Shown here: one piece after another, positions 1 through 44,690 of the stretch
How positions within the stretch are numbered: position 1 is the stretch's first letter
Layout of the letters: every line of letters starts with the position of its first letter
NCBI GenBank assembly: GCA_002793435.1
Contig: PFQF01000031.1
Location: forward strand, 1-44,690
Length of the DNA stretch: 44,690 bases
Source: Candidatus Berkelbacteria bacterium CG_4_10_14_0_2_um_filter_35_9_33_12
GTDB taxonomy: Bacteria > Patescibacteriota > UBA1384 > GWA2-35-9
Direction of reading: 5' to 3'
Made by a program: the position numbers and the translations under genes
Notes under the pieces: generated by a model
Database searches by the model: none
What the model saw: the letters and a program-made list of their open reading frames with translations, nothing else
Told to the model about the DNA's origin: nothing

Positions 1-147
1 TAACAATTCCTTACCCTTTTCATCATCAACAGTAATTTCTTTCTTGCCAGAGATCGATTTTGAACTATTTTTATACACATAATAAACCCCAAAAAGTAGC
101 AACAATATTACTACAAACCCAACAACTCGTGACCATTTTATATTCAT
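1..147 (-). CDS. hypothetical membrane-anchored protein, N-terminal 49 aa only (gene runs off the left edge)
   Basis: ATG at 147-145 sits 4 nt after a GGAGGG SD (rc of 152-157). Translation MNIKWSRVVGFVVILLLLFGVYYVYKNSS... has one N-terminal TM helix. The frame is open to position 1. Confidence 0.5.
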   Translation of the reverse strand, partial: MNIKWSRVVGFVVILLLLFGVYYVYKNSSKSISGKKEITVDDEKGKELL

Positions 148-320
148 TTTTCCCTCCGCTCCGTGATTTTTATTCCATAACAGGAAAAAAATCCGGAAGC
201 CCGATGAATAGATAAACCTATTTTTAGATTTCTTAAATTAAGAATACTGAAAGAGGTTTATTGTTGACGGGCAAGTTTACATTTTTTACCTATTTTAATT
301 ATACATAAAATCGTTTTTCA

Positions 321-373
321 ATTCAATACAAACCATTACACACCTACGATGTGTGTAATGGTTTGTATTGAAT
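321..373. repeat. perfect 23-bp inverted repeat with 7-nt spacer (attcaatacaaaccattacacac / ctacgat / gtgtgtaatggtttgtattgaat)
   Basis: Read directly from the sequence. No T-run follows on either strand, so it is not a classical terminator. Confidence 0.9.
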
Positions 374-383
374 AAAGTATATT

Positions 384-404
384 AAAAAAGGACCGAGACG
401 GTCC
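384..404 (-). terminator. rho-independent terminator of the 414-758 gene
   Basis: Stem ggaccg/cggtcc (390-395 / 399-404) with a 3-nt loop, followed on the minus strand by a T6 run (rc of 384-389). Confidence 0.7.
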
Positions 405-413
405 TTGAATTTT

Positions 414-758
414 CTAAAAATAAGTGGCTCGAATTGCCAACCAAACTTTTCCTTCTTTAATAATGCGAGTTAATATAATCTGCAAGAAAATTTCATTGGA
501 ATTTAAATCGTCAAAAACGATTATATCTGGCGTTCTTGACATTCTATTATTTCTGATAAATCTATTTGGGTATTTTTCGGATAGAAAATCATTTATGATT
601 TGACGAATTGTTTGTCCTGAAAATTCTACTCCTAAATTCGTTATATCAAATTCAACTTTCATATCGCTATCGGTTCCAACTATTATTGGATATTTTATAC
701 CTAACTCAATCAAATTACTTAACAAATATTGACTGAAATCTAGCAACGGATTTTTCAT
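414..758 (-). CDS. hypothetical protein (114 aa)
   Basis: Track ORF 414-827. I prefer the internal ATG at 758 (MKNPLLDF...) because it follows AAGGGGGTG at SD distance. No family recognised. The gene has its own terminator. Confidence 0.5.
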   Translation of the reverse strand: MKNPLLDFSQYLLSNLIELGIKYPIIVGTDSDMKVEFDITNLGVEFSGQTIRQIINDFLSEKYPNRFIRNNRMSRTPDIIVFDDLNSNEIFLQIILTRIIKEGKVWLAIRATYF

Positions 759-839
759 GTTCGGCACCCCCTTAAAACTGTTGATAGTATAGCCAAATAT
801 GAAGTTTTTGTCAATAAAAAAACTCAATTATGAGTTTTA

Positions 840-913
840 TGGCAGGTCTGGAGAGAATCGAACTCCCGCCATCGGTTTTGGAGACCGATGTTCTACCACT
901 AAACTACAGACCC
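840..913 (-). tRNA. tRNA-Trp (anticodon CCA), CCA end encoded
   Basis: The reverse complement folds as a cloverleaf: acceptor GGGTCTG/CAGACCT, anticodon arm TCGGT-CTCCAAA-ACCGA, T arm GGGAG-TTCGATT-CTCTC, discriminator G plus CCA. 74 nt. Confidence 0.9.
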
Positions 914-925
914 TAAAGAAGCAAA

Positions 926-1093
926 TTACTTTGTTTCTTTGTGTAAAATTGTCTTACGACATTTTCTGCAATGTTTCTTTTTTTCCAATTTATAATTCAC
1001 ACCGGCTTTACCATGCGATTTATTGACATAATAATTAATAGTTCCACATTCAGAACATTTTAATTTAACATAATTCGATTTTCTTTTTGCCAC
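926..1093 (-). CDS. rpmG: 50S ribosomal protein L33
   Basis: Not in the ORF track (55 aa, GTG start). Translation (M)AKRKSNYVKLKCSECGTINYYVNKSHGKAGVNYKLEKKKHCRKCRKTILHKETK has the typical L33 CxxC...CxxC zinc ribbon. It lies between tRNA genes, as in many bacteria. Confidence 0.9.
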   Translation of the reverse strand: MAKRKSNYVKLKCSECGTINYYVNKSHGKAGVNYKLEKKKHCRKCRKTILHKETK

Positions 1094-1126
1094 ATTTACC
1101 TTTCTGATTATTATTTAATGATTTAA

Positions 1127-1202
1127 TGGAGCCGATAGTCGGGTTCGAACCGACGACCTGCTGTTTACAAAACAGCTGCTCTAGCCACTGAGCTATATCG
1201 GC
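1127..1202 (-). tRNA. tRNA-Thr (anticodon TGT), CCA end encoded
   Basis: Reverse complement: GCCGATA acceptor, anticodon arm GCTGT-TTTGTAA-ACAGC, T arm GTCGG-TTCGAAC-CCGAC, TATCGGC-T-CCA. 76 nt. Confidence 0.9.
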
Positions 1203-1203
1203 G

Positions 1204-1232
1204 TGGTGCTGCCTATTCAACGAGGTTCGAAC
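1204..1232 (-). other. decayed partial copy of the tRNA-Tyr 3' end (T-loop to CCA); candidate att-type duplication
   Basis: The reverse complement GTTCGAACCTCGTTGAATAGGCAGCACCA can be compared with the tRNA-Tyr 3' end GTTCGAATCCTTCACCCAGCACCA. They share GTTCGAA, CCT and the terminal CAGCACCA. It cannot form a T stem and ends 1 nt before tRNA-Thr(TGT). Confidence 0.45.
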
Positions 1233-1264
1233 TTTTTTCACAGAAAAAAATTTGTCTGATACTG

Positions 1265-1482
1265 GATAAACCCCGCCGGCGTCTGCGAACGCCTCTTGTG
1301 TCGTTACGCCAAAACATTGTAAGCAATGTGCATGCTATGATGTTTTGCTTGTTTGTAATGTTTTGCCGTAATGTAAACCGCTGTTCACTTCGCAGACGCT
1401 GTAATGATATTGATTGATTTTTTAATGTTTATTTGTCGTTCAAAAATTTCCCTCCCCACACCCCTTCCATTTTTTGAACGAC
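1265..1482 (+). repeat. left copy of the islet-flanking inverted repeat (218 bp, including a 94-nt hairpin insertion at 1293-1386)
   Basis: Segments 1265-1292 and 1387-1482 match the reverse complement of 3984-4115 almost base for base. It contains helix gcgtctgcgaa/ttcgcagacgc and helix gtcgttcaaaaa/tttttgaacgac, the latter with loop tttccctccccacaccccttccat. Confidence 0.9.
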
Positions 1483-1500
1483 ATTATTTGAGAATTGTAA

Positions 1501-1809
1501 TTAAGCAAAAACTCTATTTGAAATACGGACTTTAATATTTGGAGCATACATTTTTTGTCGGTTGTGCGATTTTTCTATAATATCGTACAACGGTTGAATA
1601 TTAGTTGGGATTTCGCTAATTGATATTTTATTTATTTTAGTTAGCACAAATAATTCGTCTAAAAACGAACGGGAGATAGAATCGATATTTTCCAGCGATA
1701 CAGCATTATATTTTTGCTCAACTATTTTTTTCACCACAAACCGCACGATTCCCCTTGTCGCACATATAATATCTAAGGTAAATAGTTTTAGTATTTTTGT
1801 TTCTTTCAT
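1501..1809 (-). CDS. DUF4325 / STAS-like domain protein (102 aa)
   Basis: Track ORF 1501-1908. I prefer the ATG at 1809 (MKETKIL...), which follows AGGAGAGAGGAAG. The central ...AVSLENIDSISRSFLDELF... resembles the signature I associate with DUF4325 (STAS fold). This is recalled from memory, not searched. Confidence 0.55.
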   Translation of the reverse strand: MKETKILKLFTLDIICATRGIVRFVVKKIVEQKYNAVSLENIDSISRSFLDELFVLTKINKISISEIPTNIQPLYDIIEKSHNRQKMYAPNIKVRISNRVFA

Positions 1810-1855
1810 ATTTACTTCCTCTCTCCTAAATATTAGTTTACTCCAATTATCATAT

Positions 1856-2422
1856 TTAATCAATATATTGCACATAATCAATCCCAACTTTCTTATACTT
1901 GCCGGCAATAGTTATACCGCTGTCTAGCATACAAACATCGAGATACTCTTTCGCCGGATAAAACTGTGCATTTATCCAGCCGAATTCTGCTTCGGAATGA
2001 TCTTCGATATTAGATATAATTTCATCGATTGCAAGATTTAGTGCACTGACAGAGCCCTCCGGAGAGCCAAGTTTTGATAAGCAAATTGCGATTAAACTTT
2101 CTAAAATAGTTGATTTATCACGCAAGGACTTATCATCTTTTTTAGATGCAGAGAATTTGTAAATTGGAATATATTTAGAAGACGGCAGTTTTGGTTTTGT
2201 TAGCCCACTGGGAAAATTAAAATAATTAAGATACGATTTGCAAACTTCGTCTTTCGGTTTAATATATTTTTTTGAACCTTCACTAATTAAAGCTGAGACC
2301 GGCAAGAGTTCTATCGGATGCATAAATTTTGCATCGCTCAAATCCACGATATCGACAGCGCTTTTTAGCAATTTTATTAAATTTTTAGTTGGTTGAAGAA
2401 TTGATTCCATAGCAGTTACCAT
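1856..2422 (-). CDS. GHKL (HATPase_c, SpoIIAB-like) ATPase-like protein, 188 aa, possibly C-terminally truncated
   Basis: N-box-like DEIISNIEDHSE and G1-box-like LDSGITI lie near the C terminus. The ORF stops 16 aa after G1 and no G2 box is visible. Its start ATG overlaps the stop of the upstream 55-aa ORF (TAATG). Confidence 0.5.
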   Translation of the reverse strand: MVTAMESILQPTKNLIKLLKSAVDIVDLSDAKFMHPIELLPVSALISEGSKKYIKPKDEVCKSYLNYFNFPSGLTKPKLPSSKYIPIYKFSASKKDDKSLRDKSTILESLIAICLSKLGSPEGSVSALNLAIDEIISNIEDHSEAEFGWINAQFYPAKEYLDVCMLDSGITIAGKYKKVGIDYVQYID

Positions 2423-2589
2423 TATTTATGAGTTGCTTCTTCGTCGATATCAGTTATGAAAACTATATTACTTTTATAAATTGGTTTTACAACTGGTGCA
2501 TAATCTGCCATTCTAACCTCGATTATGTTTGGATTATCAGCAACTTTAGATATATCTTTTAACGCTTCGATAAATTCTATTAATTCCAT
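2422..2589 (-). CDS. small hypothetical protein (55 aa), translationally coupled to its neighbours
   Basis: Not in the ORF track. ATG at 2589 lies 9 nt after the dpnI-like stop, with AAGGAAACA between them. Translation: MELIEFIEALKDISKVADNPNIIEVRMADYAPVVKPIYKSNIVFITDIDEEATHK. Its stop overlaps the next ATG. Confidence 0.45.
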   Translation of the reverse strand: MELIEFIEALKDISKVADNPNIIEVRMADYAPVVKPIYKSNIVFITDIDEEATHK

Positions 2590-2598
2590 TGTTTCCTT

Positions 2599-3369
2599 TC
2601 AAGATAACTTGTATTTTCCTTTTGATATAAAACCTACATATCCTTTATCTCGTAGAACTTGTAACTGTTGCCGAATTTTATCTCTAATATGGCGATTATT
2701 TGGGTATTTAATGCGTAATTCGCTTTCAAAAGCATAGACCTCATCAAGTGAAAAATCTTTTTTGCCAAGCTTATCAATACAAATCATAGTCTCTAATAAC
2801 CAACCTTTTGCTTCTGCTTCTTTCTCCTCTCGTAAGAAAAGTGTTTTTTTCCATTCGGCAAGTATTTTTTCTTTTGGTTCAACTTGCTTGTCCTTAACAA
2901 AGAATATTTTTCCTGTTCGTGGAACGCATTGGAGTAAAATATTGCAACCGACCCAACCTGTGCGTCTCGCTGTTTGAGACAATGCTTTACGCCTCTCTAT
3001 AATATCTGGAATAAAAAAGTGCTTAGGGATAACAAGAAAATTTAGAACAGAAAAGTTGTATGGATCGTAATTAAGCAGAAATAAATTTGGATTATTTGAG
3101 CTATGTAAACGTTCAATCATCGTCCGGTATGCCCCATCAACTATTTTTAAGCCAACGGAATCTCTCTTACTCTTTAATTCATAATCTTCGTGACAATTTG
3201 AACAAAAAAAATCTGCAACCGGTTTATTATTTCCGTATTTATCAATACCGAGACGACCGCAGTTTGGACAATAAATCTGCCTGTCAACCCAATCTTCCGT
3301 TAAAACTCTTATTTTTTGTGACGAACTTGTGTATTCGTTAGATAAACTGGTATCAAAAGATAAGTTCAT
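2599..3369 (-). CDS. DpnI-like (Dam-replacing family) methyl-directed type IIM restriction endonuclease, 256 aa
   Basis: From the MNLSFDTSL start it is colinear with pneumococcal DpnI as I remember it: SQKIRVLTEDWV, YCPNCG, PVADFFCSNCHEDYELKSK, DGAY..M, NNPNLFLL, ARRTGWVGCNI, and a C-terminal winged helix ending IRQQLQVLRDKG...GKYKL. Confidence 0.85.
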   Translation of the reverse strand: MNLSFDTSLSNEYTSSSQKIRVLTEDWVDRQIYCPNCGRLGIDKYGNNKPVADFFCSNCHEDYELKSKRDSVGLKIVDGAYRTMIERLHSSNNPNLFLLNYDPYNFSVLNFLVIPKHFFIPDIIERRKALSQTARRTGWVGCNILLQCVPRTGKIFFVKDKQVEPKEKILAEWKKTLFLREEKEAEAKGWLLETMICIDKLGKKDFSLDEVYAFESELRIKYPNNRHIRDKIRQQLQVLRDKGYVGFISKGKYKLS

Positions 3370-3385
3370 TATAAAGGTTATAATC

Positions 3386-3568
3386 TTACTTATCAACGCT
3401 AACTCTTTTGTCGGCATGAACCGTAAAACCTCCATTTGACAAGTTGTAGGGAGGATCCGCAAAAATCATATCAACCGAGTTTTCTTCTATTTCTTCGAGT
3501 AATTTAAAACTATCTCCCAAGTAAAGAGTAAAATTATTTCTTTCAAAATATGGTTTGTCTTTCATCAT
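3386..3568 (-). pseudogene. 5' stump (60 codons) of a beta-class N6-adenine DNA methyltransferase (DpnA / M.DpnIIB-like)
   Basis: ...SVDMIFADPPYNLSNGGFTVHADKRVSVDK* contains motif IV (DPPY) and the SNGG...VSVDK segment, then stops. Full-length enzymes are about 260-300 aa, with the TRD and FxGxG motif downstream. The dpnI-like start lies 17 nt beyond the stop. Confidence 0.8.
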
Positions 3569-3765
3569 CTCACTAGCTCATCAATCTTTATCTCTAACAC
3601 TTTGCAAAGAGAGATTACAGTTTCTATTTTAGGGTTTTTGTTAATCCCATTTTCAATCTTGGCAATAGTGTTTAAAGATACATCTGCTTGACGAGCTAAT
3701 CCCTCCATTGTTATTTGTTTTTGTTTTCTTAATTTTTTCAGATTAACCGCTATGTTATTTGACAT
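3565..3765 (-). CDS. XRE-family HTH regulator, R-M controller (C) protein-like, 66 aa
   Basis: Typical HTH_3 sequence (LKKLRKQKQITMEGLARQADVSLNTIAKIENG). Its stop overlaps the methyltransferase stump start (ATGA), the usual C-M arrangement. Confidence 0.75.
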   Translation of the reverse strand: MSNNIAVNLKKLRKQKQITMEGLARQADVSLNTIAKIENGINKNPKIETVISLCKVLEIKIDELVR

Positions 3766-3780
3766 ATATAGTGTATCAAT

Positions 3781-3796
3781 ATTATACTATAGTATA
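3781..3796 (-). promoter_or_regulatory. candidate C-box operator (14-bp perfect palindrome TATACTATAGTATA, 3783-3796) overlapping a TATAAT -10 (rc of 3781-3786)
   Basis: Palindrome read directly from the sequence. The -10 lies 15 nt upstream of the C-gene ATG and no SD is visible, consistent with a short or leaderless C transcript. Confidence 0.4.
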
Positions 3797-3885
3797 CATA
3801 CTAAAGTAATAATAAAAGTTATTTGTAGCTAAATAAATAGTATCCCATTAACAACCAAAGGTCAAACTTAAAGGGAGTATCAACC

Positions 3886-3921
3886 GTTGCCTGTGCACGA
3901 GTGGGTTGGGGCAAAGGCAAC
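3886..3921 (-). other. stem-loop (11-bp stem with one mismatch) with a C-rich loop on the minus strand (CCCAACCCACUCGU)
   Basis: gttgcctgtgc / gcaaaggcaac arms read directly from the sequence. It sits in a GC-rich patch of otherwise AT-rich spacer. Confidence 0.6.
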
Positions 3922-3983
3922 ACCGCTTTTATATTGGTATAGTTGTATTCTTTTCTTTAATTCCGTCCAACCTAATTCCGTTT

Positions 3984-4115
3984 GTCGTTCAAAAAATGGA
4001 AGGGGTGTGGGGAGGGAAATTTTTTGAACGACGAATAAACATTAAAAATCAATCAATAGTCGTTAGCGCATCTGCGAAGTAGGGAGAGCGTTCGCAGACG
4101 CCGGCGGGGTTTATC
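3984..4115 (-). repeat. right copy of the islet-flanking inverted repeat (132 bp), 5 nt downstream of tRNA-Tyr
   Basis: Its reverse complement matches 1265-1292 plus 1387-1482. Helix 1 carries one G-U change, and the loop is CGCUCUCCCUAC instead of the 94-nt insertion. Helix 2 and its CCCUCCCCACACCCCUUCC loop are identical. Confidence 0.9.
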
Positions 4116-4120
4116 AATTA

Positions 4121-4206
4121 TGGTGCTGGGTGAAGGATTCGAACCTCCGTAGGCATAAGCCAGCTGATTTACAGTCAGCCCTCGTTGACCACTTGAGTAA
4201 CCCAGC
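4121..4206 (-). tRNA. tRNA-Tyr (anticodon GTA), long variable arm, CCA end encoded
   Basis: Reverse complement: GCTGGGT acceptor, anticodon arm GCTGA-CTGTAAA-TCAGC, long variable arm, T arm GGAGG-TTCGAAT-CCTTC, ACCCAGC-A-CCA. 86 nt. Confidence 0.9.
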
Positions 4207-4250
4207 ATATTACACATTTCACTACACATCAATATCCAATTTTTAACCTA

Positions 4251-4325
4251 TGGAGCCGATAAGCGGACTTGAACCGCTGACCTACTCCTTACCATGGAGT
4301 TGCTCTACCACTGAGCTATATCGGC
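4251..4325 (-). tRNA. tRNA-Thr (anticodon GGT), CCA end encoded
   Basis: Reverse complement: GCCGATA acceptor, anticodon arm ACTCC-ATGGTAA-GGAGT, T arm AGCGG-TTCAAGT-CCGCT, TATCGGC-T-CCA. 75 nt. Confidence 0.9.
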
Positions 4326-4337
4326 AAATACTTAACT

Positions 4338-4365
4338 ATTTTACCCTATTTTAACATTTATTCAA
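4338..4365 (-). promoter_or_regulatory. candidate promoter of the tRNA array (TTGAAT-16-TAAAAT)
   Basis: -35 is the rc of 4360-4365 and -10 is the rc of 4338-4343. The -10 ends 12 nt before the first tRNA. Confidence 0.35.
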
Positions 4366-4473
4366 CTAGTTGGCGAATTTATTCAATTTTACTAAAACAA
4401 ATCTTGATTAACTTAATGCAAAATTCCACACTAAAATCGTTTTTTCCGAAATACGACAAAACTAACCTGGCTA

Positions 4474-4498
4474 CTCCGCAACCTTCAAGGTTGCGGAG
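4474..4498. other. 10-bp perfect hairpin (ctccgcaacc ttcaa ggttgcggag) in the divergent intergenic region
   Basis: Read directly from the sequence. No gene ends at it on either strand, so its role (insulator or regulatory) is unknown. Confidence 0.5.
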
Positions 4499-4520
4499 CT
4501 TGGTTGTTTTGCATTTTCCC

Positions 4521-4549
4521 TTGACAAATACTAATACTTAGTATATAAT
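4521..4549 (+). promoter_or_regulatory. consensus sigma-70-type promoter TTGACA-17-TATAAT
   Basis: TTGACA at 4521-4526, a 17-nt spacer, TATAAT at 4544-4549, 13 nt upstream of the AGGAGG SD of the next gene. Confidence 0.65.
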
Positions 4550-4576
4550 TTTGGCAACTTCTAGGAGGTGGGTACA

Positions 4577-5386
4577 TTGAAAACCCGTATGGTTTTTTTT
4601 CTATTTTCGATTTTTATTTATATTTTTTCTAATAAATCTTATGCTAATAAATGGAAAGATCTTGGCTCGATGGTTTTGGCGAGTCAAATGAAAAAAAATA
4701 ATAATAAAGAAAAAGATAAAAAAAGTTATGAATTGACTAAAAAGTTAAACGAAGGCTCGTTCGATCTTCAATACTCTAACTTTCAAAAAGATGATAAGAA
4801 GAGGGTCTATCTCAAAAGAATTGATTTTTCGGGAAATTTTTGGGGCGATGTCGTTCAAGATAGCTCCCGCTACTTAATTGAAAAATCATTGGTAAATTTG
4901 GGCTTCAAAACAGTCCAAAATGTTAACGAAATTCGGCAAGAAACTGCCGAAAGAGATGAAATGAGAAATAATAATGAAGTAAACCAATCGACTCTACCCG
5001 CTTCCAAAACAATCGAACGGGAAGATTATGAACTTTTTTGTACCATTTATTCATTAAAAACCCGTAAAGATTTTGAGCTTTTTGCTCTTTATAAATTCTC
5101 CTTGTGGGGAATTTATGGTTTAGATATTGAAAAATCCCGATCAACGATCGGTATTGTTTTCAAGTTTGTAGACAATACTACTCAAACTTCAGAATATATT
5201 GTCCGATCGGTCGGACAGACTGAATCCATCGATGAATTAGAAGTCGGTGGGCTCGGAATTTATTATCAAAAAAATGAAAACAAAGACGAAGTGATCGAAT
5301 TTTCAAGCTTTGTTAAAGCATTGAATAATTTCGAAAAATATTTCAATAATCTTGGCGAGAGAAAAAAAGACAAAAAAAACAAGTAA
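4577..5386 (+). CDS. hypothetical secreted, Lys-rich protein
   Basis: Track ORF starts at GTG 4568, inside the SD. I prefer the TTG at 4577, 8 nt after AGGAGG. The N terminus (M)KTRMVFFLFSIFIYIFSNKSYA looks like a signal peptide. Confidence 0.55.
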   Translation: MKTRMVFFLFSIFIYIFSNKSYANKWKDLGSMVLASQMKKNNNKEKDKKSYELTKKLNEGSFDLQYSNFQKDDKKRVYLKRIDFSGNFWGDVVQDSSRYLIEKSLVNLGFKTVQNVNEIRQETAERDEMRNNNEVNQSTLPASKTIEREDYELFCTIYSLKTRKDFELFALYKFSLWGIYGLDIEKSRSTIGIVFKFVDNTTQTSEYIVRSVGQTESIDELEVGGLGIYYQKNENKDEVIEFSSFVKALNNFEKYFNNLGERKKDKKNK

Positions 5387-5441
5387 TCCTAAAATTCTAA
5401 AAAATTTTTATCTTTGATATTATATTTTTAATCTATACTTA

Positions 5442-5465
5442 TCCGCCGAAAGGCGGACTTTTTTT
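5442..5465 (+). terminator. rho-independent terminator
   Basis: tccgcc-gaaa-ggcgga hairpin followed by c plus T7. Confidence 0.75.
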
Positions 5466-5474
5466 ACTTAAACA

Positions 5475-6116
5475 CTAAATACTTCTCTTGTTTCTGAGTT
5501 CTTCTAGAAGATCCTGATATTTTTGACTGCCCGGCTCGAGCTGGATCGCTTTTGAAACCGCTTCTTTGGCTTTTTCATAATCCTCTAGACCGATATTGGC
5601 TAACGCTAAATTGTATAAGCGAGCTGAATTATTTTGTCCAAAATTGAGTGATTGAGTAAAAAAATCTTTGGCTTCAATAAATTTCTGATTTTCAAGCGCA
5701 ATAATACCCAAGCGATTATAAAGCTTCGGATCGGTTGAATTAATTTCTAAAAGTTCTCGGTATAATTCTTCCGCTAAAATTACACTCCCTCGTTGTAACA
5801 AATCATCTGCTTTTGCCATTTTATCTTCATAACTAATCTCTTTGTCAGCTAAAACTTCATCAACCACTTTTTTCTGTTGTTTAAAGTCTATTTCTTCTTC
5901 GACCTTTTCATCGCTCAAATTTATGACCTGTCTTTTTTTTGCTAATCTTTTTTCTTTTTGAAAAATGATATATTTTTTTATTTTGCCAAAAAGATTAAAA
6001 ATATTTTTCCAATTAAATCTCGAAGCTCCATCTGTCAACCAACCAGTTGGCAATTTTCGTGCCACAATGATAAAAACAATGGCAGCTGAAACTAAAATAA
6101 TAATATTGAGATACAT
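5475..6116 (-). CDS. TPR-repeat protein with an N-terminal TM anchor
   Basis: N-terminal hydrophobic helix. The C-terminal half has TPR-like repeats (AEELYRELL..., YNRLGIIALENQKFIEAKDFFTQSL, YNLALANIGLEDYEKAKEAVSKAIQL). Confidence 0.65.
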   Translation of the reverse strand: MYLNIIILVSAAIVFIIVARKLPTGWLTDGASRFNWKNIFNLFGKIKKYIIFQKEKRLAKKRQVINLSDEKVEEEIDFKQQKKVVDEVLADKEISYEDKMAKADDLLQRGSVILAEELYRELLEINSTDPKLYNRLGIIALENQKFIEAKDFFTQSLNFGQNNSARLYNLALANIGLEDYEKAKEAVSKAIQLEPGSQKYQDLLEELRNKRSI

Positions 6117-6119
6117 AGC

Positions 6120-6779
6120 TTAATTTAAACTTAATAATAAATTATCAAGTAGAATTCTTTTGTTGACATTGGCACTAATCAATCTTTTTTTTGCTTCCAA
6201 AAGTTTAGCTAACCAAATATATTTTTCTTCCCCTACATTATTGTTAGCACTTATAATCCAGTTGTCAACTATAGAAATTAAATCGTCCCTTTTTGAAAGT
6301 TTAAAGGCTAAGTCAAGTTGATTTTTGAGAGATAAATTAGTTATTTTTTCCCAATCTCCAAATTCGCCAAAGTTGATTAAGTTGATTTGTTTTAAATTAT
6401 CGACTGAATAGAACTGACAACGGGATCGAATGGTGGCTAAAACTTGTTTTCTGTCCGAGCAAATCAAGATAAGTTTCAAATACTCAGGCGGTTCTTCTAA
6501 CAATTTTAAAAAAGCGTGAGAAGCGGGGAGTGACAATTTTTCATAATCTATAATTGCCAATTTCCTTTTCCCAGATGGGTAAATCTGTGCCCATTTTTCA
6601 AGCCCTCGAATATCTTTGATCGTAATATTTCTCTCGGTTATTTCAAAACCATCCCCAATCGCCAATTTTGTTTCGAGCTTTATCTTGTCAATTATTTCAC
6701 TACTTCCCTGCTTTGATTCAACTAAAAAAGAATGAAAATCATTTTTAGTTATTTTAATTATAACTTGATCCAAAACCAT
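6120..6779 (-). CDS. holB: DNA polymerase III delta-prime-like clamp-loader subunit (short form, degenerate P-loop)
   Basis: KLAIIDYEKLSLPASHAFLKLLEEPPEYLKLILICSDRKQVLATIRSRCQ matches the delta-prime/gamma box VII and SRC region. Confidence 0.7.
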   Translation of the reverse strand: MVLDQVIIKITKNDFHSFLVESKQGSSEIIDKIKLETKLAIGDGFEITERNITIKDIRGLEKWAQIYPSGKRKLAIIDYEKLSLPASHAFLKLLEEPPEYLKLILICSDRKQVLATIRSRCQFYSVDNLKQINLINFGEFGDWEKITNLSLKNQLDLAFKLSKRDDLISIVDNWIISANNNVGEEKYIWLAKLLEAKKRLISANVNKRILLDNLLLSLN

Positions 6780-6911
6780 ATTAATTATTGTAGTATCAAT
6801 AATGTGAATTAAGCAAGTTTAATCATTAAACAAAATCCCCAATTCAAGCATTGCGCACAGCGTAGGTGAGCAACGGTTGTTTTTTTATAAAAATTATGCA
6901 ATTATATAAAT

Positions 6912-7214
6912 ATGGAAGATAAAATAATCCAATGTAGAGATTGTAATAACGACTTTGTTTTTACCGGTGGAGAACAGGAATTCTATAATTCAAAAGGATT
7001 TTCAGCTCCAATGCGCTGTAAAGATTGTCGCCAAAAAAACAAACAATCCAGCAATACAGGTAGAGAAAAAAAAGATAATGTTTTTAGCGAAATTACTTGT
7101 CGAGAGTGCAAGAAAACCGACCGAGTGCCTTTTGCAATCACAGGCAAAGGTGATGATCTACTGTGTAGTGATTGCTGGAAAAAACAGCGAGAAACGACTA
7201 GTGACGAAAAGTAA
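6912..7214 (+). CDS. zinc-ribbon domain protein (two CxxC...CxxC units)
   Basis: CRDCNNDFVFTGGEQEFYNSKGFSAPMRCKDCRQ, then CRECKK...CSDCWKK. Confidence 0.65.
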   Translation: MEDKIIQCRDCNNDFVFTGGEQEFYNSKGFSAPMRCKDCRQKNKQSSNTGREKKDNVFSEITCRECKKTDRVPFAITGKGDDLLCSDCWKKQRETTSDEK

Positions 7215-7233
7215 AAAAGATCGATAAAAACAG

Positions 7234-7440
7234 TTAAGTTCTTTTAGTTTTTTTTGTTTGGCTTTTATAGCACTTAGCACAAATGCCTTGATGTTTTTTT
7301 TTCATAAAATCAAGGCTGACTACAATGTTTGGGTGGAATTTTCTTTTGGTCTTTTTTTGTGAATGTGATACATTATGACCAGTAACAGTTTGCTTACCGC
7401 AAACCAAACAACTTCTGCTTTTTTGATAAGTTTTTATCAT
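7234..7440 (-). CDS. rpmB: 50S ribosomal protein L28
   Basis: CLVCGKQTVTGHNVSHSQKKTKRKFHPNI matches the conserved L28 core. Confidence 0.85.
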   Translation of the reverse strand: MIKTYQKSRSCLVCGKQTVTGHNVSHSQKKTKRKFHPNIVVSLDFMKKKHQGICAKCYKSQTKKTKRT

Positions 7441-7510
7441 TTGAACAATAAATTAATTCTTTAATCTCTAACGCTTTAGTATTTTACAATAATTATTAAC
7501 ACATATCAAG

Positions 7511-8131
7511 ATGCTACTATCACTTTTTCAAAATCCGACCGTTGCGCTCAGTTTTATTATTGCTCTTTTAATTGGTTTAACAATCCATGAAGCTTCTCAT
7601 GCTATTACAGCTAATAGGTTGGGCGACGATACGGCGAAATTAATGGGCAGAACTAGTTTAAATCCGCTCGTTCACCTTGATTTACTCGGCACACTTTTTC
7701 TTTTTATGGTTGGCTTTGGATGGGGCAAGCCGGTTTTAGTCAATCCAAATAAATTTAAATATCCAATCCGGGACGAAATTATAGTTTCGTTGGCTGGACC
7801 AATTTCAAATATTGTTATTGCTTTAATTTTTAGCTTGGTTTTACGCTTCTTTAATGAATATCTTTCTGTTCCGCTTAATCTATTATTATCAATTATTATC
7901 GTCATCAATCTTCGTTTAGCCATTTTCAACCTTCTCCCGCTTCCTCCGTTAGACGGTTCAAAAATTTTACAAATATTCATCCCCTACAATCGCTACTCTC
8001 AAATCCAGCCATACGGAACAATGTTGATTTTTTTAATCTTTATTTTCGGCGGGACGATTTTTTACTCTATAATTACTTTTCCGGCTGATTTTCTCTTTAA
8101 ACTTTTTGTCGGTGCTCCGTCACTCTTTTAA
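7511..8131 (+). CDS. site-2 protease family (M50) membrane metalloprotease
   Basis: HEASHA (HExxH) lies in a TM helix. The protein is multi-pass hydrophobic, with a downstream LPLPPLDGSK motif. Confidence 0.8.
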   Translation: MLLSLFQNPTVALSFIIALLIGLTIHEASHAITANRLGDDTAKLMGRTSLNPLVHLDLLGTLFLFMVGFGWGKPVLVNPNKFKYPIRDEIIVSLAGPISNIVIALIFSLVLRFFNEYLSVPLNLLLSIIIVINLRLAIFNLLPLPPLDGSKILQIFIPYNRYSQIQPYGTMLIFLIFIFGGTIFYSIITFPADFLFKLFVGAPSLF

Positions 8132-8211
8132 AATTTGAGTCATTTGAAAAATAAGGTAAAATATAGAGAGTAGTTACTGAACTGGTTATGTTTTAATAAT
8201 AAAAAATCAAA

Positions 8212-10491
8212 ATGTCATTATCGCTTCGCTATATCAGGGTTACCAATTCAACCAAACTCAAAGACGAATTTCTAACTGCTCAAGTTTATAAATTAGATGA
8301 TAATACACCCAATCATTATTTATTTAACTTGGTGGAAATTAAACGCCCCTGGCTCAGAGCGTCCCAAATTGGTCAAGTAATAATTAATAATTTTCAGCGA
8401 TCTTATATCAGGGGGAAAAATGATAATCAATTGACCAATTTTGAAGATTCTCTTAAAGAAACTAACCAAACTCTAAATAAAATTTATAATTCTGGCGAAA
8501 CAGATTGGGTGGGTAGATTGAGTGCTTCGATTTTGCTCTCGATTGAAAATAATATTCACTTCACTACTAGCGGTGAAACAAAAATTGTTCTTCATCGAAA
8601 TAGTACTATCTCAACTATTAATCAAGAAAAAATTAGTGCTAATTCACAGAAAATTTTTGGTGCTATTACTTCAGGTAAAATTCAAAAAGATGACTTGATT
8701 ATCATTGCCAATAAAAAACTTTTTGACGAATTAACACTTTCTCAAATATCTGAATCAATTAAAGGATTAAATTGTCTTCAAGCTACCGAAAATATTATCC
8801 GACAAATTAGAGCTTTAAACCGAAAATATGTTAATTTTATTATCATCGAAGTTGTCGATGAACTCAGCTCAGCTTCAAAAGAACAATTACCTAAAAATCA
8901 TTTTTATATCGATCAAGATGTTGAAAAAGTTCATAAAACAGTTTTGAAATATATCAAAAAAATTGGTAGTATTTTTGGAACTAAGATATACTTCTTTTCC
9001 AAAGGTCTTTGGCACAATTCTAAAGTTTTAGCTAAAGAAAAAATTGTGCCTTTTTATCAAAATAAAATTAAAAAATATTTTAAAACTATCCGTCTCTCTC
9101 TCATTAAAGGTAGTAGCAAAACTAGCGATTATCTTTCGAAATCGAGTGAAACTATTTCGAGTAAAATCGATAGTCGTATTAGCCACTATAAAGAATATAC
9201 TCCTAGTGAAAAGCCAAAACCTTCAATTTCATTTGGTAAAAATTTAGTTGGTAAAAATCTTTTTACTGTTTATGACTATCAAAATAAATCGGTTAGAAAA
9301 AGAATTCCAAAAATTACTAAAAATATTTATTTTGGCTTTTTAATGATCATAAAATATATTATTTTGTCAATTAGTTTTGTCTTTAAATTTTTATTTAACA
9401 CAAAAAATAAAAAATATTTAATTCTTCTTGGGATTATCTTTCTGGTTATAATATTATATTTTGGCGTCAGAATGCAAAAAAGTAGTCAGAAAATTAAAAC
9501 ATCCCGAACTGAACAACAAGAAATTTTAAATCAAGCTGAAAGTAAGTTAGAAGAAGCCAAAACTTCACTAGTTTTTAAAAAAAATGATGAGGCAGAAAAA
9601 CAGTTAGCTGAAGTCGTAATTTTATTAGCTAAAATTGATTCGCAATCTTCCCTTTATCCGTCTGCTCAACAGAGTCTCAAATCTGCTCAAGAAGAATATG
9701 ATAAACTCACTAATACAATTCGCAATGAAAGTCAGCCGGTAAATAATTATTCTATTTCAAAAATCACCAATATCGCCGGTCAAATCTATTTTATAACTAC
9801 AGATAAAAAATTGTTTAAGTATAATCAAACGCTTGAGTCAGATGAATTAACCAATTTAGCTGAGAGTGAAAATATTTTAGCGATTAGCTCAGATGAAGAA
9901 AAAAATATCATCTATATTTTATCCAATACCGGCACTAAACAATTTCCAATTGAAACCAAAATTGTCGCTCCCATAACTACTTTGTCGGATAAAGCATTTT
10001 CGTCAGGCAATTCCATGCAAGTATATATCGGAAATATATATATTTTAAATAATTTAGATAAACAAATTTATAAATATTCTAATAATAAAAACCGTTTTTC
10101 TGATCAACAAAATTATCTAAAAGATACATCTAGTCTTGAAAAAAGTATTGATTTTGCGATCGACGGTTTTGTTTATATACTTCTTTCAGATGGGAATATT
10201 ATTCGTTATTCTCGTGGCAATGAACAAAGTCTATCTTTCAAAAATATCCCTGCTCCTGATAATAGTATTGTCAATCCAATTTCAATTTTTACAACTGAAA
10301 ACGACAACGCTATTTATATCCTTGATAAACCTAAAAATTATCGGGTTCTATCCTTCACTAAAAACGGCGACTACCAAAAACAGATTATTGTTAAAGACTT
10401 TGGTCAACAAATTACCGATCTATTGGTAGATGAAAACAACAAAAAAATCTATCTTGCGTCAGACAAAGGACTCTATGCAATAACTTTCTAA
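8212..10491 (+). CDS. hypothetical membrane protein: N-terminal PP2C-like (apparently non-catalytic) domain, TM segments, coiled coil, C-terminal beta-propeller-like repeats
   Basis: 759-aa ORF with TM helices around aa 370-420. The N-terminal pattern resembles the PPM fold, but TSGETK replaces the GDSR-type metal site. The C terminus shows a repeated ...IYILD.../...IYLASD... strand pattern. Domain calls are tentative. Confidence 0.5.
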   Translation: MSLSLRYIRVTNSTKLKDEFLTAQVYKLDDNTPNHYLFNLVEIKRPWLRASQIGQVIINNFQRSYIRGKNDNQLTNFEDSLKETNQTLNKIYNSGETDWVGRLSASILLSIENNIHFTTSGETKIVLHRNSTISTINQEKISANSQKIFGAITSGKIQKDDLIIIANKKLFDELTLSQISESIKGLNCLQATENIIRQIRALNRKYVNFIIIEVVDELSSASKEQLPKNHFYIDQDVEKVHKTVLKYIKKIGSIFGTKIYFFSKGLWHNSKVLAKEKIVPFYQNKIKKYFKTIRLSLIKGSSKTSDYLSKSSETISSKIDSRISHYKEYTPSEKPKPSISFGKNLVGKNLFTVYDYQNKSVRKRIPKITKNIYFGFLMIIKYIILSISFVFKFLFNTKNKKYLILLGIIFLVIILYFGVRMQKSSQKIKTSRTEQQEILNQAESKLEEAKTSLVFKKNDEAEKQLAEVVILLAKIDSQSSLYPSAQQSLKSAQEEYDKLTNTIRNESQPVNNYSISKITNIAGQIYFITTDKKLFKYNQTLESDELTNLAESENILAISSDEEKNIIYILSNTGTKQFPIETKIVAPITTLSDKAFSSGNSMQVYIGNIYILNNLDKQIYKYSNNKNRFSDQQNYLKDTSSLEKSIDFAIDGFVYILLSDGNIIRYSRGNEQSLSFKNIPAPDNSIVNPISIFTTENDNAIYILDKPKNYRVLSFTKNGDYQKQIIVKDFGQQITDLLVDENNKKIYLASDKGLYAITF

Positions 10492-10498
10492 ATATTTA

Positions 10499-11824
10499 CT
10501 ACTGTAGCTCTACGCTTTCTTTTTCTTCGGGAATACTTAAGTTGACATAAGCATTTTCAATCAATCTGTTTTTTAAACCTTCCGATTCCATTTCTTCACC
10601 ATGGGTGATAAATATGTGTTTATTTTTATCACCATCATCAAGCCATCTAATAATTTGACGACTATCTGCGTGAGCCGAGTAACCGCCAATCGCTTTAACT
10701 CGGCAACGAACCGGATATCTTTCACCATTAATCTTAACCGTTTTTATTCCATCATATATACTTCTGCCTAGCGTTCCTTGAGCTTGATAACCGATAAAAA
10801 GTATCATATTTTTTTTGTCACTAATATACCTTTTGGCGTGATGAACAATTCTACCCCCATCCATCATACCAGCTCCGGCGATAATAACTTTTGCGCCTTG
10901 AACATTATTGATTGATTTTGATTCTTCAGTAGTCATAGTCTCTTTGAGAGTCGGAAATTTGAAAATATCACCATCTTTTAATTTAGAATCTAGGGCTGAA
11001 GTATTCCAATATTTTGAAAATTGTTTATATACTTTTGTAACATTAATTGCCATTGGGCTATCTAAAAAATATGGCACTTTAGGTAATTTATGCTGATCAA
11101 AAATTGTATCCATTTGATAAAGCAATTCCTGAGTTCTCTCAATGGCAAATGACGGAATTAAAACCGTACCATTGAAAGAAATTGTTTCCGTAATATTTTT
11201 TATCAATTTATTTGTTTTTTCAATCGCTTTTTCATGAATCCTCGACCCATATGTAGATTCGCAAACAACAAAATTTGCTTGCGGAATTTTAGTAGTTTCG
11301 TTTAAAAGTGGGTTAGGACAGTTGCCTAAATCTCCTGAAAAGATAATACTTTTCTGTTCCCATTCAACTTTAACAAAACTCGATCCAAGTATATGCCCAG
11401 CATCATAAAATGTGACGCTAAAATCTTGAGTAATGCTAATTTTCTGATTATATCCTACCACTTGTGTCTGCTCAAAAATTTGTAAAACATCTTTTTCTTG
11501 ATGGGTAGGCTCCCTCATCAATCCGAGAGCATCCTCTAAAACAATTTTAGCCAATTGTTCCGTCACTTCTGTCATATATATTTTTCCATTAAATCCATCA
11601 GCTATCATTTTTGGCAATCTCCCGATATGATCAAGATGAGCGTGAGTAATAATAACGGCATTGATACTACTTGGATCATAATCAAAATTTTGGATATTCC
11701 TTGCCTCACTCTTTCTTCCACCCTGGAAATAGCCACAATCAACTACAATTTTTGAATCGTTTTGTTCTAACAAGTAATTAGAACCAGTTACTTCTTTAGT
11801 TGCTCCAAAAAATGATAATTTCAT
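10499..11824 (-). CDS. MBL-fold beta-CASP RNA-metabolising hydrolase (RNase J / CPSF-like)
   Basis: HAHLDHIG motif 2 and the beta-CASP layout, with the terminal H motif in ITHGE. Confidence 0.8.
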   Translation of the reverse strand: MKLSFFGATKEVTGSNYLLEQNDSKIVVDCGYFQGGRKSEARNIQNFDYDPSSINAVIITHAHLDHIGRLPKMIADGFNGKIYMTEVTEQLAKIVLEDALGLMREPTHQEKDVLQIFEQTQVVGYNQKISITQDFSVTFYDAGHILGSSFVKVEWEQKSIIFSGDLGNCPNPLLNETTKIPQANFVVCESTYGSRIHEKAIEKTNKLIKNITETISFNGTVLIPSFAIERTQELLYQMDTIFDQHKLPKVPYFLDSPMAINVTKVYKQFSKYWNTSALDSKLKDGDIFKFPTLKETMTTEESKSINNVQGAKVIIAGAGMMDGGRIVHHAKRYISDKKNMILFIGYQAQGTLGRSIYDGIKTVKINGERYPVRCRVKAIGGYSAHADSRQIIRWLDDGDKNKHIFITHGEEMESEGLKNRLIENAYVNLSIPEEKESVELQ

Positions 11825-11832
11825 AATAGTTT

Positions 11833-13353
11833 TTACATTTTTTCTGGATTGTTAATCCCTAATAATTTAAAAGCTGTTTCATATATATTGATAATCGAAT
11901 TAACTAACGCTAATTTTTCCTGTTCATTTTCCGAGCCAACAATTTTTTCTTTTTCGTAATAAATATGTACTTCTTTAGTAAAGTAGTAGAGATATTTTAT
12001 CAGGTCTGTTACTCGATAGGTAAAACTGACATTAGCGATCGTTTCTCTAAATCCAATTATGACTCGTGCTAGATTTTTTTCATTTTCGCCGAGATCTTTT
12101 AATTCAATAATTTTTTGTAATTTAATTTTTTTTCGGATTTTTTTATATCTAACTAATCCATATTGTGCATAATAAACTGGATTTTTTGAAGATTTTTCTC
12201 GAGCTTTAGCAATATCAAAAATAATCTCTTTGTTTGGATCATAACTTAATATTATATACTTAGCGACATCGCTACTGACTAAATCGGAAAATTGATCTAG
12301 GGTTATTATTTTTCCCGCTCGTTTGGATACTTTTATTGGTTGGTTGTTCTCCACCACTTTAACTAGTTGGAATAGATTAACTACGATATTTTTTTCTGGA
12401 TAATTGAAAGCTTTAGCCACAGCTTTAATTCGATTTATGTAACCGTGATGATCAGCTCCCCAATAGAAAATTATTCTTTCATAACCTCGATCGATTTTAT
12501 CTTTTAGATAAGCAATATCGGAAGCAAAGTAGGTATTTACTTTATTTTTCTTTATAATGACCCGATCTTTTTCGTCACCTAGTTCTGAAGTTCTCATCCA
12601 AAGAGCACCGTTTTTCGTATAGACTAAACCTTTTGTTTTTAATAATTTAAATGCTTCTTCAACTTTTTCTGGATAAAGAGTACTTTCCTTAAACCAAATA
12701 TCAAATTTGAGATTATTTTTTTCTAAACTTGGACGAATATATTTTTTAACTATATAATCTGATAAATCAATAATTGATATATTTTTATCTTTGATATCTT
12801 GCTTTATTTCTGTTAAATATTCACCTTGATATTGATCTGATTCGCCAATAATTGACTTTTTTAATTCTTTAATTTGATTGCCATAATCGTTAATGTAATA
12901 TTCTCGATCAACTTTATGACCAACTATTTTTAAAATATTCGCCATAGCGCAACCTTGATAACCACCTCTAGCATTGCCAATTGAAAGTGGACCGGTTGGG
13001 TTAGCGCTAACAAATTCGCAATTGATTTTTTCTACTTTTATTGTCTTCAGATCAGCTTTTAATTTTTTTATCTCAGAATAACGATTTAGAGTATCAAGAT
13101 ATACTTTTTCTTTAAGAAAAATATTTATATATCCTGATAACACCTCTACTTTTTTGACAAAATTAAGCTTAATCAAAACTTCAACAATTTTTTCAACCGC
13201 TTGTTTGTCCTTGATAATTAAACCAAGATTAAGACTATAATCACCAAATTTTGGGTTATCTAAATTAAATCGAACTAAATATTTATCTTTGAATTGAGAT
13301 AAATTTAATTTGGTTAAATTTTCATCAATTATTTTTATAATTTGATTTTTCAT
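11833..13353 (-). CDS. argS: arginine--tRNA ligase
   Basis: SANPTGPLSIGNARGG (HIGH-region equivalent), ADHHGY, and VSKRAGKIITL (KMSK equivalent). Confidence 0.9.
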   Translation of the reverse strand: MKNQIIKIIDENLTKLNLSQFKDKYLVRFNLDNPKFGDYSLNLGLIIKDKQAVEKIVEVLIKLNFVKKVEVLSGYINIFLKEKVYLDTLNRYSEIKKLKADLKTIKVEKINCEFVSANPTGPLSIGNARGGYQGCAMANILKIVGHKVDREYYINDYGNQIKELKKSIIGESDQYQGEYLTEIKQDIKDKNISIIDLSDYIVKKYIRPSLEKNNLKFDIWFKESTLYPEKVEEAFKLLKTKGLVYTKNGALWMRTSELGDEKDRVIIKKNKVNTYFASDIAYLKDKIDRGYERIIFYWGADHHGYINRIKAVAKAFNYPEKNIVVNLFQLVKVVENNQPIKVSKRAGKIITLDQFSDLVSSDVAKYIILSYDPNKEIIFDIAKAREKSSKNPVYYAQYGLVRYKKIRKKIKLQKIIELKDLGENEKNLARVIIGFRETIANVSFTYRVTDLIKYLYYFTKEVHIYYEKEKIVGSENEQEKLALVNSIINIYETAFKLLGINNPEKM

Positions 13354-13406
13354 AATTATCGTAAAGCTTGTTTATATCTTAGTAAGTTTCTGCTACAATG
13401 TAAAGT

Positions 13407-16175
13407 ATGAAATTTATCAACCCGCTTAAAATTAGGAAGATTAAGAATTTTAGGTTGACTAAAAGTCGTCGCAAAAAACTGCTTAGTTTTTTTGGTTACT
13501 CATTTTTAGGCTTGATTATTTTTTCAATCCTTTTGTTTGTTTGGTATTCGAAAGATTTACCTACTCCAAACCGAATAAAAAATCGCAAAATTGAACAAGC
13601 TACCCAACTCTATGATAGAAACGGAAAAATGCTTTACGCTATTTCGGGCGATCAAAAAAGAATTCTGCTTGAGGAAGATAAAATTCCGGACATAGTTAAA
13701 AATGCAACCGTTGCTATTGAAGATCAAAAGTTTTATCACCATATTGGAATTGACTTTCGCAGTTTTGTGCGAGCAGTTTTAACTAATTTAACAGCTCACA
13801 GTTATGTTCAAGGCGGATCAACTATTACTCAACAACTAGTAAAAAATGCTCTTCTGTCACCCAAAAAAACTATCAGCCGAAAAATTAAAGAATTGATTTT
13901 ATCGATTGAGCTAGAAGCAATCTACTCTAAAAAAGACATTTTAACTATGTATCTCAACGAAATTCCTTACGGTTCAACCGTTTATGGGATTGAAGCGGCT
14001 AGCCAGACATTTTTGGGTAAATCGACTGGGGAATTAAGCTTGGCGGAAGCGGCAGTTTTAGCGGCACTGCCACAAGCACCTTCATACTATTCTCCTTACG
14101 GTTCGAATGTAGAAAAACTAATGACTCGGAAAGATAGAGTTTTAGATGATATGATTAAAATGGGTTACATTACTCAAGAAGAAGCTGACAAAGCTAAAAA
14201 AGATAAAATTTCGTTTGTGCTAAAAAAAGATTCGATTTTAGCCCCCCATTTTGTCTTTTATATCCAAGAGTTATTAGAAGAAAAATACGGTAAAGAATTG
14301 GTTTCGCAGGGTGGGTTGAAAGTTACCACTACTCTCGACTTAGATGTTCAGGGCAAAGCGCAACTAGCGATCGATAATAACACGAAAAAATTGGATCGTT
14401 ATAACGCTACTAATGCGTCCTTAGTCGCAATCAAACCGGGTACTGGAGAAGTGTTAGCTATGGTCGGTTCGAAAGATTACTTTAATAACGATATTCAGGG
14501 TCAAGTAAATATAACCACCAGCCAGAGACAACCGGGTTCTTCGTTTAAACCAATTGTTTATGCGACCGGGTTTAAAGAAAAATATAATCCCGCTTTCGTT
14601 CTTTATGATTTAAAAACCGATTTTGGTAATTATTCACCTGATAATTATAATGGTAATTTTTCAGGACCAATCACTATTCGTCATGCACTTTCCAACTCGT
14701 TAAATATTCCGGCGGTAAAAATGCTTGGATTAGTGGGTTTAAAAAATGCTTTACAAACCGCTAATGATCTTGGGATTACAACCTTGAATGATCCGGATCG
14801 TTACGGTTTGGCATTAGTTCTTGGTGGTGGTGAGGTTATGCCAATTGAAATGGCAAACGCTTTTGCAGTTTTCGGCAATCAAGGTAAATATGCTCCAATT
14901 AATCCAATTCTTAAAGTTGAATTAGCTAATGGTAAAGTTTTGGAAGAAAATAAACCCGAAGAATTTAATCCTAAACAAGTATTGGACGACCAAATAGCCT
15001 TCATGATTTCTGACATTTTATCGGACAATCAAGCACGATCAACCGTTTTTGGCTTTAGTAATAATTTGGCTTTTGCCGATCGAAAAGTTGCCGTAAAAAC
15101 AGGAACCACTCAAGAATTTCGAGATGCTTGGACAGTTGGCTATACGCCTCAGATCTCAGTAGCTGTTTGGGTTGGGAATGCTGATAATACTGCTATGAAC
15201 AAAGGTGCCGATGGTTCAGTAATCGCTGCCCCGATTTGGCATCAATTTATGAAAGATTATTTAAAGGATAAACCGATTGAAAATTTTACCCGTCCAGATG
15301 GAGTTAGGCAAGTCAAGGTGGATAAATTATCTAATAAATTACCTTCTGATTATTCCCCTGAAACTGTTTTTGATTGGTTTGCCAGTTGGCAAATCCCAGA
15401 TGATGTTGACGATATCCACATTAAAGTTAAAATTAATCGCCTAAATGAGAAATTAGCCACCTCCGACACACCTTCCAACCTAGTTGATGAGGTGCTCTAT
15501 AGTAATATCCATAGTGAAAAACCGGATAATTCTAACTGGGAAAATCCAGTAATTGCTTGGGCAGAAAAAAATGGATTGCTAAAAAGACCACCCATCGAAA
15601 AAGATGATATGTATTCTTCTGATTCAAATAAAATCAATTTTTCTAGTCCAACCGACAATCAGAGTTTAGGTGGTCCGCAGATATTAAAAGTTAGTTTAAC
15701 CAATAAGTATTTAATTAAATCAGTTCGTTACGCAATCGATGGCGTTGAGATTGCATCTTCGGAAACAAGTCCGGATTTTGAAACAACCTATGATTTTAGC
15801 CAACTATCATTAGGTAACCATACGCTAGTTGCAATTGCAACTGATCAAAATGATGTCACTTTCTCAACTCAAATCAGCGTTAATACTTCGGACAATCAAG
15901 CGCCCGAAATTAGCAATATAAAAATTCTTCCGACTGTAAATAGTTCAACCATCACTTTTTCAAGCAACGAAAATGCCGTTTCGTATCTTATTTATTCGAC
16001 CAATCAAGCCTCGCTCTCTAGCAAAACTGGTACTGAACCAAATTCTAGTAAAGAACACACAATTAATATTTCTGGATTGATCGCCAATACCAAATACTAT
16101 TTTCAAATTGTTAGCCTGGACGAAAGTGGCAACTCAACTTCATCAAGTGCTTACAGCTTCACCACCCTGCCGTAA
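13407..16175 (+). CDS. class A penicillin-binding protein (transglycosylase + transpeptidase) with a C-terminal Ig/FN3-like extension
   Basis: N-terminal TM. GT51 motifs EDQKFYHH and GGSTITQQ. Transpeptidase motifs SSFKP, SNS, KTGTT. A tail of about 200 aa shows an FN3-like pattern. Confidence 0.9.
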   Translation: MKFINPLKIRKIKNFRLTKSRRKKLLSFFGYSFLGLIIFSILLFVWYSKDLPTPNRIKNRKIEQATQLYDRNGKMLYAISGDQKRILLEEDKIPDIVKNATVAIEDQKFYHHIGIDFRSFVRAVLTNLTAHSYVQGGSTITQQLVKNALLSPKKTISRKIKELILSIELEAIYSKKDILTMYLNEIPYGSTVYGIEAASQTFLGKSTGELSLAEAAVLAALPQAPSYYSPYGSNVEKLMTRKDRVLDDMIKMGYITQEEADKAKKDKISFVLKKDSILAPHFVFYIQELLEEKYGKELVSQGGLKVTTTLDLDVQGKAQLAIDNNTKKLDRYNATNASLVAIKPGTGEVLAMVGSKDYFNNDIQGQVNITTSQRQPGSSFKPIVYATGFKEKYNPAFVLYDLKTDFGNYSPDNYNGNFSGPITIRHALSNSLNIPAVKMLGLVGLKNALQTANDLGITTLNDPDRYGLALVLGGGEVMPIEMANAFAVFGNQGKYAPINPILKVELANGKVLEENKPEEFNPKQVLDDQIAFMISDILSDNQARSTVFGFSNNLAFADRKVAVKTGTTQEFRDAWTVGYTPQISVAVWVGNADNTAMNKGADGSVIAAPIWHQFMKDYLKDKPIENFTRPDGVRQVKVDKLSNKLPSDYSPETVFDWFASWQIPDDVDDIHIKVKINRLNEKLATSDTPSNLVDEVLYSNIHSEKPDNSNWENPVIAWAEKNGLLKRPPIEKDDMYSSDSNKINFSSPTDNQSLGGPQILKVSLTNKYLIKSVRYAIDGVEIASSETSPDFETTYDFSQLSLGNHTLVAIATDQNDVTFSTQISVNTSDNQAPEISNIKILPTVNSSTITFSSNENAVSYLIYSTNQASLSSKTGTEPNSSKEHTINISGLIANTKYYFQIVSLDESGNSTSSSAYSFTTLP

Positions 16176-17819
16176 ATCGATGACTCGGAATTCGATTTTT
16201 TTATGTTCTCCCCAAGTATTTAGAATAATATTGCCACATATATCATATTTTTCTCGGCTCTTAATTCTTCCATTTTTTGGATAATTAAAATAGATCGCTC
16301 TTAATTTATCGCCAATTAAAAAACTAAGATGATTTTTTTCTTTGCCAACTTCTCTTGTGTCGGTGATTTCAACATTTTCAAGCATTACTATTGGCTGTCT
16401 ATTCTCTTCGCCAAACGGTCTCATTTTTTCAATCAGATTATATTGCTTTAAATTAATCTCATTACAATCATCAGTTTTAGCATCAATAATTATTTTTTTA
16501 GTTAATATTTTTTTATCAATATTGGCACTTGCAAAGCGTATCATCTCTTGCTTAAATTTATAATATTTGTCTATTTTAACTCTTAAGCCAGCCGCCATTT
16601 TATGACCCCCAAAACTCTCAATATTTTCTTTATTTTTTTCGAGTGCTTGTTCGATGTCAAATCCTCGAATCGATCGAACGCTTCCAACCAATTCACCCTT
16701 TTTTTCCTTAAACACAATGGCTGGTAAATAATATTTATCAACAATTTTACTTGCTACTAAACCCAAAATCCCCTCTTGCCAATGAATGCTTTTGACAATA
16801 ATTATTTTATGTTTATCAATTGACAATTTTTCAATTTTAGCTTGAGCCTCAAGAAAAACATCTTCCATTTGCATTTGTCGCAAACGATTATTTTTATCCA
16901 ATTTTTCGGCTAATTCTTTAGCGACTTTTCGATCATTTTCAATTAATAGATTGAACGAGTCAATCGGGTTCGCCATTCTACCACTCGCATTTAGTCTTGG
17001 ACCAATTTGAAACCCAACACTATATTCGTCTATTTTTTCAGGATCGATTGAAGATATATCGATCAATTTTTTAAGACCAATATTTTTAGTCTTAGAAAGA
17101 ACTATCAAACCATATTTTGAAATCAACCAGTTTTCATCAACTAACGGCACAATGTCAGAAATCGTCGAAATACACGCTAAATCTAAAAACCATTTTATTT
17201 CTGGTTCAGAAAATATTTGATATTCTAAATGTAATGCATACAATAATTTCCAAACTAACCCCCCAGCTGAAAAATCTTTAAACATATACTTTTCATTTTT
17301 ATTTTTCAAATCAATAACTGCTAATGCACTTGTCGGATACAAATCTTCAATAATTAAGTGATGATCAATTATTATTAAATCGACTTTTTGATGTTTAAAT
17401 TTTTCTGCTAGTATCTTAGCTGTAATGCCGACATCAACTGCGATTACTAAACTACATTTTTTATCTAAAAAAAAGTTTAACGATTTATCAGAAATTCCAT
17501 ATCCCTCTTGACGAGTCGGAATATAAACAGACAAATTTTGGTTAAATTTTGAAAACGCTTTAAATAACATCGCTCCAGCTGGAATTCCATCCGCATCGTA
17601 ATCACAAAATAGACCAATATTCTCTTGGCTATCAAGAGCTTTTTTAATCCTTCCAATACTTTTTTTAAGACCACTTATTATTCTCGGATCAGATTGATCG
17701 TTAAAAAAATTTGGCGTTATAAACTTATTCAGTTGCAGTTTAGAAATATTTCTCGACTCAATAATTTGGTTAAATAATCCTTGACTCTTATTTTTTGGCA
17801 AAACCCATTTATATTTCAT
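16143..17819 (-). CDS. recJ: single-stranded-DNA-specific exonuclease RecJ
   Basis: DHH-family motifs DYDADGI, DVG, IIDHH, plus DHHA1 GGHKMAAG. The 3' end overlaps the convergent PBP gene by 33 nt. Confidence 0.85.
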   Translation of the reverse strand: MKYKWVLPKNKSQGLFNQIIESRNISKLQLNKFITPNFFNDQSDPRIISGLKKSIGRIKKALDSQENIGLFCDYDADGIPAGAMLFKAFSKFNQNLSVYIPTRQEGYGISDKSLNFFLDKKCSLVIAVDVGITAKILAEKFKHQKVDLIIIDHHLIIEDLYPTSALAVIDLKNKNEKYMFKDFSAGGLVWKLLYALHLEYQIFSEPEIKWFLDLACISTISDIVPLVDENWLISKYGLIVLSKTKNIGLKKLIDISSIDPEKIDEYSVGFQIGPRLNASGRMANPIDSFNLLIENDRKVAKELAEKLDKNNRLRQMQMEDVFLEAQAKIEKLSIDKHKIIIVKSIHWQEGILGLVASKIVDKYYLPAIVFKEKKGELVGSVRSIRGFDIEQALEKNKENIESFGGHKMAAGLRVKIDKYYKFKQEMIRFASANIDKKILTKKIIIDAKTDDCNEINLKQYNLIEKMRPFGEENRQPIVMLENVEITDTREVGKEKNHLSFLIGDKLRAIYFNYPKNGRIKSREKYDICGNIILNTWGEHKKIEFRVIDLRQGGEAVST

Positions 17820-17876
17820 AACGAAAGTTTAAGATTTATACTTTCTTTATCTTTTATATTTTTTTAATCTTTTATT

Positions 17877-18686
17877 TTACTTGTAAAATCCGTAACCTTC
17901 AACTCTTAGATCAACATATTCTTTAATATTGTCTTTGTCTTTTTTAATCAGTTCATCTAAAACGGTTAATTGATAAGCTAAAGGAACCTGTGTATAAAAG
18001 ATAATCCTTTTTGAATTTTTTGTATAGACAGTAATCACAAAGAGTGATTCCCCGATCCCGAAATGATCAATCTCTTCGTCTAAAATAGCCGGAAGTTTAA
18101 TTTCAATTGAACGAATAATACTAATTAATTCACTAGAAACTAATTTATTGCCCAATTTAATTGGAAGGTTTTTTTCATCTCGAATTATTTTAATATCGGT
18201 TTTTTCAGTTTCAGTAAAGACAACTCCTTCCCTGTCAACCAAATATTTTCGACCTTGAGTTTCCCAAATTAATTCACTCTCTCTTTCATTAATAAATATT
18301 TTAAGCGTATTGGGAAACCCGACCACCACCTTAACATCCTTGACGATCGGCAATTTTTCTTTAATATCTTTTTTGATTTTTCTCGATCCGAAACGAAAAA
18401 TATTTTTACCATTAATTGACTGAATATATTCAACTGTTAGGTCGTTATAGTTACCGATTAGATCAATGTTTTTAATTGAAAAATAAGATGAATAAAAAAA
18501 CACATAGATCAAAAATATAATTAAAAATATGGTTATAAAAAACAATATTTGAGAATAATTTATCTTGCTCTTGCTTTTTTCAGGCTTAAATTTTTCTGTA
18601 CGTTGAATTATTTTATAGTTTGTATATATTTGTCTGCCTGAACTTTTTTCTTTTTTTGCAATTGGAATAAAATCAAGAAACTTCAT
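17877..18686 (-). CDS. ftsQ: cell division protein FtsQ/DivIB (TM + POTRA)
   Basis: A single TM helix followed by the POTRA-like IKNIDLIGNYNDLTVEYIQS. Its position is at the end of the dcw cluster. Confidence 0.7.
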   Translation of the reverse strand: MKFLDFIPIAKKEKSSGRQIYTNYKIIQRTEKFKPEKSKSKINYSQILFFITIFLIIFLIYVFFYSSYFSIKNIDLIGNYNDLTVEYIQSINGKNIFRFGSRKIKKDIKEKLPIVKDVKVVVGFPNTLKIFINERESELIWETQGRKYLVDREGVVFTETEKTDIKIIRDEKNLPIKLGNKLVSSELISIIRSIEIKLPAILDEEIDHFGIGESLFVITVYTKNSKRIIFYTQVPLAYQLTVLDELIKKDKDNIKEYVDLRVEGYGFYK

Positions 18687-18695
18687 AGAACAAAA

Positions 18696-19889
18696 TTAAG
18701 CTAATTGTTTTTCTATTCGTAATATCTGATTGTATTTCGCTATTCTTTCCCCTCGGTTAGGAGCACCAGCTTTGAAATATTTAGCGCCAGTAGCAATCGC
18801 CAAATCCGAAATAAAAGTATCTTCTGTTTCTCCACTTCGATGAGAGATTTGGAAACTGATATTATTAGTCTTAGCAAAATTTATTGTCTTTATTGTTTCA
18901 GTTAGTGTACCAATTTGATTCGGTTTTATTGAAATACTATTGGCTAATTTATTTTCAACTCCATTTTTCAGCAAGTTAATATTTGTCGAAAACAGATCAT
19001 CGCCAACGATCGCTACTCGTGAACCAACTGCATTCATCAATTCTTGCCAAAGAGTTAAATCTTGATCGTGAAATGGATCTTCCAGCATTTCGATAGGATA
19101 TTCATCAACTAATTGATGATAATAATCGAGTGGTGTTTTAGGATAACTAATTGTGGATAAGTCGGGGATGAAATTAGCGGCTATATCAACTGCAATCATA
19201 ATATCTTCCCTAGGCTTGTAACCAGATTCAATTATTGCTTCAACTAAAATTTCAATCGCTTCCTCATTACTATTAAGTCGAGGTGCAAACCCACCTTCAT
19301 CCCCAACGCTAGTTGATTTATTAATTTTTTTTAAGGTAGATTTGATAGTTTTAAAAATTTTTACTCCCACTTCCATTTTGGTTGCAAAATTTGATCCTTC
19401 CATCACCGGAATCGCCATAAATTCTTGCATAGTCAAGCCGTTATCCGAGTGAGCGCCACCATTAATTAAGTTGAACATCGGGTATGGAATGTTAGTTTTT
19501 TCATTTGAGGATATCTTTTGTAAAAATTGGTAAAGTGGCAGACCCAATTCATCAGCTGAAAGTTTGGCATAAGCAAGTGAAACCGCTAAAATTGAATTAG
19601 CACCTAAATTTGATTTATTTTTCGAACCATCAAGAGCAATCAAGGTTTGATCTAATCTTTCTTGATCAAAAAGAGAAATATTGATGATATTTTCTTTAAT
19701 TACTCCGGATATATTTTCCAACGCACGATAAACCTCTACCGAATGAGCCTCATTTTCACCCGAAAACGCTCCCGTTGGAACTGACGCAAAAGCCGATTTT
19801 CCGCTATCAGAAACAAGCTTCACTTCGATCGTTTCTGAACCTCGTGAATCATAAATTTTCTGTCCAATTATGTCTACTATTTTAGAAAT
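18696..19889 (-). CDS. eno: enolase, apparently initiated at ATT
   Basis: Track ORF begins at GTG 19823, but the frame stays open upstream and encodes ISKIVDIIGQKIYDSRGSETIEV, colinear with the canonical enolase N terminus MSKIV.I.GR.I.DSRGNPT.E. The only candidate start is ATT at 19889-19887, 3 nt after AAGGAGGG. The catalytic SHRSGETED motif is present. Confidence 0.8.
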   Translation of the reverse strand: MSKIVDIIGQKIYDSRGSETIEVKLVSDSGKSAFASVPTGAFSGENEAHSVEVYRALENISGVIKENIINISLFDQERLDQTLIALDGSKNKSNLGANSILAVSLAYAKLSADELGLPLYQFLQKISSNEKTNIPYPMFNLINGGAHSDNGLTMQEFMAIPVMEGSNFATKMEVGVKIFKTIKSTLKKINKSTSVGDEGGFAPRLNSNEEAIEILVEAIIESGYKPREDIMIAVDIAANFIPDLSTISYPKTPLDYYHQLVDEYPIEMLEDPFHDQDLTLWQELMNAVGSRVAIVGDDLFSTNINLLKNGVENKLANSISIKPNQIGTLTETIKTINFAKTNNISFQISHRSGETEDTFISDLAIATGAKYFKAGAPNRGERIAKYNQILRIEKQLA

Positions 19890-20028
19890 GTTCCCTCCTT
19901 TTTTAAAAAATAAATCTACAATTTTAATTTAATTTTTAATGATTAAATTTGAAATTAATACATTAAAACATTTGACATTGATTTGAAATTTAAAATTGGT
20001 TATTGGTAATTATAATTATACCTTTTTA

Positions 20029-21411
20029 TTACTCACCAAACAATCGGGTAAATCCCTCACCCCACTTGTAAATATCACCAGCACCAACAGTCAATAAGAC
20101 TATTTTTTGATTTTTTACTATTATTTTTTTTATTGCTTGCTCAAAAGCTTTTTTATCACTAACAAATTTACTGGTTGATTTTTTTTGCATTATTTTACTC
20201 AAAAACATCTCATCCGTATAATGACTCTTTTTTTCTCTGGCAGACGCAAAGATTGGCGCAATTAAAACTTCATCAGAATCACTGATTGCACTTGCAAATT
20301 CCTTCTCAAATTGTTGGCTTCTTGAGTAAGTGTGCGATTGAAATAAAGTTACTAACTTATAATCCGGATAATGGTTTTTAACTGCCTCAATACAAGCTTT
20401 TAATTCACTTGGATGATGAGCATAATCATCAATCCAAATATATTTATCTGAAACTTTTTTAATTTCTAATCTTCTTTGAACTCCCTGAAAATTACTCAAT
20501 GCTTTGGTAATGATTCGACTCTTTATCCCAATTTCATGAGCAACTTGAGAAGCAATAATCGCATTGAAATAATTATGTTTACCAAAGATTTTTTTTAAGT
20601 ATAAATTGTGCCAAACTTTATCATTTTTGACTGCTTTTACAATTAATTTCTGACTTTTTGCACTGTGAAAAAGTTTGTGAAAATATTTATTATTCTGACC
20701 TAAAATCAAGATTGAACCAGAATCCATTTTTTTAACTAATTTTTTAAAAGCGTTATAATATATTTTTTCATCTTTAAAACAATCAGGGTGGTCAAAATCA
20801 ATATTAATTACGGCAACCACTTGTGTATCTAAATATAAAAATTTTGGTTGTCCAGTTACTAAATCGTCAGGGTATTCATCCGCTTCAACCACAAAATATT
20901 CACCTTTATCCCAATGAGCATGGAAATCAAAATCTTTTATAGTTCCGCATCCAATTAACCAGCTCGGTTTTTTACCTGCATCAGATAATATTTTTGCCAA
21001 CATAGCCGTTGTCGTAGTTTTGCCATGCGATCCAGCCATCGCAATAGTTTTTTTTAATTTTGATATTTCACCCAATGCTTGCCCATAAGACCAAGCTGGA
21101 ATTTTCATTTTTTTAGCTTGAATTACCTGCGGATTTTCCTGACCTTGATGAGCAGCTGAATAGATAATTAAACCCATACTAGAATTGATTTTATTTTTTT
21201 CAAAACCAACATCAATTTTGATATCTAATTTATTTAATTCTTTATCAGTTACAAATTCTTCTCCCAAATCGCTACCTGAAACATTTTTACCCATTTCTTT
21301 AAGAATTATAGCTAACCCGGACATGCCAACGCCTTTAATTCCAACTAAATAGATGTTTTTGAATTTAGCTAAATTTATTTCTTTATTTTTTAACATTAAT
21401 AACTTCCTCAA
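20029..21411 (-). CDS. murC: UDP-N-acetylmuramate--L-alanine ligase
   Basis: GIKGVGMSGLA and GSHGKTTTT P-loop. Mur ligase layout and dcw position. Confidence 0.85.
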   Translation of the reverse strand: MRKLLMLKNKEINLAKFKNIYLVGIKGVGMSGLAIILKEMGKNVSGSDLGEEFVTDKELNKLDIKIDVGFEKNKINSSMGLIIYSAAHQGQENPQVIQAKKMKIPAWSYGQALGEISKLKKTIAMAGSHGKTTTTAMLAKILSDAGKKPSWLIGCGTIKDFDFHAHWDKGEYFVVEADEYPDDLVTGQPKFLYLDTQVVAVINIDFDHPDCFKDEKIYYNAFKKLVKKMDSGSILILGQNNKYFHKLFHSAKSQKLIVKAVKNDKVWHNLYLKKIFGKHNYFNAIIASQVAHEIGIKSRIITKALSNFQGVQRRLEIKKVSDKYIWIDDYAHHPSELKACIEAVKNHYPDYKLVTLFQSHTYSRSQQFEKEFASAISDSDEVLIAPIFASAREKKSHYTDEMFLSKIMQKKSTSKFVSDKKAFEQAIKKIIVKNQKIVLLTVGAGDIYKWGEGFTRLFGE

Positions 21412-22474
21412 TTATTTGAATAAACTTTTCAGTACTTCTTTTGGGCATGATTTTTTCAATATTATTTTTGTAGTCTGTTAAAGTTTGCTTATCGTCAAGT
21501 AATTTGATTATTTGATCAACTTTATTTTCAAGTTGATCATTATGAACAACTAAACCAGCCTTTGTATCAGTGATAATTTTTCCATTTTTTTCTTGATGAT
21601 TTTGGCTAGCAAACGGATAAGGCACAAAAACAGTTGCTTTTTTAAGTACTGAAAGTTCCGCCATAATTGTTGCTCCCGATCGTGAGATAACTAGATCTGA
21701 ATCGGCAATTATTTTAGCTAGACCGCTCTTCACAAATAAATAATGATTATAATATTTTTTCTGTTTTTCGGACAATTTTGCGTTAAATTGACTCGCTTTT
21801 TCAGCATTTTTTTCACCCCAAATGTGAGTAATTTTAATTTCGTTTTGAATAAATTTTTCTAAATTATTGACAACAAAATTATTTAAGCTCTGTGCTCCCT
21901 GAGAGCCACCAATCACTAAAATATTTTTATATTTTTGAATGGATTTTTTTTCATTTTTTCTAATAAATTCGTTACGGAGTGGAATTCCACAAACTTCAAT
22001 TTTGTCAGTTAATTTTTTCGGATAATATTTTTTGTCAAAAGCAGTCAATATTTTTTTAGCTCTTCTAGAAGCTAATCTATTTGCCAACCCTAAAACTGAA
22101 TCTGATTCGTGGACAATTAAATCTTTTTTAAAGATAATTGACCAAAATATTATCGGCAAAGTAACATAGCCACCCTTACAAATCACTAAATCGGGTTTAT
22201 AGCTTAAAAATATAATTTTTGTCTGGACTAGACCAACAATATTTTTTAAAACATTGATTAGATTGCGCCAATTAAAACTACGAAAAATTTTACTAACTAA
22301 AATTTTCTGAAATTTGACCACTCCTTTAACCAATTCACTTTCCGGTCCGTTCTCAGAAACAAGATAAAGAATTTCAAATTTTTTCTTATCTAATTTCTTC
22401 AAAACTTCCAAAAGTGGAATCGTGTGGCTGACTGTTCCGCCCCCTGAAGCTAAAATTTTTATTTTATTATTCAT
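21383..22474 (-). CDS. murG: undecaprenyldiphospho-muramoylpentapeptide beta-N-acetylglucosaminyltransferase
   Basis: N-terminal ASGGGTVSHTIP (G-loop), the GT28 layout, and dcw position. Confidence 0.85.
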   Translation of the reverse strand: MNNKIKILASGGGTVSHTIPLLEVLKKLDKKKFEILYLVSENGPESELVKGVVKFQKILVSKIFRSFNWRNLINVLKNIVGLVQTKIIFLSYKPDLVICKGGYVTLPIIFWSIIFKKDLIVHESDSVLGLANRLASRRAKKILTAFDKKYYPKKLTDKIEVCGIPLRNEFIRKNEKKSIQKYKNILVIGGSQGAQSLNNFVVNNLEKFIQNEIKITHIWGEKNAEKASQFNAKLSEKQKKYYNHYLFVKSGLAKIIADSDLVISRSGATIMAELSVLKKATVFVPYPFASQNHQEKNGKIITDTKAGLVVHNDQLENKVDQIIKLLDDKQTLTDYKNNIEKIMPKRSTEKFIQIIEEVINVKK

Positions 22475-23599
22475 TTAAGCACGACGATTATATTTAGATA
22501 TATTATAAACGATGGCTAGACCAACAAAAAGCATAACCAATGACGATCCTCCGGCGGAAATAAAGGGTAATGGGATACCGGTCAAAGGCACTAAACCAAC
22601 TATCGCCGCAACATTAATCAATGTCTGAAATGCCACCCAAGCGGTAAAGCCACTTACCATAAACCGAGCAAACGGATCGTCAACTGTTAAGCAAATTTTG
22701 ACTAAGTGCAAAATAAAAACTAAAAATAGTAATAAAACACCGACCACTCTGATAAAACCCAATTCTTCAACCATAATCGCAAAAATTGCATCTGAGTGCG
22801 GTTGAGGTAGATATAGATATTTTTGTTTCGAATTACCAAAACCCAAACCCCACAATCCCCCTGAGCCAATGGCTAATATTGATTGATTGATTTGATAGCC
22901 ACTCCCCAAAATATCACTCTCCGGATTTAAATAAGTTGTCAATCTCTCCATACGGTAGGGAGATATTTTTATCAAGAGGAAAAAAATCATAAAACCAATA
23001 AAAAGTGCTGAAAGAATATATTTCATTGATGCCTCGCTAATATAAAAAATCATACCGGCAATAACAGAAATAACTAAAACCGTTCCCATGTCCGGTTGTT
23101 TAACAATCAGAAATATAACAAAAAGCAATGTTAAAGCCAACGGCAAAATTCCTTCGCTAAAATTATAGATTAATTTGCTTTTCGAATCCAGCCAGGCTGA
23201 TATATATATAATGAATGTTAATTTAACAATTTCCGATGGCTGAATTGAAATTGGACCAAGCTGTAACCATCTTTGCGCTCCGCTCAAATGAACACCCAAG
23301 CCCTTGACATAGACTAATAGAAGTAAAATTATGCTGATAATAAAAATTATAAAGGCATTTTTTTGCCAAAATTTATAATTAAGGTTGGAGACAACAATAA
23401 ATAAAATCACTGCTAAAATTAACCAATAAATTTGTTGAGTCACATAATAATAATTATTATTAAATCTTTCGTACGAAATAACCACCGATGAACTTAAAAT
23501 CATCATTAAACCAATCAGTGCTAAACCCATAGCTAAAATAAAGATCCAAAAATCTCCTTTTCTTCCAAGTCGGTTTCGATATTTATTAAGTCTTGACAT
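22475..23599 (-). CDS. ftsW: SEDS-family peptidoglycan glycosyltransferase FtsW
   Basis: About 10 TM segments. SEDS motifs (QPSE, PHSDAIF, GGSS). Located between murD and murG. Confidence 0.85.
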   Translation of the reverse strand: MSRLNKYRNRLGRKGDFWIFILAMGLALIGLMMILSSSVVISYERFNNNYYYVTQQIYWLILAVILFIVVSNLNYKFWQKNAFIIFIISIILLLLVYVKGLGVHLSGAQRWLQLGPISIQPSEIVKLTFIIYISAWLDSKSKLIYNFSEGILPLALTLLFVIFLIVKQPDMGTVLVISVIAGMIFYISEASMKYILSALFIGFMIFFLLIKISPYRMERLTTYLNPESDILGSGYQINQSILAIGSGGLWGLGFGNSKQKYLYLPQPHSDAIFAIMVEELGFIRVVGVLLLFLVFILHLVKICLTVDDPFARFMVSGFTAWVAFQTLINVAAIVGLVPLTGIPLPFISAGGSSLVMLFVGLAIVYNISKYNRRA

Positions 23600-24896
23600 T
23601 TTTAACTAATTGTTTAAATGTTTCCCCTCGCTCGGATGCATTTTTAAATTGGTCAAATGAAGCTGAAGCGGGAGAAAAAAGGACTAATCCATCATTAAGA
23701 TTGATATCGTTCGCACATTTAACCGCTTCAGCTAAATTTTCGCAAATTATTAGATTGGTTTTCTTGGCATATTTTTTCATTAAACCGACAATAAGGTTTT
23801 TATTTTGTCCGTATATAATTGCTGTGTCAATTTTTTTTCCAATTTTCTTTACCAATTTTATATAATCAAAACCTTTGTCAACCCCGCCACAAATTAAAAT
23901 TATTTTTTTATTAAAACAGTTAATGCCAGCGATGGTTGAGTCTGGTCCGGTCGAATAAGAATCGTTATAATATTTTTTACCATTTTTTTCAACCACAAAT
24001 TCGAGTCTATGCTCAAGTGGTTTTATTTTCATCAATGATGCTATTATTTTTGCATCTGCAACATGTAATATTCGAGCCACATTAATAGCACCGTTAATAT
24101 TTTGTTTGTTATGTAATCCAATAAATTGTTTTGGATACCCTGAAATCAAATTATCTTTAGAACTATAAAATATTTTTTGAGCTTTTGTCAGCCATTTTAT
24201 TTTTTTTGAAAGATTGCTATCTCGACAAATAATTGCAAAATCTCGTTTAGTTTGAAATCGAATTAAATTTAATTTTGCTTGCCAATATTCTTTAATACTT
24301 TTATGACGATCTTGGTGATCTGGAGTAATTGGAGTAATAACGGCAATATGAGATGATTTCTCTAAATCTTGAAGCTGAAAAGACGAGAGTTCAAGAATAA
24401 CTATATCTTCGTGCCTAATTTCATCGATAAAATCAAATGGGTCTTTGCCAAAATTGCCTGCTAGATAGACTTTAACTGACAAATTGTCTTTTAAAATATT
24501 ATAGATTAAATGACTAGTTGTGCCTTTGCCCTTGGTACCAGTCACAGCAATTATTTTTGCTGGACAAAGATCAAAAAAAAGTTTAGTTTGAGAATATATA
24601 ATTGTACCAGCCTTTTTCGCAGTCTGAATTTGTTTTAACAAATACGGTATTCCGGGGGTTCTAAAAATTATTTTAAAATCAGATAAATTATTTAAATAAT
24701 TTTTACCCAGAATAGTTTGGTATTTCCCAAAATATTGTTTGAGATCTTTATCAATTAACTCTTTTTTTGATTCGTTTTGGTCTAGAATTGTCAGATTTTC
24801 AATTTTATTTTTCAAAAGATACAAAACTAAACTAGCATGATTAACGCCATAACCAACAATTGCAACTTTTTTGCCTTTTAAATCCCTAATATCCAT
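23586..24896 (-). CDS. murD: UDP-N-acetylmuramoylalanine--D-glutamate ligase
   Basis: VTGTKGKGTT P-loop. Mur ligase layout and dcw position. Confidence 0.85.
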   Translation of the reverse strand: MDIRDLKGKKVAIVGYGVNHASLVLYLLKNKIENLTILDQNESKKELIDKDLKQYFGKYQTILGKNYLNNLSDFKIIFRTPGIPYLLKQIQTAKKAGTIIYSQTKLFFDLCPAKIIAVTGTKGKGTTSHLIYNILKDNLSVKVYLAGNFGKDPFDFIDEIRHEDIVILELSSFQLQDLEKSSHIAVITPITPDHQDRHKSIKEYWQAKLNLIRFQTKRDFAIICRDSNLSKKIKWLTKAQKIFYSSKDNLISGYPKQFIGLHNKQNINGAINVARILHVADAKIIASLMKIKPLEHRLEFVVEKNGKKYYNDSYSTGPDSTIAGINCFNKKIILICGGVDKGFDYIKLVKKIGKKIDTAIIYGQNKNLIVGLMKKYAKKTNLIICENLAEAVKCANDINLNDGLVLFSPASASFDQFKNASERGETFKQLVKNVKT

Positions 24897-25063
24897 AACT
24901 AGTATTTATTATACACTATATATACACTAAATTTCCATTGTTATTAAACTCCACCCATTATTTACCATACTCAATATTGTTAATTAACCATTTAACTTTT
25001 TCCCATAATCTTTTTCCAAATTCCATTAATTTTTCATCTATCTTTACCCATTCTTGCCTATTT

Positions 25064-25267
25064 CTAGTTGTAATAAATTTTCCGTACGGATATTTTGTTA
25101 CAACTTTTGAGAACTAAAATATGAAGTAAAATATTTTGTATAATAAATAACCTTCCGTTTTTTCGGAAGATTATAACTTGATGGTTGTTTATCACATTTA
25201 GATAGCAAATTATAATTTGATGGTTGTTTATCACATTTATATAGCGGGTAACCAGTGGTTTAGCCAT
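25064..25267 (-). CDS. doubtful ORF (67 aa) running through the 39-bp tandem repeat
   Basis: From the ORF track only. Its peptide repeat YINVINNHQIII / YLNVINNHQVII simply mirrors the DNA repeat. No family recognised. Confidence 0.2.
   Translation of the reverse strand: MAKPLVTRYINVINNHQIIICYLNVINNHQVIIFRKNGRLFIIQNILLHILVLKSCNKISVRKIYYN
25171..25248. repeat. two tandem copies of a 39-bp unit (34/39 identical)
   Basis: ttataaCttgatggttgtttatcacatttaGatagcAAA / ttataaTttgatggttgtttatcacatttaTatagcGGG, directly adjacent to a cttccg-tttttt-cggaag hairpin (25152-25169). Confidence 0.9.
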
Positions 25268-25332
25268 TTTTTCAAATACTCTCAGCGATAATCTGATATC
25301 GCCAACTTTTCTTCATTATTATAATACACACT

Positions 25333-25587
25333 TCATCTAATGATTTTACTACAAGATGATTTAATCGATAAACCCGATCGATTGTTTTGCACAATATCGC
25401 ATCGAGTGTGATAATTAGATTGATCAAATAGACACACATCGATTTTAGAATTATTAAGTTTTGTTAGCACTCTAAAAAGAGGAAAGTGGTATTTATTAAT
25501 TAGATAGAAAATTACAATTCCAACTTCAAACTTTTCAATTGGAATATTATCAGGATACTTATGTATTAAATTAACATTCTGTTCCAT
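25333..25587 (-). CDS. orphan hypothetical protein (84 aa)
   Basis: ATG at 25587 follows GGGGGAGAAG. A TTGACA-17-TACACT element lies upstream, just after the mraY stop. No family recognised. Confidence 0.35.
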   Translation of the reverse strand: MEQNVNLIHKYPDNIPIEKFEVGIVIFYLINKYHFPLFRVLTKLNNSKIDVCLFDQSNYHTRCDIVQNNRSGLSIKSSCSKIIR

Positions 25588-25668
25588 TACTTCTCCCCCA
25601 GTCAAAGTACAAATTAGTTAGTAGTGTATAGTAATAAGTTAGATCTGTCAAGCTAAACACATATGTTT

Positions 25669-26718
25669 TTAACCTTTCCCAACGAGCGCTATAAATAGAC
25701 CAATGGTGGCAAATACCGCACCGATGACCCAAAATCGCATAACTACCTTTTCTTCTTTCCAACCTAACGCTTCAAAATGGTGATGAATTGGTGCTACTCG
25801 AAATACTTTACATTTAAAACATTTTTTTGAAGTAATTTGAATCAAGCTAGATAGTAATTCAATTACATAAATAAAACCAATAATTGGCAAAATGATAACC
25901 GTATTCGTCAACATCGCTACCACTCCCAATGTGGCGCCCAAGGCTAACGAACCAGTATCACCCATATAAAATCGAGCTGGCGGAATATTGAACCAAGTAT
26001 AAGCTAAAGTTGCGCCTGAAACCGTAGCACAAAAAGCGGCGAGTTCAAATTTCCCTAAAATTAAAGCAATAACCGTATAGGCAATGAACGAAATTGAAAG
26101 TTGTCCACCCGCCAATCCATCTAAACCATCAGTCAAATTGACCGCATTCGCCATAAATAGAATTACAAAAACAAAGAGCGGAATATACCATAATCCAATC
26201 TCAAGAGTGTAGGGGAGACCAATTAAATTTCCACCAGGAATGTGAATAATTGACCAGTCTAATTTATCATAAAACCACCAACCTCCTAATGCTCCAAAAA
26301 GAATCAACCAAAACAGCTTGGCTTTGAAACCAAGCCCCGCCACTCCTCTACCTGATGACTTCAAATTAATTAAATCATCAAGTAAACCAACTAAACCAAA
26401 ACAAACGATTGTAAACAAAGGAAGATATGTCTCGGCTCGAGATAGATTGAACAAAACTGTTATGAGTGCTACCACAAACCAGATCAATATTCCTGCCAAA
26501 GTTGGAACATTGCGTTTATGTTTTTCAGCGTGTAATTTCTGATAGATCACAGCTTTTTCTCCAGTTATGGCTTGAGTTTTCTGTTTTTTCCAAGCCTTGA
26601 AACGGTACAAAAAATAAGTCAAAGTTGGAGTTAATCCAAATGTGACCATAAAGCTACCGGCTAAAAATCCGAAAACTTTCAATAGACTATAAACATCAAT
26701 CGTGATTGTTTCGTACAT
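25669..26718 (-). CDS. mraY: phospho-N-acetylmuramoyl-pentapeptide transferase
   Basis: NAVNLTDGLDGLA and PIHHHFE motifs. About 10 TM segments. Confidence 0.9.
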   Translation of the reverse strand: MYETITIDVYSLLKVFGFLAGSFMVTFGLTPTLTYFLYRFKAWKKQKTQAITGEKAVIYQKLHAEKHKRNVPTLAGILIWFVVALITVLFNLSRAETYLPLFTIVCFGLVGLLDDLINLKSSGRGVAGLGFKAKLFWLILFGALGGWWFYDKLDWSIIHIPGGNLIGLPYTLEIGLWYIPLFVFVILFMANAVNLTDGLDGLAGGQLSISFIAYTVIALILGKFELAAFCATVSGATLAYTWFNIPPARFYMGDTGSLALGATLGVVAMLTNTVIILPIIGFIYVIELLSSLIQITSKKCFKCKVFRVAPIHHHFEALGWKEEKVVMRFWVIGAVFATIGLFIALVGKG

Positions 26719-26720
26719 AT

Positions 26721-27809
26721 CTATTTAATTAATTTTTGAACAATTTTTTCTAAATGTACAGAATGGGAGCCCTTGATTAAAAGCATATCATTTTTCTGAA
26801 TTAGCTTCAATATAAACGGGATCGCTTCTTGGACTTTTCCAAAATGATAATCAGCCTCAAACAATTTTGATTTTTCACCAACGCTGATCAAAATGTCAAA
26901 ATCCTTTTTCAAAATTTTTTTAAAATCTAAATGGTATTGATTGACACTTTCACCCAATTCTTTCATATCGCCTATAATTCCAATATACCTTTCTGGTCGT
27001 TGGGACATTTTCAAACTCCGCCCTTTAGTTAAAACTACCCGTAACGAAAGCGGGTTTGAATTATAGGAACTATCAATTATAGTTAGACCGTTTTTTTTAA
27101 TTATTTCAAGCCGTCCTTTAGGCGGTGAATATTTATTTAATACCGAATCGATTTGAGAAAGATTGAGTCTGAAATATTTTCCAACCAAACGAGTAAAACC
27201 GATATAACTTTCTTCAACCGGATAATCAATCAAAATCAACTTGGCGTCGTTTGGCAAGTATTGAATTAACTTGTGGTAGTAATTTGATTGCTTATTTAAA
27301 ATTACAATTCCGTTCGGAGCTAAATGTTTAATCACCTGTGTTTTTTCATCAATGACCGCTTCGATTTGAACAAATCTTTCCAAATGACTTGGTCCAATGT
27401 TGGTGACTATAGCAATTTTTGGATGAATATAACTAGTTAAATATTTGAGATCGTTAGGTTTGTCAGTTGCCATTTCTAAAATTAATATACGGGGATATTT
27501 TATCAATCCAACTAAAATTAAGATTGATTTAATAACATAATAACTGAGCACAAAAATCCAAGTTAGTTTGTTGGGTGGTTTGACTTTAATAATTGCAATT
27601 GAAAGTGGAATCCCAAACTCGGTATTGAGATTACCATAATTTGAAAATACTTTATCTTTCCACTGGCGGGACGATTTTAAGGTTGAATAAATAGCTTCTT
27701 TGGCTGTGGTTTTCCCTGCCGATCCAGTGATTGCCACAATTTCCGGTTTTTTTGACAATAAAATCTGGTTCGCAAAATAGGTCAAAATAGATAATAATAA
27801 ATTTTTCAT
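26721..27809 (-). CDS. murF: Mur ligase family protein, short form, probably MurF (UDP-MurNAc-tripeptide--D-Ala-D-Ala ligase)
   Basis: ITGSAGKTT P-loop. It sits directly upstream of mraY. At 362 aa it is short, lacking most of the N-terminal domain. MurE versus MurF cannot be settled by eye. Confidence 0.65.
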   Translation of the reverse strand: MKNLLLSILTYFANQILLSKKPEIVAITGSAGKTTAKEAIYSTLKSSRQWKDKVFSNYGNLNTEFGIPLSIAIIKVKPPNKLTWIFVLSYYVIKSILILVGLIKYPRILILEMATDKPNDLKYLTSYIHPKIAIVTNIGPSHLERFVQIEAVIDEKTQVIKHLAPNGIVILNKQSNYYHKLIQYLPNDAKLILIDYPVEESYIGFTRLVGKYFRLNLSQIDSVLNKYSPPKGRLEIIKKNGLTIIDSSYNSNPLSLRVVLTKGRSLKMSQRPERYIGIIGDMKELGESVNQYHLDFKKILKKDFDILISVGEKSKLFEADYHFGKVQEAIPFILKLIQKNDMLLIKGSHSVHLEKIVQKLIK

Positions 27810-27811
27810 AT

Positions 27812-29539
27812 TTAATAATCTTTCGGAATTTGATAATAGCTTAACAGAAATTGCATAGCTTTTTTAAACATCGGTAGAACAGTTGCATCTGCAAACCGTG
27901 TCACTGTCGGTTTTTCAAGTCTGATTACAACCACAAATTTTGGATTAGTAATTGGTCCAATTCCCGCAAAACTGTGATTAAACGAATTTTCTTCATAGCC
28001 AGTACCATCTTTTTTTGCAATTTGGGCAGTACCAGTTTTACCGCCAATATTGTAACCTTCAATTTTAGTCTTGCTTGATTGACCGACATCAACAACCGAT
28101 TGCATCATTTGCTTAACTTCATTGGCAGTTTCGATTTTAATCACTCTTCGGACGGTTGTGTTTTCAATTGGTTCTTCGCTTCCATCTTTTCTAATTATTT
28201 TATCAACAATATGCAATCTTGGCATCTCACCATCGTTGGCAATTGTGGCATACGCTTGAGCAATTTGGAGAGGTGTGACTAAAACGCCTTGCCCAAAACT
28301 AATATTGGCTCGATGAATATCACGCCAATTCTTGAGACTCAAGATTGTGCCAGTGGTTTCACCCGGTAAATCGATACCGGTTTTTTCGTTAAAGCCAAAT
28401 TTTTCTAAACCTTCCCGCATCAAATCATTACCAATTTGATTTCCTACCCAAACCATACCGACATTATCTGAGTTTTCCAAAATCTGAGTCACAGTTTCGT
28501 CGCCATAACCTTTATTCAAGGCAGTATGAATTTCATAACCTTGAACAACTGTCATATTTGAAAATGGTCCGCCTTTAGTGTCCGGTTCAAATTTTTCGTT
28601 GTCCAAGCCAAGCGACACAATAATCGGTTTAAAAATAGATCCCGGTTCATAGGCAAAAGAGACTGCCGGGTTAACAAAAATAGAAAATTCTCGATCTTTA
28701 TTTTCTTCAGCCACTTCATTAAACCGATTTGGATCAAAATTAGGGCTCGATGCCATAGCTAAAATTTTACCACTTTTGGGCTCAACCACAATTATTTGCC
28801 CATTTTCAGCATCGCTAAAATCCATCCCCTCCTTCAAAATTTGCTCCATTTTATACTGAACATTTTTTTCAACCGTCAGAACAATACTGCCGCCATTCTT
28901 AGCTTTAATATCCTCGTTAAGAAAATCGATAATCCGCCCCTTGTTATCTTTTTCAGCTACCAATAGACCTGGTTCCCCTTTCAAAATTTTTTCATAATAT
29001 TGCTCTACGCCATAATTGCCACTAAATTCATGATTGACGAATCCAAGTATATGCGAGGCAAGTTCTTTTTCTGGATATTCACGAACATAATCAGGGAATA
29101 TTTGCACATCTTTGAGTTTTAATGCCTCAATTTGATCAGCTAATTTTTTATCAACTTTTTTGGCAATCGGTGGAACATAGAGTTTATCATTATTAATTTT
29201 TTCAAAAATATCCTTCTCATCCAAACTTAAAATCGTAGCTAATTGTTTAGCAATTTCATTTTTATCGGGTGTATTTTTAGGCACTACTAAAATTTGATAT
29301 TTCTGAACATTTAAAGTCGCTGGGGTCAAATCAGTTTTATCGTAAAAATAAATATTGCCTCGTTCTGCTTCAATAGTTCTCTCATCTCGATACTGCTTTT
29401 GAGCAATTTCTGAATATTTTGAGTGCTCAATAACAGATTTTTGAAAAATTCGTAAAACCAAACCAGCAAACAGGACGAGTAGAATTGACACCAAACTCTT
29501 CAAGCGAACTTGCCAAATTTCTTTCCTCGCCAATGACAT
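27812..29539 (-). CDS. ftsI: class B penicillin-binding protein / FtsI transpeptidase
   Basis: N-terminal TM. Motifs SIFKP (SxxK), SDN (SxN), KTGTA (KTG). Confidence 0.85.
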   Translation of the reverse strand: MSLARKEIWQVRLKSLVSILLVLFAGLVLRIFQKSVIEHSKYSEIAQKQYRDERTIEAERGNIYFYDKTDLTPATLNVQKYQILVVPKNTPDKNEIAKQLATILSLDEKDIFEKINNDKLYVPPIAKKVDKKLADQIEALKLKDVQIFPDYVREYPEKELASHILGFVNHEFSGNYGVEQYYEKILKGEPGLLVAEKDNKGRIIDFLNEDIKAKNGGSIVLTVEKNVQYKMEQILKEGMDFSDAENGQIIVVEPKSGKILAMASSPNFDPNRFNEVAEENKDREFSIFVNPAVSFAYEPGSIFKPIIVSLGLDNEKFEPDTKGGPFSNMTVVQGYEIHTALNKGYGDETVTQILENSDNVGMVWVGNQIGNDLMREGLEKFGFNEKTGIDLPGETTGTILSLKNWRDIHRANISFGQGVLVTPLQIAQAYATIANDGEMPRLHIVDKIIRKDGSEEPIENTTVRRVIKIETANEVKQMMQSVVDVGQSSKTKIEGYNIGGKTGTAQIAKKDGTGYEENSFNHSFAGIGPITNPKFVVVIRLEKPTVTRFADATVLPMFKKAMQFLLSYYQIPKDY

Positions 29540-29540
29540 T

Positions 29541-29861
29541 TTAGTTTTTAACTGTTTCTTCAGCCGGTTTAAGCTCTAGTCCTTCAATTTTTGTTTCAAT
29601 CTCTTTTAGAGATTTTAATCTTAGAGCTTCCGCTTCCGAAGTTTCCCGATCCTCTTCTAATTGACTCTGGGTAACTTGTAATTCTCTAAGTTGATACTTT
29701 TTAGTTGCCGATTGGGTCGATTGAGCTAAGTAAAAAAGTGTTAATGCGGCAAAAATCAAAAGGGTAATAAATTTCAATGATAATGGACCAATTTTGACTG
29801 ATTGCTCAATTGTTCTTTTCTTTATTCCAACTTTGTCGGTATTTTTATTGGTTAAAATCAT
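29541..29861 (-). CDS. ftsL: FtsL-like cell division protein (TM + coiled coil)
   Basis: 106 aa with a single TM helix and then a heptad-rich segment. Located immediately upstream of ftsI. Confidence 0.6.
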   Translation of the reverse strand: MILTNKNTDKVGIKKRTIEQSVKIGPLSLKFITLLIFAALTLFYLAQSTQSATKKYQLRELQVTQSQLEEDRETSEAEALRLKSLKEIETKIEGLELKPAEETVKN

Positions 29862-29881
29862 AATAAATATTTTTTAAGAAA

Positions 29882-30047
29882 CTGGTAGCGACAACGAAGG
29901 AAAGTCAATTTCTTCTTGTGCTTCTTAAAAATAAATCAAAGAAGCACCACAGTTAGGTTGGAAATCGACTCCTCTCCTTAAAACCTTCTGACAGATCCAA
30001 TCAAAGAGGCTATTCCTCATAACCAGACCGGTCAATGTCACTACCAG
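29882..30047 (-). ncRNA. candidate structured RNA in the mraZ-ftsL spacer (family not recognised)
   Basis: A 12-bp closing helix forms from ctggtagTgaca (rc of 30036-30047) and tgtcGctaccag (rc of 29882-29893). The single non-Watson-Crick position is a G-U on the minus strand but a C-A mismatch on the plus strand. There is an internal 9-bp hairpin gtgcttctt/aagaagcac (29918-29947). The region is visibly more GC-rich than its flanks. Confidence 0.3.
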
Positions 30048-30073
30048 CTTTTTCACGAACTTGACCTAGCAAG

Positions 30074-30505
30074 TTAAATACCCATTTCGGACATTGTTTC
30101 AGCATTTTTTTCGGCGTCTTTTTCAGTTTTCTGTTTATATTCTTGCCAGACTTGGCTATCCCATATTTCAATGCGAGAGTAAAGTCCAGCGACAATAATA
30201 TTTTTCTTTATATTGGCAAAATTTTTTAAATAATCAGGTAAAATTATTCGTCCTTGATTATCAGCTTTAACTTCGACCGCACCAGCTAACATTAACCGAG
30301 AAAATGCTCTTGCTTTTGTAGACGTAAATGGTAATTCTGAAATTTTAATCGCTATTTTAACCCATTCATCTTTCTTATAAAGGAACAAACAATTATCTAA
30401 GCCACGGGTTACAACTGCACCTTTTGTCAAACTACTTCTAAAACGGTAAGGAATGGATAGCCTATTTTTATCATCTAAACTATGCTTAAATTCTCCAATA
30501 AACAC
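30074..30505 (-). CDS. mraZ: transcriptional regulator MraZ
   Basis: MFIGEFKHSLDDKNRLSIPYRFR... with two SpoVT/AbrB-like halves (DDKNRLSIP, DNQGRIILP). Confidence 0.9.
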   Translation of the reverse strand: MFIGEFKHSLDDKNRLSIPYRFRSSLTKGAVVTRGLDNCLFLYKKDEWVKIAIKISELPFTSTKARAFSRLMLAGAVEVKADNQGRIILPDYLKNFANIKKNIIVAGLYSRIEIWDSQVWQEYKQKTEKDAEKNAETMSEMGI

Positions 30506-30523
30506 TTAATTTCTTGATTATTT

Positions 30524-30549
30524 TCCACTTTTCCCCACTTTTTTCCACT
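30524..30549 (-). promoter_or_regulatory. MraZ operator: three GTGG(A/G) boxes at exact 10-bp spacing
   Basis: Minus strand reads GTGGAaaaaaGTGGGgaaaaGTGGA (ccac at 30525, 30535, 30545 on the plus strand), just downstream of the candidate promoter. Confidence 0.6.
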
Positions 30550-30559
30550 TCTTTGTCCT

Positions 30560-30587
30560 ATATTACCACTCAGCAACCACCTGTCAA
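30560..30587 (-). promoter_or_regulatory. candidate dcw (Pmra) promoter TTGACA-16-TAATAT
   Basis: -35 is the rc of 30582-30587 and -10 is the rc of 30560-30565. Confidence 0.5.
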
Positions 30588-30603
30588 GTCGTTGAGTTGT
30601 GGA

Positions 30604-30628
30604 TAAGAAAAAGACCCAATACGGGTCT
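30604..30628 (-). terminator. rho-independent terminator of the 30679-31062 gene
   Basis: agaccc-(5 nt)-gggtct hairpin followed on the minus strand by TTTTTCTT. Confidence 0.7.
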
Positions 30629-30678
30629 AAAATTAATAATTTGTAATTGTAATCGAGATTAAATTAAAATTCTTCTCA

Positions 30679-31062
30679 TTAAGTTTCGGGAATTAAGTGG
30701 AAAAAATGACAAATATCTTCTTTGGTCATTCCCAAATTCATAGCTTTTTTAATTTCACCTCTTGCTTGCTCAAGATGTTTTATAACATAAGTTCCAACAA
30801 TGTCATTGATTGCTTCACTAAAAGTATCAAACCAATGATCTTTAAAATCGTATATCGCAGAATGAACTAAATATTGATTCGTTCCATTGTTATCGGGCTT
30901 AAGATAAATATTATGTGCGACATATCGATAATTCGGTAGTCTGATCGAAATGGCAGTTGCTTCTTCCGAAGTACCGATATTCCAAACTTCAAAATTTCTA
31001 ATACCCAAAACTTCTAACAAATTAATTGTGTTGCTTATCAAAATTGTGGTTGAAGCGTTCAT
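30679..31062 (-). CDS. hypothetical protein (127 aa)
   Basis: ORF with its own promoter, SD (GAGGAGATAAGGG) and terminator. No family recognised. Confidence 0.55.
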   Translation of the reverse strand: MNASTTILISNTINLLEVLGIRNFEVWNIGTSEEATAISIRLPNYRYVAHNIYLKPDNNGTNQYLVHSAIYDFKDHWFDTFSEAINDIVGTYVIKHLEQARGEIKKAMNLGMTKEDICHFFHLIPET

Positions 31063-31072
31063 CCCTTATCTC

Positions 31073-31086
31073 CTCTCTCTCTCTCT
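31073..31086. repeat. (CT)7 / (AG)7 dinucleotide repeat in the 5' UTR, abutting the SD of the 30679-31062 gene
   Basis: Read directly from the sequence. The minus strand reads gacAGAGAGAGAGAGAGgagataagggATG. Confidence 0.9.
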
Positions 31087-31108
31087 GTCTAAGTGCAAAT
31101 CAGAAATT

Positions 31109-31137
31109 AGTTTATAGATAAAAATAAAAATTGTCAA
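31109..31137 (-). promoter_or_regulatory. candidate promoter TTGACA-17-TAAACT for the 30679-31062 gene
   Basis: -35 is the rc of 31132-31137 and -10 is the rc of 31109-31114. Confidence 0.45.
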
Positions 31138-31212
31138 GTCCAATCCGAAAGATTGTTTTCCTTGTGAAAATGTTTTGAAAATATTCAATAATTTATTAAT
31201 CGGTCAATTTTG

Positions 31213-31241
31213 TTGAAATCTTTATCTTGTATTGCTATAAT
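31213..31241 (+). promoter_or_regulatory. candidate promoter TTGAAA-17-TATAAT for tig-clpP
   Basis: TTGAAA at 31213-31218 and TATAAT at 31236-31241. The tig ATG is only 7 nt downstream and no SD is visible. Confidence 0.45.
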
Positions 31242-31247
31242 AATGTC

Positions 31248-32465
31248 ATGAAAATTATTGAGAACAAAAAAAGAACCGACAATACATTTGAATATAGTGT
31301 CACGGTTGAACCAAATGAATTAACCAAAAATTTCAATGAAATTTTCACTCTTTATTCTAAAAATGTTGAGATTAAGGGTTTTCGAACCGGAAAAGCGCCA
31401 AAATTAATGATTATTGAAAAATTGGGATCAAATTTTTTATCCTCTAAATTGCTCGATCATTCACTCCAAAAAAGTTATAGTAAAATTACTAAAAAAAAGA
31501 AAATTAAAACCGTCGCTCAACCTAAAATTTCAATCACTAAATGGGTTTTTGACGCCTTCTCAGAAAGTTCTGAAAATAATATTTTAGAATATAAACTCGA
31601 AATTGCCGTTTTCCCAAAATGTCAATTGAAAGATTACAAAAAATTAAAAATCGATAAAAAATTGTTTGAAAAAGTTGTGGTTACTGACCAAGAGGTTGAA
31701 ACGGTCATCGAACAGCTTCAAAAACAGAGGGCTCGCTACAATCCAGTTTCTAGAGTTTCAAAAATTAATGATATGCTTGAAATTAATTTTACCGGTAAAA
31801 TTAAAGGTATAGCACAAGAAAAAATGACTAGTTCTAATCATCCCCTAGTCTTGGGGTCAAAAAGTATGGTACCTGGCTTTGAGGAAAATCTAATTGGTCT
31901 AAAAAAAGATGCTAAGAAAAAATTTACAATTACTTTTCCTAAGGATTACTATACCTCAGAATTGAAAGATCAAAAAGTCGATTTTGAAGTTGAGATTTTG
32001 GAAGTTAAAGAGATTGAATTGCCAAAAGTTGATGATAAGTTTGCTTCAAATTTTGGACATGGGAGAATAGACAATTTGAAAAAAGCCATCAAGAAAAGTA
32101 TAAAAAATGAAAAAGAAGAGCAAAAAAATCATAAGATTGAAGCTAAAATCATAAATAATTTATTAAAAATATTCAAAGTTGCCATTAGTCCGATTATGCT
32201 TGATGAAGAACAACGGCGTTTGCTTGAACGATTAAAAGAACAAATTAGAAAGAAAGGTTTAGGTTTTGAAAATTATTTAAAAATGTCAGGTAAAAACGAA
32301 TCGGAATTAGAAAAAGAGTTTGGAAAACAAGCCCGGCAAAATATCGAAGTCGGATTGTTATTGGGTGAAATCGCCAAACGGGAAAATATTACCGACAAAT
32401 CGGAAGAAATCGGTCGAAAAACATTGGACAAATTGATTGACATAGTTAAAAAAAATAGTCTATGA
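31248..32465 (+). CDS. tig: trigger factor
   Basis: The track starts at TTG 31227. I prefer the ATG at 31248 (MKIIENKK...). The layout is ribosome-binding N domain (GFRTGKAP), FKBP-like middle and C-terminal arm, followed by clpP as usual. Confidence 0.85.
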
Positions 32466-33055
32466 AAAAAATAAAAAACCAATTTTTAATTCCGACGGTT
32501 TTAGAAAAAACTCATTTGGGTGAACGATCATACGACATTTATTCACGACTTTTAAAAGACCGAATTATTTTTTTAGGTATTGAGATTGATGACGATTTAG
32601 CTAATTTGGTTATGGCACAAATTCTTTTTTTAGAAGCTGAAGATAAAGAAAAAGATATCCAGATGTATATTAATTCTCCGGGAGGATTAGTGACAGCTGG
32701 TTTAGCAATTTACGATACAATGCAGTTGGTTAAATGCGATGTTTCAACAATTTGTATCGGTCAAGCAGCTTCAGCTGCCGCTCTTTTATTAGCCGCCGGT
32801 CAAAAAAATAAACGTTTTATTTTACCTAATTCTCGAGTTATGATTCACCAAGTTATGGGCGGTTCGCAAGGTCAAGCAACTGATATTGAGATTCAAACCA
32901 AAGAACTATTGCGAGTTAAAAAACAGGTTAATGAAATTATGGCTCACCACACAAAAAAAAGCTTGTCTCAGATTGAAAAGGATACCGATCGAGATTATTT
33001 TCTCAGCGCTAGCGAAGCAGTTGAATATGGGGTTGTGGATAAAATCATCAAGTAA
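32462..33055 (+). CDS. clpP: ATP-dependent Clp protease proteolytic subunit
   Basis: Ser-His-Asp triad contexts [23 protein letters not shown]. The start overlaps the tig stop (ATGA). Confidence 0.9.
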
Positions 33056-33077
33056 TAAATTGTGACAGATTTTTTTA

Positions 33078-33086
33078 TGGTATAAT
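33078..33086 (+). promoter_or_regulatory. extended -10 element TGgTATAAT upstream of the polysaccharide genes
   Basis: Read directly from the sequence. A TTGTGA-like -35 lies upstream. Confidence 0.35.
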
Positions 33087-33151
33087 TAATAACAGTAACT
33101 TGTCCTGGAGGGATAAGAACTTAATTGCAAATAATAAATAAGGAGGATGTT

Positions 33152-33967
33152 GTGCTGGAAATATTTTCAAGCCCAGTTCTTATGGTAATTTTAGTTATTA
33201 CTATATTAGTAATCATTGTGGCATTAATTCCTATATTTGAATTTATCAATCTCAAAAAAAATAAAATTGAAGCGGTTTCTTCAGAGACAAACTTCAAGGA
33301 ACCGATTAAGTCGCTCTTGGTTAAGAAAAATTACAAATCATCCGCTATACTCGAAATTGAATTTATTTTTGAATGGCTAGCAAAACTAGTTATTTTTGTA
33401 GTAGCATGCGTTGGTTTAACATACATAATTGTGATGCTTTTGGGTCCAAAATATGAAGCAACCTCAACTCTTTTTGTTGAGGTAAAATCGAATGAAAATA
33501 AAACTGCCGTTAGCGATATATTAGTTGCATCAAGCAAAGTCGCTTCTAATATCGCCGAAATAGTTAAGAAAGGAGAGGTAGTTGACGAAGTGATTAAATC
33601 TTCAACCATAAAAACCTACACTCGAAAACAACTAACCTCTAACTTAAGAGCTAATACGATCAGAGATACTCAATTGATAGAAATCTCGGTTCAAAATACC
33701 GATGCCTCTGAAGCTCAAAGGTTAGCCAATATTTTCGCCTACACAACAATCAAAAAGTACAAAGATTTATTGGACGAAATGAACGGTGGATCGTACGCTG
33801 AAGTCAAAGTTATCCAGCAAGCTGAACTGCCAACTGAAACAACATTTCCGTCTGTTAAACAAGCAATCATTTTGAGTGCAATTCTTGGAACAATCATCGG
33901 CATTGGTGCGTTATTAATAATTGATTTAGAAAAAAAGGCAAAGTCAACTCGATCTTGGAATAATTGA
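33152..33967 (+). CDS. Wzz/CpsC-like polysaccharide chain-length determinant protein
   Basis: I prefer the GTG at 33152, 5 nt after AGGAGG. The pattern is TM, then GPKYEATSTLFV, a soluble domain (IRDTQLIEISVQNTDASEAQRLAN) and a C-terminal TM. Confidence 0.6.
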   Translation: MLEIFSSPVLMVILVITILVIIVALIPIFEFINLKKNKIEAVSSETNFKEPIKSLLVKKNYKSSAILEIEFIFEWLAKLVIFVVACVGLTYIIVMLLGPKYEATSTLFVEVKSNENKTAVSDILVASSKVASNIAEIVKKGEVVDEVIKSSTIKTYTRKQLTSNLRANTIRDTQLIEISVQNTDASEAQRLANIFAYTTIKKYKDLLDEMNGGSYAEVKVIQQAELPTETTFPSVKQAIILSAILGTIIGIGALLIIDLEKKAKSTRSWNN

Positions 33968-33977
33968 AACTATCAAT

Positions 33978-35483
33978 ATGGGTTTTTTTATAAGAATCAA
34001 GAATTCAAACTATAGGTTTTTTGTATTGTTATTAGCGTTGTTGCTACTCCAATCAATTATATTTGGAAGTATTTATTTACTCAAAGGATTGCCCTACCAA
34101 TTAATATTAAGTGTTATTTTTACCACAACCGTTTGTCTTACACCCTTAGTTTTTTCATTAATTAAATCGAAGGATCTCCTTGCACCTCCCGTTGGGGTTG
34201 GATTTATGATCTTTTTTTTCTATGTTCCTTCAGCAATTTATGGTTGGCATTACCAAGATAAAATCATTTCAAGTGTCGGTGATTATTTAGACGATGCAGT
34301 TCTGTTAGCAGGTATCGGGTTTTTGATGATTTTATTAGGTTACAATTATTTTGGGTTAATACACAAACACCTCAAGCATCGCTTAATCTCTGTTTGGGAA
34401 CCAAATCGTGCAATTTTTATTTCAATATTTTTATATTTAATCGGTTTCGCCTTGAGAATAAATTATTTCTCATCGATTTCTAACATTGGTGGATTGTTTA
34501 ATAATTCTGCTAAAGTTGTTTATACTTCGGGCGATACACAACTAATTGGTTTTTTACTTAATTTACCTTTTATTGCCTTATTAATGTACACTATTTCTTA
34601 CTTTAAGCTTGAAAAAAATAATCGCTATAAATTATTAGTTGGTCTTGGGTTAGCTCTATTGATAATTCTTGAAATAGTAATGGCATTTCCAACCTCAAGA
34701 AGATGGTATATTTTTCAAACTTTAGTTTATGTTTTTGTTCCAATCTATTATCTTTACAAAAAATTCTCTAGCCAATCAATAATAATTGGCATGACTTTGT
34801 TTTCACTTTTTATCATTCTTTTCTTTCCTCTTATGAACATTCATCGTCAAAGTGTAATTGAACAATATCAAAAAAACAGTAATTTAGGATTATTCGACGC
34901 AAAGACATTAAGCCTGACAAAACAGGAGATCACTAAATTAATTAAAGAAAAATCTTATTTAAATTTTATCTATGAAGAACAGATGAGGAGATATGATCAA
35001 TCATCAGTTTTGGGAGCAATTATTTCAGATACTCCTGAACAAATGCCATTTCAGAATGGGAAAACCATCTTTCCTGGTTTGATTGGAGCATTGATTCCTC
35101 GCTTTATTTGGGCAGATAAACCAACTATGTTTGACCAAAATATGTTTGGTTGGCGTTATGGTTTTATTGCCCCAAATGATGATAATACAACCGTTCTTTT
35201 TTCTTACATTGGCGAACTCTATCTTAATTTTGCATGGCTTGGAGTTATCATAGGCATGTTTATCTATGGAATCTTTTTCCGTTATGTCTATGAGTTATGC
35301 ATAGGGGGAGAAAATTCTTTTGTACAGAGTAGTTTGGGAATTTTTATTTATACACTTTTTTGGACACAAATCGTTCACATTGAAGGTCTATTTATTCCAG
35401 CGTTGGGAGGCACAATCCAAACTCTAATACTTCTTTTGCCAATTTTACTATTCATTAATAACAGAAATAAAGTAATTACATAA
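33978..35483 (+). CDS. polytopic membrane protein, O-antigen polymerase (Wzy)-like
   Basis: About 10-12 TM helices with one larger loop. Located inside a glycan locus next to the Wzz-like gene. Assigned by context, not by a motif. Confidence 0.5.
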   Translation: MGFFIRIKNSNYRFFVLLLALLLLQSIIFGSIYLLKGLPYQLILSVIFTTTVCLTPLVFSLIKSKDLLAPPVGVGFMIFFFYVPSAIYGWHYQDKIISSVGDYLDDAVLLAGIGFLMILLGYNYFGLIHKHLKHRLISVWEPNRAIFISIFLYLIGFALRINYFSSISNIGGLFNNSAKVVYTSGDTQLIGFLLNLPFIALLMYTISYFKLEKNNRYKLLVGLGLALLIILEIVMAFPTSRRWYIFQTLVYVFVPIYYLYKKFSSQSIIIGMTLFSLFIILFFPLMNIHRQSVIEQYQKNSNLGLFDAKTLSLTKQEITKLIKEKSYLNFIYEEQMRRYDQSSVLGAIISDTPEQMPFQNGKTIFPGLIGALIPRFIWADKPTMFDQNMFGWRYGFIAPNDDNTTVLFSYIGELYLNFAWLGVIIGMFIYGIFFRYVYELCIGGENSFVQSSLGIFIYTLFWTQIVHIEGLFIPALGGTIQTLILLLPILLFINNRNKVIT

Positions 35484-35486
35484 TTT

Positions 35487-36241
35487 TTAGTACCACTTAA
35501 AAATCTTAAACTGTCTTATTTTTAAGAGCGGTTTTCGAACCATTATGAATAGATCGATTTTTAGGTTATTTAACTGCCAGGCTTTGTACGACTCATAGTT
35601 ACTAACAATATGACTCATCAAGTTTCGTGTGCTAACTCCGCCGTATCTCATTTTTACTAGCACTTTTGAAACATTTAAATATTGATATTTTTTGGAGAAG
35701 AAGAGTCTGAGAACAAATTCGTAATCAGAAGCTAAAGACATATCAATTCGAAATTTACCAATTTGTTGATAAACTTGTCTTTTTACAAACAAAGTTGGGT
35801 GAGGTGGGTGATAGCCAATTTTTAAATCGTTTAACGAATATCTTCTCGTTTTCCAAGACCGAATTATTTTTTCAAATTTTATATCATACATTTCAAGTTG
35901 GCTGTAAAAAAAATCAATTTTATTTTGTGCAAATGTTTTATTTATTAAACTTAAAACATTTTTATCAGCAAAAATATCATCTGAATTTAGTATTACAATT
36001 ATTTCTCCTTTAGCCAGTTCAATGCCTTTGTTCATAGCATCGTAAATACCATAATCTTTTTTAGTATAGATTTTTAATTTATCCAACTTTAAACTTTTTA
36101 AAAGCTCGATCGTACCATCGATCGAACCACCATCAATAATTATATGTTCATAATTTTTTAAGTTTGATTATAAACCAATCGAATACAGTCTTCGATATAT
36201 TTTTTATTATTTAATACGACCGTGATAATTGAAATTTTCAT
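35487..36241 (-). pseudogene. family 2 glycosyltransferase interrupted by a frameshift at an A6 tract
   Basis: ATG 36241 encodes MKISIITVVLNNKKYIEDCIRLVYNQT*, stopping at 36160-36158. In the -1 frame it continues KNYEHIIIDGGSIDGTIELLKS...DKLKIYTKKDYGIYDAMNKG...NSDD to 35487. The two frames meet at TTTTTT 36154-36159. Confidence 0.7.
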
Positions 36242-36294
36242 AGTAATTTCAACATATCATAAACAATTAAATAGTCCAGAATTTATTTGAATAA

Positions 36295-36831
36295 TTATCT
36301 TTTTTTATATTTTTTAGCCGGGTTACCTTGATAAATATAGTTTGATTCTAAATCATTTTTTGCAACTGACCCAAGTGATAAAATGCTTCCTTGCTTACAC
36401 CTCACACCCGGTGCAATAATTGATTTAGCGCCTAGCCATACTCCATCTTCTATAACTATTTTTTTATTTACTAAATCAAAACTCTCTTTACGGTAATCAT
36501 GTCCTGCTGAAACCAAATAAACTCCTTGACTTACGCACACATTTTTCCCAATAATTATTTTGTCAATATTATCGATCCAAACACCCTCACCTATCCATGA
36601 ATTATCTCCGATTTCCAATTCCCATGGTTGTTTAATATTTATATTTGGCTTTATGACTATATTTTTCCCAACCTTTGCTCCAAATAATTTTAATAAATTA
36701 ATTTTAAATTGATAATTAGTAAATATTGGTGATTTAAAAAATAATATATTTAAACAATGCCAACCTATACGAATAAAAATATTTATTCGGTTTTTTGTAG
36801 GTCTAAATTTATTTAGTTTTTGTAAATTCAA
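36295..36831 (-). CDS. hexapeptide-repeat (LbH) O-acetyltransferase, WcaF-like
   Basis: Left-handed beta-helix repeats (IGDNSWIGEGVWIDN, IGKNVCVSQGVYL, IEDGVWLGAKSII). Confidence 0.75.
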   Translation of the reverse strand: MNLQKLNKFRPTKNRINIFIRIGWHCLNILFFKSPIFTNYQFKINLLKLFGAKVGKNIVIKPNINIKQPWELEIGDNSWIGEGVWIDNIDKIIIGKNVCVSQGVYLVSAGHDYRKESFDLVNKKIVIEDGVWLGAKSIIAPGVRCKQGSILSLGSVAKNDLESNYIYQGNPAKKYKKR

Positions 36832-37757
36832 ATTTGATAATTATATAATATTTTAACTACCTTAATTATGCCAACACGATGTTTTTCTTGATATTTTTTT
36901 ATTTCATAAATTTTACTATCAACTAAAAAACGGTACCAAAAACACTGTAAAAAATGAAACTGCAAACCGACTAAACCGTCTAGAAATCCCAACAGAATTA
37001 AATAGCGATAAAAATAATAACAATAAACCCGTAGAAACAAAGGTGCCCGATTGTATAAGCGATTTTTTAACCATCTCCGCTTTTGATCCTGCTGGCTACC
37101 ACCATATCTAGTTTGTTCCGGTTTTTTAATATTAAGTAAATAATCAACTGCTTCTCTAGTTGCATACCAATCGTGTTTTTGCGTCCAAAAAGACAAACTA
37201 TTTAGATTATAATCAACAATATCTTTTTTCACACGCATTGTAGTTCCATCTAATATTTTTATATGTTCGTCCATATGGCGAGTTTCACAAACAGCTTTTT
37301 GATAACGGAATAATCTTAATAACCAAGTCGGGTAAAAGCCACCAAAACGAATCCATTGATTTCTAAATATGACTTTTCGTCTAAAATATATTCCATTAAC
37401 ATCTTGATTAATTTTTAATAAATTATTTTTTAAATATTTAACTAATTTATTTTCTAAATATTCGTCAGCATCAAGCCTCAGTACCCATTCGGTTTTTATC
37501 GGACAATTTTTTAACGCCCAATTAAATTGGGTAGCATAATTTTCAAATTTTTGCTGAAATATTTTAATTTTTTTATACTTCCTAGCTATTGCAAGTGTTT
37601 CATCGTTTGAATATGAATCAATAATAAAAACTTGTTCAACTACAAAAGCAATTTTATCTAAAAATCTTTTGATATGAAGTTCTTCATTTTTGGTTAATAC
37701 AATAACTGTTATTGGTAAATTCATATTTTTTTGATTACTATTAGCATTGATTTCCAT
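36828..37757 (-). CDS. family 2 glycosyltransferase
   Basis: ITVIVLTKNEE..., SNDET, and DADEY (DxD). Confidence 0.75.
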   Translation of the reverse strand: MEINANSNQKNMNLPITVIVLTKNEELHIKRFLDKIAFVVEQVFIIDSYSNDETLAIARKYKKIKIFQQKFENYATQFNWALKNCPIKTEWVLRLDADEYLENKLVKYLKNNLLKINQDVNGIYFRRKVIFRNQWIRFGGFYPTWLLRLFRYQKAVCETRHMDEHIKILDGTTMRVKKDIVDYNLNSLSFWTQKHDWYATREAVDYLLNIKKPEQTRYGGSQQDQKRRWLKNRLYNRAPLFLRVYCYYFYRYLILLGFLDGLVGLQFHFLQCFWYRFLVDSKIYEIKKYQEKHRVGIIKVVKILYNYQI

Positions 37758-38329
37758 AAATACGGCAATCTACCAACGCCGATAAACTGTACAATTTTAA
37801 GATTGTTATTTAGAAGCATTTTATTAATGACTGGAAAAGAAAAAAATCGAATGTGCCCATTTTTAATATCGGAATGAAAATGTTTATCCCACAGATTGAA
37901 TATCGTAATTACCAAATTTTTTAAATAACCGTGGTATGGGGTTGATAAAATAATAATGCCATTTTTTTTCAATAATCTGTTTATATTTGTCAAATATTTA
38001 TCAATCTCAAAAATATGTTCAATAACTTCAGTACTAATAATCAAATCGAACTTTCCCTTTTTCCATTTAAATAATTTATTGTCGGTTATGTCGCTAATCA
38101 ATAAGTTCTGATAATACTTGTAATATTTTTTTGGTGTTGTTCTTGGTATTTGCGGATTGATATCAATCCCATCAATATTACCATATCCTAAATTAATCAA
38201 TTTAGTAACAATATAACTATTTCCGCAACCAAAATCTATTATTCTAGCATTATTAGAAATATTATATTTTTTTAATATTTTTATTATTTTAGGAAGAATT
38301 ATATTATTGGCTTCAGTTGGTTTAACCAT
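37721..38329 (-). CDS. class I SAM-dependent methyltransferase
   Basis: Motif I IIDFGCGNS, motif II DLIISTEVIEH, post-II GIIILSTP. Confidence 0.7.
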   Translation of the reverse strand: MVKPTEANNIILPKIIKILKKYNISNNARIIDFGCGNSYIVTKLINLGYGNIDGIDINPQIPRTTPKKYYKYYQNLLISDITDNKLFKWKKGKFDLIISTEVIEHIFEIDKYLTNINRLLKKNGIIILSTPYHGYLKNLVITIFNLWDKHFHSDIKNGHIRFFSFPVINKMLLNNNLKIVQFIGVGRLPYLWKSMLIVIKKI

Positions 38330-38333
38330 AATA

Positions 38334-39428
38334 TTATTTAATAATCTTAGCGTATAATTTATTTATTTTTTGAGCAACTATTTTTGCCTCAAATTTTTCT
38401 GCTACTAATTTTTTTCCATTATTTTGATATCTAGTATAATTATTTTCTATTATTTCGACCGCTTGTATTAAACTATATTTTTCTGGATTAATTATGACCC
38501 CACAATTATATTTTTTTACATATTCGCTTATTCCAGCTTTACTGCTAACAATTACCGGAGTTTTTAACACCATAGACTCAGCGATTGAATTACCAAAGTT
38601 TTCGTTCACTATTGATGGTAAAATCGTACAAAAAGATCGACAAATTAATTTGTTTTTATTTTTTTGGTTTTGATTTTTTAAAAACTTAATTCGTTTATCC
38701 TTTTTAAATAATTTTCTTATTTTTTGATAATATTTCTGGTCCTCTATTTCTCCAGCGATTATTAATTGATAACCTAATTTAGTATGGGTAAACCGATTAA
38801 TCAATTCTGCGATCCCTTTATTATTGGCAATTCTCCCTAAATAAAGAATAATTTTTTCTTTCTTAAACTGACCAACATCTCTTTTTACTTCTATTGGGTT
38901 AGCAATTACTAATCCATTTTTTGGACAAATTATTTTACTAATATTTCTTTTTTCAAAATTACTACTATAGATAATTGCATTTGCTCTATCAATTAATTTA
39001 CGGATTAATATCAAATAAATATTTTTAATAATTTTTTTCCGGTTATTTATAGCATTTTTATCCAATGAACCCTTAGGATAAATTACATACGGTTTTTTAT
39101 ATATACGACAGAGTAGAGCACTAATAATAAAATGAAAATTCCAAATTGAATTAATTTGGATTAAATCATATTTATAAATATTTTTTATTAAATAAATTAT
39201 TAATTTGGGAGAAAAAGTAAAATTCTCATTGAAATAGAATGGTAAATAATTAACTTTAATCTTATCAATCAAATGTTTATTTTTTTCATTATTTGTTCCG
39301 GCTTGGGTGGTGATTACTTCAATATAATTTTTTTTTGACAAGTGTTGATTAATGATTTTCATTGAAAATATCGGACCGCCAAATTTAGTAGCAGGAAAAT
39401 AACTTGGAGTAATATGTAATATTTTCAT
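38334..39428 (-). CDS. family 4 (GT-B, group 1) glycosyltransferase
   Basis: C-terminal EX7E region NENFGNSIAESM, with YLGRI...KG upstream. Confidence 0.75.
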   Translation of the reverse strand: MKILHITPSYFPATKFGGPIFSMKIINQHLSKKNYIEVITTQAGTNNEKNKHLIDKIKVNYLPFYFNENFTFSPKLIIYLIKNIYKYDLIQINSIWNFHFIISALLCRIYKKPYVIYPKGSLDKNAINNRKKIIKNIYLILIRKLIDRANAIIYSSNFEKRNISKIICPKNGLVIANPIEVKRDVGQFKKEKIILYLGRIANNKGIAELINRFTHTKLGYQLIIAGEIEDQKYYQKIRKLFKKDKRIKFLKNQNQKNKNKLICRSFCTILPSIVNENFGNSIAESMVLKTPVIVSSKAGISEYVKKYNCGVIINPEKYSLIQAVEIIENNYTRYQNNGKKLVAEKFEAKIVAQKINKLYAKIIK

Positions 39429-39504
39429 TTATTCATTTATTTTGTTTTCTATGATCAGTTTACTTGAATAATATTTAAAATCAAAATTGTGATACAATCG
39501 TTTT

Positions 39505-40395
39505 ATGCCAGAGTTACCAGAAGTTGAAACTATTGTCCGAGGATTAAATCAAGCAATTATTGGACGCAAAATAAAATCAATTGATATTTTGGTTGATAAA
39601 CTTTTTATTGGAAATAAAAATTCAGTGATAAATTCAAAAATAATTGAAGTTAAGCGTTTGGGAAAGACAATCTTAATATATTTTGAAAATAATTATCTTT
39701 TGCATATCCATTTAAAAATGACAGGACAACTGATTTTTGTAAACAAAAATCAGCAATTTAAAATTAAAAATTTAAAATTAAAAATTCCACCGACAATTAA
39801 AATTGTCGGTGGTGGTCATCCAGATAAAAAATATGATCAACCTTTACCACATAAATATACACATATCATTATTAAGTTTACTGATGAGTCAACTCTCTTC
39901 TATAATGATTTAAGAAAGTTTGGATGGATGAAAATTCTAGATTCTAGAATCAAGAATCTAGAATCTAGATTTGGAATTGATGCGTTGTCGGAGAAATTAA
40001 ACTCTAACTACTTGTCTAGCAAATTATCAAAAAGAAATATAACCACTAAACAAGCATTGCTAGATCAATCAATTATTTCTGGGATTGGCAATATTTATAG
40101 TGATGAGATATTATTTTGCGCTAGAATTTTACCTGATAAAAAAGTTGGGAAATTAAAACCAAGTGAAATAAATAATATTGTAAATTTTATTCCAATTGTA
40201 TTAAACAAATCGATAGATTTAGGTGGTACATCCCGATCTGATTATTTAAAAATTGATGGTAGCCGGGGCAACTATCTAAAGTATGCATATGTTTACGGAA
40301 GAGAAAACGAAAAGTGTCGAGTTTGTAATACAAAAATAAAAAGAATTAAAATTGGACAACGCTCCAGCCATTTTTGTACAAATTGTCAAAAATAA
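39505..40395 (+). CDS. mutM: formamidopyrimidine-DNA glycosylase
   Basis: MPELPEVE N terminus, H2TH motif (GIGNIYSDEILF), and C-terminal zinc finger CRVCNT...CTNCQ. Confidence 0.85.
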   Translation: MPELPEVETIVRGLNQAIIGRKIKSIDILVDKLFIGNKNSVINSKIIEVKRLGKTILIYFENNYLLHIHLKMTGQLIFVNKNQQFKIKNLKLKIPPTIKIVGGGHPDKKYDQPLPHKYTHIIIKFTDESTLFYNDLRKFGWMKILDSRIKNLESRFGIDALSEKLNSNYLSSKLSKRNITTKQALLDQSIISGIGNIYSDEILFCARILPDKKVGKLKPSEINNIVNFIPIVLNKSIDLGGTSRSDYLKIDGSRGNYLKYAYVYGRENEKCRVCNTKIKRIKIGQRSSHFCTNCQK

Positions 40396-40410
40396 TTATT
40401 AAAAATTATT

Positions 40411-41010
40411 ATGTCAAGCAAAATATTAAGAGGAACTGGGTTTGTTCTAATGAGAAAAAAGATCGGCGAAGCCGATCGTTTAGCGACTATTTTTTCTAAA
40501 GAGTTCGGTAAAATCATAGTCTTGGCAAAAAGCGCCAGAAAGTTGAAGGCGAAAAATATTGGCAAACTCGAACCATATTATCTAATTGACTTTCAATTTA
40601 TCCGTGGCAAATCATTTAATATCTTAACCAGTGTCAATATTAATAAATCTTATACTTTTTACAACCAAAAAGAAGCTAAAATTATTCTTCAAACCATTTT
40701 TAATTTTACCCCAGAAGAACAATCTGACCCGAAAATATATTGGTTAATTGACGAGTCTTTTCACCTCCTACATCAAAAAAGAATGAATATTCTTCCCTAC
40801 TTTAAATTAAAGTTTTGGTTTCTCGAGGGACTGATTGACGCTCACCAATTGCTTAAAAGTAAGCAAAAACTAGACCAACTCTTTTCCCAAATTATCAACC
40901 ATAATCTAAATTATTACTTAAATTTAATTGAAACAACTAACGACCAAAACCAAATCAATCGCTTGGAGAAAGCGGTTGATTTGTTCGAAAACAGACTCAA
41001 ACCTAATTAG
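40411..41010 (+). CDS. recO: DNA repair protein RecO (short form)
   Basis: N-terminal OB-fold pattern GFVLMRKKIGEADRLATIFSKEFGKIIVLAKSARK. Confidence 0.75.
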   Translation: MSSKILRGTGFVLMRKKIGEADRLATIFSKEFGKIIVLAKSARKLKAKNIGKLEPYYLIDFQFIRGKSFNILTSVNINKSYTFYNQKEAKIILQTIFNFTPEEQSDPKIYWLIDESFHLLHQKRMNILPYFKLKFWFLEGLIDAHQLLKSKQKLDQLFSQIINHNLNYYLNLIETTNDQNQINRLEKAVDLFENRLKPN

Positions 41011-44000
41011 CGGGAGTTAAGCTTACTGGCGCTATCAAAAGTTTTGTGTCTGGTTGGTTAGTTTTGATCCAAAAACCTTGATATTTAGCTAGCGTATCGC
41101 CAGGCACAAGAGAAATATAATTACTGGTAGCTGAATTAATCGCATAAGCTTGTGTAATGTATGCCTCAGAAATAGCATCTGAAATTGTAGCAATCCTATT
41201 ACCGATTTTGACGAATATATGGCTATCATCGTAACTAATAGCGGTTGAATATGGGTTACCTACCATTGTCCAAGCCGAAGCATTAAGCGGAATTTCAAAA
41301 GCGTGAGCTTGAGTGGTTGATAGGGTCTGGATTCTTGAAACATTATCTGAGACATCGGCAACTCGATCTTTTTCCGACAGGATAAATGAGCTTGCGCCTA
41401 GCCCAACTGGACTTGAAGATGCATATTGATCCTCGTAACTGTTAATTGAATTTTTGTACCAATACATATGGGGCAAATAAATTGTTTCGTCAATTCTAAA
41501 CAATCCGGTAAATCTCGAAATTGCACTATTGATTGGAGTTGCTTCGTATGCTAAGGATAGCATATTCCAACCTTTTTTTAACGGGATATTTTTAACCAAC
41601 GATGTGAATATGCTTGAAGTTGGATAGTTATAAGTCGTATTCTGCCCATTAATATCCGGACCAGCTTGATCAGGAGCAGTTGTTGGAGTAGTAGCTGAGC
41701 TAGTTATTCCGACATTACTTACAGCATACACATATGATTCAGTTATATTATATGTTACTTTAACTTGAACTTTTGCAGTCCCTAATTTCTCACCCTTAAT
41801 AGTTACTTTATTGGTGTTAGTAGCTCCAACAAAAGATATGTTAGTATTGTTATCTAATATTGTCCAATCGTAACTCAAATTATCAACAAGGGGATTACTA
41901 TCTGTGTCCTTAGCACTAGTCGTAATTTCAGCGGTATTGCCCAAAACAACACCAATATCATTGACCAATGCCGATCCAATCTGTCGTGGCGAGGTAACCG
42001 TTAGTTGTGGGCTTTGTTGGCTCGGTATAGTTTTATTGTTATAGGTTGCGTTGGTTGCAATTTTACTAGTTTTATTCCATCCTAACATTGTAACTTTAAT
42101 CTCATTTTCTGAAATTCTGTCAACTTTAATACTTGAAGCGCCATCAGTCGGTGTAAAGTTAAATGTTGCCCCCAAAGGATTACTAGTACTTTTTGGCAAA
42201 ATTTGATTTGTATTTTCATCATAAGCAATGATAGTAAAGTTAGTCGTTCCATCTTTGTTTATAACGGCGCTGGTCTTGTTTTCCAACATACCAACACTGG
42301 ATATTGTCTGTAACACTTTAATGATTGGGCTTGGAGATTGATTTGGTTGACCTGTGCTTATGCCAGACGCACCTTCGTAGCTGACAGTAAGACTGAGTGT
42401 GTTAGTAGTATCTACTGTGTTGGCTTTGACTGTTACAGTATCAGTGGTTGGATTTGTCAATGTTAGATTTGTATTAGTCGACCAAATATATGTTAAACCG
42501 GCTGTACCATTCATTGTCCCACCATCTTGATCTTTGGCGATTACTTTATATGTTGCAGTTTGATCTTTGGTCAAAATACCATTTGTTAGGGGGTTAGTTG
42601 TTTCACTAACTGTTATTGTAGTTAATCTTTTTGGAATTTTAACATATATTTCTTTAGTAATCTTATTGGCAATATTAACTTTATCAGTTACCACTACCAT
42701 AATTTTGCTAGTCGTACCAATAGCTTTAGCCGTAACATTAGCGGTGTTATTATTTGATGTCAGCAAGATGTTAGTTGGACTGTCAGTTGAATTCCAGCTA
42801 TATTCAACATTTGAATAATTAGCTCCTCTTTGATCTTTGGATTGAGCGGAAAAGCTTTGATTGGCTAATTTTTCAATTATAATCGGATTCATTGTACTGC
42901 CTGCGGGAGAAATATCAACGCTGCTTAAAATCGAAGGCGTTGGAGGTATGGTCGGAGTTGCGGTTGTAGTTGAAGCTGGTGGGGGTGAGGCTGGAATAAC
43001 TGTGACCCCAACTGTTCCTGATCGACTAATTCCTCTGTAAGATGCTGTTAATGTTATTGTGGCAAAAGTTTGAGTTGTTACGCTATTAGCTTTAATATTG
43101 ACTTCCCTACCACTACCGATAACTTCAGCCACTGTCTGTTTATCGCTCTTCCAATCGTAACTAATTTCATTTGAAGTGTTTGGTACTCCATTGATTGAAG
43201 CTGTTGCAGTTAATTTTCCACTGTTTCCAGAAACAAGTGCTAACGAAGACGGACTAATTGCCATTGTAATAACAGGTATAACTACTCCACCGCCAGTAGT
43301 GGTTGTTGTCGTCTGTGGTTTAGCGTTAACTGTAATCGATGAGTTTCCATTATGCGAGAAGTTGTTGGCATCAGTCGCTTTAACGGTTAAACTACTTGTC
43401 TTAGTCGATGTCAAGTTTTTAGCAATAACTTTTACTGTACTAGAAGTCGTACTCCCAGAAGAAGTTATTACAGTTGCATCGCCAATTGTCCATTGATAAC
43501 TTATTCCGCTTGTTACGGCTCTTCCCGCTGAATCTTGCGCAATCGCTGTGAAAGTCTTTTCTTCACCATTATTCATAGTGGCGCTTGACGGTGTAACGAT
43601 TACAGAAGTAAACGATTCGTTTGGTGGTAGATTCTTAATCGTCAATGTTACTGGGGCTGAAGACACCACCGTTGTTCCGCTGGTTACAATTAAATTAACT
43701 TTACTAGTAACTTCAGCTGTTCTAGTGTTTTTCCCAATAATGGTCGCTTCCGGACCGGTTGCGTTATTGATCGTAATATTACTTGCGCCTTCGATCGCTT
43801 CCCATTTATAAGTTAACCCAACTCGATTTATATATTCAGCGCCAAATTGATCGAGCAGTTTTGAGGTGGCTGAAACCGAATCACCCGAATTAAAGGTGGT
43901 TGATGGCACTACAGTTATATTGACTGTCTTCAAAACCTGCGGGATTGTGATTGGATAAGATAATAACAGATCTGTTTGTTTAGCAACTGAAAAGTTTTTT

Positions 44001-44690
44001 GCGGCGTCTAAACGATTGATGTAATTAATATCAACCGCATAAACATTAGCATTTTTAGGATCAACTTGATCATTTAATCGATATTTTTTTCCTGATGGAC
44101 AAGTTATTACACCTGGGGTTAGCCCACTTGTTGTACACCATTCACCGTCAGTAATATAATTTTGGTTAGTTACTTTACTATTACACAAATACATAGTCAT
44201 TCCTATTGAAAAACTCTCATAGCAATAATCTAAATAATAGGGATACTGTGCTTGCAAACTAGTTTTGGTAGTTTTTCCCCTTAGAACGAATGGATCGCCA
44301 ATATTTTGCACTCCTTTAGCAGTTTGGTTTGGAACTGTGTATTTCAAAGGTATGGAAATGTCTAATTTGTAATCATTAACCGTTGTATTTGTGCTTGGAA
44401 CTGGAATCGTAAATTCTGTAACTACTTTACCTTCTGGCAATACTGACAAGGATGTTGAATTGGCATTTGAATTTAATTTAGCGATTTCAACATCTTGAAG
44501 AGCTGTTTTTGATATTGGATTGTAGGGAAAAGCAATGTACGGATTTTTTACTGAATCACTTGGCGGGATAATTGTATATTTTAACACATCAGCTAAAGGA
44601 GCGTGTCGTATAATTTCTTTTTGAGTCCAATTTTGAAATGCGCCCATTTTTACTTCTTCACTTTTAATATAGACAAATTCTTCACTCTGC
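41003..44690 (-). CDS. very large surface protein with many bacterial Ig-like (Big_2-type) repeats; the 5' end probably lies outside the window
   Basis: The track gives 41003-44647 (1214 aa), but the frame has no stop upstream to the window edge (...QSEEFVYIKSEEVKMGAFQ). At least 8 repeats of about 85-95 aa follow the pattern V.V.P....M..G....F.A.A.D..G......Y.W. Thr/Pro-rich linkers are present, and the C-terminal domain has GWNMLS / WTMVGNPY / YQGFWIK motifs. Confidence 0.75.
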   Translation of the reverse strand, partial: QSEEFVYIKSEEVKMGAFQNWTQKEIIRHAPLADVLKYTIIPPSDSVKNPYIAFPYNPISKTALQDVEIAKLNSNANSTSLSVLPEGKVVTEFTIPVPSTNTTVNDYKLDISIPLKYTVPNQTAKGVQNIGDPFVLRGKTTKTSLQAQYPYYLDYCYESFSIGMTMYLCNSKVTNQNYITDGEWCTTSGLTPGVITCPSGKKYRLNDQVDPKNANVYAVDINYINRLDAAKNFSVAKQTDLLLSYPITIPQVLKTVNITVVPSTTFNSGDSVSATSKLLDQFGAEYINRVGLTYKWEAIEGASNITINNATGPEATIIGKNTRTAEVTSKVNLIVTSGTTVVSSAPVTLTIKNLPPNESFTSVIVTPSSATMNNGEEKTFTAIAQDSAGRAVTSGISYQWTIGDATVITSSGSTTSSTVKVIAKNLTSTKTSSLTVKATDANNFSHNGNSSITVNAKPQTTTTTTGGGVVIPVITMAISPSSLALVSGNSGKLTATASINGVPNTSNEISYDWKSDKQTVAEVIGSGREVNIKANSVTTQTFATITLTASYRGISRSGTVGVTVIPASPPPASTTTATPTIPPTPSILSSVDISPAGSTMNPIIIEKLANQSFSAQSKDQRGANYSNVEYSWNSTDSPTNILLTSNNNTANVTAKAIGTTSKIMVVVTDKVNIANKITKEIYVKIPKRLTTITVSETTNPLTNGILTKDQTATYKVIAKDQDGGTMNGTAGLTYIWSTNTNLTLTNPTTDTVTVKANTVDTTNTLSLTVSYEGASGISTGQPNQSPSPIIKVLQTISSVGMLENKTSAVINKDGTTNFTIIAYDENTNQILPKSTSNPLGATFNFTPTDGASSIKVDRISENEIKVTMLGWNKTSKIATNATYNNKTIPSQQSPQLTVTSPRQIGSALVNDIGVVLGNTAEITTSAKDTDSNPLVDNLSYDWTILDNNTNISFVGATNTNKVTIKGEKLGTAKVQVKVTYNITESYVYAVSNVGITSSATTPTTAPDQAGPDINGQNTTYNYPTSSIFTSLVKNIPLKKGWNMLSLAYEATPINSAISRFTGLFRIDETIYLPHMYWYKNSINSYEDQYASSSPVGLGASSFILSEKDRVADVSDNVSRIQTLSTTQAHAFEIPLNASAWTMVGNPYSTAISYDDSHIFVKIGNRIATISDAISEAYITQAYAINSATSNYISLVPGDTLAKYQGFWIKTNQPDTKLLIAPVSLTPAN

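What the first reader, a model, noticed from the sequence alone, without database searches (positions are those of the whole stretch)
1204..4147. Integrase-less 2.9-kb defence islet inserted at the 3' end of tRNA-Tyr inside a conserved tRNA-rpmG array
Seen in sequence:
- On the minus strand the order is tRNA-Thr(GGU), tRNA-Tyr, 2.9 kb of accessory DNA, tRNA-Thr(UGU), rpmG, tRNA-Trp.
- One nucleotide upstream of tRNA-Thr(UGU) lies GTTCGAACCTCGTTGAATAGGCAGCACCA (rc of 1204-1232).
- This looks like a decayed copy of the tRNA-Tyr T-loop-to-CCA segment (GTTCGAATCCTTCACCCAGCACCA).
- The terminal 8 nt CAGCACCA are identical, and it cannot fold as a tRNA.

Established knowledge: duplication of a tRNA 3' end at the far boundary is the hallmark of site-specific integration of genomic islands.

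Unusual points: no integrase, transposase or recombinase ORF exists anywhere in the islet. Its whole coding content is one defence operon, and it carries long internal inverted repeats at both ends (reported separately). This points to a stranded or minimal cassette mobilised in trans, or to exchange by homologous recombination through flanking tRNA genes, as with the pneumococcal Dpn cassettes.
Basis: partly seen in the sequence, partly recalled or inferred. Interest (0 to 1): 0.65.

Follow-up and report, generated by a model that had tools for sequence, protein, structure and literature searches.

The report
Recombinase-less DpnI islet after tRNA-Tyr
A 2.9-kb piece of accessory DNA carrying a methylation-dependent (DpnI-type) restriction enzyme sits exactly after the tRNA-Tyr gene of a tiny groundwater bacterium, without any gene for moving itself; it is a fairly ordinary kind of defence islet with a few unusual details.

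Summary
On the minus strand the order is tRNA-Thr(GGU), tRNA-Tyr, 2.9 kb, tRNA-Thr(UGU), rpmG, tRNA-Trp. CAGCACCA, the last 8 nt of tRNA-Tyr, recurs 1 nt upstream of tRNA-Thr(UGU). Only this 8-mer is statistically supported, not the "decayed T-loop".

The 2.9 kb is accessory DNA:
- The nearest other species (Berkelbacteria GW2011_GWA2_35_9) has 74 nt there, and most Patescibacteria have 4-90 nt.
- Rare same-species contigs carry different DNA next to the same left arm.
- An 82%-identical copy of the six-gene cassette lies beside a tRNA-Leu in another metagenome, with an identical 17-nt junction, CCAGCACCA|TAATTGAT.

No recombinase gene lies in the islet, and none among the ORFs of 150 aa or more in the 44.7-kb window.

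The cargo is not one clean defence operon. It holds a C-protein-like HTH gene, a 60-codon methyltransferase remnant under purifying selection, an intact DpnI-family nuclease gene and a 55-aa ORF. It also holds a histidine-kinase-like ATPase gene with an 84-residue deletion and a STAS-like ORF.

How it moves is unresolved. I favour insertion in trans with an 8-bp repeat, followed by cargo replacement through recombination. It is a new member of a known kind: restriction units flanked by long inverted repeats and 8-bp repeats, described by Furuta et al. 2010.

The parts
4251..4325 (-). tRNA-Thr(GGU), first gene of the array
   Evidence: ARAGORN; Rfam tRNA 71.6 bits
4121..4206 (-). tRNA-Tyr(GUA). 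Its CCA end is the proximal boundary of the islet.
   Evidence: ARAGORN; Rfam 55.6 bits
4121..4128 (-). Direct-repeat copy 1: CAGCACCA, the last 8 nt of tRNA-Tyr
4113..4120 (-). TAATTGAT, the first 8 nt of the islet. Together with CCAGCACCA it forms a 17-nt junction identical to the one in L063.
3959..4120 (-). Right inverted-repeat arm. It has a GC-rich hairpin and a 14-bp A/T stem with a 21-nt C-rich loop. The inner 24 nt (3959-3982) have a partner only in the L037 allele.
3766..3958 (-). Upstream region of the HTH gene, with the perfect palindrome TATACTATAGTATA at 3783-3796. I infer this is a C-box-like operator. The whole region is absent from L063.
   Evidence: sequence; promoter-like sites; alignment with L063
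3565..3765 (-). 66-aa HTH_3 protein, like a controller (C) protein
   Evidence: Pfam HTH_3 1.6e-14; PADLOC HTH_VI and Control_protein
3386..3568 (-). 60-codon 5' remnant of a beta-class DNA methyltransferase gene with the DPPY motif. It is conserved and under purifying selection.
   Evidence: PADLOC MTase_II, profile positions 3-58 of 260, 2e-17; PDB CcrM and PvuII N-termini; 49% identity to the N-terminus of the second methylase of the pSRQ700 operon; dN/dS 0.07 against L063; also found upstream of DpnI in L064/L065, L072, L073 and L074
2599..3369 (-). DpnI-family methyl-directed (Type IIM) restriction endonuclease, 256 aa, apparently intact
   Evidence: Pfam DpnI 3e-79 and DpnI_C 2.4e-31; PADLOC mREase_II 3e-118; PDB 4esj 2.5e-83, with E25, D53, E64, K66 and the four Cys aligned (PMC3424567)
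2422..2589 (-). 55-aa ORF of unknown function. A small ORF follows DpnI in most homologous loci.
   Evidence: 43% aa identity to the L063 ORF, dN/dS 0.29
1856..2422 (-). 188-aa ORF: a histidine-kinase-like ATPase relative with an in-frame 84-residue deletion, probably inactive
   Evidence: Family members are mostly 220-310 aa; weak HATPase_c_2 hits on relatives; alignment to the 270-aa L063 protein
1501..1875 (-). 102-124-aa ORF, weakly STAS-like (DUF4325)
   Evidence: Pfam DUF4325 0.0038 and 0.0013 for the L063 protein; dN/dS 0.12
1259..1483 (+). Left inverted-repeat arm. It has about 95 extra nt (1293-1386) with their own hairpin. The same arm is present in the alternative allele L037.
1212..1258 (-). 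47 nt between the left arm and the repeat: an A/T hairpin and the T-loop-like GTTCGAAC. Not conserved in the sister species.
1204..1211 (-). Direct-repeat copy 2: CAGCACCA, 1 nt upstream of tRNA-Thr(UGU)
1127..1202 (-). tRNA-Thr(UGU), the distal flank
926..1093 (-). rpmG (ribosomal protein L33)
   Evidence: Pfam Ribosomal_L33 1e-11
840..913 (-). tRNA-Trp(CCA)

Best explanation
What it is: a non-autonomous accessory islet at 1204-4120, lodged exactly after the CCA of tRNA-Tyr in a Berkelbacteria-like (Candidate Phyla Radiation) genome.

What it does (inferred from family membership):
- It encodes a DpnI-type nuclease that cuts incoming DNA carrying Dam-type G-m6A-TC methylation.
- Such an enzyme needs no partner methylase.
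- A small C-protein-like HTH repressor probably controls it through the palindrome TATACTATAGTATA.
- The nuclease gene sits behind a 60-codon remnant of a GATC-system-type methylase gene. This resembles the neisserial 'dam-replacing gene'. The remnant is kept by selection, perhaps for translational coupling or as a small protein.
- The ATPase and STAS-like genes are a separate module of unknown role, and the ATPase gene is damaged.

How it got there (inferred):
- The unit was inserted by an enzyme supplied in trans, a tyrosine-integrase-like or transposase-like activity.
- Insertion occurred at or through the last 8 nt of tRNA-Tyr and left CAGCACCA on both sides.
- Before insertion, tRNA-Tyr and tRNA-Thr(UGU) would have been 1 nt apart.
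- The long inverted arms are the frame of the unit. Later change happened inside the frame, by deletion and by replacement of cargo through recombination.
- In the sampled population it is now nearly fixed and probably immobile.
For: Insertion:
- The sister species L011 has tRNA-Tyr, 74 unrelated nt, then tRNA-Thr(UGU).
- Other Patescibacteria have 4-90 nt in this position.

Boundary repeat:
- CAGCACCA lies at 4121-4128 and 1204-1211. It occurs 3 times in the window against 0.39 expected. The positional chance is 4e-6 to 5e-4.

Mobility:
- L063 holds the same six genes at 82% nt identity beside tRNA-Leu(UAA) and a decayed tRNA end.
- The 17-nt junction CCAGCACCATAATTGAT is identical in both, although dS in the adjoining genes is 0.4-0.95.
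- The DNA after the L063 cassette is homologous (E 2.4e-9) to DNA just inside the left arm of the alternative allele L037.

Polymorphism:
- L037 and L062 share window 1-1483 at 99.8% and then carry a DUF1508 gene and other DNA.
- L004 and L008 diverge at window positions 2225 and 1634.

No recombinase.

Function:
- DpnI domains and catalytic residues are intact.
- GATC is not depleted, O/E 0.90. This is expected if only methylated sites are cut.

Precedent: restriction units without a transposase, flanked by long imperfect inverted repeats and 8-bp direct repeats (PMC2853133).
Against: - The repeat is only 8 nt, short for a tRNA att duplication.
- On the distal side the repeat is 47 nt away from the inverted arm, so this is not a clean 'terminal repeat plus target duplication' structure.
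- No empty site of the predicted form, no circular junction and no candidate enzyme was found.
- More than 60 same-species contigs all carry the islet in the same place, so there is no sign of current movement.
- L063 lacks the right arm and the promoter region, so the arms may not belong to the mobile unit.
- L063 may come from a related species in which the cassette was inherited vertically and the locus rearranged.
- The right end of the alternative allele was never seen.
Confidence: 0.5

Rival explanations
1. Cassette exchange by homologous recombination alone, as in the pneumococcal DpnI/DpnII locus. The tRNA genes and the conserved arms act as portable homology. DNA taken up from relatives replaces the cargo between them. 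No site-specific enzyme was ever involved. The 8-nt repeat is a leftover of an old local duplication of the tRNA-Tyr end.
For: - Alternative cargo lies next to an identical left flank and arm.
- The breakpoints at 1483, 1634 and 2225 are nested and share the same left flank.
- There is no recombinase gene in the islet or among the large ORFs of the window.
- RecJ and RecO genes lie in the window.
- The precedent is the pneumococcal 'intercellular cassette mechanism' (PMC3812788).
Against: - It does not explain why the same 17-nt junction follows a different tRNA-like end in L063.
- It does not explain why the 8-mer sits exactly 1 nt before tRNA-Thr.
- The alternative allele seen is not a complementary methylase system.
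- The right flank of that allele is unknown.
Confidence: 0.3
2. The arms are a resident long palindromic spacer of this species, such as a processing or terminator structure between tRNA-Tyr and tRNA-Thr. Successive genes were dropped into its centre. The inverted repeats would then be a by-product of the target, not part of the mobile DNA.
For: - The same left arm flanks two different cargos.
- L063 has the cassette without the right arm.
- The L011 spacer is itself an imperfect hairpin (sequence).
- Each arm is well structured, z about -3.
- In L037 the DUF1508 gene is again bracketed by a short inverted pair.
Against: - No cargo-free palindrome was found in the species.
- The arms have no detectable relative in L011 or in any other fetched locus.
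- The model does not account for the CAGCACCA repeat.
Confidence: 0.12
3. The 2.9 kb is ancestral and was lost in relatives. The 8-mer match is chance, and nothing here is or was mobile.
For: - Every long same-species contig has the islet.
- GC content does not differ from the surroundings.
- The unconstrained alignment of the 29-mer is weak.
Against: - The array is tight in most Patescibacteria.
- Alternative alleles exist.
- The cassette lies at another tRNA in L063.
- The positional chance of the 8-mer is 5e-4 or less.
- DpnI homologues sit in many unrelated contexts.
Confidence: 0.05

Closest known systems
Transposon-like restriction-modification units flanked by long imperfect inverted repeats and 8-bp direct repeats, without a transposase (Furuta, Abe & Kobayashi 2010, PMC2853133)
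   Same: - Restriction genes lie between long imperfect inverted repeats that are unique in the genome.
- An 8-bp direct repeat flanks the unit.
- There is no mobility gene.
- A relative has an empty site.
- Sometimes only part of a system lies inside the repeats.
   Different: - The arms here are longer (139-225 nt) and internally structured.
- The distal arm is 47 nt away from the 8-bp repeat.
- The target is the 3' end of a tRNA.
- The cargo is a methyl-dependent nuclease with a methylase remnant, not a restriction-methylase pair.
- The same arm also flanks other cargo.
tRNA-integrated genomic islands and integrative elements with a tyrosine integrase
   Same: - Insertion at the 3' end of a tRNA gene.
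- A direct repeat of the tRNA end at the far boundary.
- Accessory cargo.
- Absent from a relative.
   Different: - There is no integrase.
- The repeat is 8 nt rather than the usual tens of nt.
- The islet is very small (2.9 kb).
- It has inverted arms.
Pneumococcal DpnI/DpnII cassettes (Lacks et al. 1986; PMC3812788)
   Same: - A DpnI-family nuclease lies in a small cassette with no mobility gene.
- Different cassettes occupy one locus within a species.
- Exchange through flanking homology is plausible.
   Different: - The alternative allele seen here carries a DUF1508 gene, not a DpnII system.
- The flanks are tRNA genes and inverted arms.
- A second genome has the cassette at another tRNA.
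Neisserial dam-replacing gene drg (PMC516771, PMC4269198)
   Same: A DpnI-family gene occupies the place of a DNA adenine methylase gene. In N. gonorrhoeae a frameshifted DpnA-like methylase gene lies next to drg.
   Different: - Here the remnant is a short 5' piece of a beta-class methylase gene.
- It travels with DpnI through many Patescibacteria.
- It is under purifying selection.
Controller (C) protein-regulated Type II restriction systems
   Same: A small HTH_3 protein gene lies upstream, with palindromes in its promoter region.
   Different: There is no active methylase to be timed against. Binding to the palindrome was not tested.

Membership tests
DpnI family, Type IIM methyl-directed restriction endonuclease | N-terminal PD-(D/E)XK DpnI domain plus C-terminal winged-helix DpnI_C domain | tested here: met
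   Pfam PF06044 3e-79 and PF17726 2.4e-31. PDB 4esj 2.5e-83 over residues 1-254.
DpnI family, Type IIM methyl-directed restriction endonuclease | Catalytic E25, D53, E64 and K66, and four zinc-binding cysteines | tested here: met
   All are aligned and identical in the ungapped N-terminal alignment to R.DpnI. The residues are as listed in PMC3424567.
DpnI family, Type IIM methyl-directed restriction endonuclease | Cleaves G-m6A-TC but not unmethylated GATC | not testable with these tools
   Needs enzyme assays. Normal GATC frequency (O/E 0.90) is compatible.
tRNA-targeting integrative island (tyrosine-integrase type) | Integrase gene inside the island, usually next to the tRNA | tested here: not met
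   None of the six ORFs has a recombinase domain. Neither does any of the 27 window ORFs of 150 aa or more beyond position 7000.
tRNA-targeting integrative island (tyrosine-integrase type) | Direct repeat of the tRNA 3' segment at the distal boundary | tested here: inconclusive
   There is an exact repeat of 8 nt only. The proposed 29-nt decayed copy is not supported.
tRNA-targeting integrative island (tyrosine-integrase type) | Empty site in relatives | tested here: met
   L011 has 74 unrelated nt between tRNA-Tyr and tRNA-Thr(UGU). Other Patescibacteria have 4-90 nt. The exact predicted empty site was not seen.
tRNA-targeting integrative island (tyrosine-integrase type) | Excision and a circular intermediate | not testable with these tools
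   Needs read-level data.
Transposon-like restriction unit flanked by inverted repeats (Furuta et al. 2010) | Restriction gene(s) flanked by long imperfect inverted repeats, with no transposase | tested here: met
Transposon-like restriction unit flanked by inverted repeats (Furuta et al. 2010) | The repeats are unique to the unit and absent from the genome with the empty site | tested here: met
   There are only two copies in the window. None is in L011 or the other loci. Whole genomes were not searched.
Transposon-like restriction unit flanked by inverted repeats (Furuta et al. 2010) | A short direct repeat immediately outside both inverted repeats, present once at the empty site | tested here: inconclusive
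   The 8-bp repeat is present. The inverted-repeat match runs up to it on the tRNA-Tyr side, but the repeat lies 47 nt from the arm on the other side. The 8-mer occurs once in L011, at the tRNA-Tyr end.
Pneumococcal-type Dpn cassette locus | Alternative cassettes between the same two flanks within one species | tested here: inconclusive
   Other cargo lies beside the same left flank in L037 and L062. The right flank of that allele was not recovered.
Pneumococcal-type Dpn cassette locus | The alternatives are complementary: a DpnI nuclease versus a GATC methylase system | tested here: not met
   The visible part of the alternative allele has a DUF1508 gene and an unknown gene.
Dam-replacing arrangement (drg-like) | A DpnI homologue standing where a DNA adenine methylase gene was, with methylase remains adjacent | tested here: met
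   A 60-codon methylase 5' remnant abuts DpnI. The best plasmid homologue is the second methylase of the methylase-methylase-nuclease operon of pSRQ700. That this system recognises GATC is my recollection, not tested here.
C-protein-controlled restriction system | A small HTH controller gene with a palindromic operator upstream | tested here: inconclusive
   The HTH_3 protein hits PADLOC Control_protein models. The palindrome TATACTATAGTATA lies at 3783-3796. Binding was not tested.

The most novel reading that the evidence does not exclude
The islet may belong to an undescribed family of small cassettes of Candidate Phyla Radiation bacteria. These would have no recombinase and be framed by inverted repeats. 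They would insert at the nucleotide after a tRNA CCA end, marked by the conserved junction CCAGCACCA|TAATTGAT, and swap cargo within a conserved frame. An enzyme not yet linked to them would move them. In addition, the conserved methylase remnant might be a working small protein or a coupling device that controls DpnI.
Probability: 0.15. Interest if true: 0.7.

Novelty: new member of a known kind. Interest (0 to 1): 0.42.

Why it matters
Candidate Phyla Radiation bacteria mostly lack CRISPR and are thought to rely on restriction systems. Very little is known about how their tiny genomes gain and swap such genes.

- This locus gives a concrete, nucleotide-resolved case. It shows a defence cassette at a tRNA end, without its own mobility gene, with alternative alleles in one natural population and a related copy at another tRNA.
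- It shows that DpnI-type nucleases are extremely common and well conserved in this group (more than 7,700 homologues, the best 120 listed 70-100% identical).
- It shows that they often drag along a selected fragment of the methylase gene they replaced. That fragment is a testable lead on how such nucleases are regulated.
- None of this overturns current ideas.

Tried and rejected
- Rfam scan of 1-6000 found only the four tRNAs. The arms match no family.
- Exact searches for arm motifs and for the 'Z' motif in viral contigs gave no hits.
- blastn of the whole islet against phage and plasmid collections gave nothing, apart from a 65-nt DpnI match in Neisseria chromosomes filed as plasmids.
- nhmmer with the arms, the distal spacer and the promoter region against all other fetched loci found nothing beyond L037 and L062.
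- I looked for homologues of the partial unknown gene of the alternative allele and found none. That allele could therefore not be extended. L062 adds only 35 nt.
- Exact look-ups of rpmG, the 265-aa neighbour, the HTH protein and the 114-aa neighbour found only the DpnI allele on long contigs. No empty site turned up.
- The GGGTATAGT...TTGCCACCA motif at the L004 and L008 breakpoints gave seven hits in viral contigs. They are unrelated chance matches.
- The idea that the 110 nt between tRNA-Leu and the pseudo-end in L063 is a collapsed arm has only weak support (p 0.03-0.08).
- I guessed that the roughly 205-aa ORFs in other tRNA arrays are LAGLIDADG endonucleases. Pfam does not support this.
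- Integron or attC cassettes and invertible segments were considered. I dropped them because there is no integrase or invertase and no inverted-orientation contig.
- L002 looked like a variant but only has a scaffold gap of Ns over the right arm.

Full report
**1. The observation**

ARAGORN and Rfam find four tRNA genes on the minus strand:
- tRNA-Thr(GGU), 4251-4325
- tRNA-Tyr, 4121-4206
- tRNA-Thr(UGU), 1127-1202
- tRNA-Trp, 840-913

rpmG lies at 926-1093. The 2,918 nt at 1203-4120 separate tRNA-Tyr from tRNA-Thr(UGU).

It ends 1 nt before tRNA-Thr(UGU), and nothing there is called a tRNA.

Statistics of the repeat:
- An unconstrained local alignment of the tRNA-Tyr 3' end with the 56-nt spacer recovers only CAGCACCA (p 0.013-0.02). 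The "decayed T-loop" part is therefore not supported.
- GTTCGAAC is a palindrome and a generic T-loop motif.
- The 8-mer is rare: 3 copies on both strands of the window against 0.39 expected.
- Its chance of lying at a given position is 4e-6. Anywhere in the spacer it is about 5e-4.
- I therefore accept an 8-nt direct repeat at the two boundaries.

The inverted repeats are real. 1259-1483 pairs with 3983-4121, and the left arm has about 95 extra nt. Each arm folds better than shuffled sequence, z about -3.

**2. What the islet encodes (all on the minus strand)**

- *HTH gene.* A 66-aa HTH_3 protein resembles restriction controller proteins. The perfect palindrome TATACTATAGTATA lies upstream at 3783-3796.
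- *Methyltransferase remnant.* A 60-codon ORF matches the first 58 positions of a 260-position Type II methyltransferase profile (2e-17). It also matches the N-termini of CcrM and M.PvuII. It stops where DpnI begins.
- *DpnI-family nuclease.* The 256-aa protein hits Pfam at 3e-79 and 2.4e-31 and PDB 4esj at 2.5e-83. E25, D53, E64, K66 and the four zinc cysteines of R.DpnI are conserved (PMC3424567).
- *55-aa ORF.* Function unknown.
- *188-aa ORF.* Its relatives are mostly 220-310 aa and weakly resemble histidine-kinase-like ATPases. Compared with the 270-aa protein of L063, it has lost 84 residues in frame.
- *STAS-like ORF.* 102-124 aa, weak DUF4325 match.

PADLOC recognises only the nuclease, methylase and HTH parts. 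"One defence operon" is therefore an overstatement.

There is no recombinase in the islet. There is none among the 27 window ORFs of 150 aa or more beyond position 7000. These are core genes: the cell-wall and division cluster, ArgRS, RecJ, enolase, trigger factor, ClpP, Fpg and RecO.

**3. Is it an insertion?**

- Exact look-ups of four flanking or internal proteins returned more than 60 contigs of the same species. Sources are Crystal Geyser genome bins GCA_002772415, GCA_002773935, GCA_002782705 and GCA_002791755, plus JGI, ENA and Logan assemblies.
- Every long contig carries the islet in the same place at about 99.9% identity.
- The nearest other species found is Berkelbacteria GW2011_GWA2_35_9 (L011, rpmG 96% identical). 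It has tRNA-Tyr, 74 unrelated nt, then tRNA-Thr(UGU).
- In 24 further Patescibacteria loci, the tRNA-Tyr that precedes the tRNA-Thr next to rpmG is typically 4-90 nt from it. In L030, which has the window's gene order, the gap is 4 nt.
- The 2.9 kb is therefore accessory.
- GC content does not set it apart. All close DpnI homologues are from Patescibacteria. Any transfer was probably within the group.

**4. Polymorphism within the species**

- A scan of metagenome contigs with the arm hairpin found L037 (Ga0210057_1038444). It matches window 1-1483 at 99.8%. This stretch covers tRNA-Trp, rpmG, tRNA-Thr(UGU), the 8-mer and the entire left arm.
- Beyond that point L037 continues with 23 nt that match the inner extension of the window's right arm. 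Unrelated DNA follows, with a DUF1508 gene and part of an unknown gene.
- L062, an ENA assembly, is identical across this junction.
- Two low-coverage contigs leave the window sequence inside the islet. L004 does so after 2225 and L008 after 1634. Both run into a shared motif, GGGTATAGT...TTGCCACCA. L005 and L036 end exactly at 2225.
- The locus thus has one dominant allele and several rare ones. All share the tRNA-Thr side.

**5. The same cassette elsewhere**

- DpnI homologues are very numerous: more than 7,700, with the best 120 listed at 70-100% identity. They lie in many different contexts.
- L063 (Logan SRR13554777) has the whole six-gene cassette at 82% nt identity.
- L063 begins inside a tRNA-Leu(UAA) gene. 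After 110 nt comes a decayed copy of that tRNA's 3' end, AGTCCCACCTCCAGCACCA (17 of 19 identical). TAATTGAT and the HTH gene follow.
- The 17 nt CCAGCACCATAATTGAT are identical to the window's tRNA-Tyr junction. In contrast, dS in the adjoining genes is 0.4-0.95.
- L063 lacks the right arm and the promoter region.
- Downstream of its cassette, L063 has a 75-nt stretch homologous (E 2.4e-9) to DNA just inside the left arm of L037.
- The window allele has lost that stretch.
- So the proximal junction and the distal inner region are shared between different cargos and different tRNA contexts. This is what a family of mobile or exchangeable units would show.

**6. The methylase remnant**

- A 60- or 80-86-codon methylase 5' fragment stands directly upstream of DpnI in the window, L063, L064/L065, L072, L073 and L074.
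- Between the window and L063 its dN/dS is 0.07, against 0.10 for DpnI. It is maintained, not decaying.
- Its best full-length plasmid homologue is the second methylase of the methylase-methylase-nuclease operon of Lactococcus plasmid pSRQ700 (49% identity). From memory this is the GATC-specific LlaDCHI system of the DpnII type. I did not test that here.
- A DpnI enzyme cannot coexist with GATC methylation. A DpnI gene standing in a truncated methylase gene therefore parallels the neisserial dam-replacing gene (PMC516771; PMC4269198).
- In N. gonorrhoeae a frameshifted DpnA-like methylase gene lies next to drg.

**7. Mechanism**

Shown:
- The islet is accessory.
- It has an exact boundary at the CCA of tRNA-Tyr.
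- It is flanked by an 8-nt direct repeat and by long inverted arms.
- It has no mobility gene.
- The species has alternative alleles.
- A second tRNA context shows the same junction.

Inferred:
- An enzyme acting in trans inserted the unit at the tRNA end.
- The cargo was later changed by deletion and recombination within a conserved frame.

The closest description in the literature is the class of restriction units flanked by long imperfect inverted repeats and 8-bp direct repeats without a transposase (PMC2853133).

Weak points:
- The repeat is short.
- There is a 47-nt gap between the distal repeat and the left arm.
- No empty-site or circular junction was seen.
- L063 may reflect vertical descent plus rearrangement.

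Exchange by homologous recombination alone, or insertion into a resident palindromic spacer, remain live alternatives.

**8. Verdict**

The islet is a new member of a known kind and of moderate interest. Its more unusual features are:
- the tRNA-end junction shared across genomes;
- the structured arms shared by different cargos;
- the selected methylase remnant that accompanies DpnI in Candidate Phyla Radiation bacteria.

Noticed in passing
whole window 1-44690: The tetranucleotide ACGT is almost absent: 4 seen against about 46 expected, O/E 0.09. CATG is halved (O/E 0.48). GATC is normal (0.90). This suggests strong restriction pressure on ACGT in this lineage.
   Followed up: no
L011 447-771 (Berkelbacteria GW2011_GWA2_35_9): The tRNA-Tyr of the sister species carries a group I intron in its anticodon loop (Rfam RF00028, 58.9 bits, L011 473-707). 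ARAGORN does not report this tRNA.
   Followed up: partly
L011 1-456; L031 3954-4577; L034 5907-6542: A family of roughly 205-aa ORFs sits inside or beside the tRNA-rpmG arrays of three different Patescibacteria. They have an N-terminal HTH and a shared GEG(S/T/A)K...N(S/T)DP motif. Pfam gives no endonuclease hit, so my guess of a homing endonuclease is unsupported.
   Followed up: partly
window 3386-3568; L063 382-564; L064 3969-4211; L072 177-437; L073 480-734: A 5' fragment of a methyltransferase gene (60 or 80-86 codons) travels with DpnI through several lineages. It is under purifying selection: dN/dS 0.07 between the window and L063.
   Followed up: yes
window 1856-2422: The histidine-kinase-like ATPase gene has a clean in-frame 84-residue deletion relative to L063, between KKVG and IDYVQYID. 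It appears at this same 188-aa length on every same-species contig where it was called in full.
   Followed up: yes
window 2225/2226 and 1634/1635 (L004 1-24, L008 1-55): Rare same-species contigs switch to other DNA at these points. Both switches begin with GGGTATAGT...TTGCCACCA. Two more contigs end exactly at 2225. The motif occurs nowhere else in the material fetched.
   Followed up: partly
window 3368-3396: A near-consensus promoter-like site, TTGATA-17-TATAAT (11 of 12), overlaps the DpnI start codon. It is conserved in L063, and its position makes an ordinary promoter role unlikely.
   Followed up: no
L071 (N. gonorrhoeae NZ_CP119142, 7209-13406): In a gonococcal chromosome filed as a plasmid, leuS is followed by the DpnI-family drg gene. 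Next comes a DpnA-like methylase gene split by a frameshift, and the stretch is unannotated in this collection.
   Followed up: partly
L002 4960-5111: One public genome bin has a run of N exactly over the right arm and the 3' half of tRNA-Tyr, so its tRNA-Tyr is not called. The inverted repeat probably breaks assemblies.
   Followed up: yes
beyond window position 1 (L042-L045, L052-L056): Strains of this species differ downstream of the 160-aa ORF. Some have 187-aa and 558-aa genes, and others have a gene of 1,956 codons.
   Followed up: no
window 321-373: A long near-perfect hairpin lies between the 114-aa ORF and the next gene. Rfam gives only a sub-threshold Thr-leader match. It looks like a terminator.
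   Followed up: no
window 1450-1468 and 3998-4016: The 21-nt loop of the arm hairpin is CCCTCCCCACACCCC on one strand, which puts four G-runs on the other strand. This is very unusual for a genome with 32% GC, and its role is unknown.
   Followed up: no

What the first reader, a model, noticed from the sequence alone, without database searches (positions are those of the whole stretch)
1265..4115. Long inverted repeat pair bracketing the defence operon, with conserved helices, a 94-nt hairpin insertion in one copy, and a CCUCC-containing, G4-prone loop
Seen in sequence:
- 1265-1292 plus 1387-1482 is nearly identical to the reverse complement of 3984-4115. The inner ends face the cassette (1482 and 3984).
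- Both copies keep helix 1, gcgtctgcgaa/ttcgcagacgc. The right copy has one change, which preserves pairing as G-U.
- Both copies keep helix 2, a 12-bp gtcgttcaaaaa/tttttgaacgac stem with a 24-nt loop UUUCCCUCCCCACACCCCUUCCAU.
- The copies differ mainly in that the helix-1 loop (12 nt in the right copy) is replaced in the left copy by a 94-nt imperfect extended hairpin (cgttacgccaaaacatt... / ...aatgttttgccgtaatg).
- The opposite strand of the helix-2 loop is GGAAGGGGTGTGGGGAGGG, a G-run cluster that stands out in a roughly 30% GC genome.

Inference: variable-length hairpins emerging from conserved helices are typical of functional RNAs or of structured recombination sites. Three readings are possible: (a) two paralogous small RNAs; (b) the ends of a non-autonomous mobile cassette; (c) inverted repeats allowing inversion of the whole operon relative to the tRNA promoter, a possible expression switch. 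I do not recognise this element.
Basis: partly seen in the sequence, partly recalled or inferred. Interest (0 to 1): 0.68.

Follow-up and report, generated by a model that had tools for sequence, protein, structure and literature searches.

The report
Inverted-repeat ends of a defence islet
The two long inverted repeats are real and most likely mark the two ends of a small, enzyme-less piece of foreign DNA carrying a restriction enzyme, inserted at a tRNA gene of a groundwater Berkelbacteria genome; they are probably not small RNA genes or an on/off inversion switch.

Summary
Window 1259-1483 and 3959/3983-4121 are an imperfect inverted repeat, each copy with the same two hairpins. The left copy has an extra ~94-nt hairpin. 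These are the only copies in the window.

The host is a Berkelbacteria (CPR) chromosome. The repeats bracket a controller protein, a methyltransferase stub, a DpnI-like methyl-directed endonuclease and three unknown genes.

The closest relative has only an 80-nt tRNA-Tyr/tRNA-Thr spacer here, with no repeat and no cassette. So 1203-4120 is an insertion. A ~30-nt relic of a tRNA-Tyr 3' end (1204-1233) lies at its far side, as in tRNA-targeted integration.

Twelve independent assemblies span the element, all in one orientation. A second strain variant (two assemblies) keeps the identical left repeat. It diverges exactly at the base of helix 2, continues 24 nt like the right repeat, then carries other genes.

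I found no Rfam, phage or plasmid match, and no related sequence in the viral-contig or genome-contig pattern scans. There is no transposase or integrase, no short target duplication and no compensatory base-pair change.

Best reading: ends of a non-autonomous integrated cassette. The sRNA and inversion-switch readings are not supported. G-U pairs all fall on one strand, a hint of single-strand function that remains unexplained.

The parts
1259..1483 (+). Left inverted-repeat copy (IR-L), read outside-in on the + strand. It is truncated at its inner end in this strain.
   Evidence: the truncation is shown by comparison with L049/L069
1279..1399 (+). Helix 1 of IR-L (arms 1279-1289 and 1389-1399), enclosing the extra hairpin
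1293..1386 (+). ~94-nt block present only in IR-L. It forms an imperfect hairpin (arms 1302-1326 and 1349-1373) with 20 Watson-Crick pairs, 4 G-U pairs and 1 mismatch. All four G-U pairs are on the + strand.
   Evidence: (I10)
1435..1482 (+). Helix 2 of IR-L (arms 1435-1446 and 1471-1482) with the C-rich 24-nt loop 1447-1470
3959..4121 (-). Right inverted-repeat copy (IR-R), full length, read outside-in on the - strand. It starts at the last base of tRNA-Tyr.
3959..3982 (-). Inner 24-nt extension of the repeat (AAACGGAATTAGGTTGGACGGAATT). It is matched by the left copy only in variant V2.
3984..4032 (-). Helix 2 of IR-R (arms 4021-4032 and 3984-3995) and its loop
4068..4101 (-). Helix 1 of IR-R (arms 4091-4101 and 4068-4078, 12-nt loop). 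One C-to-U change gives a G-U pair on the - strand.
1484..3958 (-). Cargo, all on the - strand: HTH controller protein 3565-3765; 60-aa N-terminal stub of a type II methyltransferase 3386-3568; DpnI-like methyl-directed endonuclease 2599-3369 (longest ORF reaches 3462); 55-aa ORF 2422-2589; 188-aa ORF 1856-2422; 124/135-aa ORF 1501-1875/1908
4121..4206 (-). Intact, intron-less tRNA-Tyr(GTA). Its CCA end abuts IR-R.
1204..1233 (-). Relic of a tRNA-Tyr 3' end (T-loop to CCA). It lies 1 nt upstream of tRNA-Thr(TGT), the same junction as in relative L040. It may extend to 1256 (ATCAGAC).
1127..1202 (-). tRNA-Thr(TGT), the host gene downstream of the insertion. It is followed by rpmG (926-1093) and tRNA-Trp (840-913).

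Best explanation
The two repeats are the terminal inverted repeats of a ~2.9-kb integrated islet (window ~1257-4120). The islet landed at the 3' end of tRNA-Tyr, inside the tRNA-Thr/tRNA-Tyr/tRNA-Thr/rpmG/tRNA-Trp operon of a Berkelbacteria chromosome.

Shown:
- The block is an insertion relative to the nearest relative.
- It is bounded outside by an intact tRNA-Tyr on one side and a decayed tRNA-Tyr 3' end on the other.
- It is bounded inside by ~163-nt inverted repeats built from two palindromes.
- It carries restriction-derived cargo and no recombinase.
- The inner DNA next to the left repeat differs between strains.

Inferred:
- The repeats are the cis-acting end sequences, with the two palindromes serving as binding or hairpin sites, used by a recombinase or transposase supplied in trans or since lost.
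- Integration duplicated or displaced the tRNA 3' end.
- The present copy is probably a decaying, immobile relic. The left end has lost its inner 24 nt and gained a 94-nt palindromic insertion, and the two copies now differ at 29 of 165 aligned columns (about 18%, most of it in the helix-1 loop).
For: - Empty site. In Berkelbacteria GW2011_GWA2_35_9 and allied contigs (flanks 77-86% identical), tRNA-Tyr is followed by an 80-nt spacer and then tRNA-Thr(TGT)-rpmG-tRNA-Trp. There is no similarity to the repeat. A more distant relative also lacks it.
- tRNA relic. GTTCGAA...CAGCACCA occurs only in tRNA-Tyr and at 1204-1232, against 0 expected. The relic abuts tRNA-Thr with the same CAGCACCAC|GCCGAT junction as in L040. 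It aligns better with the relatives' tRNA-Tyr T-arm than with the window's own.
- The repeats abut these direct-repeat segments at 4121 and ~1259.
- No transposase or integrase domain was found in the cassette or in the ten other window ORFs scanned.
- Variant V2, in two independent assemblies (L049, L069), keeps an identical IR-L. It continues with the 24-nt inner extension and then a DUF1508 gene and another ORF.
- Precedent: restriction-modification units flanked by long, unique inverted repeats without a transposase, and units integrated into tRNA genes with 3'-end repeats, are described in PMC2853133.
Against: - No second locus with this repeat was found, so mobility is inferred from one insertion. 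The searches were limited. They used exact-match patterns only; the species' own genome is absent from genome contigs; and metagenome contigs held only two short contigs of this locus.
- There is no short target-site duplication next to the repeats (read directly).
- The tRNA-derived direct repeat is degenerate (z about 2-4).
- No cognate enzyme was identified.
- The clustering of differences away from the ends is not statistically significant (P 0.06-0.22), so selective constraint on the ends is not shown.
- V2 may simply be a longer ancestor of V1 rather than an exchanged cargo. No alternative right junction was seen among 13 right-junction contigs retrieved through the flanking gene rather than through a cassette gene.
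Confidence: 0.5

Rival explanations
1. The repeats are functional single-stranded structures read from the outside inwards at each end. They could be RNA leader, insulator or processing modules that handle read-in transcription from the host tRNA operon. They could also be folded ssDNA recombination sites, in the manner of integron attC or Y1/HUH hairpin sites, at which cassettes are exchanged.
For: - All non-Watson-Crick positions inside helix 1 (right copy) and the 94-nt hairpin are G-U on the outside-in strand, 5-6 against 0-1 on the complement.
- That strand folds with z -6.2 and -7.5, against -2.7 and -3.7 for the complement.
- V1 and V2 diverge exactly at the base of helix 2.
- The full-length copy can close into a multi-helix domain through CCGCC/GG.CGG pairing.
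- IR-R lies in the sense direction between tRNA-Tyr and the cassette. In V2, IR-L lies upstream of an inward-reading gene.
Against: - There are too few events for significance (p about 0.06-0.12).
- No pair shows a compensatory change, with only two distinct sequences available.
- No Rfam family matches at E <= 1.
- Neither helix is followed by a U-tract, so there is no canonical terminator.
- There is no GTTRRRY/RYYYAAC core and there are no extrahelical bases. The two copies are inverted rather than direct as attC sites are, and no IntI, Y1 or HUH gene is in the window.
Confidence: 0.17
2. The repeat is a by-product with no function. A ~165-nt segment was duplicated in inverted orientation by fold-back or template-switch repair when the foreign DNA was captured next to tRNA-Tyr, and the two copies have been drifting since.
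For: - The repeat is found only at this locus.
- There is no target-site duplication, no enzyme and no covariation.
- The copies have diverged at 29 of 165 aligned columns, carry indels and a 94-nt palindromic insertion of the kind template switching makes, and the differences are not significantly clustered.
Against: - Both internal palindromes are kept intact in both copies despite that divergence. The only change inside a stem keeps pairing.
- The repeats sit exactly at the two edges of the inserted block, next to the tRNA-derived direct repeats.
Confidence: 0.2
3. The repeats allow inversion of the 2.5-kb cassette as an expression switch relative to the tRNA operon promoter.
For: The repeats are long enough (42-nt and 34-nt near-perfect blocks) for homologous recombination to invert the segment. 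Several assemblies break inside or at IR-R.
Against: - 12 of 12 independent contigs spanning both repeats have the window's orientation, and so does every single-junction contig that continues into window-type cassette DNA.
- The inverted-junction pattern found nothing, although that collection barely holds the locus.
- No invertase gene is present.
- Promoter-like sites and a controller-protein gene lie inside the segment.
- V2 is not the inverted form.
Confidence: 0.03
4. The two copies are paralogous small-RNA genes, each with its own promoter.
For: The hairpins are stable and conserved, and the loop contains CCUCC.
Against: - No Rfam match.
- The repeat is absent from relatives.
- No promoter-like site lies upstream of either copy on the structured strand.
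- One copy is truncated and the other is not.
Confidence: 0.05

Closest known systems
Transposon-like restriction-modification units flanked by long inverted repeats (Furuta, Abe & Kobayashi 2010, PMC2853133)
   Same: Restriction genes are bracketed by imperfect inverted repeats. The repeats are absent from the empty site of a related genome and unique in the host genome, and there is no transposase inside.
   Different: The published cases have 26-65-bp repeats and a clean 8-bp target duplication. Here the repeats are ~163 nt and internally palindromic. There is no short duplication, and the outer direct repeat is a degenerate tRNA 3' end.
tRNA-targeted integrative islands and their integrase-less derivatives (cis-mobilizable elements, CIMEs); from my own knowledge and PMC2853133
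   Same: The insertion is at the 3' part of a tRNA gene. An intact tRNA lies on one side and a displaced 3'-end copy on the other, and the cargo is defence genes.
   Different: No integrase is present. The direct repeat is only block-wise similar. Long inverted repeats just inside the att-like sites are not a usual feature.
Mobile insertion cassettes (MICs), i.e. non-autonomous TIR transposons carrying passenger genes (for example PMC3913671 in the list; otherwise from my own knowledge)
   Same: Passenger genes lie between terminal inverted repeats without a transposase.
   Different: MIC ends match the ends of a known IS family, MICs are flanked by short target duplications and they occur in several copies. 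None of these was found here.
Alternative restriction cassettes at one locus (pneumococcal DpnI/DpnII cassettes; from my own knowledge)
   Same: A DpnI-type methyl-directed enzyme sits at a strain-variable locus, and a methyltransferase stub suggests replacement of an earlier system.
   Different: As I recall, the pneumococcal cassettes are swapped by homologous recombination in ordinary flanks and are not bounded by long structured inverted repeats.

Membership tests
Non-autonomous TIR transposon / mobile insertion cassette | Terminal inverted repeats at both ends of the inserted block | tested here: met
Non-autonomous TIR transposon / mobile insertion cassette | Short direct target-site duplication immediately outside the repeats | tested here: not met
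   The flanks read directly (..TGTCTG|ATACTGG.. and ..CAATTAT|GGTGCT..) share no duplication.
Non-autonomous TIR transposon / mobile insertion cassette | Ends related to those of an autonomous IS, or a cognate transposase identified | tested here: inconclusive
   No match in plasmids, phages, viral contigs or the loci held. No transposase was found among the window ORFs scanned. ISfinder and the full MAG could not be searched.
Non-autonomous TIR transposon / mobile insertion cassette | More than one copy or insertion site | tested here: not met
   Only this locus was found. The searches used exact-match patterns and the collections were incomplete.
tRNA-targeted integrative island / CIME | Insertion at a tRNA 3' end, flanked by a direct repeat of that end | tested here: met
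   The repeat is degenerate: a 30-nt relic with the T-loop and the CAGCACCA blocks intact.
tRNA-targeted integrative island / CIME | Tyrosine or serine integrase gene in the element | tested here: not met
   Therefore only an integrase-less derivative is possible.
tRNA-targeted integrative island / CIME | Empty site in a related genome | tested here: met
Invertible DNA switch | Both orientations present in the population | tested here: not met
   12 of 12 spanning contigs are in one orientation. The junction scan was negative but weak.
Invertible DNA switch | Site-specific invertase nearby | tested here: not met
Integron attC site | R''/R' core sites (RYYYAAC / GTTRRRY), extrahelical bases, same orientation along an array, and IntI | tested here: not met
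   The helix-2 arms read GTTCAAA / TTTGAAC. The stems are perfect, the copies are inverted and there is no integrase.
Described RNA family (Rfam 15) | Covariance-model match | tested here: not met
   (no match at E <= 1)
REP/BIME with RAYT (Y1 transposase) | Multi-copy hairpin repeats of the type that flank a Y1 transposase gene | tested here: not met
   The lineage has such a system (L039 2032-2799; window 321-373), but its hairpin (CACAC-CTACGAT-GTGTG) is unrelated to the repeat studied here.

The most novel reading that the evidence does not exclude
The ~163-nt unit is a folded single-strand module (closing stem, helix 1 with a variable-length insert, helix 2 with a C-rich loop) that works from the outside inwards at both ends. 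It would define a new kind of cassette-docking or exchange site, or a transcription-insulating end, for defence cassettes lodged in tRNA operons of CPR bacteria. Strand exchange or processing would occur at the base of helix 2, where the two strain variants diverge.
Probability: 0.12. Interest if true: 0.7.

Novelty: new variant of a known kind. Interest (0 to 1): 0.36.

Why it matters
CPR bacteria have tiny genomes, and it is poorly known how they gain and lose defence genes. This locus shows a restriction cassette lodged inside an essential tRNA/ribosomal-protein operon. It is bounded by unusually long, structured inverted repeats, it has no enzyme of its own, and its content varies between strains. 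If further copies of the repeat exist next to a recombinase, this would identify a mobilisation system for such islets. If not, it is one more example of the already described class of repeat-flanked restriction units.

Tried and rejected
- Rfam at gathering threshold and at E <= 1: only tRNAs.
- Viral contigs, three DNA patterns: none, or chance hits in GC-rich phages.
- Viral contigs, two protein-based scans with cassette and V2 proteins: nothing.
- Genome contigs, helix-2 arms with any loop: 22 unrelated hairpins. The species' own genome is not in that collection.
- Metagenome contigs, predicted inverted junction: 0 hits. A later scan showed the collection holds only two short contigs of this locus, so that negative is nearly uninformative.
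- BLASTN of the repeat against plasmids and phages: no match.
- nhmmer and blastn of both copies against the relatives' loci: nothing.
- Attempt to recover the rest of variant V2, through its DUF1508 protein and through both flanking host proteins: only a 911-nt second contig was found. All longer contigs are the window's variant.
- Similarity between V2's inner DNA and V1's right inner DNA beyond the 24-nt extension: none.
- Controller-protein operator idea: rejected. The palindromes near the C gene (3766-3800) are separate and lie 190 nt from the repeat.
- Group I intron relic idea: the relatives' tRNA-Tyr carries an intron, confirmed as group I in L040. Rejected because there is no RF00028 signal in the window region and no similarity to the relatives' introns.
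- Block-wise conservation as evidence of selection: not significant.
- Short direct repeats D6 and D10 (1483-1511 against 3064-3108): judged to be chance in AT-rich DNA, from my own rough estimate that several such matches are expected.


Full report
**Observation**

The region was read directly and scanned for repeats.
- The inverted pairs found are 1442-1483/3983-4024 (42 nt, 100%), 1259-1292/4088-4121 (34 nt, 94%), 1387-1407/4060-4080 and 1408-1422/4044-4058. Together they make one interrupted inverted repeat.
- An alignment of the left copy with the reverse complement of the right copy shows that they differ mainly by a ~94-nt block present only on the left.
- BLAST gives 91.9% identity over the 99-nt inner part.
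- The 22-nt outer motif and the 19-nt loop core each occur exactly twice in 44.7 kb, against zero expected. nhmmer with either copy finds no third copy in the window.
- Folding reproduces helix 1 (11 bp) and helix 2 (13-14 bp, 21-24-nt C-rich loop) in both copies, and the extended hairpin in the left copy.
- The loop is the most C-rich or G-rich 19-mer of the 32% GC window. It has only three runs of three or more G, and the window has no canonical quadruplex motif.

'G4-prone' is overstated.

**Context**

All genes around the repeats are on the minus strand. In order they are:
- tRNA-Thr(GGT) 4325-4251 and tRNA-Tyr 4206-4121
- IR-R
- an HTH controller protein, a 60-aa N-terminal stub of a type II methyltransferase, a DpnI-like methyl-directed endonuclease (Pfam DpnI 3e-79; PADLOC mREase_II 5e-118), and three ORFs of 55, 188 and 124/135 aa with no family assignment
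- IR-L
- tRNA-Thr(TGT) 1202-1127, rpmG and tRNA-Trp

The ten other window ORFs that I scanned against Pfam are housekeeping genes (RecJ, FtsQ, enolase, a Mur ligase, trigger factor, ClpP, Fpg and others). No transposase or integrase was found among them.

The flanking proteins place the window in Candidatus Berkelbacteria. The best named relative is Berkelbacteria bacterium GW2011_GWA2_35_9, at 91% and 75% amino-acid identity for two flanking proteins.

**The block is an insertion**

- Contigs of GW2011_GWA2_35_9 and allied groundwater assemblies have flanks 77-86% identical to the window. In them tRNA-Tyr is followed by an 80-nt spacer and then tRNA-Thr(TGT), rpmG and tRNA-Trp.
- Neither nhmmer nor blastn finds any trace of the repeat there, nor in a more distant relative.
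- At the far (left) side of the insertion, 1 nt upstream of tRNA-Thr(TGT), lies GTTCGAACCTCGTTGAATAGGCAGCACCA. The pattern GTTCGAA...CAGCACCA occurs only there and in tRNA-Tyr itself, against zero expected.
- The junction CAGCACCAC|GCCGAT is the same as the tRNA-Tyr/tRNA-Thr junction of relative L040.
- The relic aligns better with the relatives' tRNA-Tyr T-arm than with the window's own tRNA-Tyr.

So the layout is: intact tRNA-Tyr, IR-R, cargo, IR-L, displaced tRNA-Tyr 3' end. This is the signature of integration at a tRNA 3' end. The inverted repeats sit exactly at the two edges of the inserted DNA. There is no short target duplication next to the repeats.

**Orientation**

The same locus, 99.97-100% identical, is present in many groundwater assemblies.
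- Twelve distinct contigs from twelve samples or assemblies span both repeats and both flanks. All have the window's orientation.
- About a dozen further contigs that cover only one junction and continue into window-type cassette DNA agree.
- A pattern for the predicted inverted junction found nothing in metagenome contigs. A later scan showed that this collection holds only two short contigs of the locus, so that negative carries little weight.

**A second variant**

One of those two contigs, L049, is 99.8% identical to the window through the left flank and IR-L.
- After ...GAACGACA, the base of helix 2, it continues with AACGGTATTGGGTTGGACGGAATT. This matches the reverse complement of window 3959-3982, just inside IR-R.
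- It then carries different DNA: a DUF1508 gene reading inward and another ORF.
- An independent ENA contig, L069, confirms this junction base for base.

Two conclusions follow. The full repeat unit is ~163 nt (right copy 3959-4121), and the window's left copy is truncated. The DNA next to the left repeat also varies between strains.

V2 is not the inverted form of V1, since there is no further similarity beyond the extension. The rest of V2 could not be recovered. Thirteen right-junction contigs were retrieved through the flanking host gene rather than through a cassette gene, and all are the window's type. V2 may therefore be a longer ancestor of V1 rather than an exchanged cassette.

**Searches for relatives of the repeat**

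- No Rfam family matches, even at E <= 1.
- No match in plasmids or phages.
- No true match in viral contigs.
- The genome-contig scan returned only unrelated hairpins, and the species' own genome proved to be absent from that collection.
- All public scans needed exact pattern matches, so diverged relatives could have been missed.

**Structure and strand**

- With two distinct sequences, no pair shows a compensatory change. One pair changes G-C to G-U.
- Inside helix 1 of the right copy and the 94-nt hairpin of the left copy, every non-Watson-Crick position but one is a G-U pair on the strand read from the outside inwards. That is 5-6 such pairs against 0-1 on the complement.
- The outside-in strand folds much better than shuffles (z -6.2 and -7.5) than the complement does (z -2.7 and -3.7).
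- The full-length right copy can also close through CCGCC/GG.CGG pairing.
- These are hints of single-strand function, but there are too few events for significance.
- The apparent block-wise conservation of the ends is not significant (P 0.06-0.22).

**Interpretation**

The best-supported reading is that the repeats are the ends of a small, non-autonomous integrated cassette at tRNA-Tyr, now probably decaying. Comparable cases are described by Furuta et al. (PMC2853133). They report restriction-modification units flanked by long inverted repeats that are unique in the genome and absent from the empty site, and restriction units integrated into tRNA genes with 3'-end repeats. Mobile insertion cassettes are another analogue.

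This case differs from those in four ways:
- the length of the repeats (~163 nt)
- their internal palindromes
- the lack of a short target duplication
- the combination with a tRNA-derived outer repeat

The small-RNA and inversion-switch readings are not supported. A function as a folded single-strand module, or no function at all, cannot be excluded.

**Verdict**

The feature is real, and its nature as the boundary of an insertion is well supported. The mechanism is inferred. It is a new variant of a known kind, of moderate interest.

Noticed in passing
window 321-373 and 6854-6870; L039 2032-2799: A REP/RAYT-like system in this lineage. In relative L039, a 221-aa gene with a weak Y1 transposase hit is flanked by inverted hairpins with a CACAC-CTACGAT-GTGTG core. 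The window has a perfect 23-bp-stem hairpin of the same type at 321-373. It also has a degenerate copy at 6854-6870, the site where the relative carries the Y1 gene.
   Followed up: partly
window 3386-3568 with 2599-3462: A 60-aa N-terminal stub of a type II methyltransferase (DPPY motif; PADLOC MTase_II 2e-17) lies directly upstream of, and in its longest reading frame overlaps, the DpnI-like methyl-directed endonuclease, downstream of a controller protein. This looks like a classical C-M-R system whose M and R genes were replaced by a methyl-dependent enzyme.
   Followed up: partly
L039 6430-7684: The close relative carries a different insertion of the same flavour: a 75-aa DNA-methylase fragment plus an Mrr-like endonuclease. 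It sits between two genes that are only 8 nt apart in the window (10491/10499).
   Followed up: no
L040 1604-1890; L042 487-808: In the relatives, tRNA-Tyr is interrupted in the anticodon loop by a ~200-230-nt intron. It is confirmed as group I in L040 (RF00028, 81.8 bits); the L042 intron gave no Rfam hit at E <= 0.01. An ORF that I take, from its sequence only, to be a homing-endonuclease-like gene (no family match) lies upstream. The window's tRNA-Tyr has no intron and no such ORF.
   Followed up: partly
window 840-4325 compared with L040 1239-2639: The order of the two tRNA-Thr genes differs between lineages. The window has Thr(GGT)-Tyr-[insertion]-Thr(TGT)-rpmG. L040 has Thr(TGT)-ORF-Tyr-Thr(GGT)-rpmG. 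The window's Thr(TGT) shares its first 18 nt with the Thr(GGT) genes, which suggests recombination between the tRNA-Thr genes.
   Followed up: no
L040 2640-2760: A pseudo-tRNA-Thr 5' fragment, interrupted by a ~45-nt palindromic insert, lies next to tRNA-Thr(TGT) in the distant relative.
   Followed up: no
L074 start (= window 3983), L056 (= 4115), L058 (= 4038): Several independent assemblies break exactly at or inside IR-R. This is as expected if the repeat, or coexisting variants V1 and V2, confuse short-read assemblers.
   Followed up: partly
window 1404-1431, minus strand: A promoter-like site (TAAACA, 16 nt, TATCAT) faces outward from IR-L towards tRNA-Thr(TGT)/rpmG. The corresponding sequence in IR-R is degraded (TAGTCG). 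It might restore expression of the host genes downstream of the insertion. This is a consensus match only.
   Followed up: no

Follow-up and report, generated by a model that had tools for sequence, protein, structure and literature searches.

The window, by which we mean the whole stretch of 44,690 nucleotides analysed (contig PFQF01000031.1 of a Candidatus Berkelbacteria genome), is annotated with two inserted cassettes within a tRNA cluster. The inserted genes form a DpnI-p55-K-S block with an HTH gene upstream, all transcribed from the minus strand (1501-3765), and the islet is bounded on both sides by inverted copies of the spacer that follows tRNA-Tyr. The features are listed below in order of position.

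1259-1483: left inverted copy of the post-tRNA-Tyr spacer, the left islet boundary (inverted repeats I1, I2, I3 and I9)
1501-1809, minus strand: S, a predicted VapS-like protein of 102 aa with a DUF4325/STAS-like domain and a conserved C-terminal tail, intact (family, Pfam and model)
1856-2422, minus strand: K, a predicted VapK/CapK-like protein of 188 aa with an N-terminal STAS-like domain and a GHKL Ser-kinase domain (homologues, model and profile)
1874-1882, minus strand: deletion junction within K, a single leftover 9-nt repeat, ATTGATTAT, codons I181-D182-Y183 (by comparison with the related locus L009)
2422-2589, minus strand: p55, a 55-aa protein and DpnI companion (family and gene context)
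2599-3372, minus strand: DpnI-type methyl-directed type IIM restriction endonuclease of 257 aa, apparently intact (Pfam and PADLOC)
3386-3568, minus strand: truncated beta-class N6/N4 DNA methyltransferase, a 60-aa N-terminal remnant with a DPPY motif (PADLOC MTase_II)
3565-3765, minus strand: 66-aa HTH_3 protein, Xre/controller-like, at the head of the DpnI cassette (Pfam HTH_3, E 1.6e-14)
3983-4121: right inverted copy, which is the native spacer downstream of tRNA-Tyr (4121-4206); the right islet boundary

The two boundary copies share 42 perfectly matched nucleotides (1442-1483 and 3983-4024), and in the alignment the left copy carries an 87-nt insertion relative to the right one. Downstream of S, the window contains only an inverted repeat, tRNA-Thr and other tRNA genes, with no ORF; a scan for promoters and terminators was uninformative (17 promoter-like sites, 12.5 expected). 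The first-pass annotation described three minus-strand ORFs behind dpnI in an islet inside a tRNA cluster with no sigma factor nearby, and the ORFs, their spacings, the SD-like stretches and the protein motifs are all present as it described. The DpnI stop codon (TGA, 2601-2599) is followed by 9 nt, AAGGAAACA, and then by the p55 ATG; the TAA of p55 overlaps the ATG that opens the 188-aa ORF (TAATG, 2424-2420); and 46 nt containing AGGAGAGAGGAAG lie between the K and S ORFs. The TAATG overlap, although present, may not be the start used, since the homologues of K begin at MES..., which corresponds to the second ATG at 2410, 11 nt past the p55 stop, and by this alignment 2410 is likely the true start of K. 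All three ORFs are real genes: their dN/dS values between the window and L009 are low (0.06, 0.13 and 0.19 for the 188-aa, 102-aa and 55-aa ORFs, respectively), and every one of them belongs to a protein family with members outside the window.

The restriction endonuclease matches the Pfam DpnI catalytic domain (PF06044) over positions 1-182 of 183 (E 2.2e-79), has the winged helix at near full length (DpnI_C, PF17726, E 2.2e-31), and is recognized by PADLOC as mREase_II (E 3.5e-118). The methyltransferase remnant matches PADLOC MTase_II at E 2e-17, only at positions 3-58 of the 260-position model; L021 has a 97-aa version ahead of its DpnI gene, and there is none in L008, where the HTH gene upstream of DpnI is kept (86% nucleotide identity). 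The 66-aa HTH protein has weak matches to PADLOC control-protein models, and a PADLOC run with the six local proteins and the full-length homologues returned no system-level match, its one DrmA match covering the N-terminal part of a long model (E 1e-7). The Streptococcus pneumoniae DpnI cassette, dpnC with dpnD, reportedly has a small co-transcribed gene after DpnI, to which the order of DpnI and p55 in the window can be likened by arrangement alone, and both cassettes follow a cassette-exchange logic, with a methyl-dependent enzyme where the methyltransferase gene has been lost. We propose that the HTH regulator, the methyltransferase remnant, DpnI and the conserved p55 would together constitute a methyl-directed restriction unit.

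The p55 family comprises 13 proteins of 50-61 aa with no Pfam or NCBIfam match, and a metagenome scan for it recovered only four loci. Its members lie directly downstream of DpnI in the window and in L008, L009, L019/20, L021/22, L028, L030 and L031, and behind DpnI in eight of nine contexts, with the kinase pair present or not. Because p55 accompanies DpnI where the K-S pair is absent (L021/22, L028, L030 and L031), it belongs to DpnI and not to the kinase pair.

The genes for K and S are themselves adjacent in all 12 contexts, mostly without DpnI, and at least eight contexts other than the window have the pair with neither DpnI nor p55 (L001, L004, L005, L006/7, L010, L012-14 and the P0017 contig). 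The pair is found on ICE/T4SS, recombinase, plasmid and prophage-cargo backgrounds. Bacteroides phage BF1-TP2 has a kinase with a DUF4325 partner, and so do the IFa insert carried by Methanothermobacter prophage psiM100 and Streptococcus prophage cargo beside paratox. A Nostoc plasmid encodes the two as a single fusion protein (HATPase_c 28.2 bits, DUF4325 50.8 bits). No PIN gene adjoins K-S in the window or in any related locus of the candidate phyla radiation (CPR) examined; the only PIN_3 gene, in L001, is 4 kb away and has its own small ORF overlapping it from upstream. In the contexts examined the CPR pairs come without a conserved third gene. A K-S pair without a DNA-binding domain or PIN toxin is common in CPR bacteria, prophages and plasmids.

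These distributions bear on the proposal in the first-pass annotation that p55, K and S are welded to DpnI as one three-gene accessory, serving it as a signalling or abortive-infection add-on. The tight spacing on one strand is consistent with such an arrangement, as is the order DpnI-p55-K-S, which L008 and L009, the closest relatives, also keep. In L019/L020, moreover, a second and non-orthologous pair (a MerR-HTH+GHKL protein of 242 aa and a DUF4325 protein of 99 aa) lies convergent to DpnI-p55, and 20% of published capKS loci (88 of 443) are immediately downstream of an R-M system (PMC13373217). However, DpnI-p55 and K-S each occur without the other in the contexts named above, and in the window K is disabled whereas DpnI is intact. 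An obligate trio is largely refuted, the K-S neighbourhood being conserved and the trio as a unit not, and we regard an accessory serving DpnI as improbable.

Identification of K rests on its motifs, on structural modelling and on profiles of its relatives. Both motifs noted in the first pass, EIISNIEDHSE and DSGITI, are present, and the N-box residues E134, N138 and H142 (EIISNIEDHS) and the G1 residues D167 and G169 (LDSGITI) are kept. E134 and N138 are invariant in a 17-sequence alignment (A1) and, as E130 and N134 in the numbering of homologue P0002, in a 47-sequence alignment (A8); D167 and G169 are invariant in the family alignment, and the N-box aligns with those of VapK and CapK. There are 27 K homologues, the full-length ones being 268-270 aa, and these carry a G2 box (RGSGL, with R200-G201-x-G203 invariant) that is absent from window K. 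Window K and its close homologues all fall below threshold for Pfam HATPase_c and HATPase_c_2, NCBIfam has no match for K or S, and the K and S profiles have no match among PDB sequences. The AF2 model of P0002, the full-length homologue from L009, which is 91% identical to window K, has an N-terminal β-α-β-α-β domain followed by GHKL (pLDDT 85.6, pTM 0.88). Its best PDB match is SpoIIAB (1tid_C; prob 1.0, E 5e-4, TM 0.73 target-normalised), with the histidine-kinase catalytic domains of DesK and VraS also matching (prob 0.99-1.0), followed by Hsp90 and GyrB. On this model K is a GHKL kinase of SpoIIAB-type fold, as first suggested from its motifs, behind a STAS-like domain.

The K family is large, with 3255 clusters (at 50% identity) at E<=1e-3, mostly of 260-310 aa and matching at full length; a genome scan with alignment A5 found only four loci, two in Candidatus Berkelbacteria and two in unclassified MAGs. 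The broad profile A8, which includes CPR proteins, gives a full-length match to E. coli VapK (59.1 bits, residues 27-288 of 302; E 2e-20, computed for one target) and a match to CapK in the N-box/G1 region (26.5 bits). Its N-terminal part also matches the STAS domain of VapS, and a conserved aromatic residue after 'DLS', F33 in window K, aligns with VapK F54.

SpoIIAB being the best structural match raises classical partner switching of the SpoIIAB/SpoIIAA or RsbW/RsbV kind, an anti-sigma and anti-anti-sigma pair whose sigma factor would be encoded elsewhere. The kinase fold is the same, the logic of serine phosphorylation on a STAS protein is shared, and one family member is named 'anti-sigma regulatory factor (Ser/Thr protein kinase)' by JGI. 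However, none of the genes adjacent to K-S in the contexts examined has a sigma-factor or PP2C-phosphatase Pfam match, K has an extra N-terminal STAS domain with no counterpart in anti-sigma factors, and the family profile matches VapK at full length. The pair is also mobile and cross-domain in its distribution, moving among phages, plasmids, ICEs and archaeal proviruses, and we consider this explanation highly improbable.

The S family has 71 proteins of about 100-124 aa that are always downstream of K. Window S has the motif SISRSFLDELF, within which S46-R47-S48 is invariant, and keeps all invariant residues of the family. It scores below the cutoff for Pfam DUF4325 (PF14213; 17.9 bits where 23 are required, E 0.0025) with no competing family, and DUF4325 is matched at E<0.01 by eight of 25 S family members (best 2e-4). 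The motif SRSF(L/A)DE is common to S and bona fide DUF4325 proteins, and SISRSFLDEL aligns with MSRSFAHE of psiM100 ORFC (DUF4325, E 6.5e-7), with MSRSFADE of BF1-TP2 gp42, and with ISSSFADE of the Nostoc fusion (E 1.4e-13). UniRef gives the name DUF4325 to P0270, a 124-aa annotation that is a near-identical cluster mate of window S. The AF2 model of S (pLDDT 86.7) has a β-α-β-α-β-α topology, and in BFVD its best fold matches come from phages and are about 100 aa long, two carrying the name DUF4325; among PDB structures Foldseek found none significant, the best STAS match being MlaB (TM 0.5). No HTH was matched in S, and a literature search on DUF4325 returned three passing mentions only. S is tied to DUF4325 and VapS indirectly; the first-pass assignment of the small protein to DUF4325/STAS stands on its motif and fold matches, and from its sequence S is best described as a divergent DUF4325/STAS-like protein.

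The first-pass annotation knew of no characterised system with this composition, but two have recently been described in which a STAS+GHKL kinase acts on a STAS substrate. CapK/CapS and VapK/VapS/VapC are ssDNA-activated kinase-substrate pairs that sense DNA damage (EMBO J 2026, PMC13373217), and VapKSC is a toxin-antitoxin and anti-phage system of Escherichia sp. E4736 (Chambers et al., EMBO J 2026, PMC13373217). ssDNA activates CapK, with phosphorylation of CapS at S54; phosphorylation of VapS at S48 releases VapC; the VapS-VapC structure is PDB 9Z7O; and VapKSC protects against phage Bas42 (PMC13373217). The lineage studied here is absent from the datasets of that work.

The likeness to VapKSC lies in gene order, K and then S, and in the make-up of both proteins. 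Members of the K family consist of a STAS-like domain and a GHKL kinase without an HTH, at about 270-300 aa when full length, and S, at about 100-116 aa, has a DUF4325/STAS-like domain with a short conserved C-terminal region and an invariant serine at the start of helix 2. VapS itself is a Pfam DUF4325 protein (E 2.7e-17). However, S has diverged too far to be matched directly, the S-family profile having no significant match to VapS, and psiM100 ORFC, a DUF4325 protein, reaches VapS (9z7o_A) among PDB sequences only at E 0.54. In sequence the S tail (SHxxQKMYAPxIKVxIS..FA) bears no relation to that of VapS, neither the window nor any of the related CPR loci has a VapC/PIN gene after S, and window K, unlike VapK, is predicted to be kinase-dead. 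The acceptor serine in S is ambiguous, since MAFFT places VapS S48 at R47, flanked by the two invariant serines.

With CapK-CapS the pair shares a kinase that joins STAS and GHKL domains, a STAS protein as its putative substrate, a very similar N-box (ELIGNVRDHSES in CapK, EIISNIEDHSEA in window K), and a position behind an R-M gene, the window pair being downstream of DpnI. K differs from CapK in having no N-terminal HTH, starting directly with the STAS-like domain, and S differs from CapS in having no winged-HTH, so that it cannot be a CapS-type repressor; downstream, the inverted repeat and tRNA genes leave nothing to regulate.

The window copy of K carries a clear lesion. By comparison with L009 the gene has an in-frame deletion of 252 nt (84 codons) between 9-nt direct repeats, and the missing codons are present in all full-length relatives. 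L009 keeps both repeat copies, ATAGAATAT at 1253 and ATTGATTAT at 1505, 252 nt apart (consensus ATWGAWTAT), and in BLAST both window flanks meet at the junction. The deletion takes out the ATP lid, the G2 box, one helix and two long β-strands (half of the β-sheet), amounting to about half of the catalytic domain (84 of roughly 170 residues). With these elements gone the kinase would be dead, and from its sequence the window copy is most likely inactive; the earlier suspicion of a truncated ATPase was correct, and, judged by the refuting condition that the first-pass annotation had set on loss of the catalytic domain, a working module in the window is not supported. The same allele is on 19 contigs, Berkelbacteria MAG records among them, and is 100% identical in the independent assembly L011; window K is identical to PIP51262.1, PIS08377.1, PIX31096.1 and PIZ28379.1, all named Candidatus Berkelbacteria. 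Some residual function, such as an S-binding or ssDNA-binding STAS domain, is conceivable for the truncated protein, since its ORF stays open despite the deletion and the retained part has no excess of amino-acid changes (seven on the window branch, five on the L009 branch).

We also considered K and S as a single frameshifted gene, there being a 135-aa TTG-extended ORF (1908-1501) that overlaps the end of K in another frame. This was rejected because in homologues K (268-270 aa) and S (100-105 aa) are distinct genes, 45-70 nt apart, and because the lesion is an in-frame deletion rather than a frameshift.

The state of K could also be read as selection against toxicity, with K-S a self-contained toxin-antitoxin or Abi pair in which K, once activated, is toxic by phosphorylating host targets and S is its antitoxin or pseudo-substrate. 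Lesions in K with S intact do recur, the window deletion being joined by a Q-to-stop change in L010, and a third truncation of K is seen in L027, where the contig breaks before the position of S. The absence of a third conserved gene in CPR pairs and the mobile backgrounds (ICE/T4SS, recombinase, plasmid and prophage cargo) would fit as well. However, the lesions are few, and that of L027, a contig at 2.5x coverage, may be chimeric. Conservation of the C-terminal tail speaks for S having a target of its own, as in VapS, and in the only characterised relatives the kinase is the sensor and VapC the toxin, with no kinase toxicity reported (PMC13373217). We consider a toxic K quite unlikely.

The reading we prefer, to which we give a probability of roughly 70%, is that the window contains two independent cassettes, a DpnI restriction unit and a kinase-substrate pair, and that the local K is disabled. 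The second cassette would be a pair of the CapK/VapK-CapS/VapS kind, with K combining a STAS sensor and a GHKL kinase and S a DUF4325 protein. In intact relatives, ssDNA arising from DNA damage, phage replication or restriction would bind between the STAS and kinase domains, contacting the aromatic residue equivalent to VapK F54 (F33 in window K), and would switch the kinase on; the active kinase would phosphorylate S at one of the serines in its invariant SRS motif, and phosphorylated S would release a partner held through its STAS face and C-terminal tail. This partner would not be encoded beside the pair. By homology with CapK and VapK, such a mechanism is the most likely one for the intact relatives. 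The local pair would then be a recently inactivated remnant, either signal-blind with S stuck unphosphorylated or simply decaying.

A broader proposal is that pairs without a DNA-binding domain or toxin form a large branch of CapK/VapK systems in which the S tail controls a target encoded elsewhere, which we consider unlikely. The hosts named for this branch are CPR bacteria, Streptococcus and Bacteroides phages, and an archaeal provirus. The presence of two non-orthologous kinase-DUF4325 pairs beside DpnI-p55 hints that the target or trigger is the restriction enzyme; if true, ssDNA from DpnI cutting methylated phage DNA could activate the kinase and provide a second layer of defence.

What remains new about the K-S pair is modest. 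The window provides a clean case in which a defence-type sensor has been lost by a microhomology deletion with the neighbouring restriction gene intact, and p55 is better studied as a partner of DpnI than as a member of the kinase pair. The K family, at 3255 clusters, appears to be far larger than the 443 + 289 published loci, includes many two-gene pairs without recognisable output, and reaches reduced CPR genomes, archaeal proviruses and phage cargo regions.

The islet (1484-3982, 2.5 kb) sits within a tRNA cluster, with the following organization.

4325-4121: tRNA-Thr and tRNA-Tyr
3765..3565, minus strand: HTH protein, 66 aa
3568..3386, minus strand: methyltransferase fragment, 60 aa, an N-terminal part of a DPPY methyltransferase
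3372..2599, minus strand: DpnI, unambiguous (Pfam E 2e-79, plus DpnI_C)
2589..2422, minus strand: p55, the 55-aa ORF; family elsewhere of 13 proteins
2422..1856, minus strand: K, the 188-aa ORF; family elsewhere of 27 proteins
1809..1501, minus strand: S, the 102-aa ORF; family elsewhere of 71 proteins
1202-840: tRNA-Thr, rpmG and tRNA-Trp

The three small ORFs are spaced as the first-pass annotation described, with 9 nt (AAGGAAACA) between the DpnI stop and the p55 ATG, a TAATG overlap of the p55 stop and K start at 2424-2420, and, ahead of S, 46 nt that include a purine-rich Shine-Dalgarno sequence; the peptide motifs that it quoted are likewise present in the 188- and 102-aa proteins. The TAATG overlap may not be the real K start, as K homologues begin 'MES', corresponding to the ATG at 2410. 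All three ORFs are genuine genes, since each has a family elsewhere and a low dN/dS between the window and the homologous locus L009 (0.06, 0.13 and 0.19 for the 188-, 102- and 55-aa ORFs, respectively).

The genes had been proposed to form a three-gene module, but the region is composed of two cassettes. K and S are neighbours in each of the 12 contexts covering both genes, with K first and 45-70 nt between them (the window, L001, L004/L015, L005, L006/7, L008, L009, L010, L012, L013, L014 and the contig of protein P0017). Their flanks vary widely, and include an ICE-like T4SS with a bAvd gene, Replic_Relax and serine recombinase genes with AAA_5/VWA genes, a variable island with HsdS, PIN, PDDEXK and Y1 transposase genes, and ordinary housekeeping genes. 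In L010, a 270-aa ORF directly after K–S (7323-8135) has the size of a tandem second copy, but was rejected as its sequence is unrelated; the next gene encodes a small protein that is mostly hydrophobic.

The 55-aa gene is independent of the K–S pair. It lies directly 3' of DpnI in 8/9 contexts (the window, L008, L009, L019-L022, L028, L030 and L031), including loci without K–S (L021/22, L028, L030, L031), and is therefore a DpnI companion; the conserved p55 contains no known domain. Its location resembles that of dpnD after dpnC in S. pneumoniae. An obligate trio serving DpnI would account for the arrangement in the window and in its two closest relatives, L008 and L009, but these are the only other loci where DpnI and p55 join K–S, and we consider it quite unlikely. 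The association of DpnI with kinase–DUF4325 pairs nonetheless recurs, though the trio is not a unit, because a different type of pair is also beside DpnI–p55 in L019/L020, coding for a MerR-HTH plus GHKL protein (242 aa) and a DUF4325 protein (99 aa, E 2e-6). In L019, from another CPR (candidate phyla radiation) genome, this pair is on the minus strand (5314-6364) and convergent to DpnI–p55, with no STAS domain detected in the 242-aa protein. In L008 (4994-5763), a 79%-identical relative, K is intact and DpnI is called as two ORFs (169 and 88 aa), reflecting either decay opposite to that in the window or a sequencing error.

On each side of the islet (1259-1483 and 3983-4121) is a copy of the ~140-nt spacer found after tRNA-Tyr, the two in inverted orientation; they share 42 perfectly matched nucleotides, with an 87-nt insertion in the left copy and a 14-bp hairpin within each (TGTCGTTCAAAAAA / TTTTTTGAACGACA); these could be the trace of cassette insertion or a means of inversion. 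Just upstream of DpnI, what is left of the DPPY (beta-class N6/N4) methyltransferase is an N-terminus of 60 aa in the window (3386-3568) and of 97 aa in L021 (847-1140), with nothing of it in L008. This fits replacement of a methylating system by a methyl-dependent one, and because the truncation points differ between loci, it suggests stepwise loss of the methyltransferase gene with the methyl-dependent nuclease in its place.

The GHKL assignment of K is borne out by structure prediction, with weak Pfam support (HATPase_c_2, E 0.078). The AF2 model of P0002, the full-length L009 homologue (91% identical to window K; pLDDT 85.6, pTM 0.88), starts with a β-α-β-α-β domain and continues into a Bergerat fold. 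In the PDB it is most similar to SpoIIAB, an anti-sigma kinase (1tid_C, prob 1.0, TM 0.73 target-normalised); high-probability matches extend to the histidine-kinase catalytic domains of DesK and VraS, and the remaining matches are Hsp90 and GyrB.

The DUF4325/STAS-like assignment of S also holds, with a weak Pfam match at E 0.0025 in the window and at E<0.01 in 8/25 family members, no competing family, and a core (SISRSFLDEL) that lines up with MSRSFA(D/H)E in DUF4325 proteins scoring above threshold. The S model (pLDDT 86.7) has a β-α-β-α-β-α domain, with an invariant S46-R47-S48 motif at the N-terminus of helix 2, and a disordered-to-extended conserved tail (SHxxQKMYAPxIKVxIS..FA) that suggests a specific target; window S retains all invariant family residues. 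The top BFVD fold matches are ~100-aa phage proteins, two of them named DUF4325, and a Foldseek search against the PDB gave no significant match. There is no HTH in S, and it is not followed by a PIN gene or by any other conserved third gene.

No characterised system of this composition had been recognized, but Chambers et al. (EMBO J 2026, PMC13373217) characterised the family to which the pair belongs. In their work, ssDNA switches on CapK (HTH-STAS-GHKL), whose phosphorylation target is S54 of CapS (STAS-wHTH); once phosphorylated, CapS leaves DNA and immune operons are de-repressed; capKS lies just downstream of an R-M system in 88/443 loci (PMC13373217). VapK, a STAS+GHKL relative of CapK, phosphorylates S48 of VapS (a STAS domain with a short tail), freeing the PIN toxin VapC, and VapKSC protects against phage Bas42 (PMC13373217). 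VapS is a DUF4325 protein (E 2.7e-17), which accounts for the older observation linking DUF4325 genes to one clade of PIN proteins. When compared with VapK, VapS and part of CapK, as given in the source files of that paper, a broad K-family profile (A8; 47 sequences, CPR proteins included) matches VapK over residues 27-288 of 302 (59.1 bits) and CapK 1-253 over the STAS, N-box and G1 region (26.5 bits), and its N-terminal part also matches the VapS STAS domain; a narrow profile restricted to CPR sequences reaches only E 0.0026 in hhalign. VapK F54, proposed to stack on ssDNA (PMC13373217), lines up with the conserved aromatic of the K family (W or F after 'DLS'). The CapKS/VapKSC tables of PMC13373217 include no Berkelbacteria or Patescibacteria.

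By analogy with CapK and VapK, ssDNA would bind between the STAS and kinase domains and activate K, which would phosphorylate a serine of S46-R47-S48, and phospho-S would let go of its partner. The SpoIIAB-like fold would also suit classical sigma-factor partner switching, which is highly improbable beside the VapK match. The lack of a conserved third gene would likewise suit a two-gene toxin–antitoxin pair with the kinase as toxin, an unlikely arrangement given that the toxin of VapKSC is the PIN protein.

The family is broad, with the CPR kinase profile recovering 3255 clusters at E<=1e-3 (50% identity, among 1.84 billion representatives), mostly of 260-310 aa with full-length matches. A few members occur as C-terminal fusions to SF2/RecQ-like helicases; in P0153 and P0248 (~1270-1370 aa) the fused part is the whole STAS+GHKL module. 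The long PADLOC DrmA model PDLC02567, positions 116-245, matches the kinase domain (E 1e-7). Similar pairs are annotated in Bacteroides phage BF1-TP2 (gp43 'ATP-binding protein', gp42 'DUF4325') and found in Streptococcus prophage cargo adjoining paratox (298-aa kinase, 99-aa DUF4325 protein, E 9.6e-11), and a Nostoc plasmid protein is a natural fusion of HATPase_c to DUF4325 (E 1.4e-13). K–S-type pairs are mobile in archaeal viruses too, because in Methanothermobacter prophage psiM100 the IFa insert encodes a K-like protein (ORFB) together with a DUF4325 protein (ORFC, E 6.5e-7); the record (L018, 3122-5914, 'inserted fragment IFa') also contains ORFD, 492 aa long, whose N-terminus is faintly resolvase-like.

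The suspected truncation of the window's K is real and substantial. Full-length relatives are all 268-270 aa, and window K aligns to them through '...KKVGIDY' and resumes at 'VQYID', with 84 residues absent between. The DNA flanks meet at a single ATTGATTAT (1882-1874), of which L009 has two copies 252 nt apart, and the lesion is a microhomology-mediated in-frame deletion. Mapped on the model, it takes out two helices (181-189 and 203-214), the ATP lid, which carries the invariant RGSGL G2 box, and both long strands (218-231 and 237-255), about half of the ~170-residue catalytic domain; the N-box and G1 are kept. The allele is authentic, because L011, assembled independently, matches the window at 100% identity over the junction, and 19 contigs and four NCBI protein accessions (Candidatus Berkelbacteria MAGs) carry precisely this 188-aa sequence. 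In what is left of K, amino-acid changes are not in excess on the window branch (7, against 5 on the L009 branch), and the deletion therefore looks recent. In L011 (12-797), from another sample, an IS1595-family transposase replaces everything upstream of window position 2371 beside the same deleted allele, a further decay of the locus.

Other K genes are also damaged, by a Q-to-stop change with S intact in L010 (6001-6813), and by a truncation running into convergent lysS in L027 (368-985; 2.5x coverage, contig possibly chimeric). These and the window deletion (1874-1882) are three independent lesions within ~10 codons just after the G1 box, and the clustering may reflect a hotspot, selection or coincidence. 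Lacking the lid and G2 box, the window's K–S pair is most likely signal-blind or decaying. What remains novel is a minimal variant of the family, without recognisable output, that is widespread in CPR bacteria and mobile elements.

Follow-up and report, generated by a model that had tools for sequence, protein, structure and literature searches.

A DpnI-family nuclease gene from an uncultivated member of the Berkelbacteria lies behind the severed 5' end of a DpnA-type methylase gene, itself preceded by a small gene for an XRE-family helix-turn-helix (HTH) protein. We conclude that an operon of putative controller, methylase and restriction genes (C-M-R) was probably overwritten from methylase codon 61 by a dpnI cassette, leaving C, stub and dpnI in a row, and that this locus is one case of a recurrent process. 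The three genes stand consecutively, by open-reading-frame analysis, on the minus strand between positions 3765 and 2599 of a 44,690-nt contig, the whole of which we call the window (Table 1).

DpnI cuts only N6-methyl-adenine GATC DNA and is incompatible with a resident GATC methylase; in Streptococcus pneumoniae the DpnI (dpnC-dpnD) and DpnII (dpnM-dpnA-dpnB) cassettes are mutually exclusive alternatives at one locus. In the explanation we favour, the ancestral unit would have comprised an XRE controller with a palindromic putative operator, then a DpnA-type (GATC, N6-adenine) methylase, then a small restriction nuclease. A dpnI cassette, consisting of dpnI and a 55-codon ORF, would have replaced everything from methylase codon 61 on, a single replacement removing modification and cognate restriction together. 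The C gene, stub and dpnI would now be transcribed from the C-controlled promoter; lacking a ribosome-binding site, dpnI would be translated by ribosomes that re-initiate once they have finished the stub ORF. Its product would cleave G-m6A-TC DNA entering the cell, for example on phages or plasmids that come from Dam+ or DpnII-type hosts, and the GATC sites of its own host would have to be unmethylated.

Anatomy of the locus

The C gene and the stub ORF overlap by 4 nt (ATGA, 3568-3565), as the initial annotation had proposed, and the methylase frame carries motif IV (IFADPPYNLSNGG...VSVDK) before ending after 60 codons at a TAA; the gap to dpnI, previously given as 17 nt, is 16 nt. The dpnI gene then runs from an ATG at 3369 to a stop at 2601-2599. 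The spacer has no Shine-Dalgarno-like purine run, and no terminator-like site was found between the C gene and dpnI. A candidate promoter for dpnI itself (TTGATA-17-TATAAT, 3396-3368) was rejected: its -10 box overlaps the dpnI ATG, so that it cannot yield dpnI mRNA. Promoter-like matches are in any case near chance level (11 found, 7.3 expected). The arrangement is not an assembly artefact, since a protein search records the stub on 34 contigs, L085 is an identical independent contig, and the gene order recurs at 74-86% nucleotide identity in L002, which comes from a different sample.

Table 1. Features of the dpnI locus and its island, in window coordinates
Feature	Positions	Strand	Basis or remark
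Hairpin element (48 nt), left island edge	3984..4032	+	14-bp stem, G-rich loop
C-operon leader, conserved	3766..3983	-	82-91% identical in L166, L002 and L167 despite differing downstream cassettes
XRE-family HTH gene, putative controller (C)	3565..3765	-	66 aa; PF01381, E 1.6e-14
DpnA/LlaDCHIB-type beta-class N6-adenine methyltransferase, 5' stub	3386..3568	-	60 codons; profile and homologue matches
Stub/dpnI spacer, methylase/dpnI junction	3370..3385	-	16 nt; window and L002 diverge here
DpnI-family gene (type IIM, predicted G-m6A-TC-dependent)	2599..3369	-	256 aa; PF06044 and PF17726
s55, small ORF accompanying dpnI	2422..2589	-	55 aa; homologues in 16 loci
HATPase-like gene, truncated	1856..2422	-	188 aa, against 269 aa in L002; weak PF13581 match
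DUF4325/STAS-like gene, conserved right-hand module of the island	1501..1908	-	PF14213, E 0.0038
Hairpin element (48 nt), inverted copy, right island edge	1436..1483	-	arm 1259-1483

The nuclease is full length, as first described. PF06044 is covered end to end (E 2.1e-79; residues 1-181 against profile positions 1-182 of 183) and is followed by the PF17726 winged-helix domain (E 2.2e-31; residues 186-254); DpnI itself (PDB 4ESJ) matches residues 1-254 at E 2.5e-83, in an alignment reaching 4ESJ residue 255, with about 50% identity over the full length. The PADLOC model mREase_II ('Type II methyl-directed restriction enzyme') matches at E 3.4e-118. The motifs PVAD53F...E64-L-K66 and C34xxC37...C56xxC59 are the same as the aligned DpnI residues and invariant among three homologues. 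From the DpnI structure we take D53, E64 and K66, each identical to its 4ESJ counterpart, to be the catalytic PD..ExK-type residues and the four cysteines to be zinc ligands. The protein is predicted to cleave G-m6A-TC DNA while sparing unmethylated sites. The Neisseria authors have speculated that gonococcal Drg plays regulatory roles through its winged-helix domain (PMC4269198), and the window protein might likewise be a DNA-binding regulator that is no longer a restriction enzyme, in an arrangement with no part in defence. We regard this as very improbable: the PD..ExK-type and four-Cys residues and the full-length similarity to DpnI are kept, dN/dS over the whole dpnI gene is 0.06-0.2, the gene forms part of a defence island, under a putative controller of R-M type, and the systematic loss of the adjoining GATC methylase is what an active methyl-dependent nuclease would impose.

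The stub matches NCBIfam PRK11524 only at N-terminal positions 9-46 (E 3e-9) and PADLOC MTase_II at positions 3-58 of 260 (E 2e-17). It keeps motif IV (DPPY) without the target-recognition and AdoMet-binding parts; stopping after 60 codons, it falls short of a complete PF01555 domain and is a gene fragment rather than a functional member of the family. A tblastn search with full-length relatives located no C-terminal part anywhere in the 44.7-kb window; the matches reach query residue 82 at most, in an ungapped match running past the stub's stop. A split or frameshifted yet working methylase is ruled out by this absence, and stop-codon recoding by the TAA, a stop in every bacterial code. The window holds no other Dam- or DpnA-like gene. 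GATC depletion, considered as a proxy for past DpnII-type restriction, was dropped as uninformative, the window having 144 GATC sites where 160 are expected (0.90).

All 60 stub residues align with residues 11-70 of LlaDCHIB, encoded on pSRQ700, at 57% identity. LlaDCHIB is the second methylase of an operon of Dam-like methylase, beta methylase and type II restriction endonuclease, and the closest plasmid relative of the stub family (52.5% identity over 97% of a full-length relative). Full-length relatives of the stub are 263-310 aa long and about 75% identical over their whole length; the nucleases behind them belong to the MutH family at 10 loci and the DpnII family at 4, and a further 27 pair with an uncharacterised 173-aa nuclease. 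The best NCBIfam model is CcrM (GANTC), far below its cut-off. The identity to LlaDCHIB and the MutH- and DpnII-family partners support the earlier assignment to the DpnA/M.DpnIIB class and, by the same reasoning from relatives, suggest that the lost methylase was GATC-specific. The original caution that specificity cannot be proven from 60 aa stands, the missing part being the target-recognition domain.

The stub might have belonged to a conserved stand-alone family of small proteins: a first protein search with it returned matches of 53-104 aa only, and the representative library gave a similar picture. These short lists arose from contig-end fragments and candidate selection. Among 78 loci with a findable gene in a length-unbiased genome scan, a single one (L017) carried a true stub, the other 77 being full-length or running off a contig end; a chimeric full-length query returned 7,999 proteins, and all 120 of the matches listed were full-length (262-332 aa). 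The stand-alone family is rejected on these grounds.

The description of the HTH gene as controller-type holds for its setting: it is first in the operon, overlaps the next gene and has a palindrome upstream. Its sequence is that of a generic XRE HTH protein, with PADLOC HTH_VI at 3e-11, the Control_protein model at only 7.9e-5 (weaker than HTH_VI and capH) and no solved C protein matched at E below 0.01. Relatives sharing 62-92% identity with it head other R-M or defence cassettes, close ones preceding M-R cassettes in L166, L167 and L173, and dN/dS of the C gene between islands is 0.06-0.23. The conserved leader contains a GC-rich stretch (about 3866-3925), a promoter-like TTGACC-17-TACTAT (3865-3837) and a TATAAT (3786-3781). 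Two palindromes, TATACTATAGTATA and TAGTAT-AC-ATACTA (3783-3803), overlap the TATAAT; the half-sites TAGTAT/ATACTA, with ACACTA at 3774-3769, form a putative operator of the HTH protein that is invariant in four loci and differs from canonical GACT/AGTC boxes. An RNA element in the leader was rejected, there being no Rfam match and an unexceptional fold (z -1.65).

The locus belongs to a small chromosomal island (1436-4032) between tRNA-Tyr and tRNA-Thr, which is a defence island. Its left hairpin lies inside a longer inverted-repeat arm (3983-4121) that abuts tRNA-Tyr. The element has just two copies in the window, in inverted orientation, and bounds the L166 island as well; a degenerate-pattern search of the fetched loci gave no match, the pattern being probably too strict. 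Homologues of s55, for which profile searches matched no family, follow dpnI or the alternative nuclease in 16 loci and occur in no intact M-R locus. As a universal dpnI partner s55 was rejected: it stands directly behind dpnI in only 9 of about 65 loci, and other small-ORF families take its place elsewhere. In the HATPase-like gene the window is 257 nt short relative to L002.

An intact counterpart and exchange between islands

A counterpart with an intact methylase is L173, in which the 3' end of the C gene (its last 84 nt, about 90% identical) and the same C/M junction are followed by an intact 281-aa methylase and a 177-aa nuclease of the family we call R173 (phmmer E 1e-87). The intact methylase (P0291) is 90% identical to the window stub and 95% to the sister stub P0002, and homology between the window and L173 spans window positions 3654-3389 and stops at 3389. 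Alignment of the stub and its flanks to a full-length relative, a check the initial annotation had called for, thus places the breakpoint within the predicted interval of about 3370-3390 and supports its view that dpnI replaced the 3' part of the methylase together with the nuclease of a C-M-R cassette. The methylase part of L002 has the same end, ...GATAAR. The C gene of L173 is 5'-truncated, and the comparisons yielded no C-M-R cassette complete in all three genes. With an uninterrupted methylase and a nuclease following that C 3' end across the same junction, L173 shows that this island family did have a C-M-R ancestor.

Related islands hold different cassettes in the same slot. L166 is 91% identical over window positions 4016-3567, up to the C stop codon; past the variable cassette, which encodes a Dam-type methylase and a DpnII/MboI-like nuclease, the right flanks match again from the DUF4325 gene on (77% at the nucleotide level against L166 8382-8809). 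Behind the C module stand stub and dpnI in the window and L002, a stub and a HARE-HTH nuclease in L171 and L001, and a further alternative cassette in L167, so that contigs of related genomes show conserved flanks enclosing either methylating or methyl-restricting inserts. In L001 and L003 the stub is followed by the HARE-HTH nuclease (encoded at 757-1497 in L171) and not by the remainder of the methylase; no solved-structure relative of this nuclease was found. L171 has the same C gene, stub and s52, the counterpart of s55, with the HARE-HTH nuclease in dpnI's place; by this comparison, dpnI and the uncharacterised HARE-HTH nuclease have been swapped in the nuclease slot of this island lineage. 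Given such swaps, dpnI may here have directly succeeded a nuclease that was itself preceded by the stub.

The switch may, then, have occurred in another genome, with stub, dpnI and s55 imported ready-made behind a portable C module or replacing another stub-led nuclease. Stub-dpnI units are found in many unrelated settings that lack this C gene, the C module heads cassettes of unrelated kinds, with L166 homology breaking at the C stop codon, and L171 differs from the window in the nuclease. Between the window and L002, dpnI is more diverged (dN 0.16) than the C gene or the stub (dN 0.07), and intact methylases of this family seldom have an XRE gene in front of them (at most 2 among the 24 short upstream proteins that were scanned). 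The arrangement in L173, with methylase and nuclease intact directly behind the same C 3' end, speaks against importation, which we hold to be possible, if doubtful. It concerns the place and time of the switch, not the identity of the element, and is largely compatible with overwriting of a C-M-R operon.

Recurrence, spread and decay

Scans found about 550 dpnI loci, of which 80 metagenomic ones were retrieved. A methylase 5' stub lies directly upstream of dpnI in 23 of the 80, as well as in L002 and L017; counting the window, 26 loci bear stubs. These end at about 10 different positions, none of the stub-bearing loci has the methylase 3' part, and five further dpnI loci keep methylase vestiges only. 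The stub frame remains open as far as the dpnI ATG in 20 of the 26, overlapping it by 4, 10 or 17 nt; the window has its 16-nt gap instead of the overlapping stop and start of most other loci, which makes translational coupling less obvious here. On the far side, the 3' part of a restriction gene lies behind dpnI in 24 of the 80 loci and in L017, at a distance of 80-370 nt (mostly 140-220), with remnants of MutH-like (13), R173 (5), DUF6997 (3), DpnII (3) and R199 (1) families. Both boundaries are visible where L086 is set against the intact L033: the left homology joins L086 2861-3006 to L033 227-371, and the right joins L086 3938-4413 to L033 1241-1716. The window itself has no restriction-gene remnant, and the right-hand breakpoint of its original replacement cannot therefore be located. 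Stubs in 23 and restriction-gene remnants in 24 of the 80 loci, across five nuclease families, show that dpnI cassettes recurrently overwrite the 3' end of the methylase and the 5' end of the nuclease. In Patescibacteria-like genomes, homologous recombination in the retained methylase 5' and nuclease 3' stubs would have carried the cassettes from one diverged operon to another, and deletions would afterwards have worn the stubs down.

The stub appears to be under strong constraint. Its dN/dS is 0.02-0.07 among the window, L002, L171 and L001 (dS 0.5-1.6) and 0.08-0.26 among other dpnI loci; L171 and L001, a pair with a common junction, differ by 19 synonymous and 2 non-synonymous changes (dN/dS 0.01). 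Such values would be expected of a selected small protein that regulates or counteracts the nuclease, or interferes with GATC methylases as a dominant-negative fragment, forming a two-gene module with the nuclease; in most loci an unbroken stub ORF runs into the nuclease start, and the same stub precedes two unrelated nucleases. We consider this unlikely. Stub length falls from 124 aa to 33 aa and then to vestiges of 4-12 aa, several stubs have no DPPY, about two-thirds of close dpnI homologues have no stub at all, and the fragment is without the AdoMet-binding half of the fold. Deviations at invariant methylase columns are 4.4 times as frequent in stubs as in full-length methylases (5.1% against 1.2%, p 2e-9), and one dpnI subclade presents an erosion series from 75 aa to 38 aa to a vestige. 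Low dN/dS can stem from time spent as a functional gene, because intact alleles 90-95% identical exist and the histories of dpnI and stub are discordant: L094 and L100 have nearly identical dpnI genes (dS 0.08) and the same junction with diverged stubs (dS 0.70), and for several stubs the nearest relative is a full-length methylase and not another stub (92% identity between L017 and L011). We explain it by recent truncation and by recombination with intact alleles such as that of L173.

A broader reading, which we put forward tentatively, is that cassettes of dpnI and small ORFs are mobile overwriters of GATC R-M operons in Patescibacteria, for which stubs serve as homology arms and expression adapters instead of being inert remains, and that the HARE-HTH/PD-(D/E)XK nuclease of L171, L001 and L003 represents a new G-m6A-TC-dependent family. 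Were this so, recombination would enter through the methylase 5' end and the restriction-gene 3' end, the one-step loss would escape post-segregational killing, and the start region of the methylase would serve translationally coupled, C-delayed expression.

Relation to known systems

A DpnI-type enzyme and a GATC methylase cannot share one cell, and these loci are natural records of the switch between them; to our knowledge, how a methylating system becomes a methyl-restricting one without self-killing has been studied in only two cultivated genera. Intact operons (L173, L033 and others) can be compared base by base with gutted ones (the window, L086, L122 and others), and one kind of replacement across the methylase/nuclease boundary recurs in at least five restriction-enzyme families. 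The overwriting explanation predicts that the Berkelbacteria genome is GATC-unmethylated. The comparisons also single out the 173-aa, DUF6996/6997 and 199-204-aa families as candidate new GATC restriction enzymes and supply a candidate new methyl-dependent nuclease. For annotation they carry a warning: the 'methyltransferase' ORFs of 50-100 aa that are numerous in CPR genomes can be scars left by an operon.

The locus extends the known pneumococcal DpnI/DpnII and Neisseria dam-replacing cases. With the former it shares a DpnI homologue, a lost methylase of the DpnA class, a small gene of unknown function beside dpnI and, among related genomes, the alternation of methylating and methyl-restricting cassettes in one slot between conserved flanks. 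Unlike there, the cassette boundary here interrupts the methylase gene and, at other loci, the restriction gene as well, so that stubs of the old operon are left; an XRE controller gene heads the Berkelbacteria cassette, the hosts are uncultivated Patescibacteria, and the partner nucleases of intact operons come from at least five families. LlaDCHI (LlaII) of the Lactococcus plasmid pSRQ700, whose second methylase is the plasmid relative noted above, is intact and methylating, with two methylases and no dpnI, whereas the Berkelbacteria locus has a stub and dpnI.

As in C-protein R-M systems such as PvuII, AhdI and Esp1396I, the operon opens with a small HTH gene that overlaps the one behind it, a palindromic repeat overlaps a -10-like box just upstream of a near-leaderless start, and bona fide M-R cassettes are found behind the same C module. 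The half-sites TAGTAT/ATACTA, in contrast to the canonical GACT..AGTC C-box, and the weak model match of the 66-aa protein set it apart, as does a nuclease that is predicted to be methyl-dependent and has no partner methylase.

A parallel to the truncation is the Neisseria drg gene (NmeBII), a DpnI-family nuclease gene inserted at dam that truncates it (PMC4269198, PMC516771); in the window and 23 of 80 other loci a DpnI-family gene likewise truncates a GATC-type methylase gene. Gonococcal drg, 47% identical to the window protein, adjoins a DpnIIB-like gene, and the beta methylase beside it matches residues 13-258 of the L037 methylase. In Neisseria, however, the truncated gene is an orphan alpha-class dam rather than the beta methylase of an M-R operon, and no restriction-gene stub, controller gene or overlapping stub and nuclease frames are described; there we see a few events in one genus, here many junctions across a broad clade.

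A methylase stub ahead of dpnI and its intact counterpart

The arrangement of controller gene, methylase stub and dpnI in the window (see table) is real, since an independent, identical contig (L085) shows it too, as does a diverged relative from another sample, L002, which keeps the gene order at 74–86% nucleotide identity. The initial annotation was right that the helix-turn-helix (HTH) gene overlaps the methyltransferase ORF by ATGA (3568–3565) and that this ORF stops after 60 codons; the gap before dpnI, given there as 17 nt, is one nucleotide shorter. By sequence, the nuclease is, as first proposed, a complete member of the DpnI family, covering PF06044 end to end (2.1e-79) and matching PF17726 (2.2e-31), the PADLOC 'methyl-directed type II restriction enzyme' model (3.4e-118) and residues 1–254 of the solved Streptococcus pneumoniae DpnI (4ESJ; 2.5e-83). 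The PD-(D/E)XK residues D53, E64 and K66, within PVAD53...E64-x-K66, and four cysteines are those of DpnI and are unchanged in three homologues. No purine-rich ribosome-binding sequence precedes the window's dpnI, and nothing resembling a terminator separates the HTH gene from dpnI.

The 60-codon ORF matches beta-class adenine methyltransferase models within their first 40–60 positions only, and the rest of the gene is found nowhere in the 44.7-kb window. In a length-unbiased scan of 80 loci encoding stub relatives (one genome per species, from more than 500 methylase loci, so that frequencies are rough), the gene was found in 78, of which 77 carry it full-length or running off the contig end, leaving L017 as the only true stub; full-length relatives have 263–310 aa, except for one longer fusion. 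Directly after the full-length methylase lies R173, an uncharacterised 173–178-aa family (27 loci), or a gene of the MutH family (10), DUF6996/DUF6997 (7), PDDEXK_11 (5), the DpnII family (4) or two further small nuclease families. GATC is the site of action of both MutH/Sau3AI-type and DpnII/MboI-type nucleases. Among plasmid-borne proteins, the second methylase encoded by pSRQ700 comes closest to the full-length methylase (52.5% identity across 97% of the full-length relative) and is 57% identical to the window stub over all 60 residues. The annotation of its operon lists a DNA adenine methylase, a site-specific methyltransferase and a type II restriction endonuclease, and we take this operon to be the DpnII-like LlaDCHI system. 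These MutH- and DpnII-family partners and the kinship with pSRQ700 justify the earlier label 'DpnA-like'; according to NCBIfam, the family is only distantly related to CcrM. The window stub derives from a DpnA/LlaDCHIB-type methylase but is a piece of one, not itself a functional member of the family, and because it has no target-recognition domain, we infer rather than read the GATC specificity of the lost enzyme. Uncharacterised partners in L005–L084 comprise 173–178-aa, DUF6996/DUF6997, about 200-aa and 140-aa PDDEXK_11 proteins; were the methylase family uniformly GATC-specific, such nucleases would be candidate new GATC restriction enzymes.

Joining the sister stub to a full-length relative gave a query that retrieved 7,999 family members, the best 120 of which are all full-length. 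Among them the 281-aa intact methylase P0291, of locus L173, matches the sister stub at 95% and the window stub at 90% identity in the region they share. L173 runs from a tRNA through the last 84 nt of an HTH gene (about 90% identical to the window's), the same C/M junction and the methylase to a 177-aa nuclease of the R173 family (E 1e-87); it is the only intact methylase–nuclease pair found behind a window-type C gene, its own C gene being 5'-truncated. Its sequence places a controller–methylase–nuclease (C-M-R) cassette in the past of the window's island family, as had been suspected. Nucleotide homology to L173 covers window positions 3654–3389 and then stops, and the methylase-derived sequence of L002 ends at the same ...GATAAR; the methylase/dpnI junction therefore lies at 3389/3388, within the interval of about 3370–3390 first predicted, and the proposed alignment to full-length cassettes has located the breakpoint.

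Coordinates of features in the window and in related loci
Locus	Feature	Coordinates	Strand
Window	HTH gene, 66 aa	3765–3565	minus
Window	Methylase stub ORF, 60 codons, TAA stop	3568–3386	minus
Window	Spacer, 16 nt, stub to dpnI	3385–3370	minus
Window	dpnI ORF, 256 codons	3369–2599	minus
Window	Small ORF behind dpnI (s55)	2422–2589	
Window	HATPase_c-like gene	1856–2422	
Window	DUF4325/STAS-like gene	1501–1908	
Window	Palindromes, TAGTATGTATACTATAGTATAAT	3783–3803	plus
Window	TATAAT	3786–3781	
Window	GC-rich stretch, GGTGTTGCCTTTGCCCCAACCC...GCAGGCAAC	3819–3925	
Window	48-nt hairpin elements	1436–1483, 3984–4032	
Window	Inverted-repeat arms	1259–1483, 3983–4121	
Window	tRNA/ribosomal-protein cluster	840–1202, 4121–4325	
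L166	HTH homologue with Dam-type methylase/DpnII/MboI-like nuclease cassette	5001–8274	
L166	Island-edge hairpins	4749–4781, 8779–8809	
L167	HTH homologue with cassette of two beta-class methylases, 408-aa protein	239–3277	
L168	HTH homologue with OLD-like ATPase/TOPRIM, Mrr_cat/nSTAND3 cassette	5001–9450	
L171	HARE-HTH nuclease	757–1497	
L001	HARE-HTH nuclease	1311–2051	
L003	HARE-HTH nuclease	5660–6397	
L156	Small ORF behind dpnI	3781–3951	
L086	Small ORF behind dpnI	about 3772–3938	
L094	Small ORF behind dpnI	about 1371–1569	
L006	Methylase-partner nuclease	4797–5315	
L016	Methylase-partner nuclease	3144–3911	
L038	Methylase-partner nuclease	4817–5428	
L021	Methylase-partner nuclease	3695–4291	
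L170	Neisseria gonorrhoeae drg locus	2500–4226	

Recurrence of the replacement at other dpnI loci

Scanning metagenomes with a DpnI alignment gave 80 loci (DpnI 66–100% identical) out of the more than 500 with dpnI, a sample from which frequencies are again rough. At 23 of the 80, dpnI is directly preceded by a stub from the N-terminal end of this methylase family, and at none of these 23 is the C-terminal part present. The stub ORFs are 33–124 aa long, and their methylase-derived portion stops at about ten positions (after ...YND, ...LPEN, ...EMI, ...VNKG, ...SNGL, ...DDY, ...FHL, ...AEWI or ...PHGTV, for example); with the window, L002 and L017 added, 20 of 26 stubs have a frame open throughout that stops 4, 10 or 17 nt inside dpnI. 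Five more loci keep vestiges only, such as MQKPFYEKPRF or ...RPYF joined to the dpnI start.

The other end of the operon is often marked as well: behind dpnI, at 24 of the 80 loci and in L017, the C-terminal portion of a restriction gene survives, from one of the families that follow intact methylases (MutH-like 13, R173 5, DUF6997 3, DpnII 3, a 199-aa family 1), beginning 80–370 nt, mostly 140–220 nt, past the dpnI stop and 59–89% identical to the intact genes; the window has no such remnant. Locus L086 shares both ends with the intact operon L033, the methylase 5' end (2861–3006 = 227–371) and the nuclease 3' end (3938–4413 = 1241–1716), and carries dpnI and about 165 nt in place of 869 nt. 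The plainest case, L122, consists of a 97-codon methylase stub, dpnI and residues 147–304 of a DpnII-family nuclease. The short stretch behind dpnI encodes one of several small-ORF families, none of which ('famA', 'famB' or s55) occurs in 79 intact methylase–nuclease loci. These ORFs of 50–65 aa, mostly directly behind dpnI, are s55-like at 16 loci, 'famA' at 11 and 'famB' at 26, the families being unrelated; pneumococcal dpnD is a positional parallel.

Proposed turnover of stubs, and alternative contents of the island

Loci with and without a stub are interleaved across the whole dpnI tree, and one subclade forms an erosion series from 75 aa through 38 aa to a vestige. At columns at least 93% conserved in full-length genes, stubs deviate 4.4 times more often (5.1% versus 1.2%; Fisher p 2e-9), so constraint on them is relaxed; many stubs nevertheless show no deviation at conserved columns, and some are nearer to a full-length gene than to any other stub (L017, 92% to L011 versus 78% to the best stub). 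The histories of dpnI and stub disagree: L094 and L100 share one junction and nearly identical dpnI genes (dS 0.08) with diverged stubs (dS 0.70), whose differences reach within 20 nt of the junction. Pairwise dN/dS is low, 0.08–0.26 among stubs in general and 0.02–0.07 among four island stubs (L171 versus L001, 19 synonymous and 2 non-synonymous changes). We read this as turnover with mostly young stubs: the cassette would move between diverged functional operons by homologous recombination via its retained ends, so that most stub divergence would have built up in working genes, a reading supported by the existence of the intact L173. Turnover does not fully account for the low ratios; that the stub peptide has a function of its own is a rival, less likely reading.

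The first gene of the cassette is a generic XRE HTH by family profile; its product matches the PADLOC control-protein model weakly (7.9e-5) and no solved C protein. The 450 nt comprising this gene and its upstream region (4016–3567) are 91% identical to L166 and 82% to L167, and the palindromes overlapping TATAAT, unchanged in 4 of 4 loci compared, form a conserved, putatively operator-like element. The GC-rich stretch upstream, also kept in four loci, has a 7-bp inverted repeat, could encode a 34-aa peptide and has no Rfam match. Homologues of the HTH gene head a Dam-type methylase and DpnII/MboI-like nuclease in L166 (91% nucleotide identity), two beta-class methylases and a 408-aa protein in L167, and, at 62% protein identity, OLD-like ATPase/TOPRIM and Mrr_cat/nSTAND3 proteins in L168; as a front end for defence operons, the regulator module looks portable.

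Homology between L166 and the window breaks at the C stop codon and returns at the DUF4325 gene (window 1882). The slot between holds stub, dpnI, 55-aa ORF and HATPase-like gene in the window and L002; a 76-codon stub, a HARE-HTH/PD-(D/E)XK nuclease and a 52-aa ORF in L171; a DUF5655 gene (PADLOC PDC-S18), stub and the same HARE-HTH nuclease in L001; two unknown genes between the methylase and nuclease of L166; and the L167 genes just named. From the C gene into the stub as far as ...GGCAAAAGAG, L171 matches L002 at roughly 90% identity, and close similarity returns at the small-ORF start; as the two differ only in the stub 3' end and nuclease gene, the nuclease was exchanged in situ. In L171 the HARE-HTH nuclease occupies the slot held by dpnI in the window. 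This protein (245–246 aa), which begins with a HARE-HTH domain and is PD-(D/E)XK-like in its C-terminal part (Pfam record NmeDI_C), always sits behind a 76–86-codon stub of the same methylase, whose stop overlaps or abuts the nuclease start, and has no solved homologue; it is a candidate new methyl-dependent restriction enzyme.

The edges of this defence island are inverted copies of a hairpin element (14-bp stem, G-rich loop) with no further occurrence in the window; the inverted-repeat arms that hold them, roughly 140–225 nt long, adjoin tRNA-Tyr and tRNA-Thr. The L166 island lies among other genomic neighbours and has these hairpins at its edges too, so the island as a unit may be mobile or invertible. 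It splits a cluster ordered tRNA-Thr(GGT), tRNA-Tyr, island, tRNA-Thr(TGT), a 55-aa zinc-ribbon-like ORF (probably rpmG) and tRNA-Trp. At its right-hand end, beside the DUF4325/STAS-like gene, the HATPase-like gene lacks 257 nt that L002 retains (188 versus 269 aa), which probably makes it a pseudogene; the complete protein matches PADLOC DrmA weakly (1.2e-7). Across the whole window (1–44690), observed versus expected counts of palindromic tetramers are 0/35 for CGCG, 0/48 for GGCC, 4/46 for ACGT and 30/62 for CATG, a strong depletion that suggests a long history of restriction at all four; GATC occurs 144 times versus 160 expected.

Proposed mechanism and relation to known systems

What we propose for the function of the unit is drawn from sequence. 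The HTH protein would control the promoter upstream of its own gene, and C, stub and dpnI would form one transcript, on which ribosomes would re-initiate behind the stub ORF to translate dpnI; overlapping stop and start are the rule at other stub–dpnI loci, the window having its short gap. The enzyme would cut incoming G-m6A-TC DNA in a host that leaves GATC unmethylated. Replacement across the methylase/nuclease boundary is the only single step that takes methylation away and leaves no active cognate nuclease, which would explain why the scar recurs. In classical C-regulated systems the controller delays nuclease expression; by analogy, and speculatively, such a delay might help a methyl-dependent nuclease to establish while the old methylation dilutes.

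In the pneumococcus, DpnI and DpnII cassettes alternate. The Neisseria gene drg is inserted within dam, truncating it (PMC4269198, PMC516771), and in gonococci lies beside a DpnIIB-like gene (PMC4269198). In L170 the drg product is 47% identical to the window DpnI; about 250 nt after drg lies beta-class methylase sequence, unannotated in the record, that aligns with residues 13–258 of the L037 methylase, a further neighbourhood of the DpnI/DpnA type. Among the full texts searched, none describes a recurrent double-stub dpnI replacement. The biology of the loci compared here is that of the pneumococcal alternation and of the Neisseria dam-replacing gene; it differs from both in that the target is the methylase of a methylase–nuclease operon, stubs of both operon genes remain, the reading frames of stub and nuclease overlap, an XRE controller heads the unit, and the event has recurred in uncultivated lineages, across operons whose restriction enzymes belong to five or more families.
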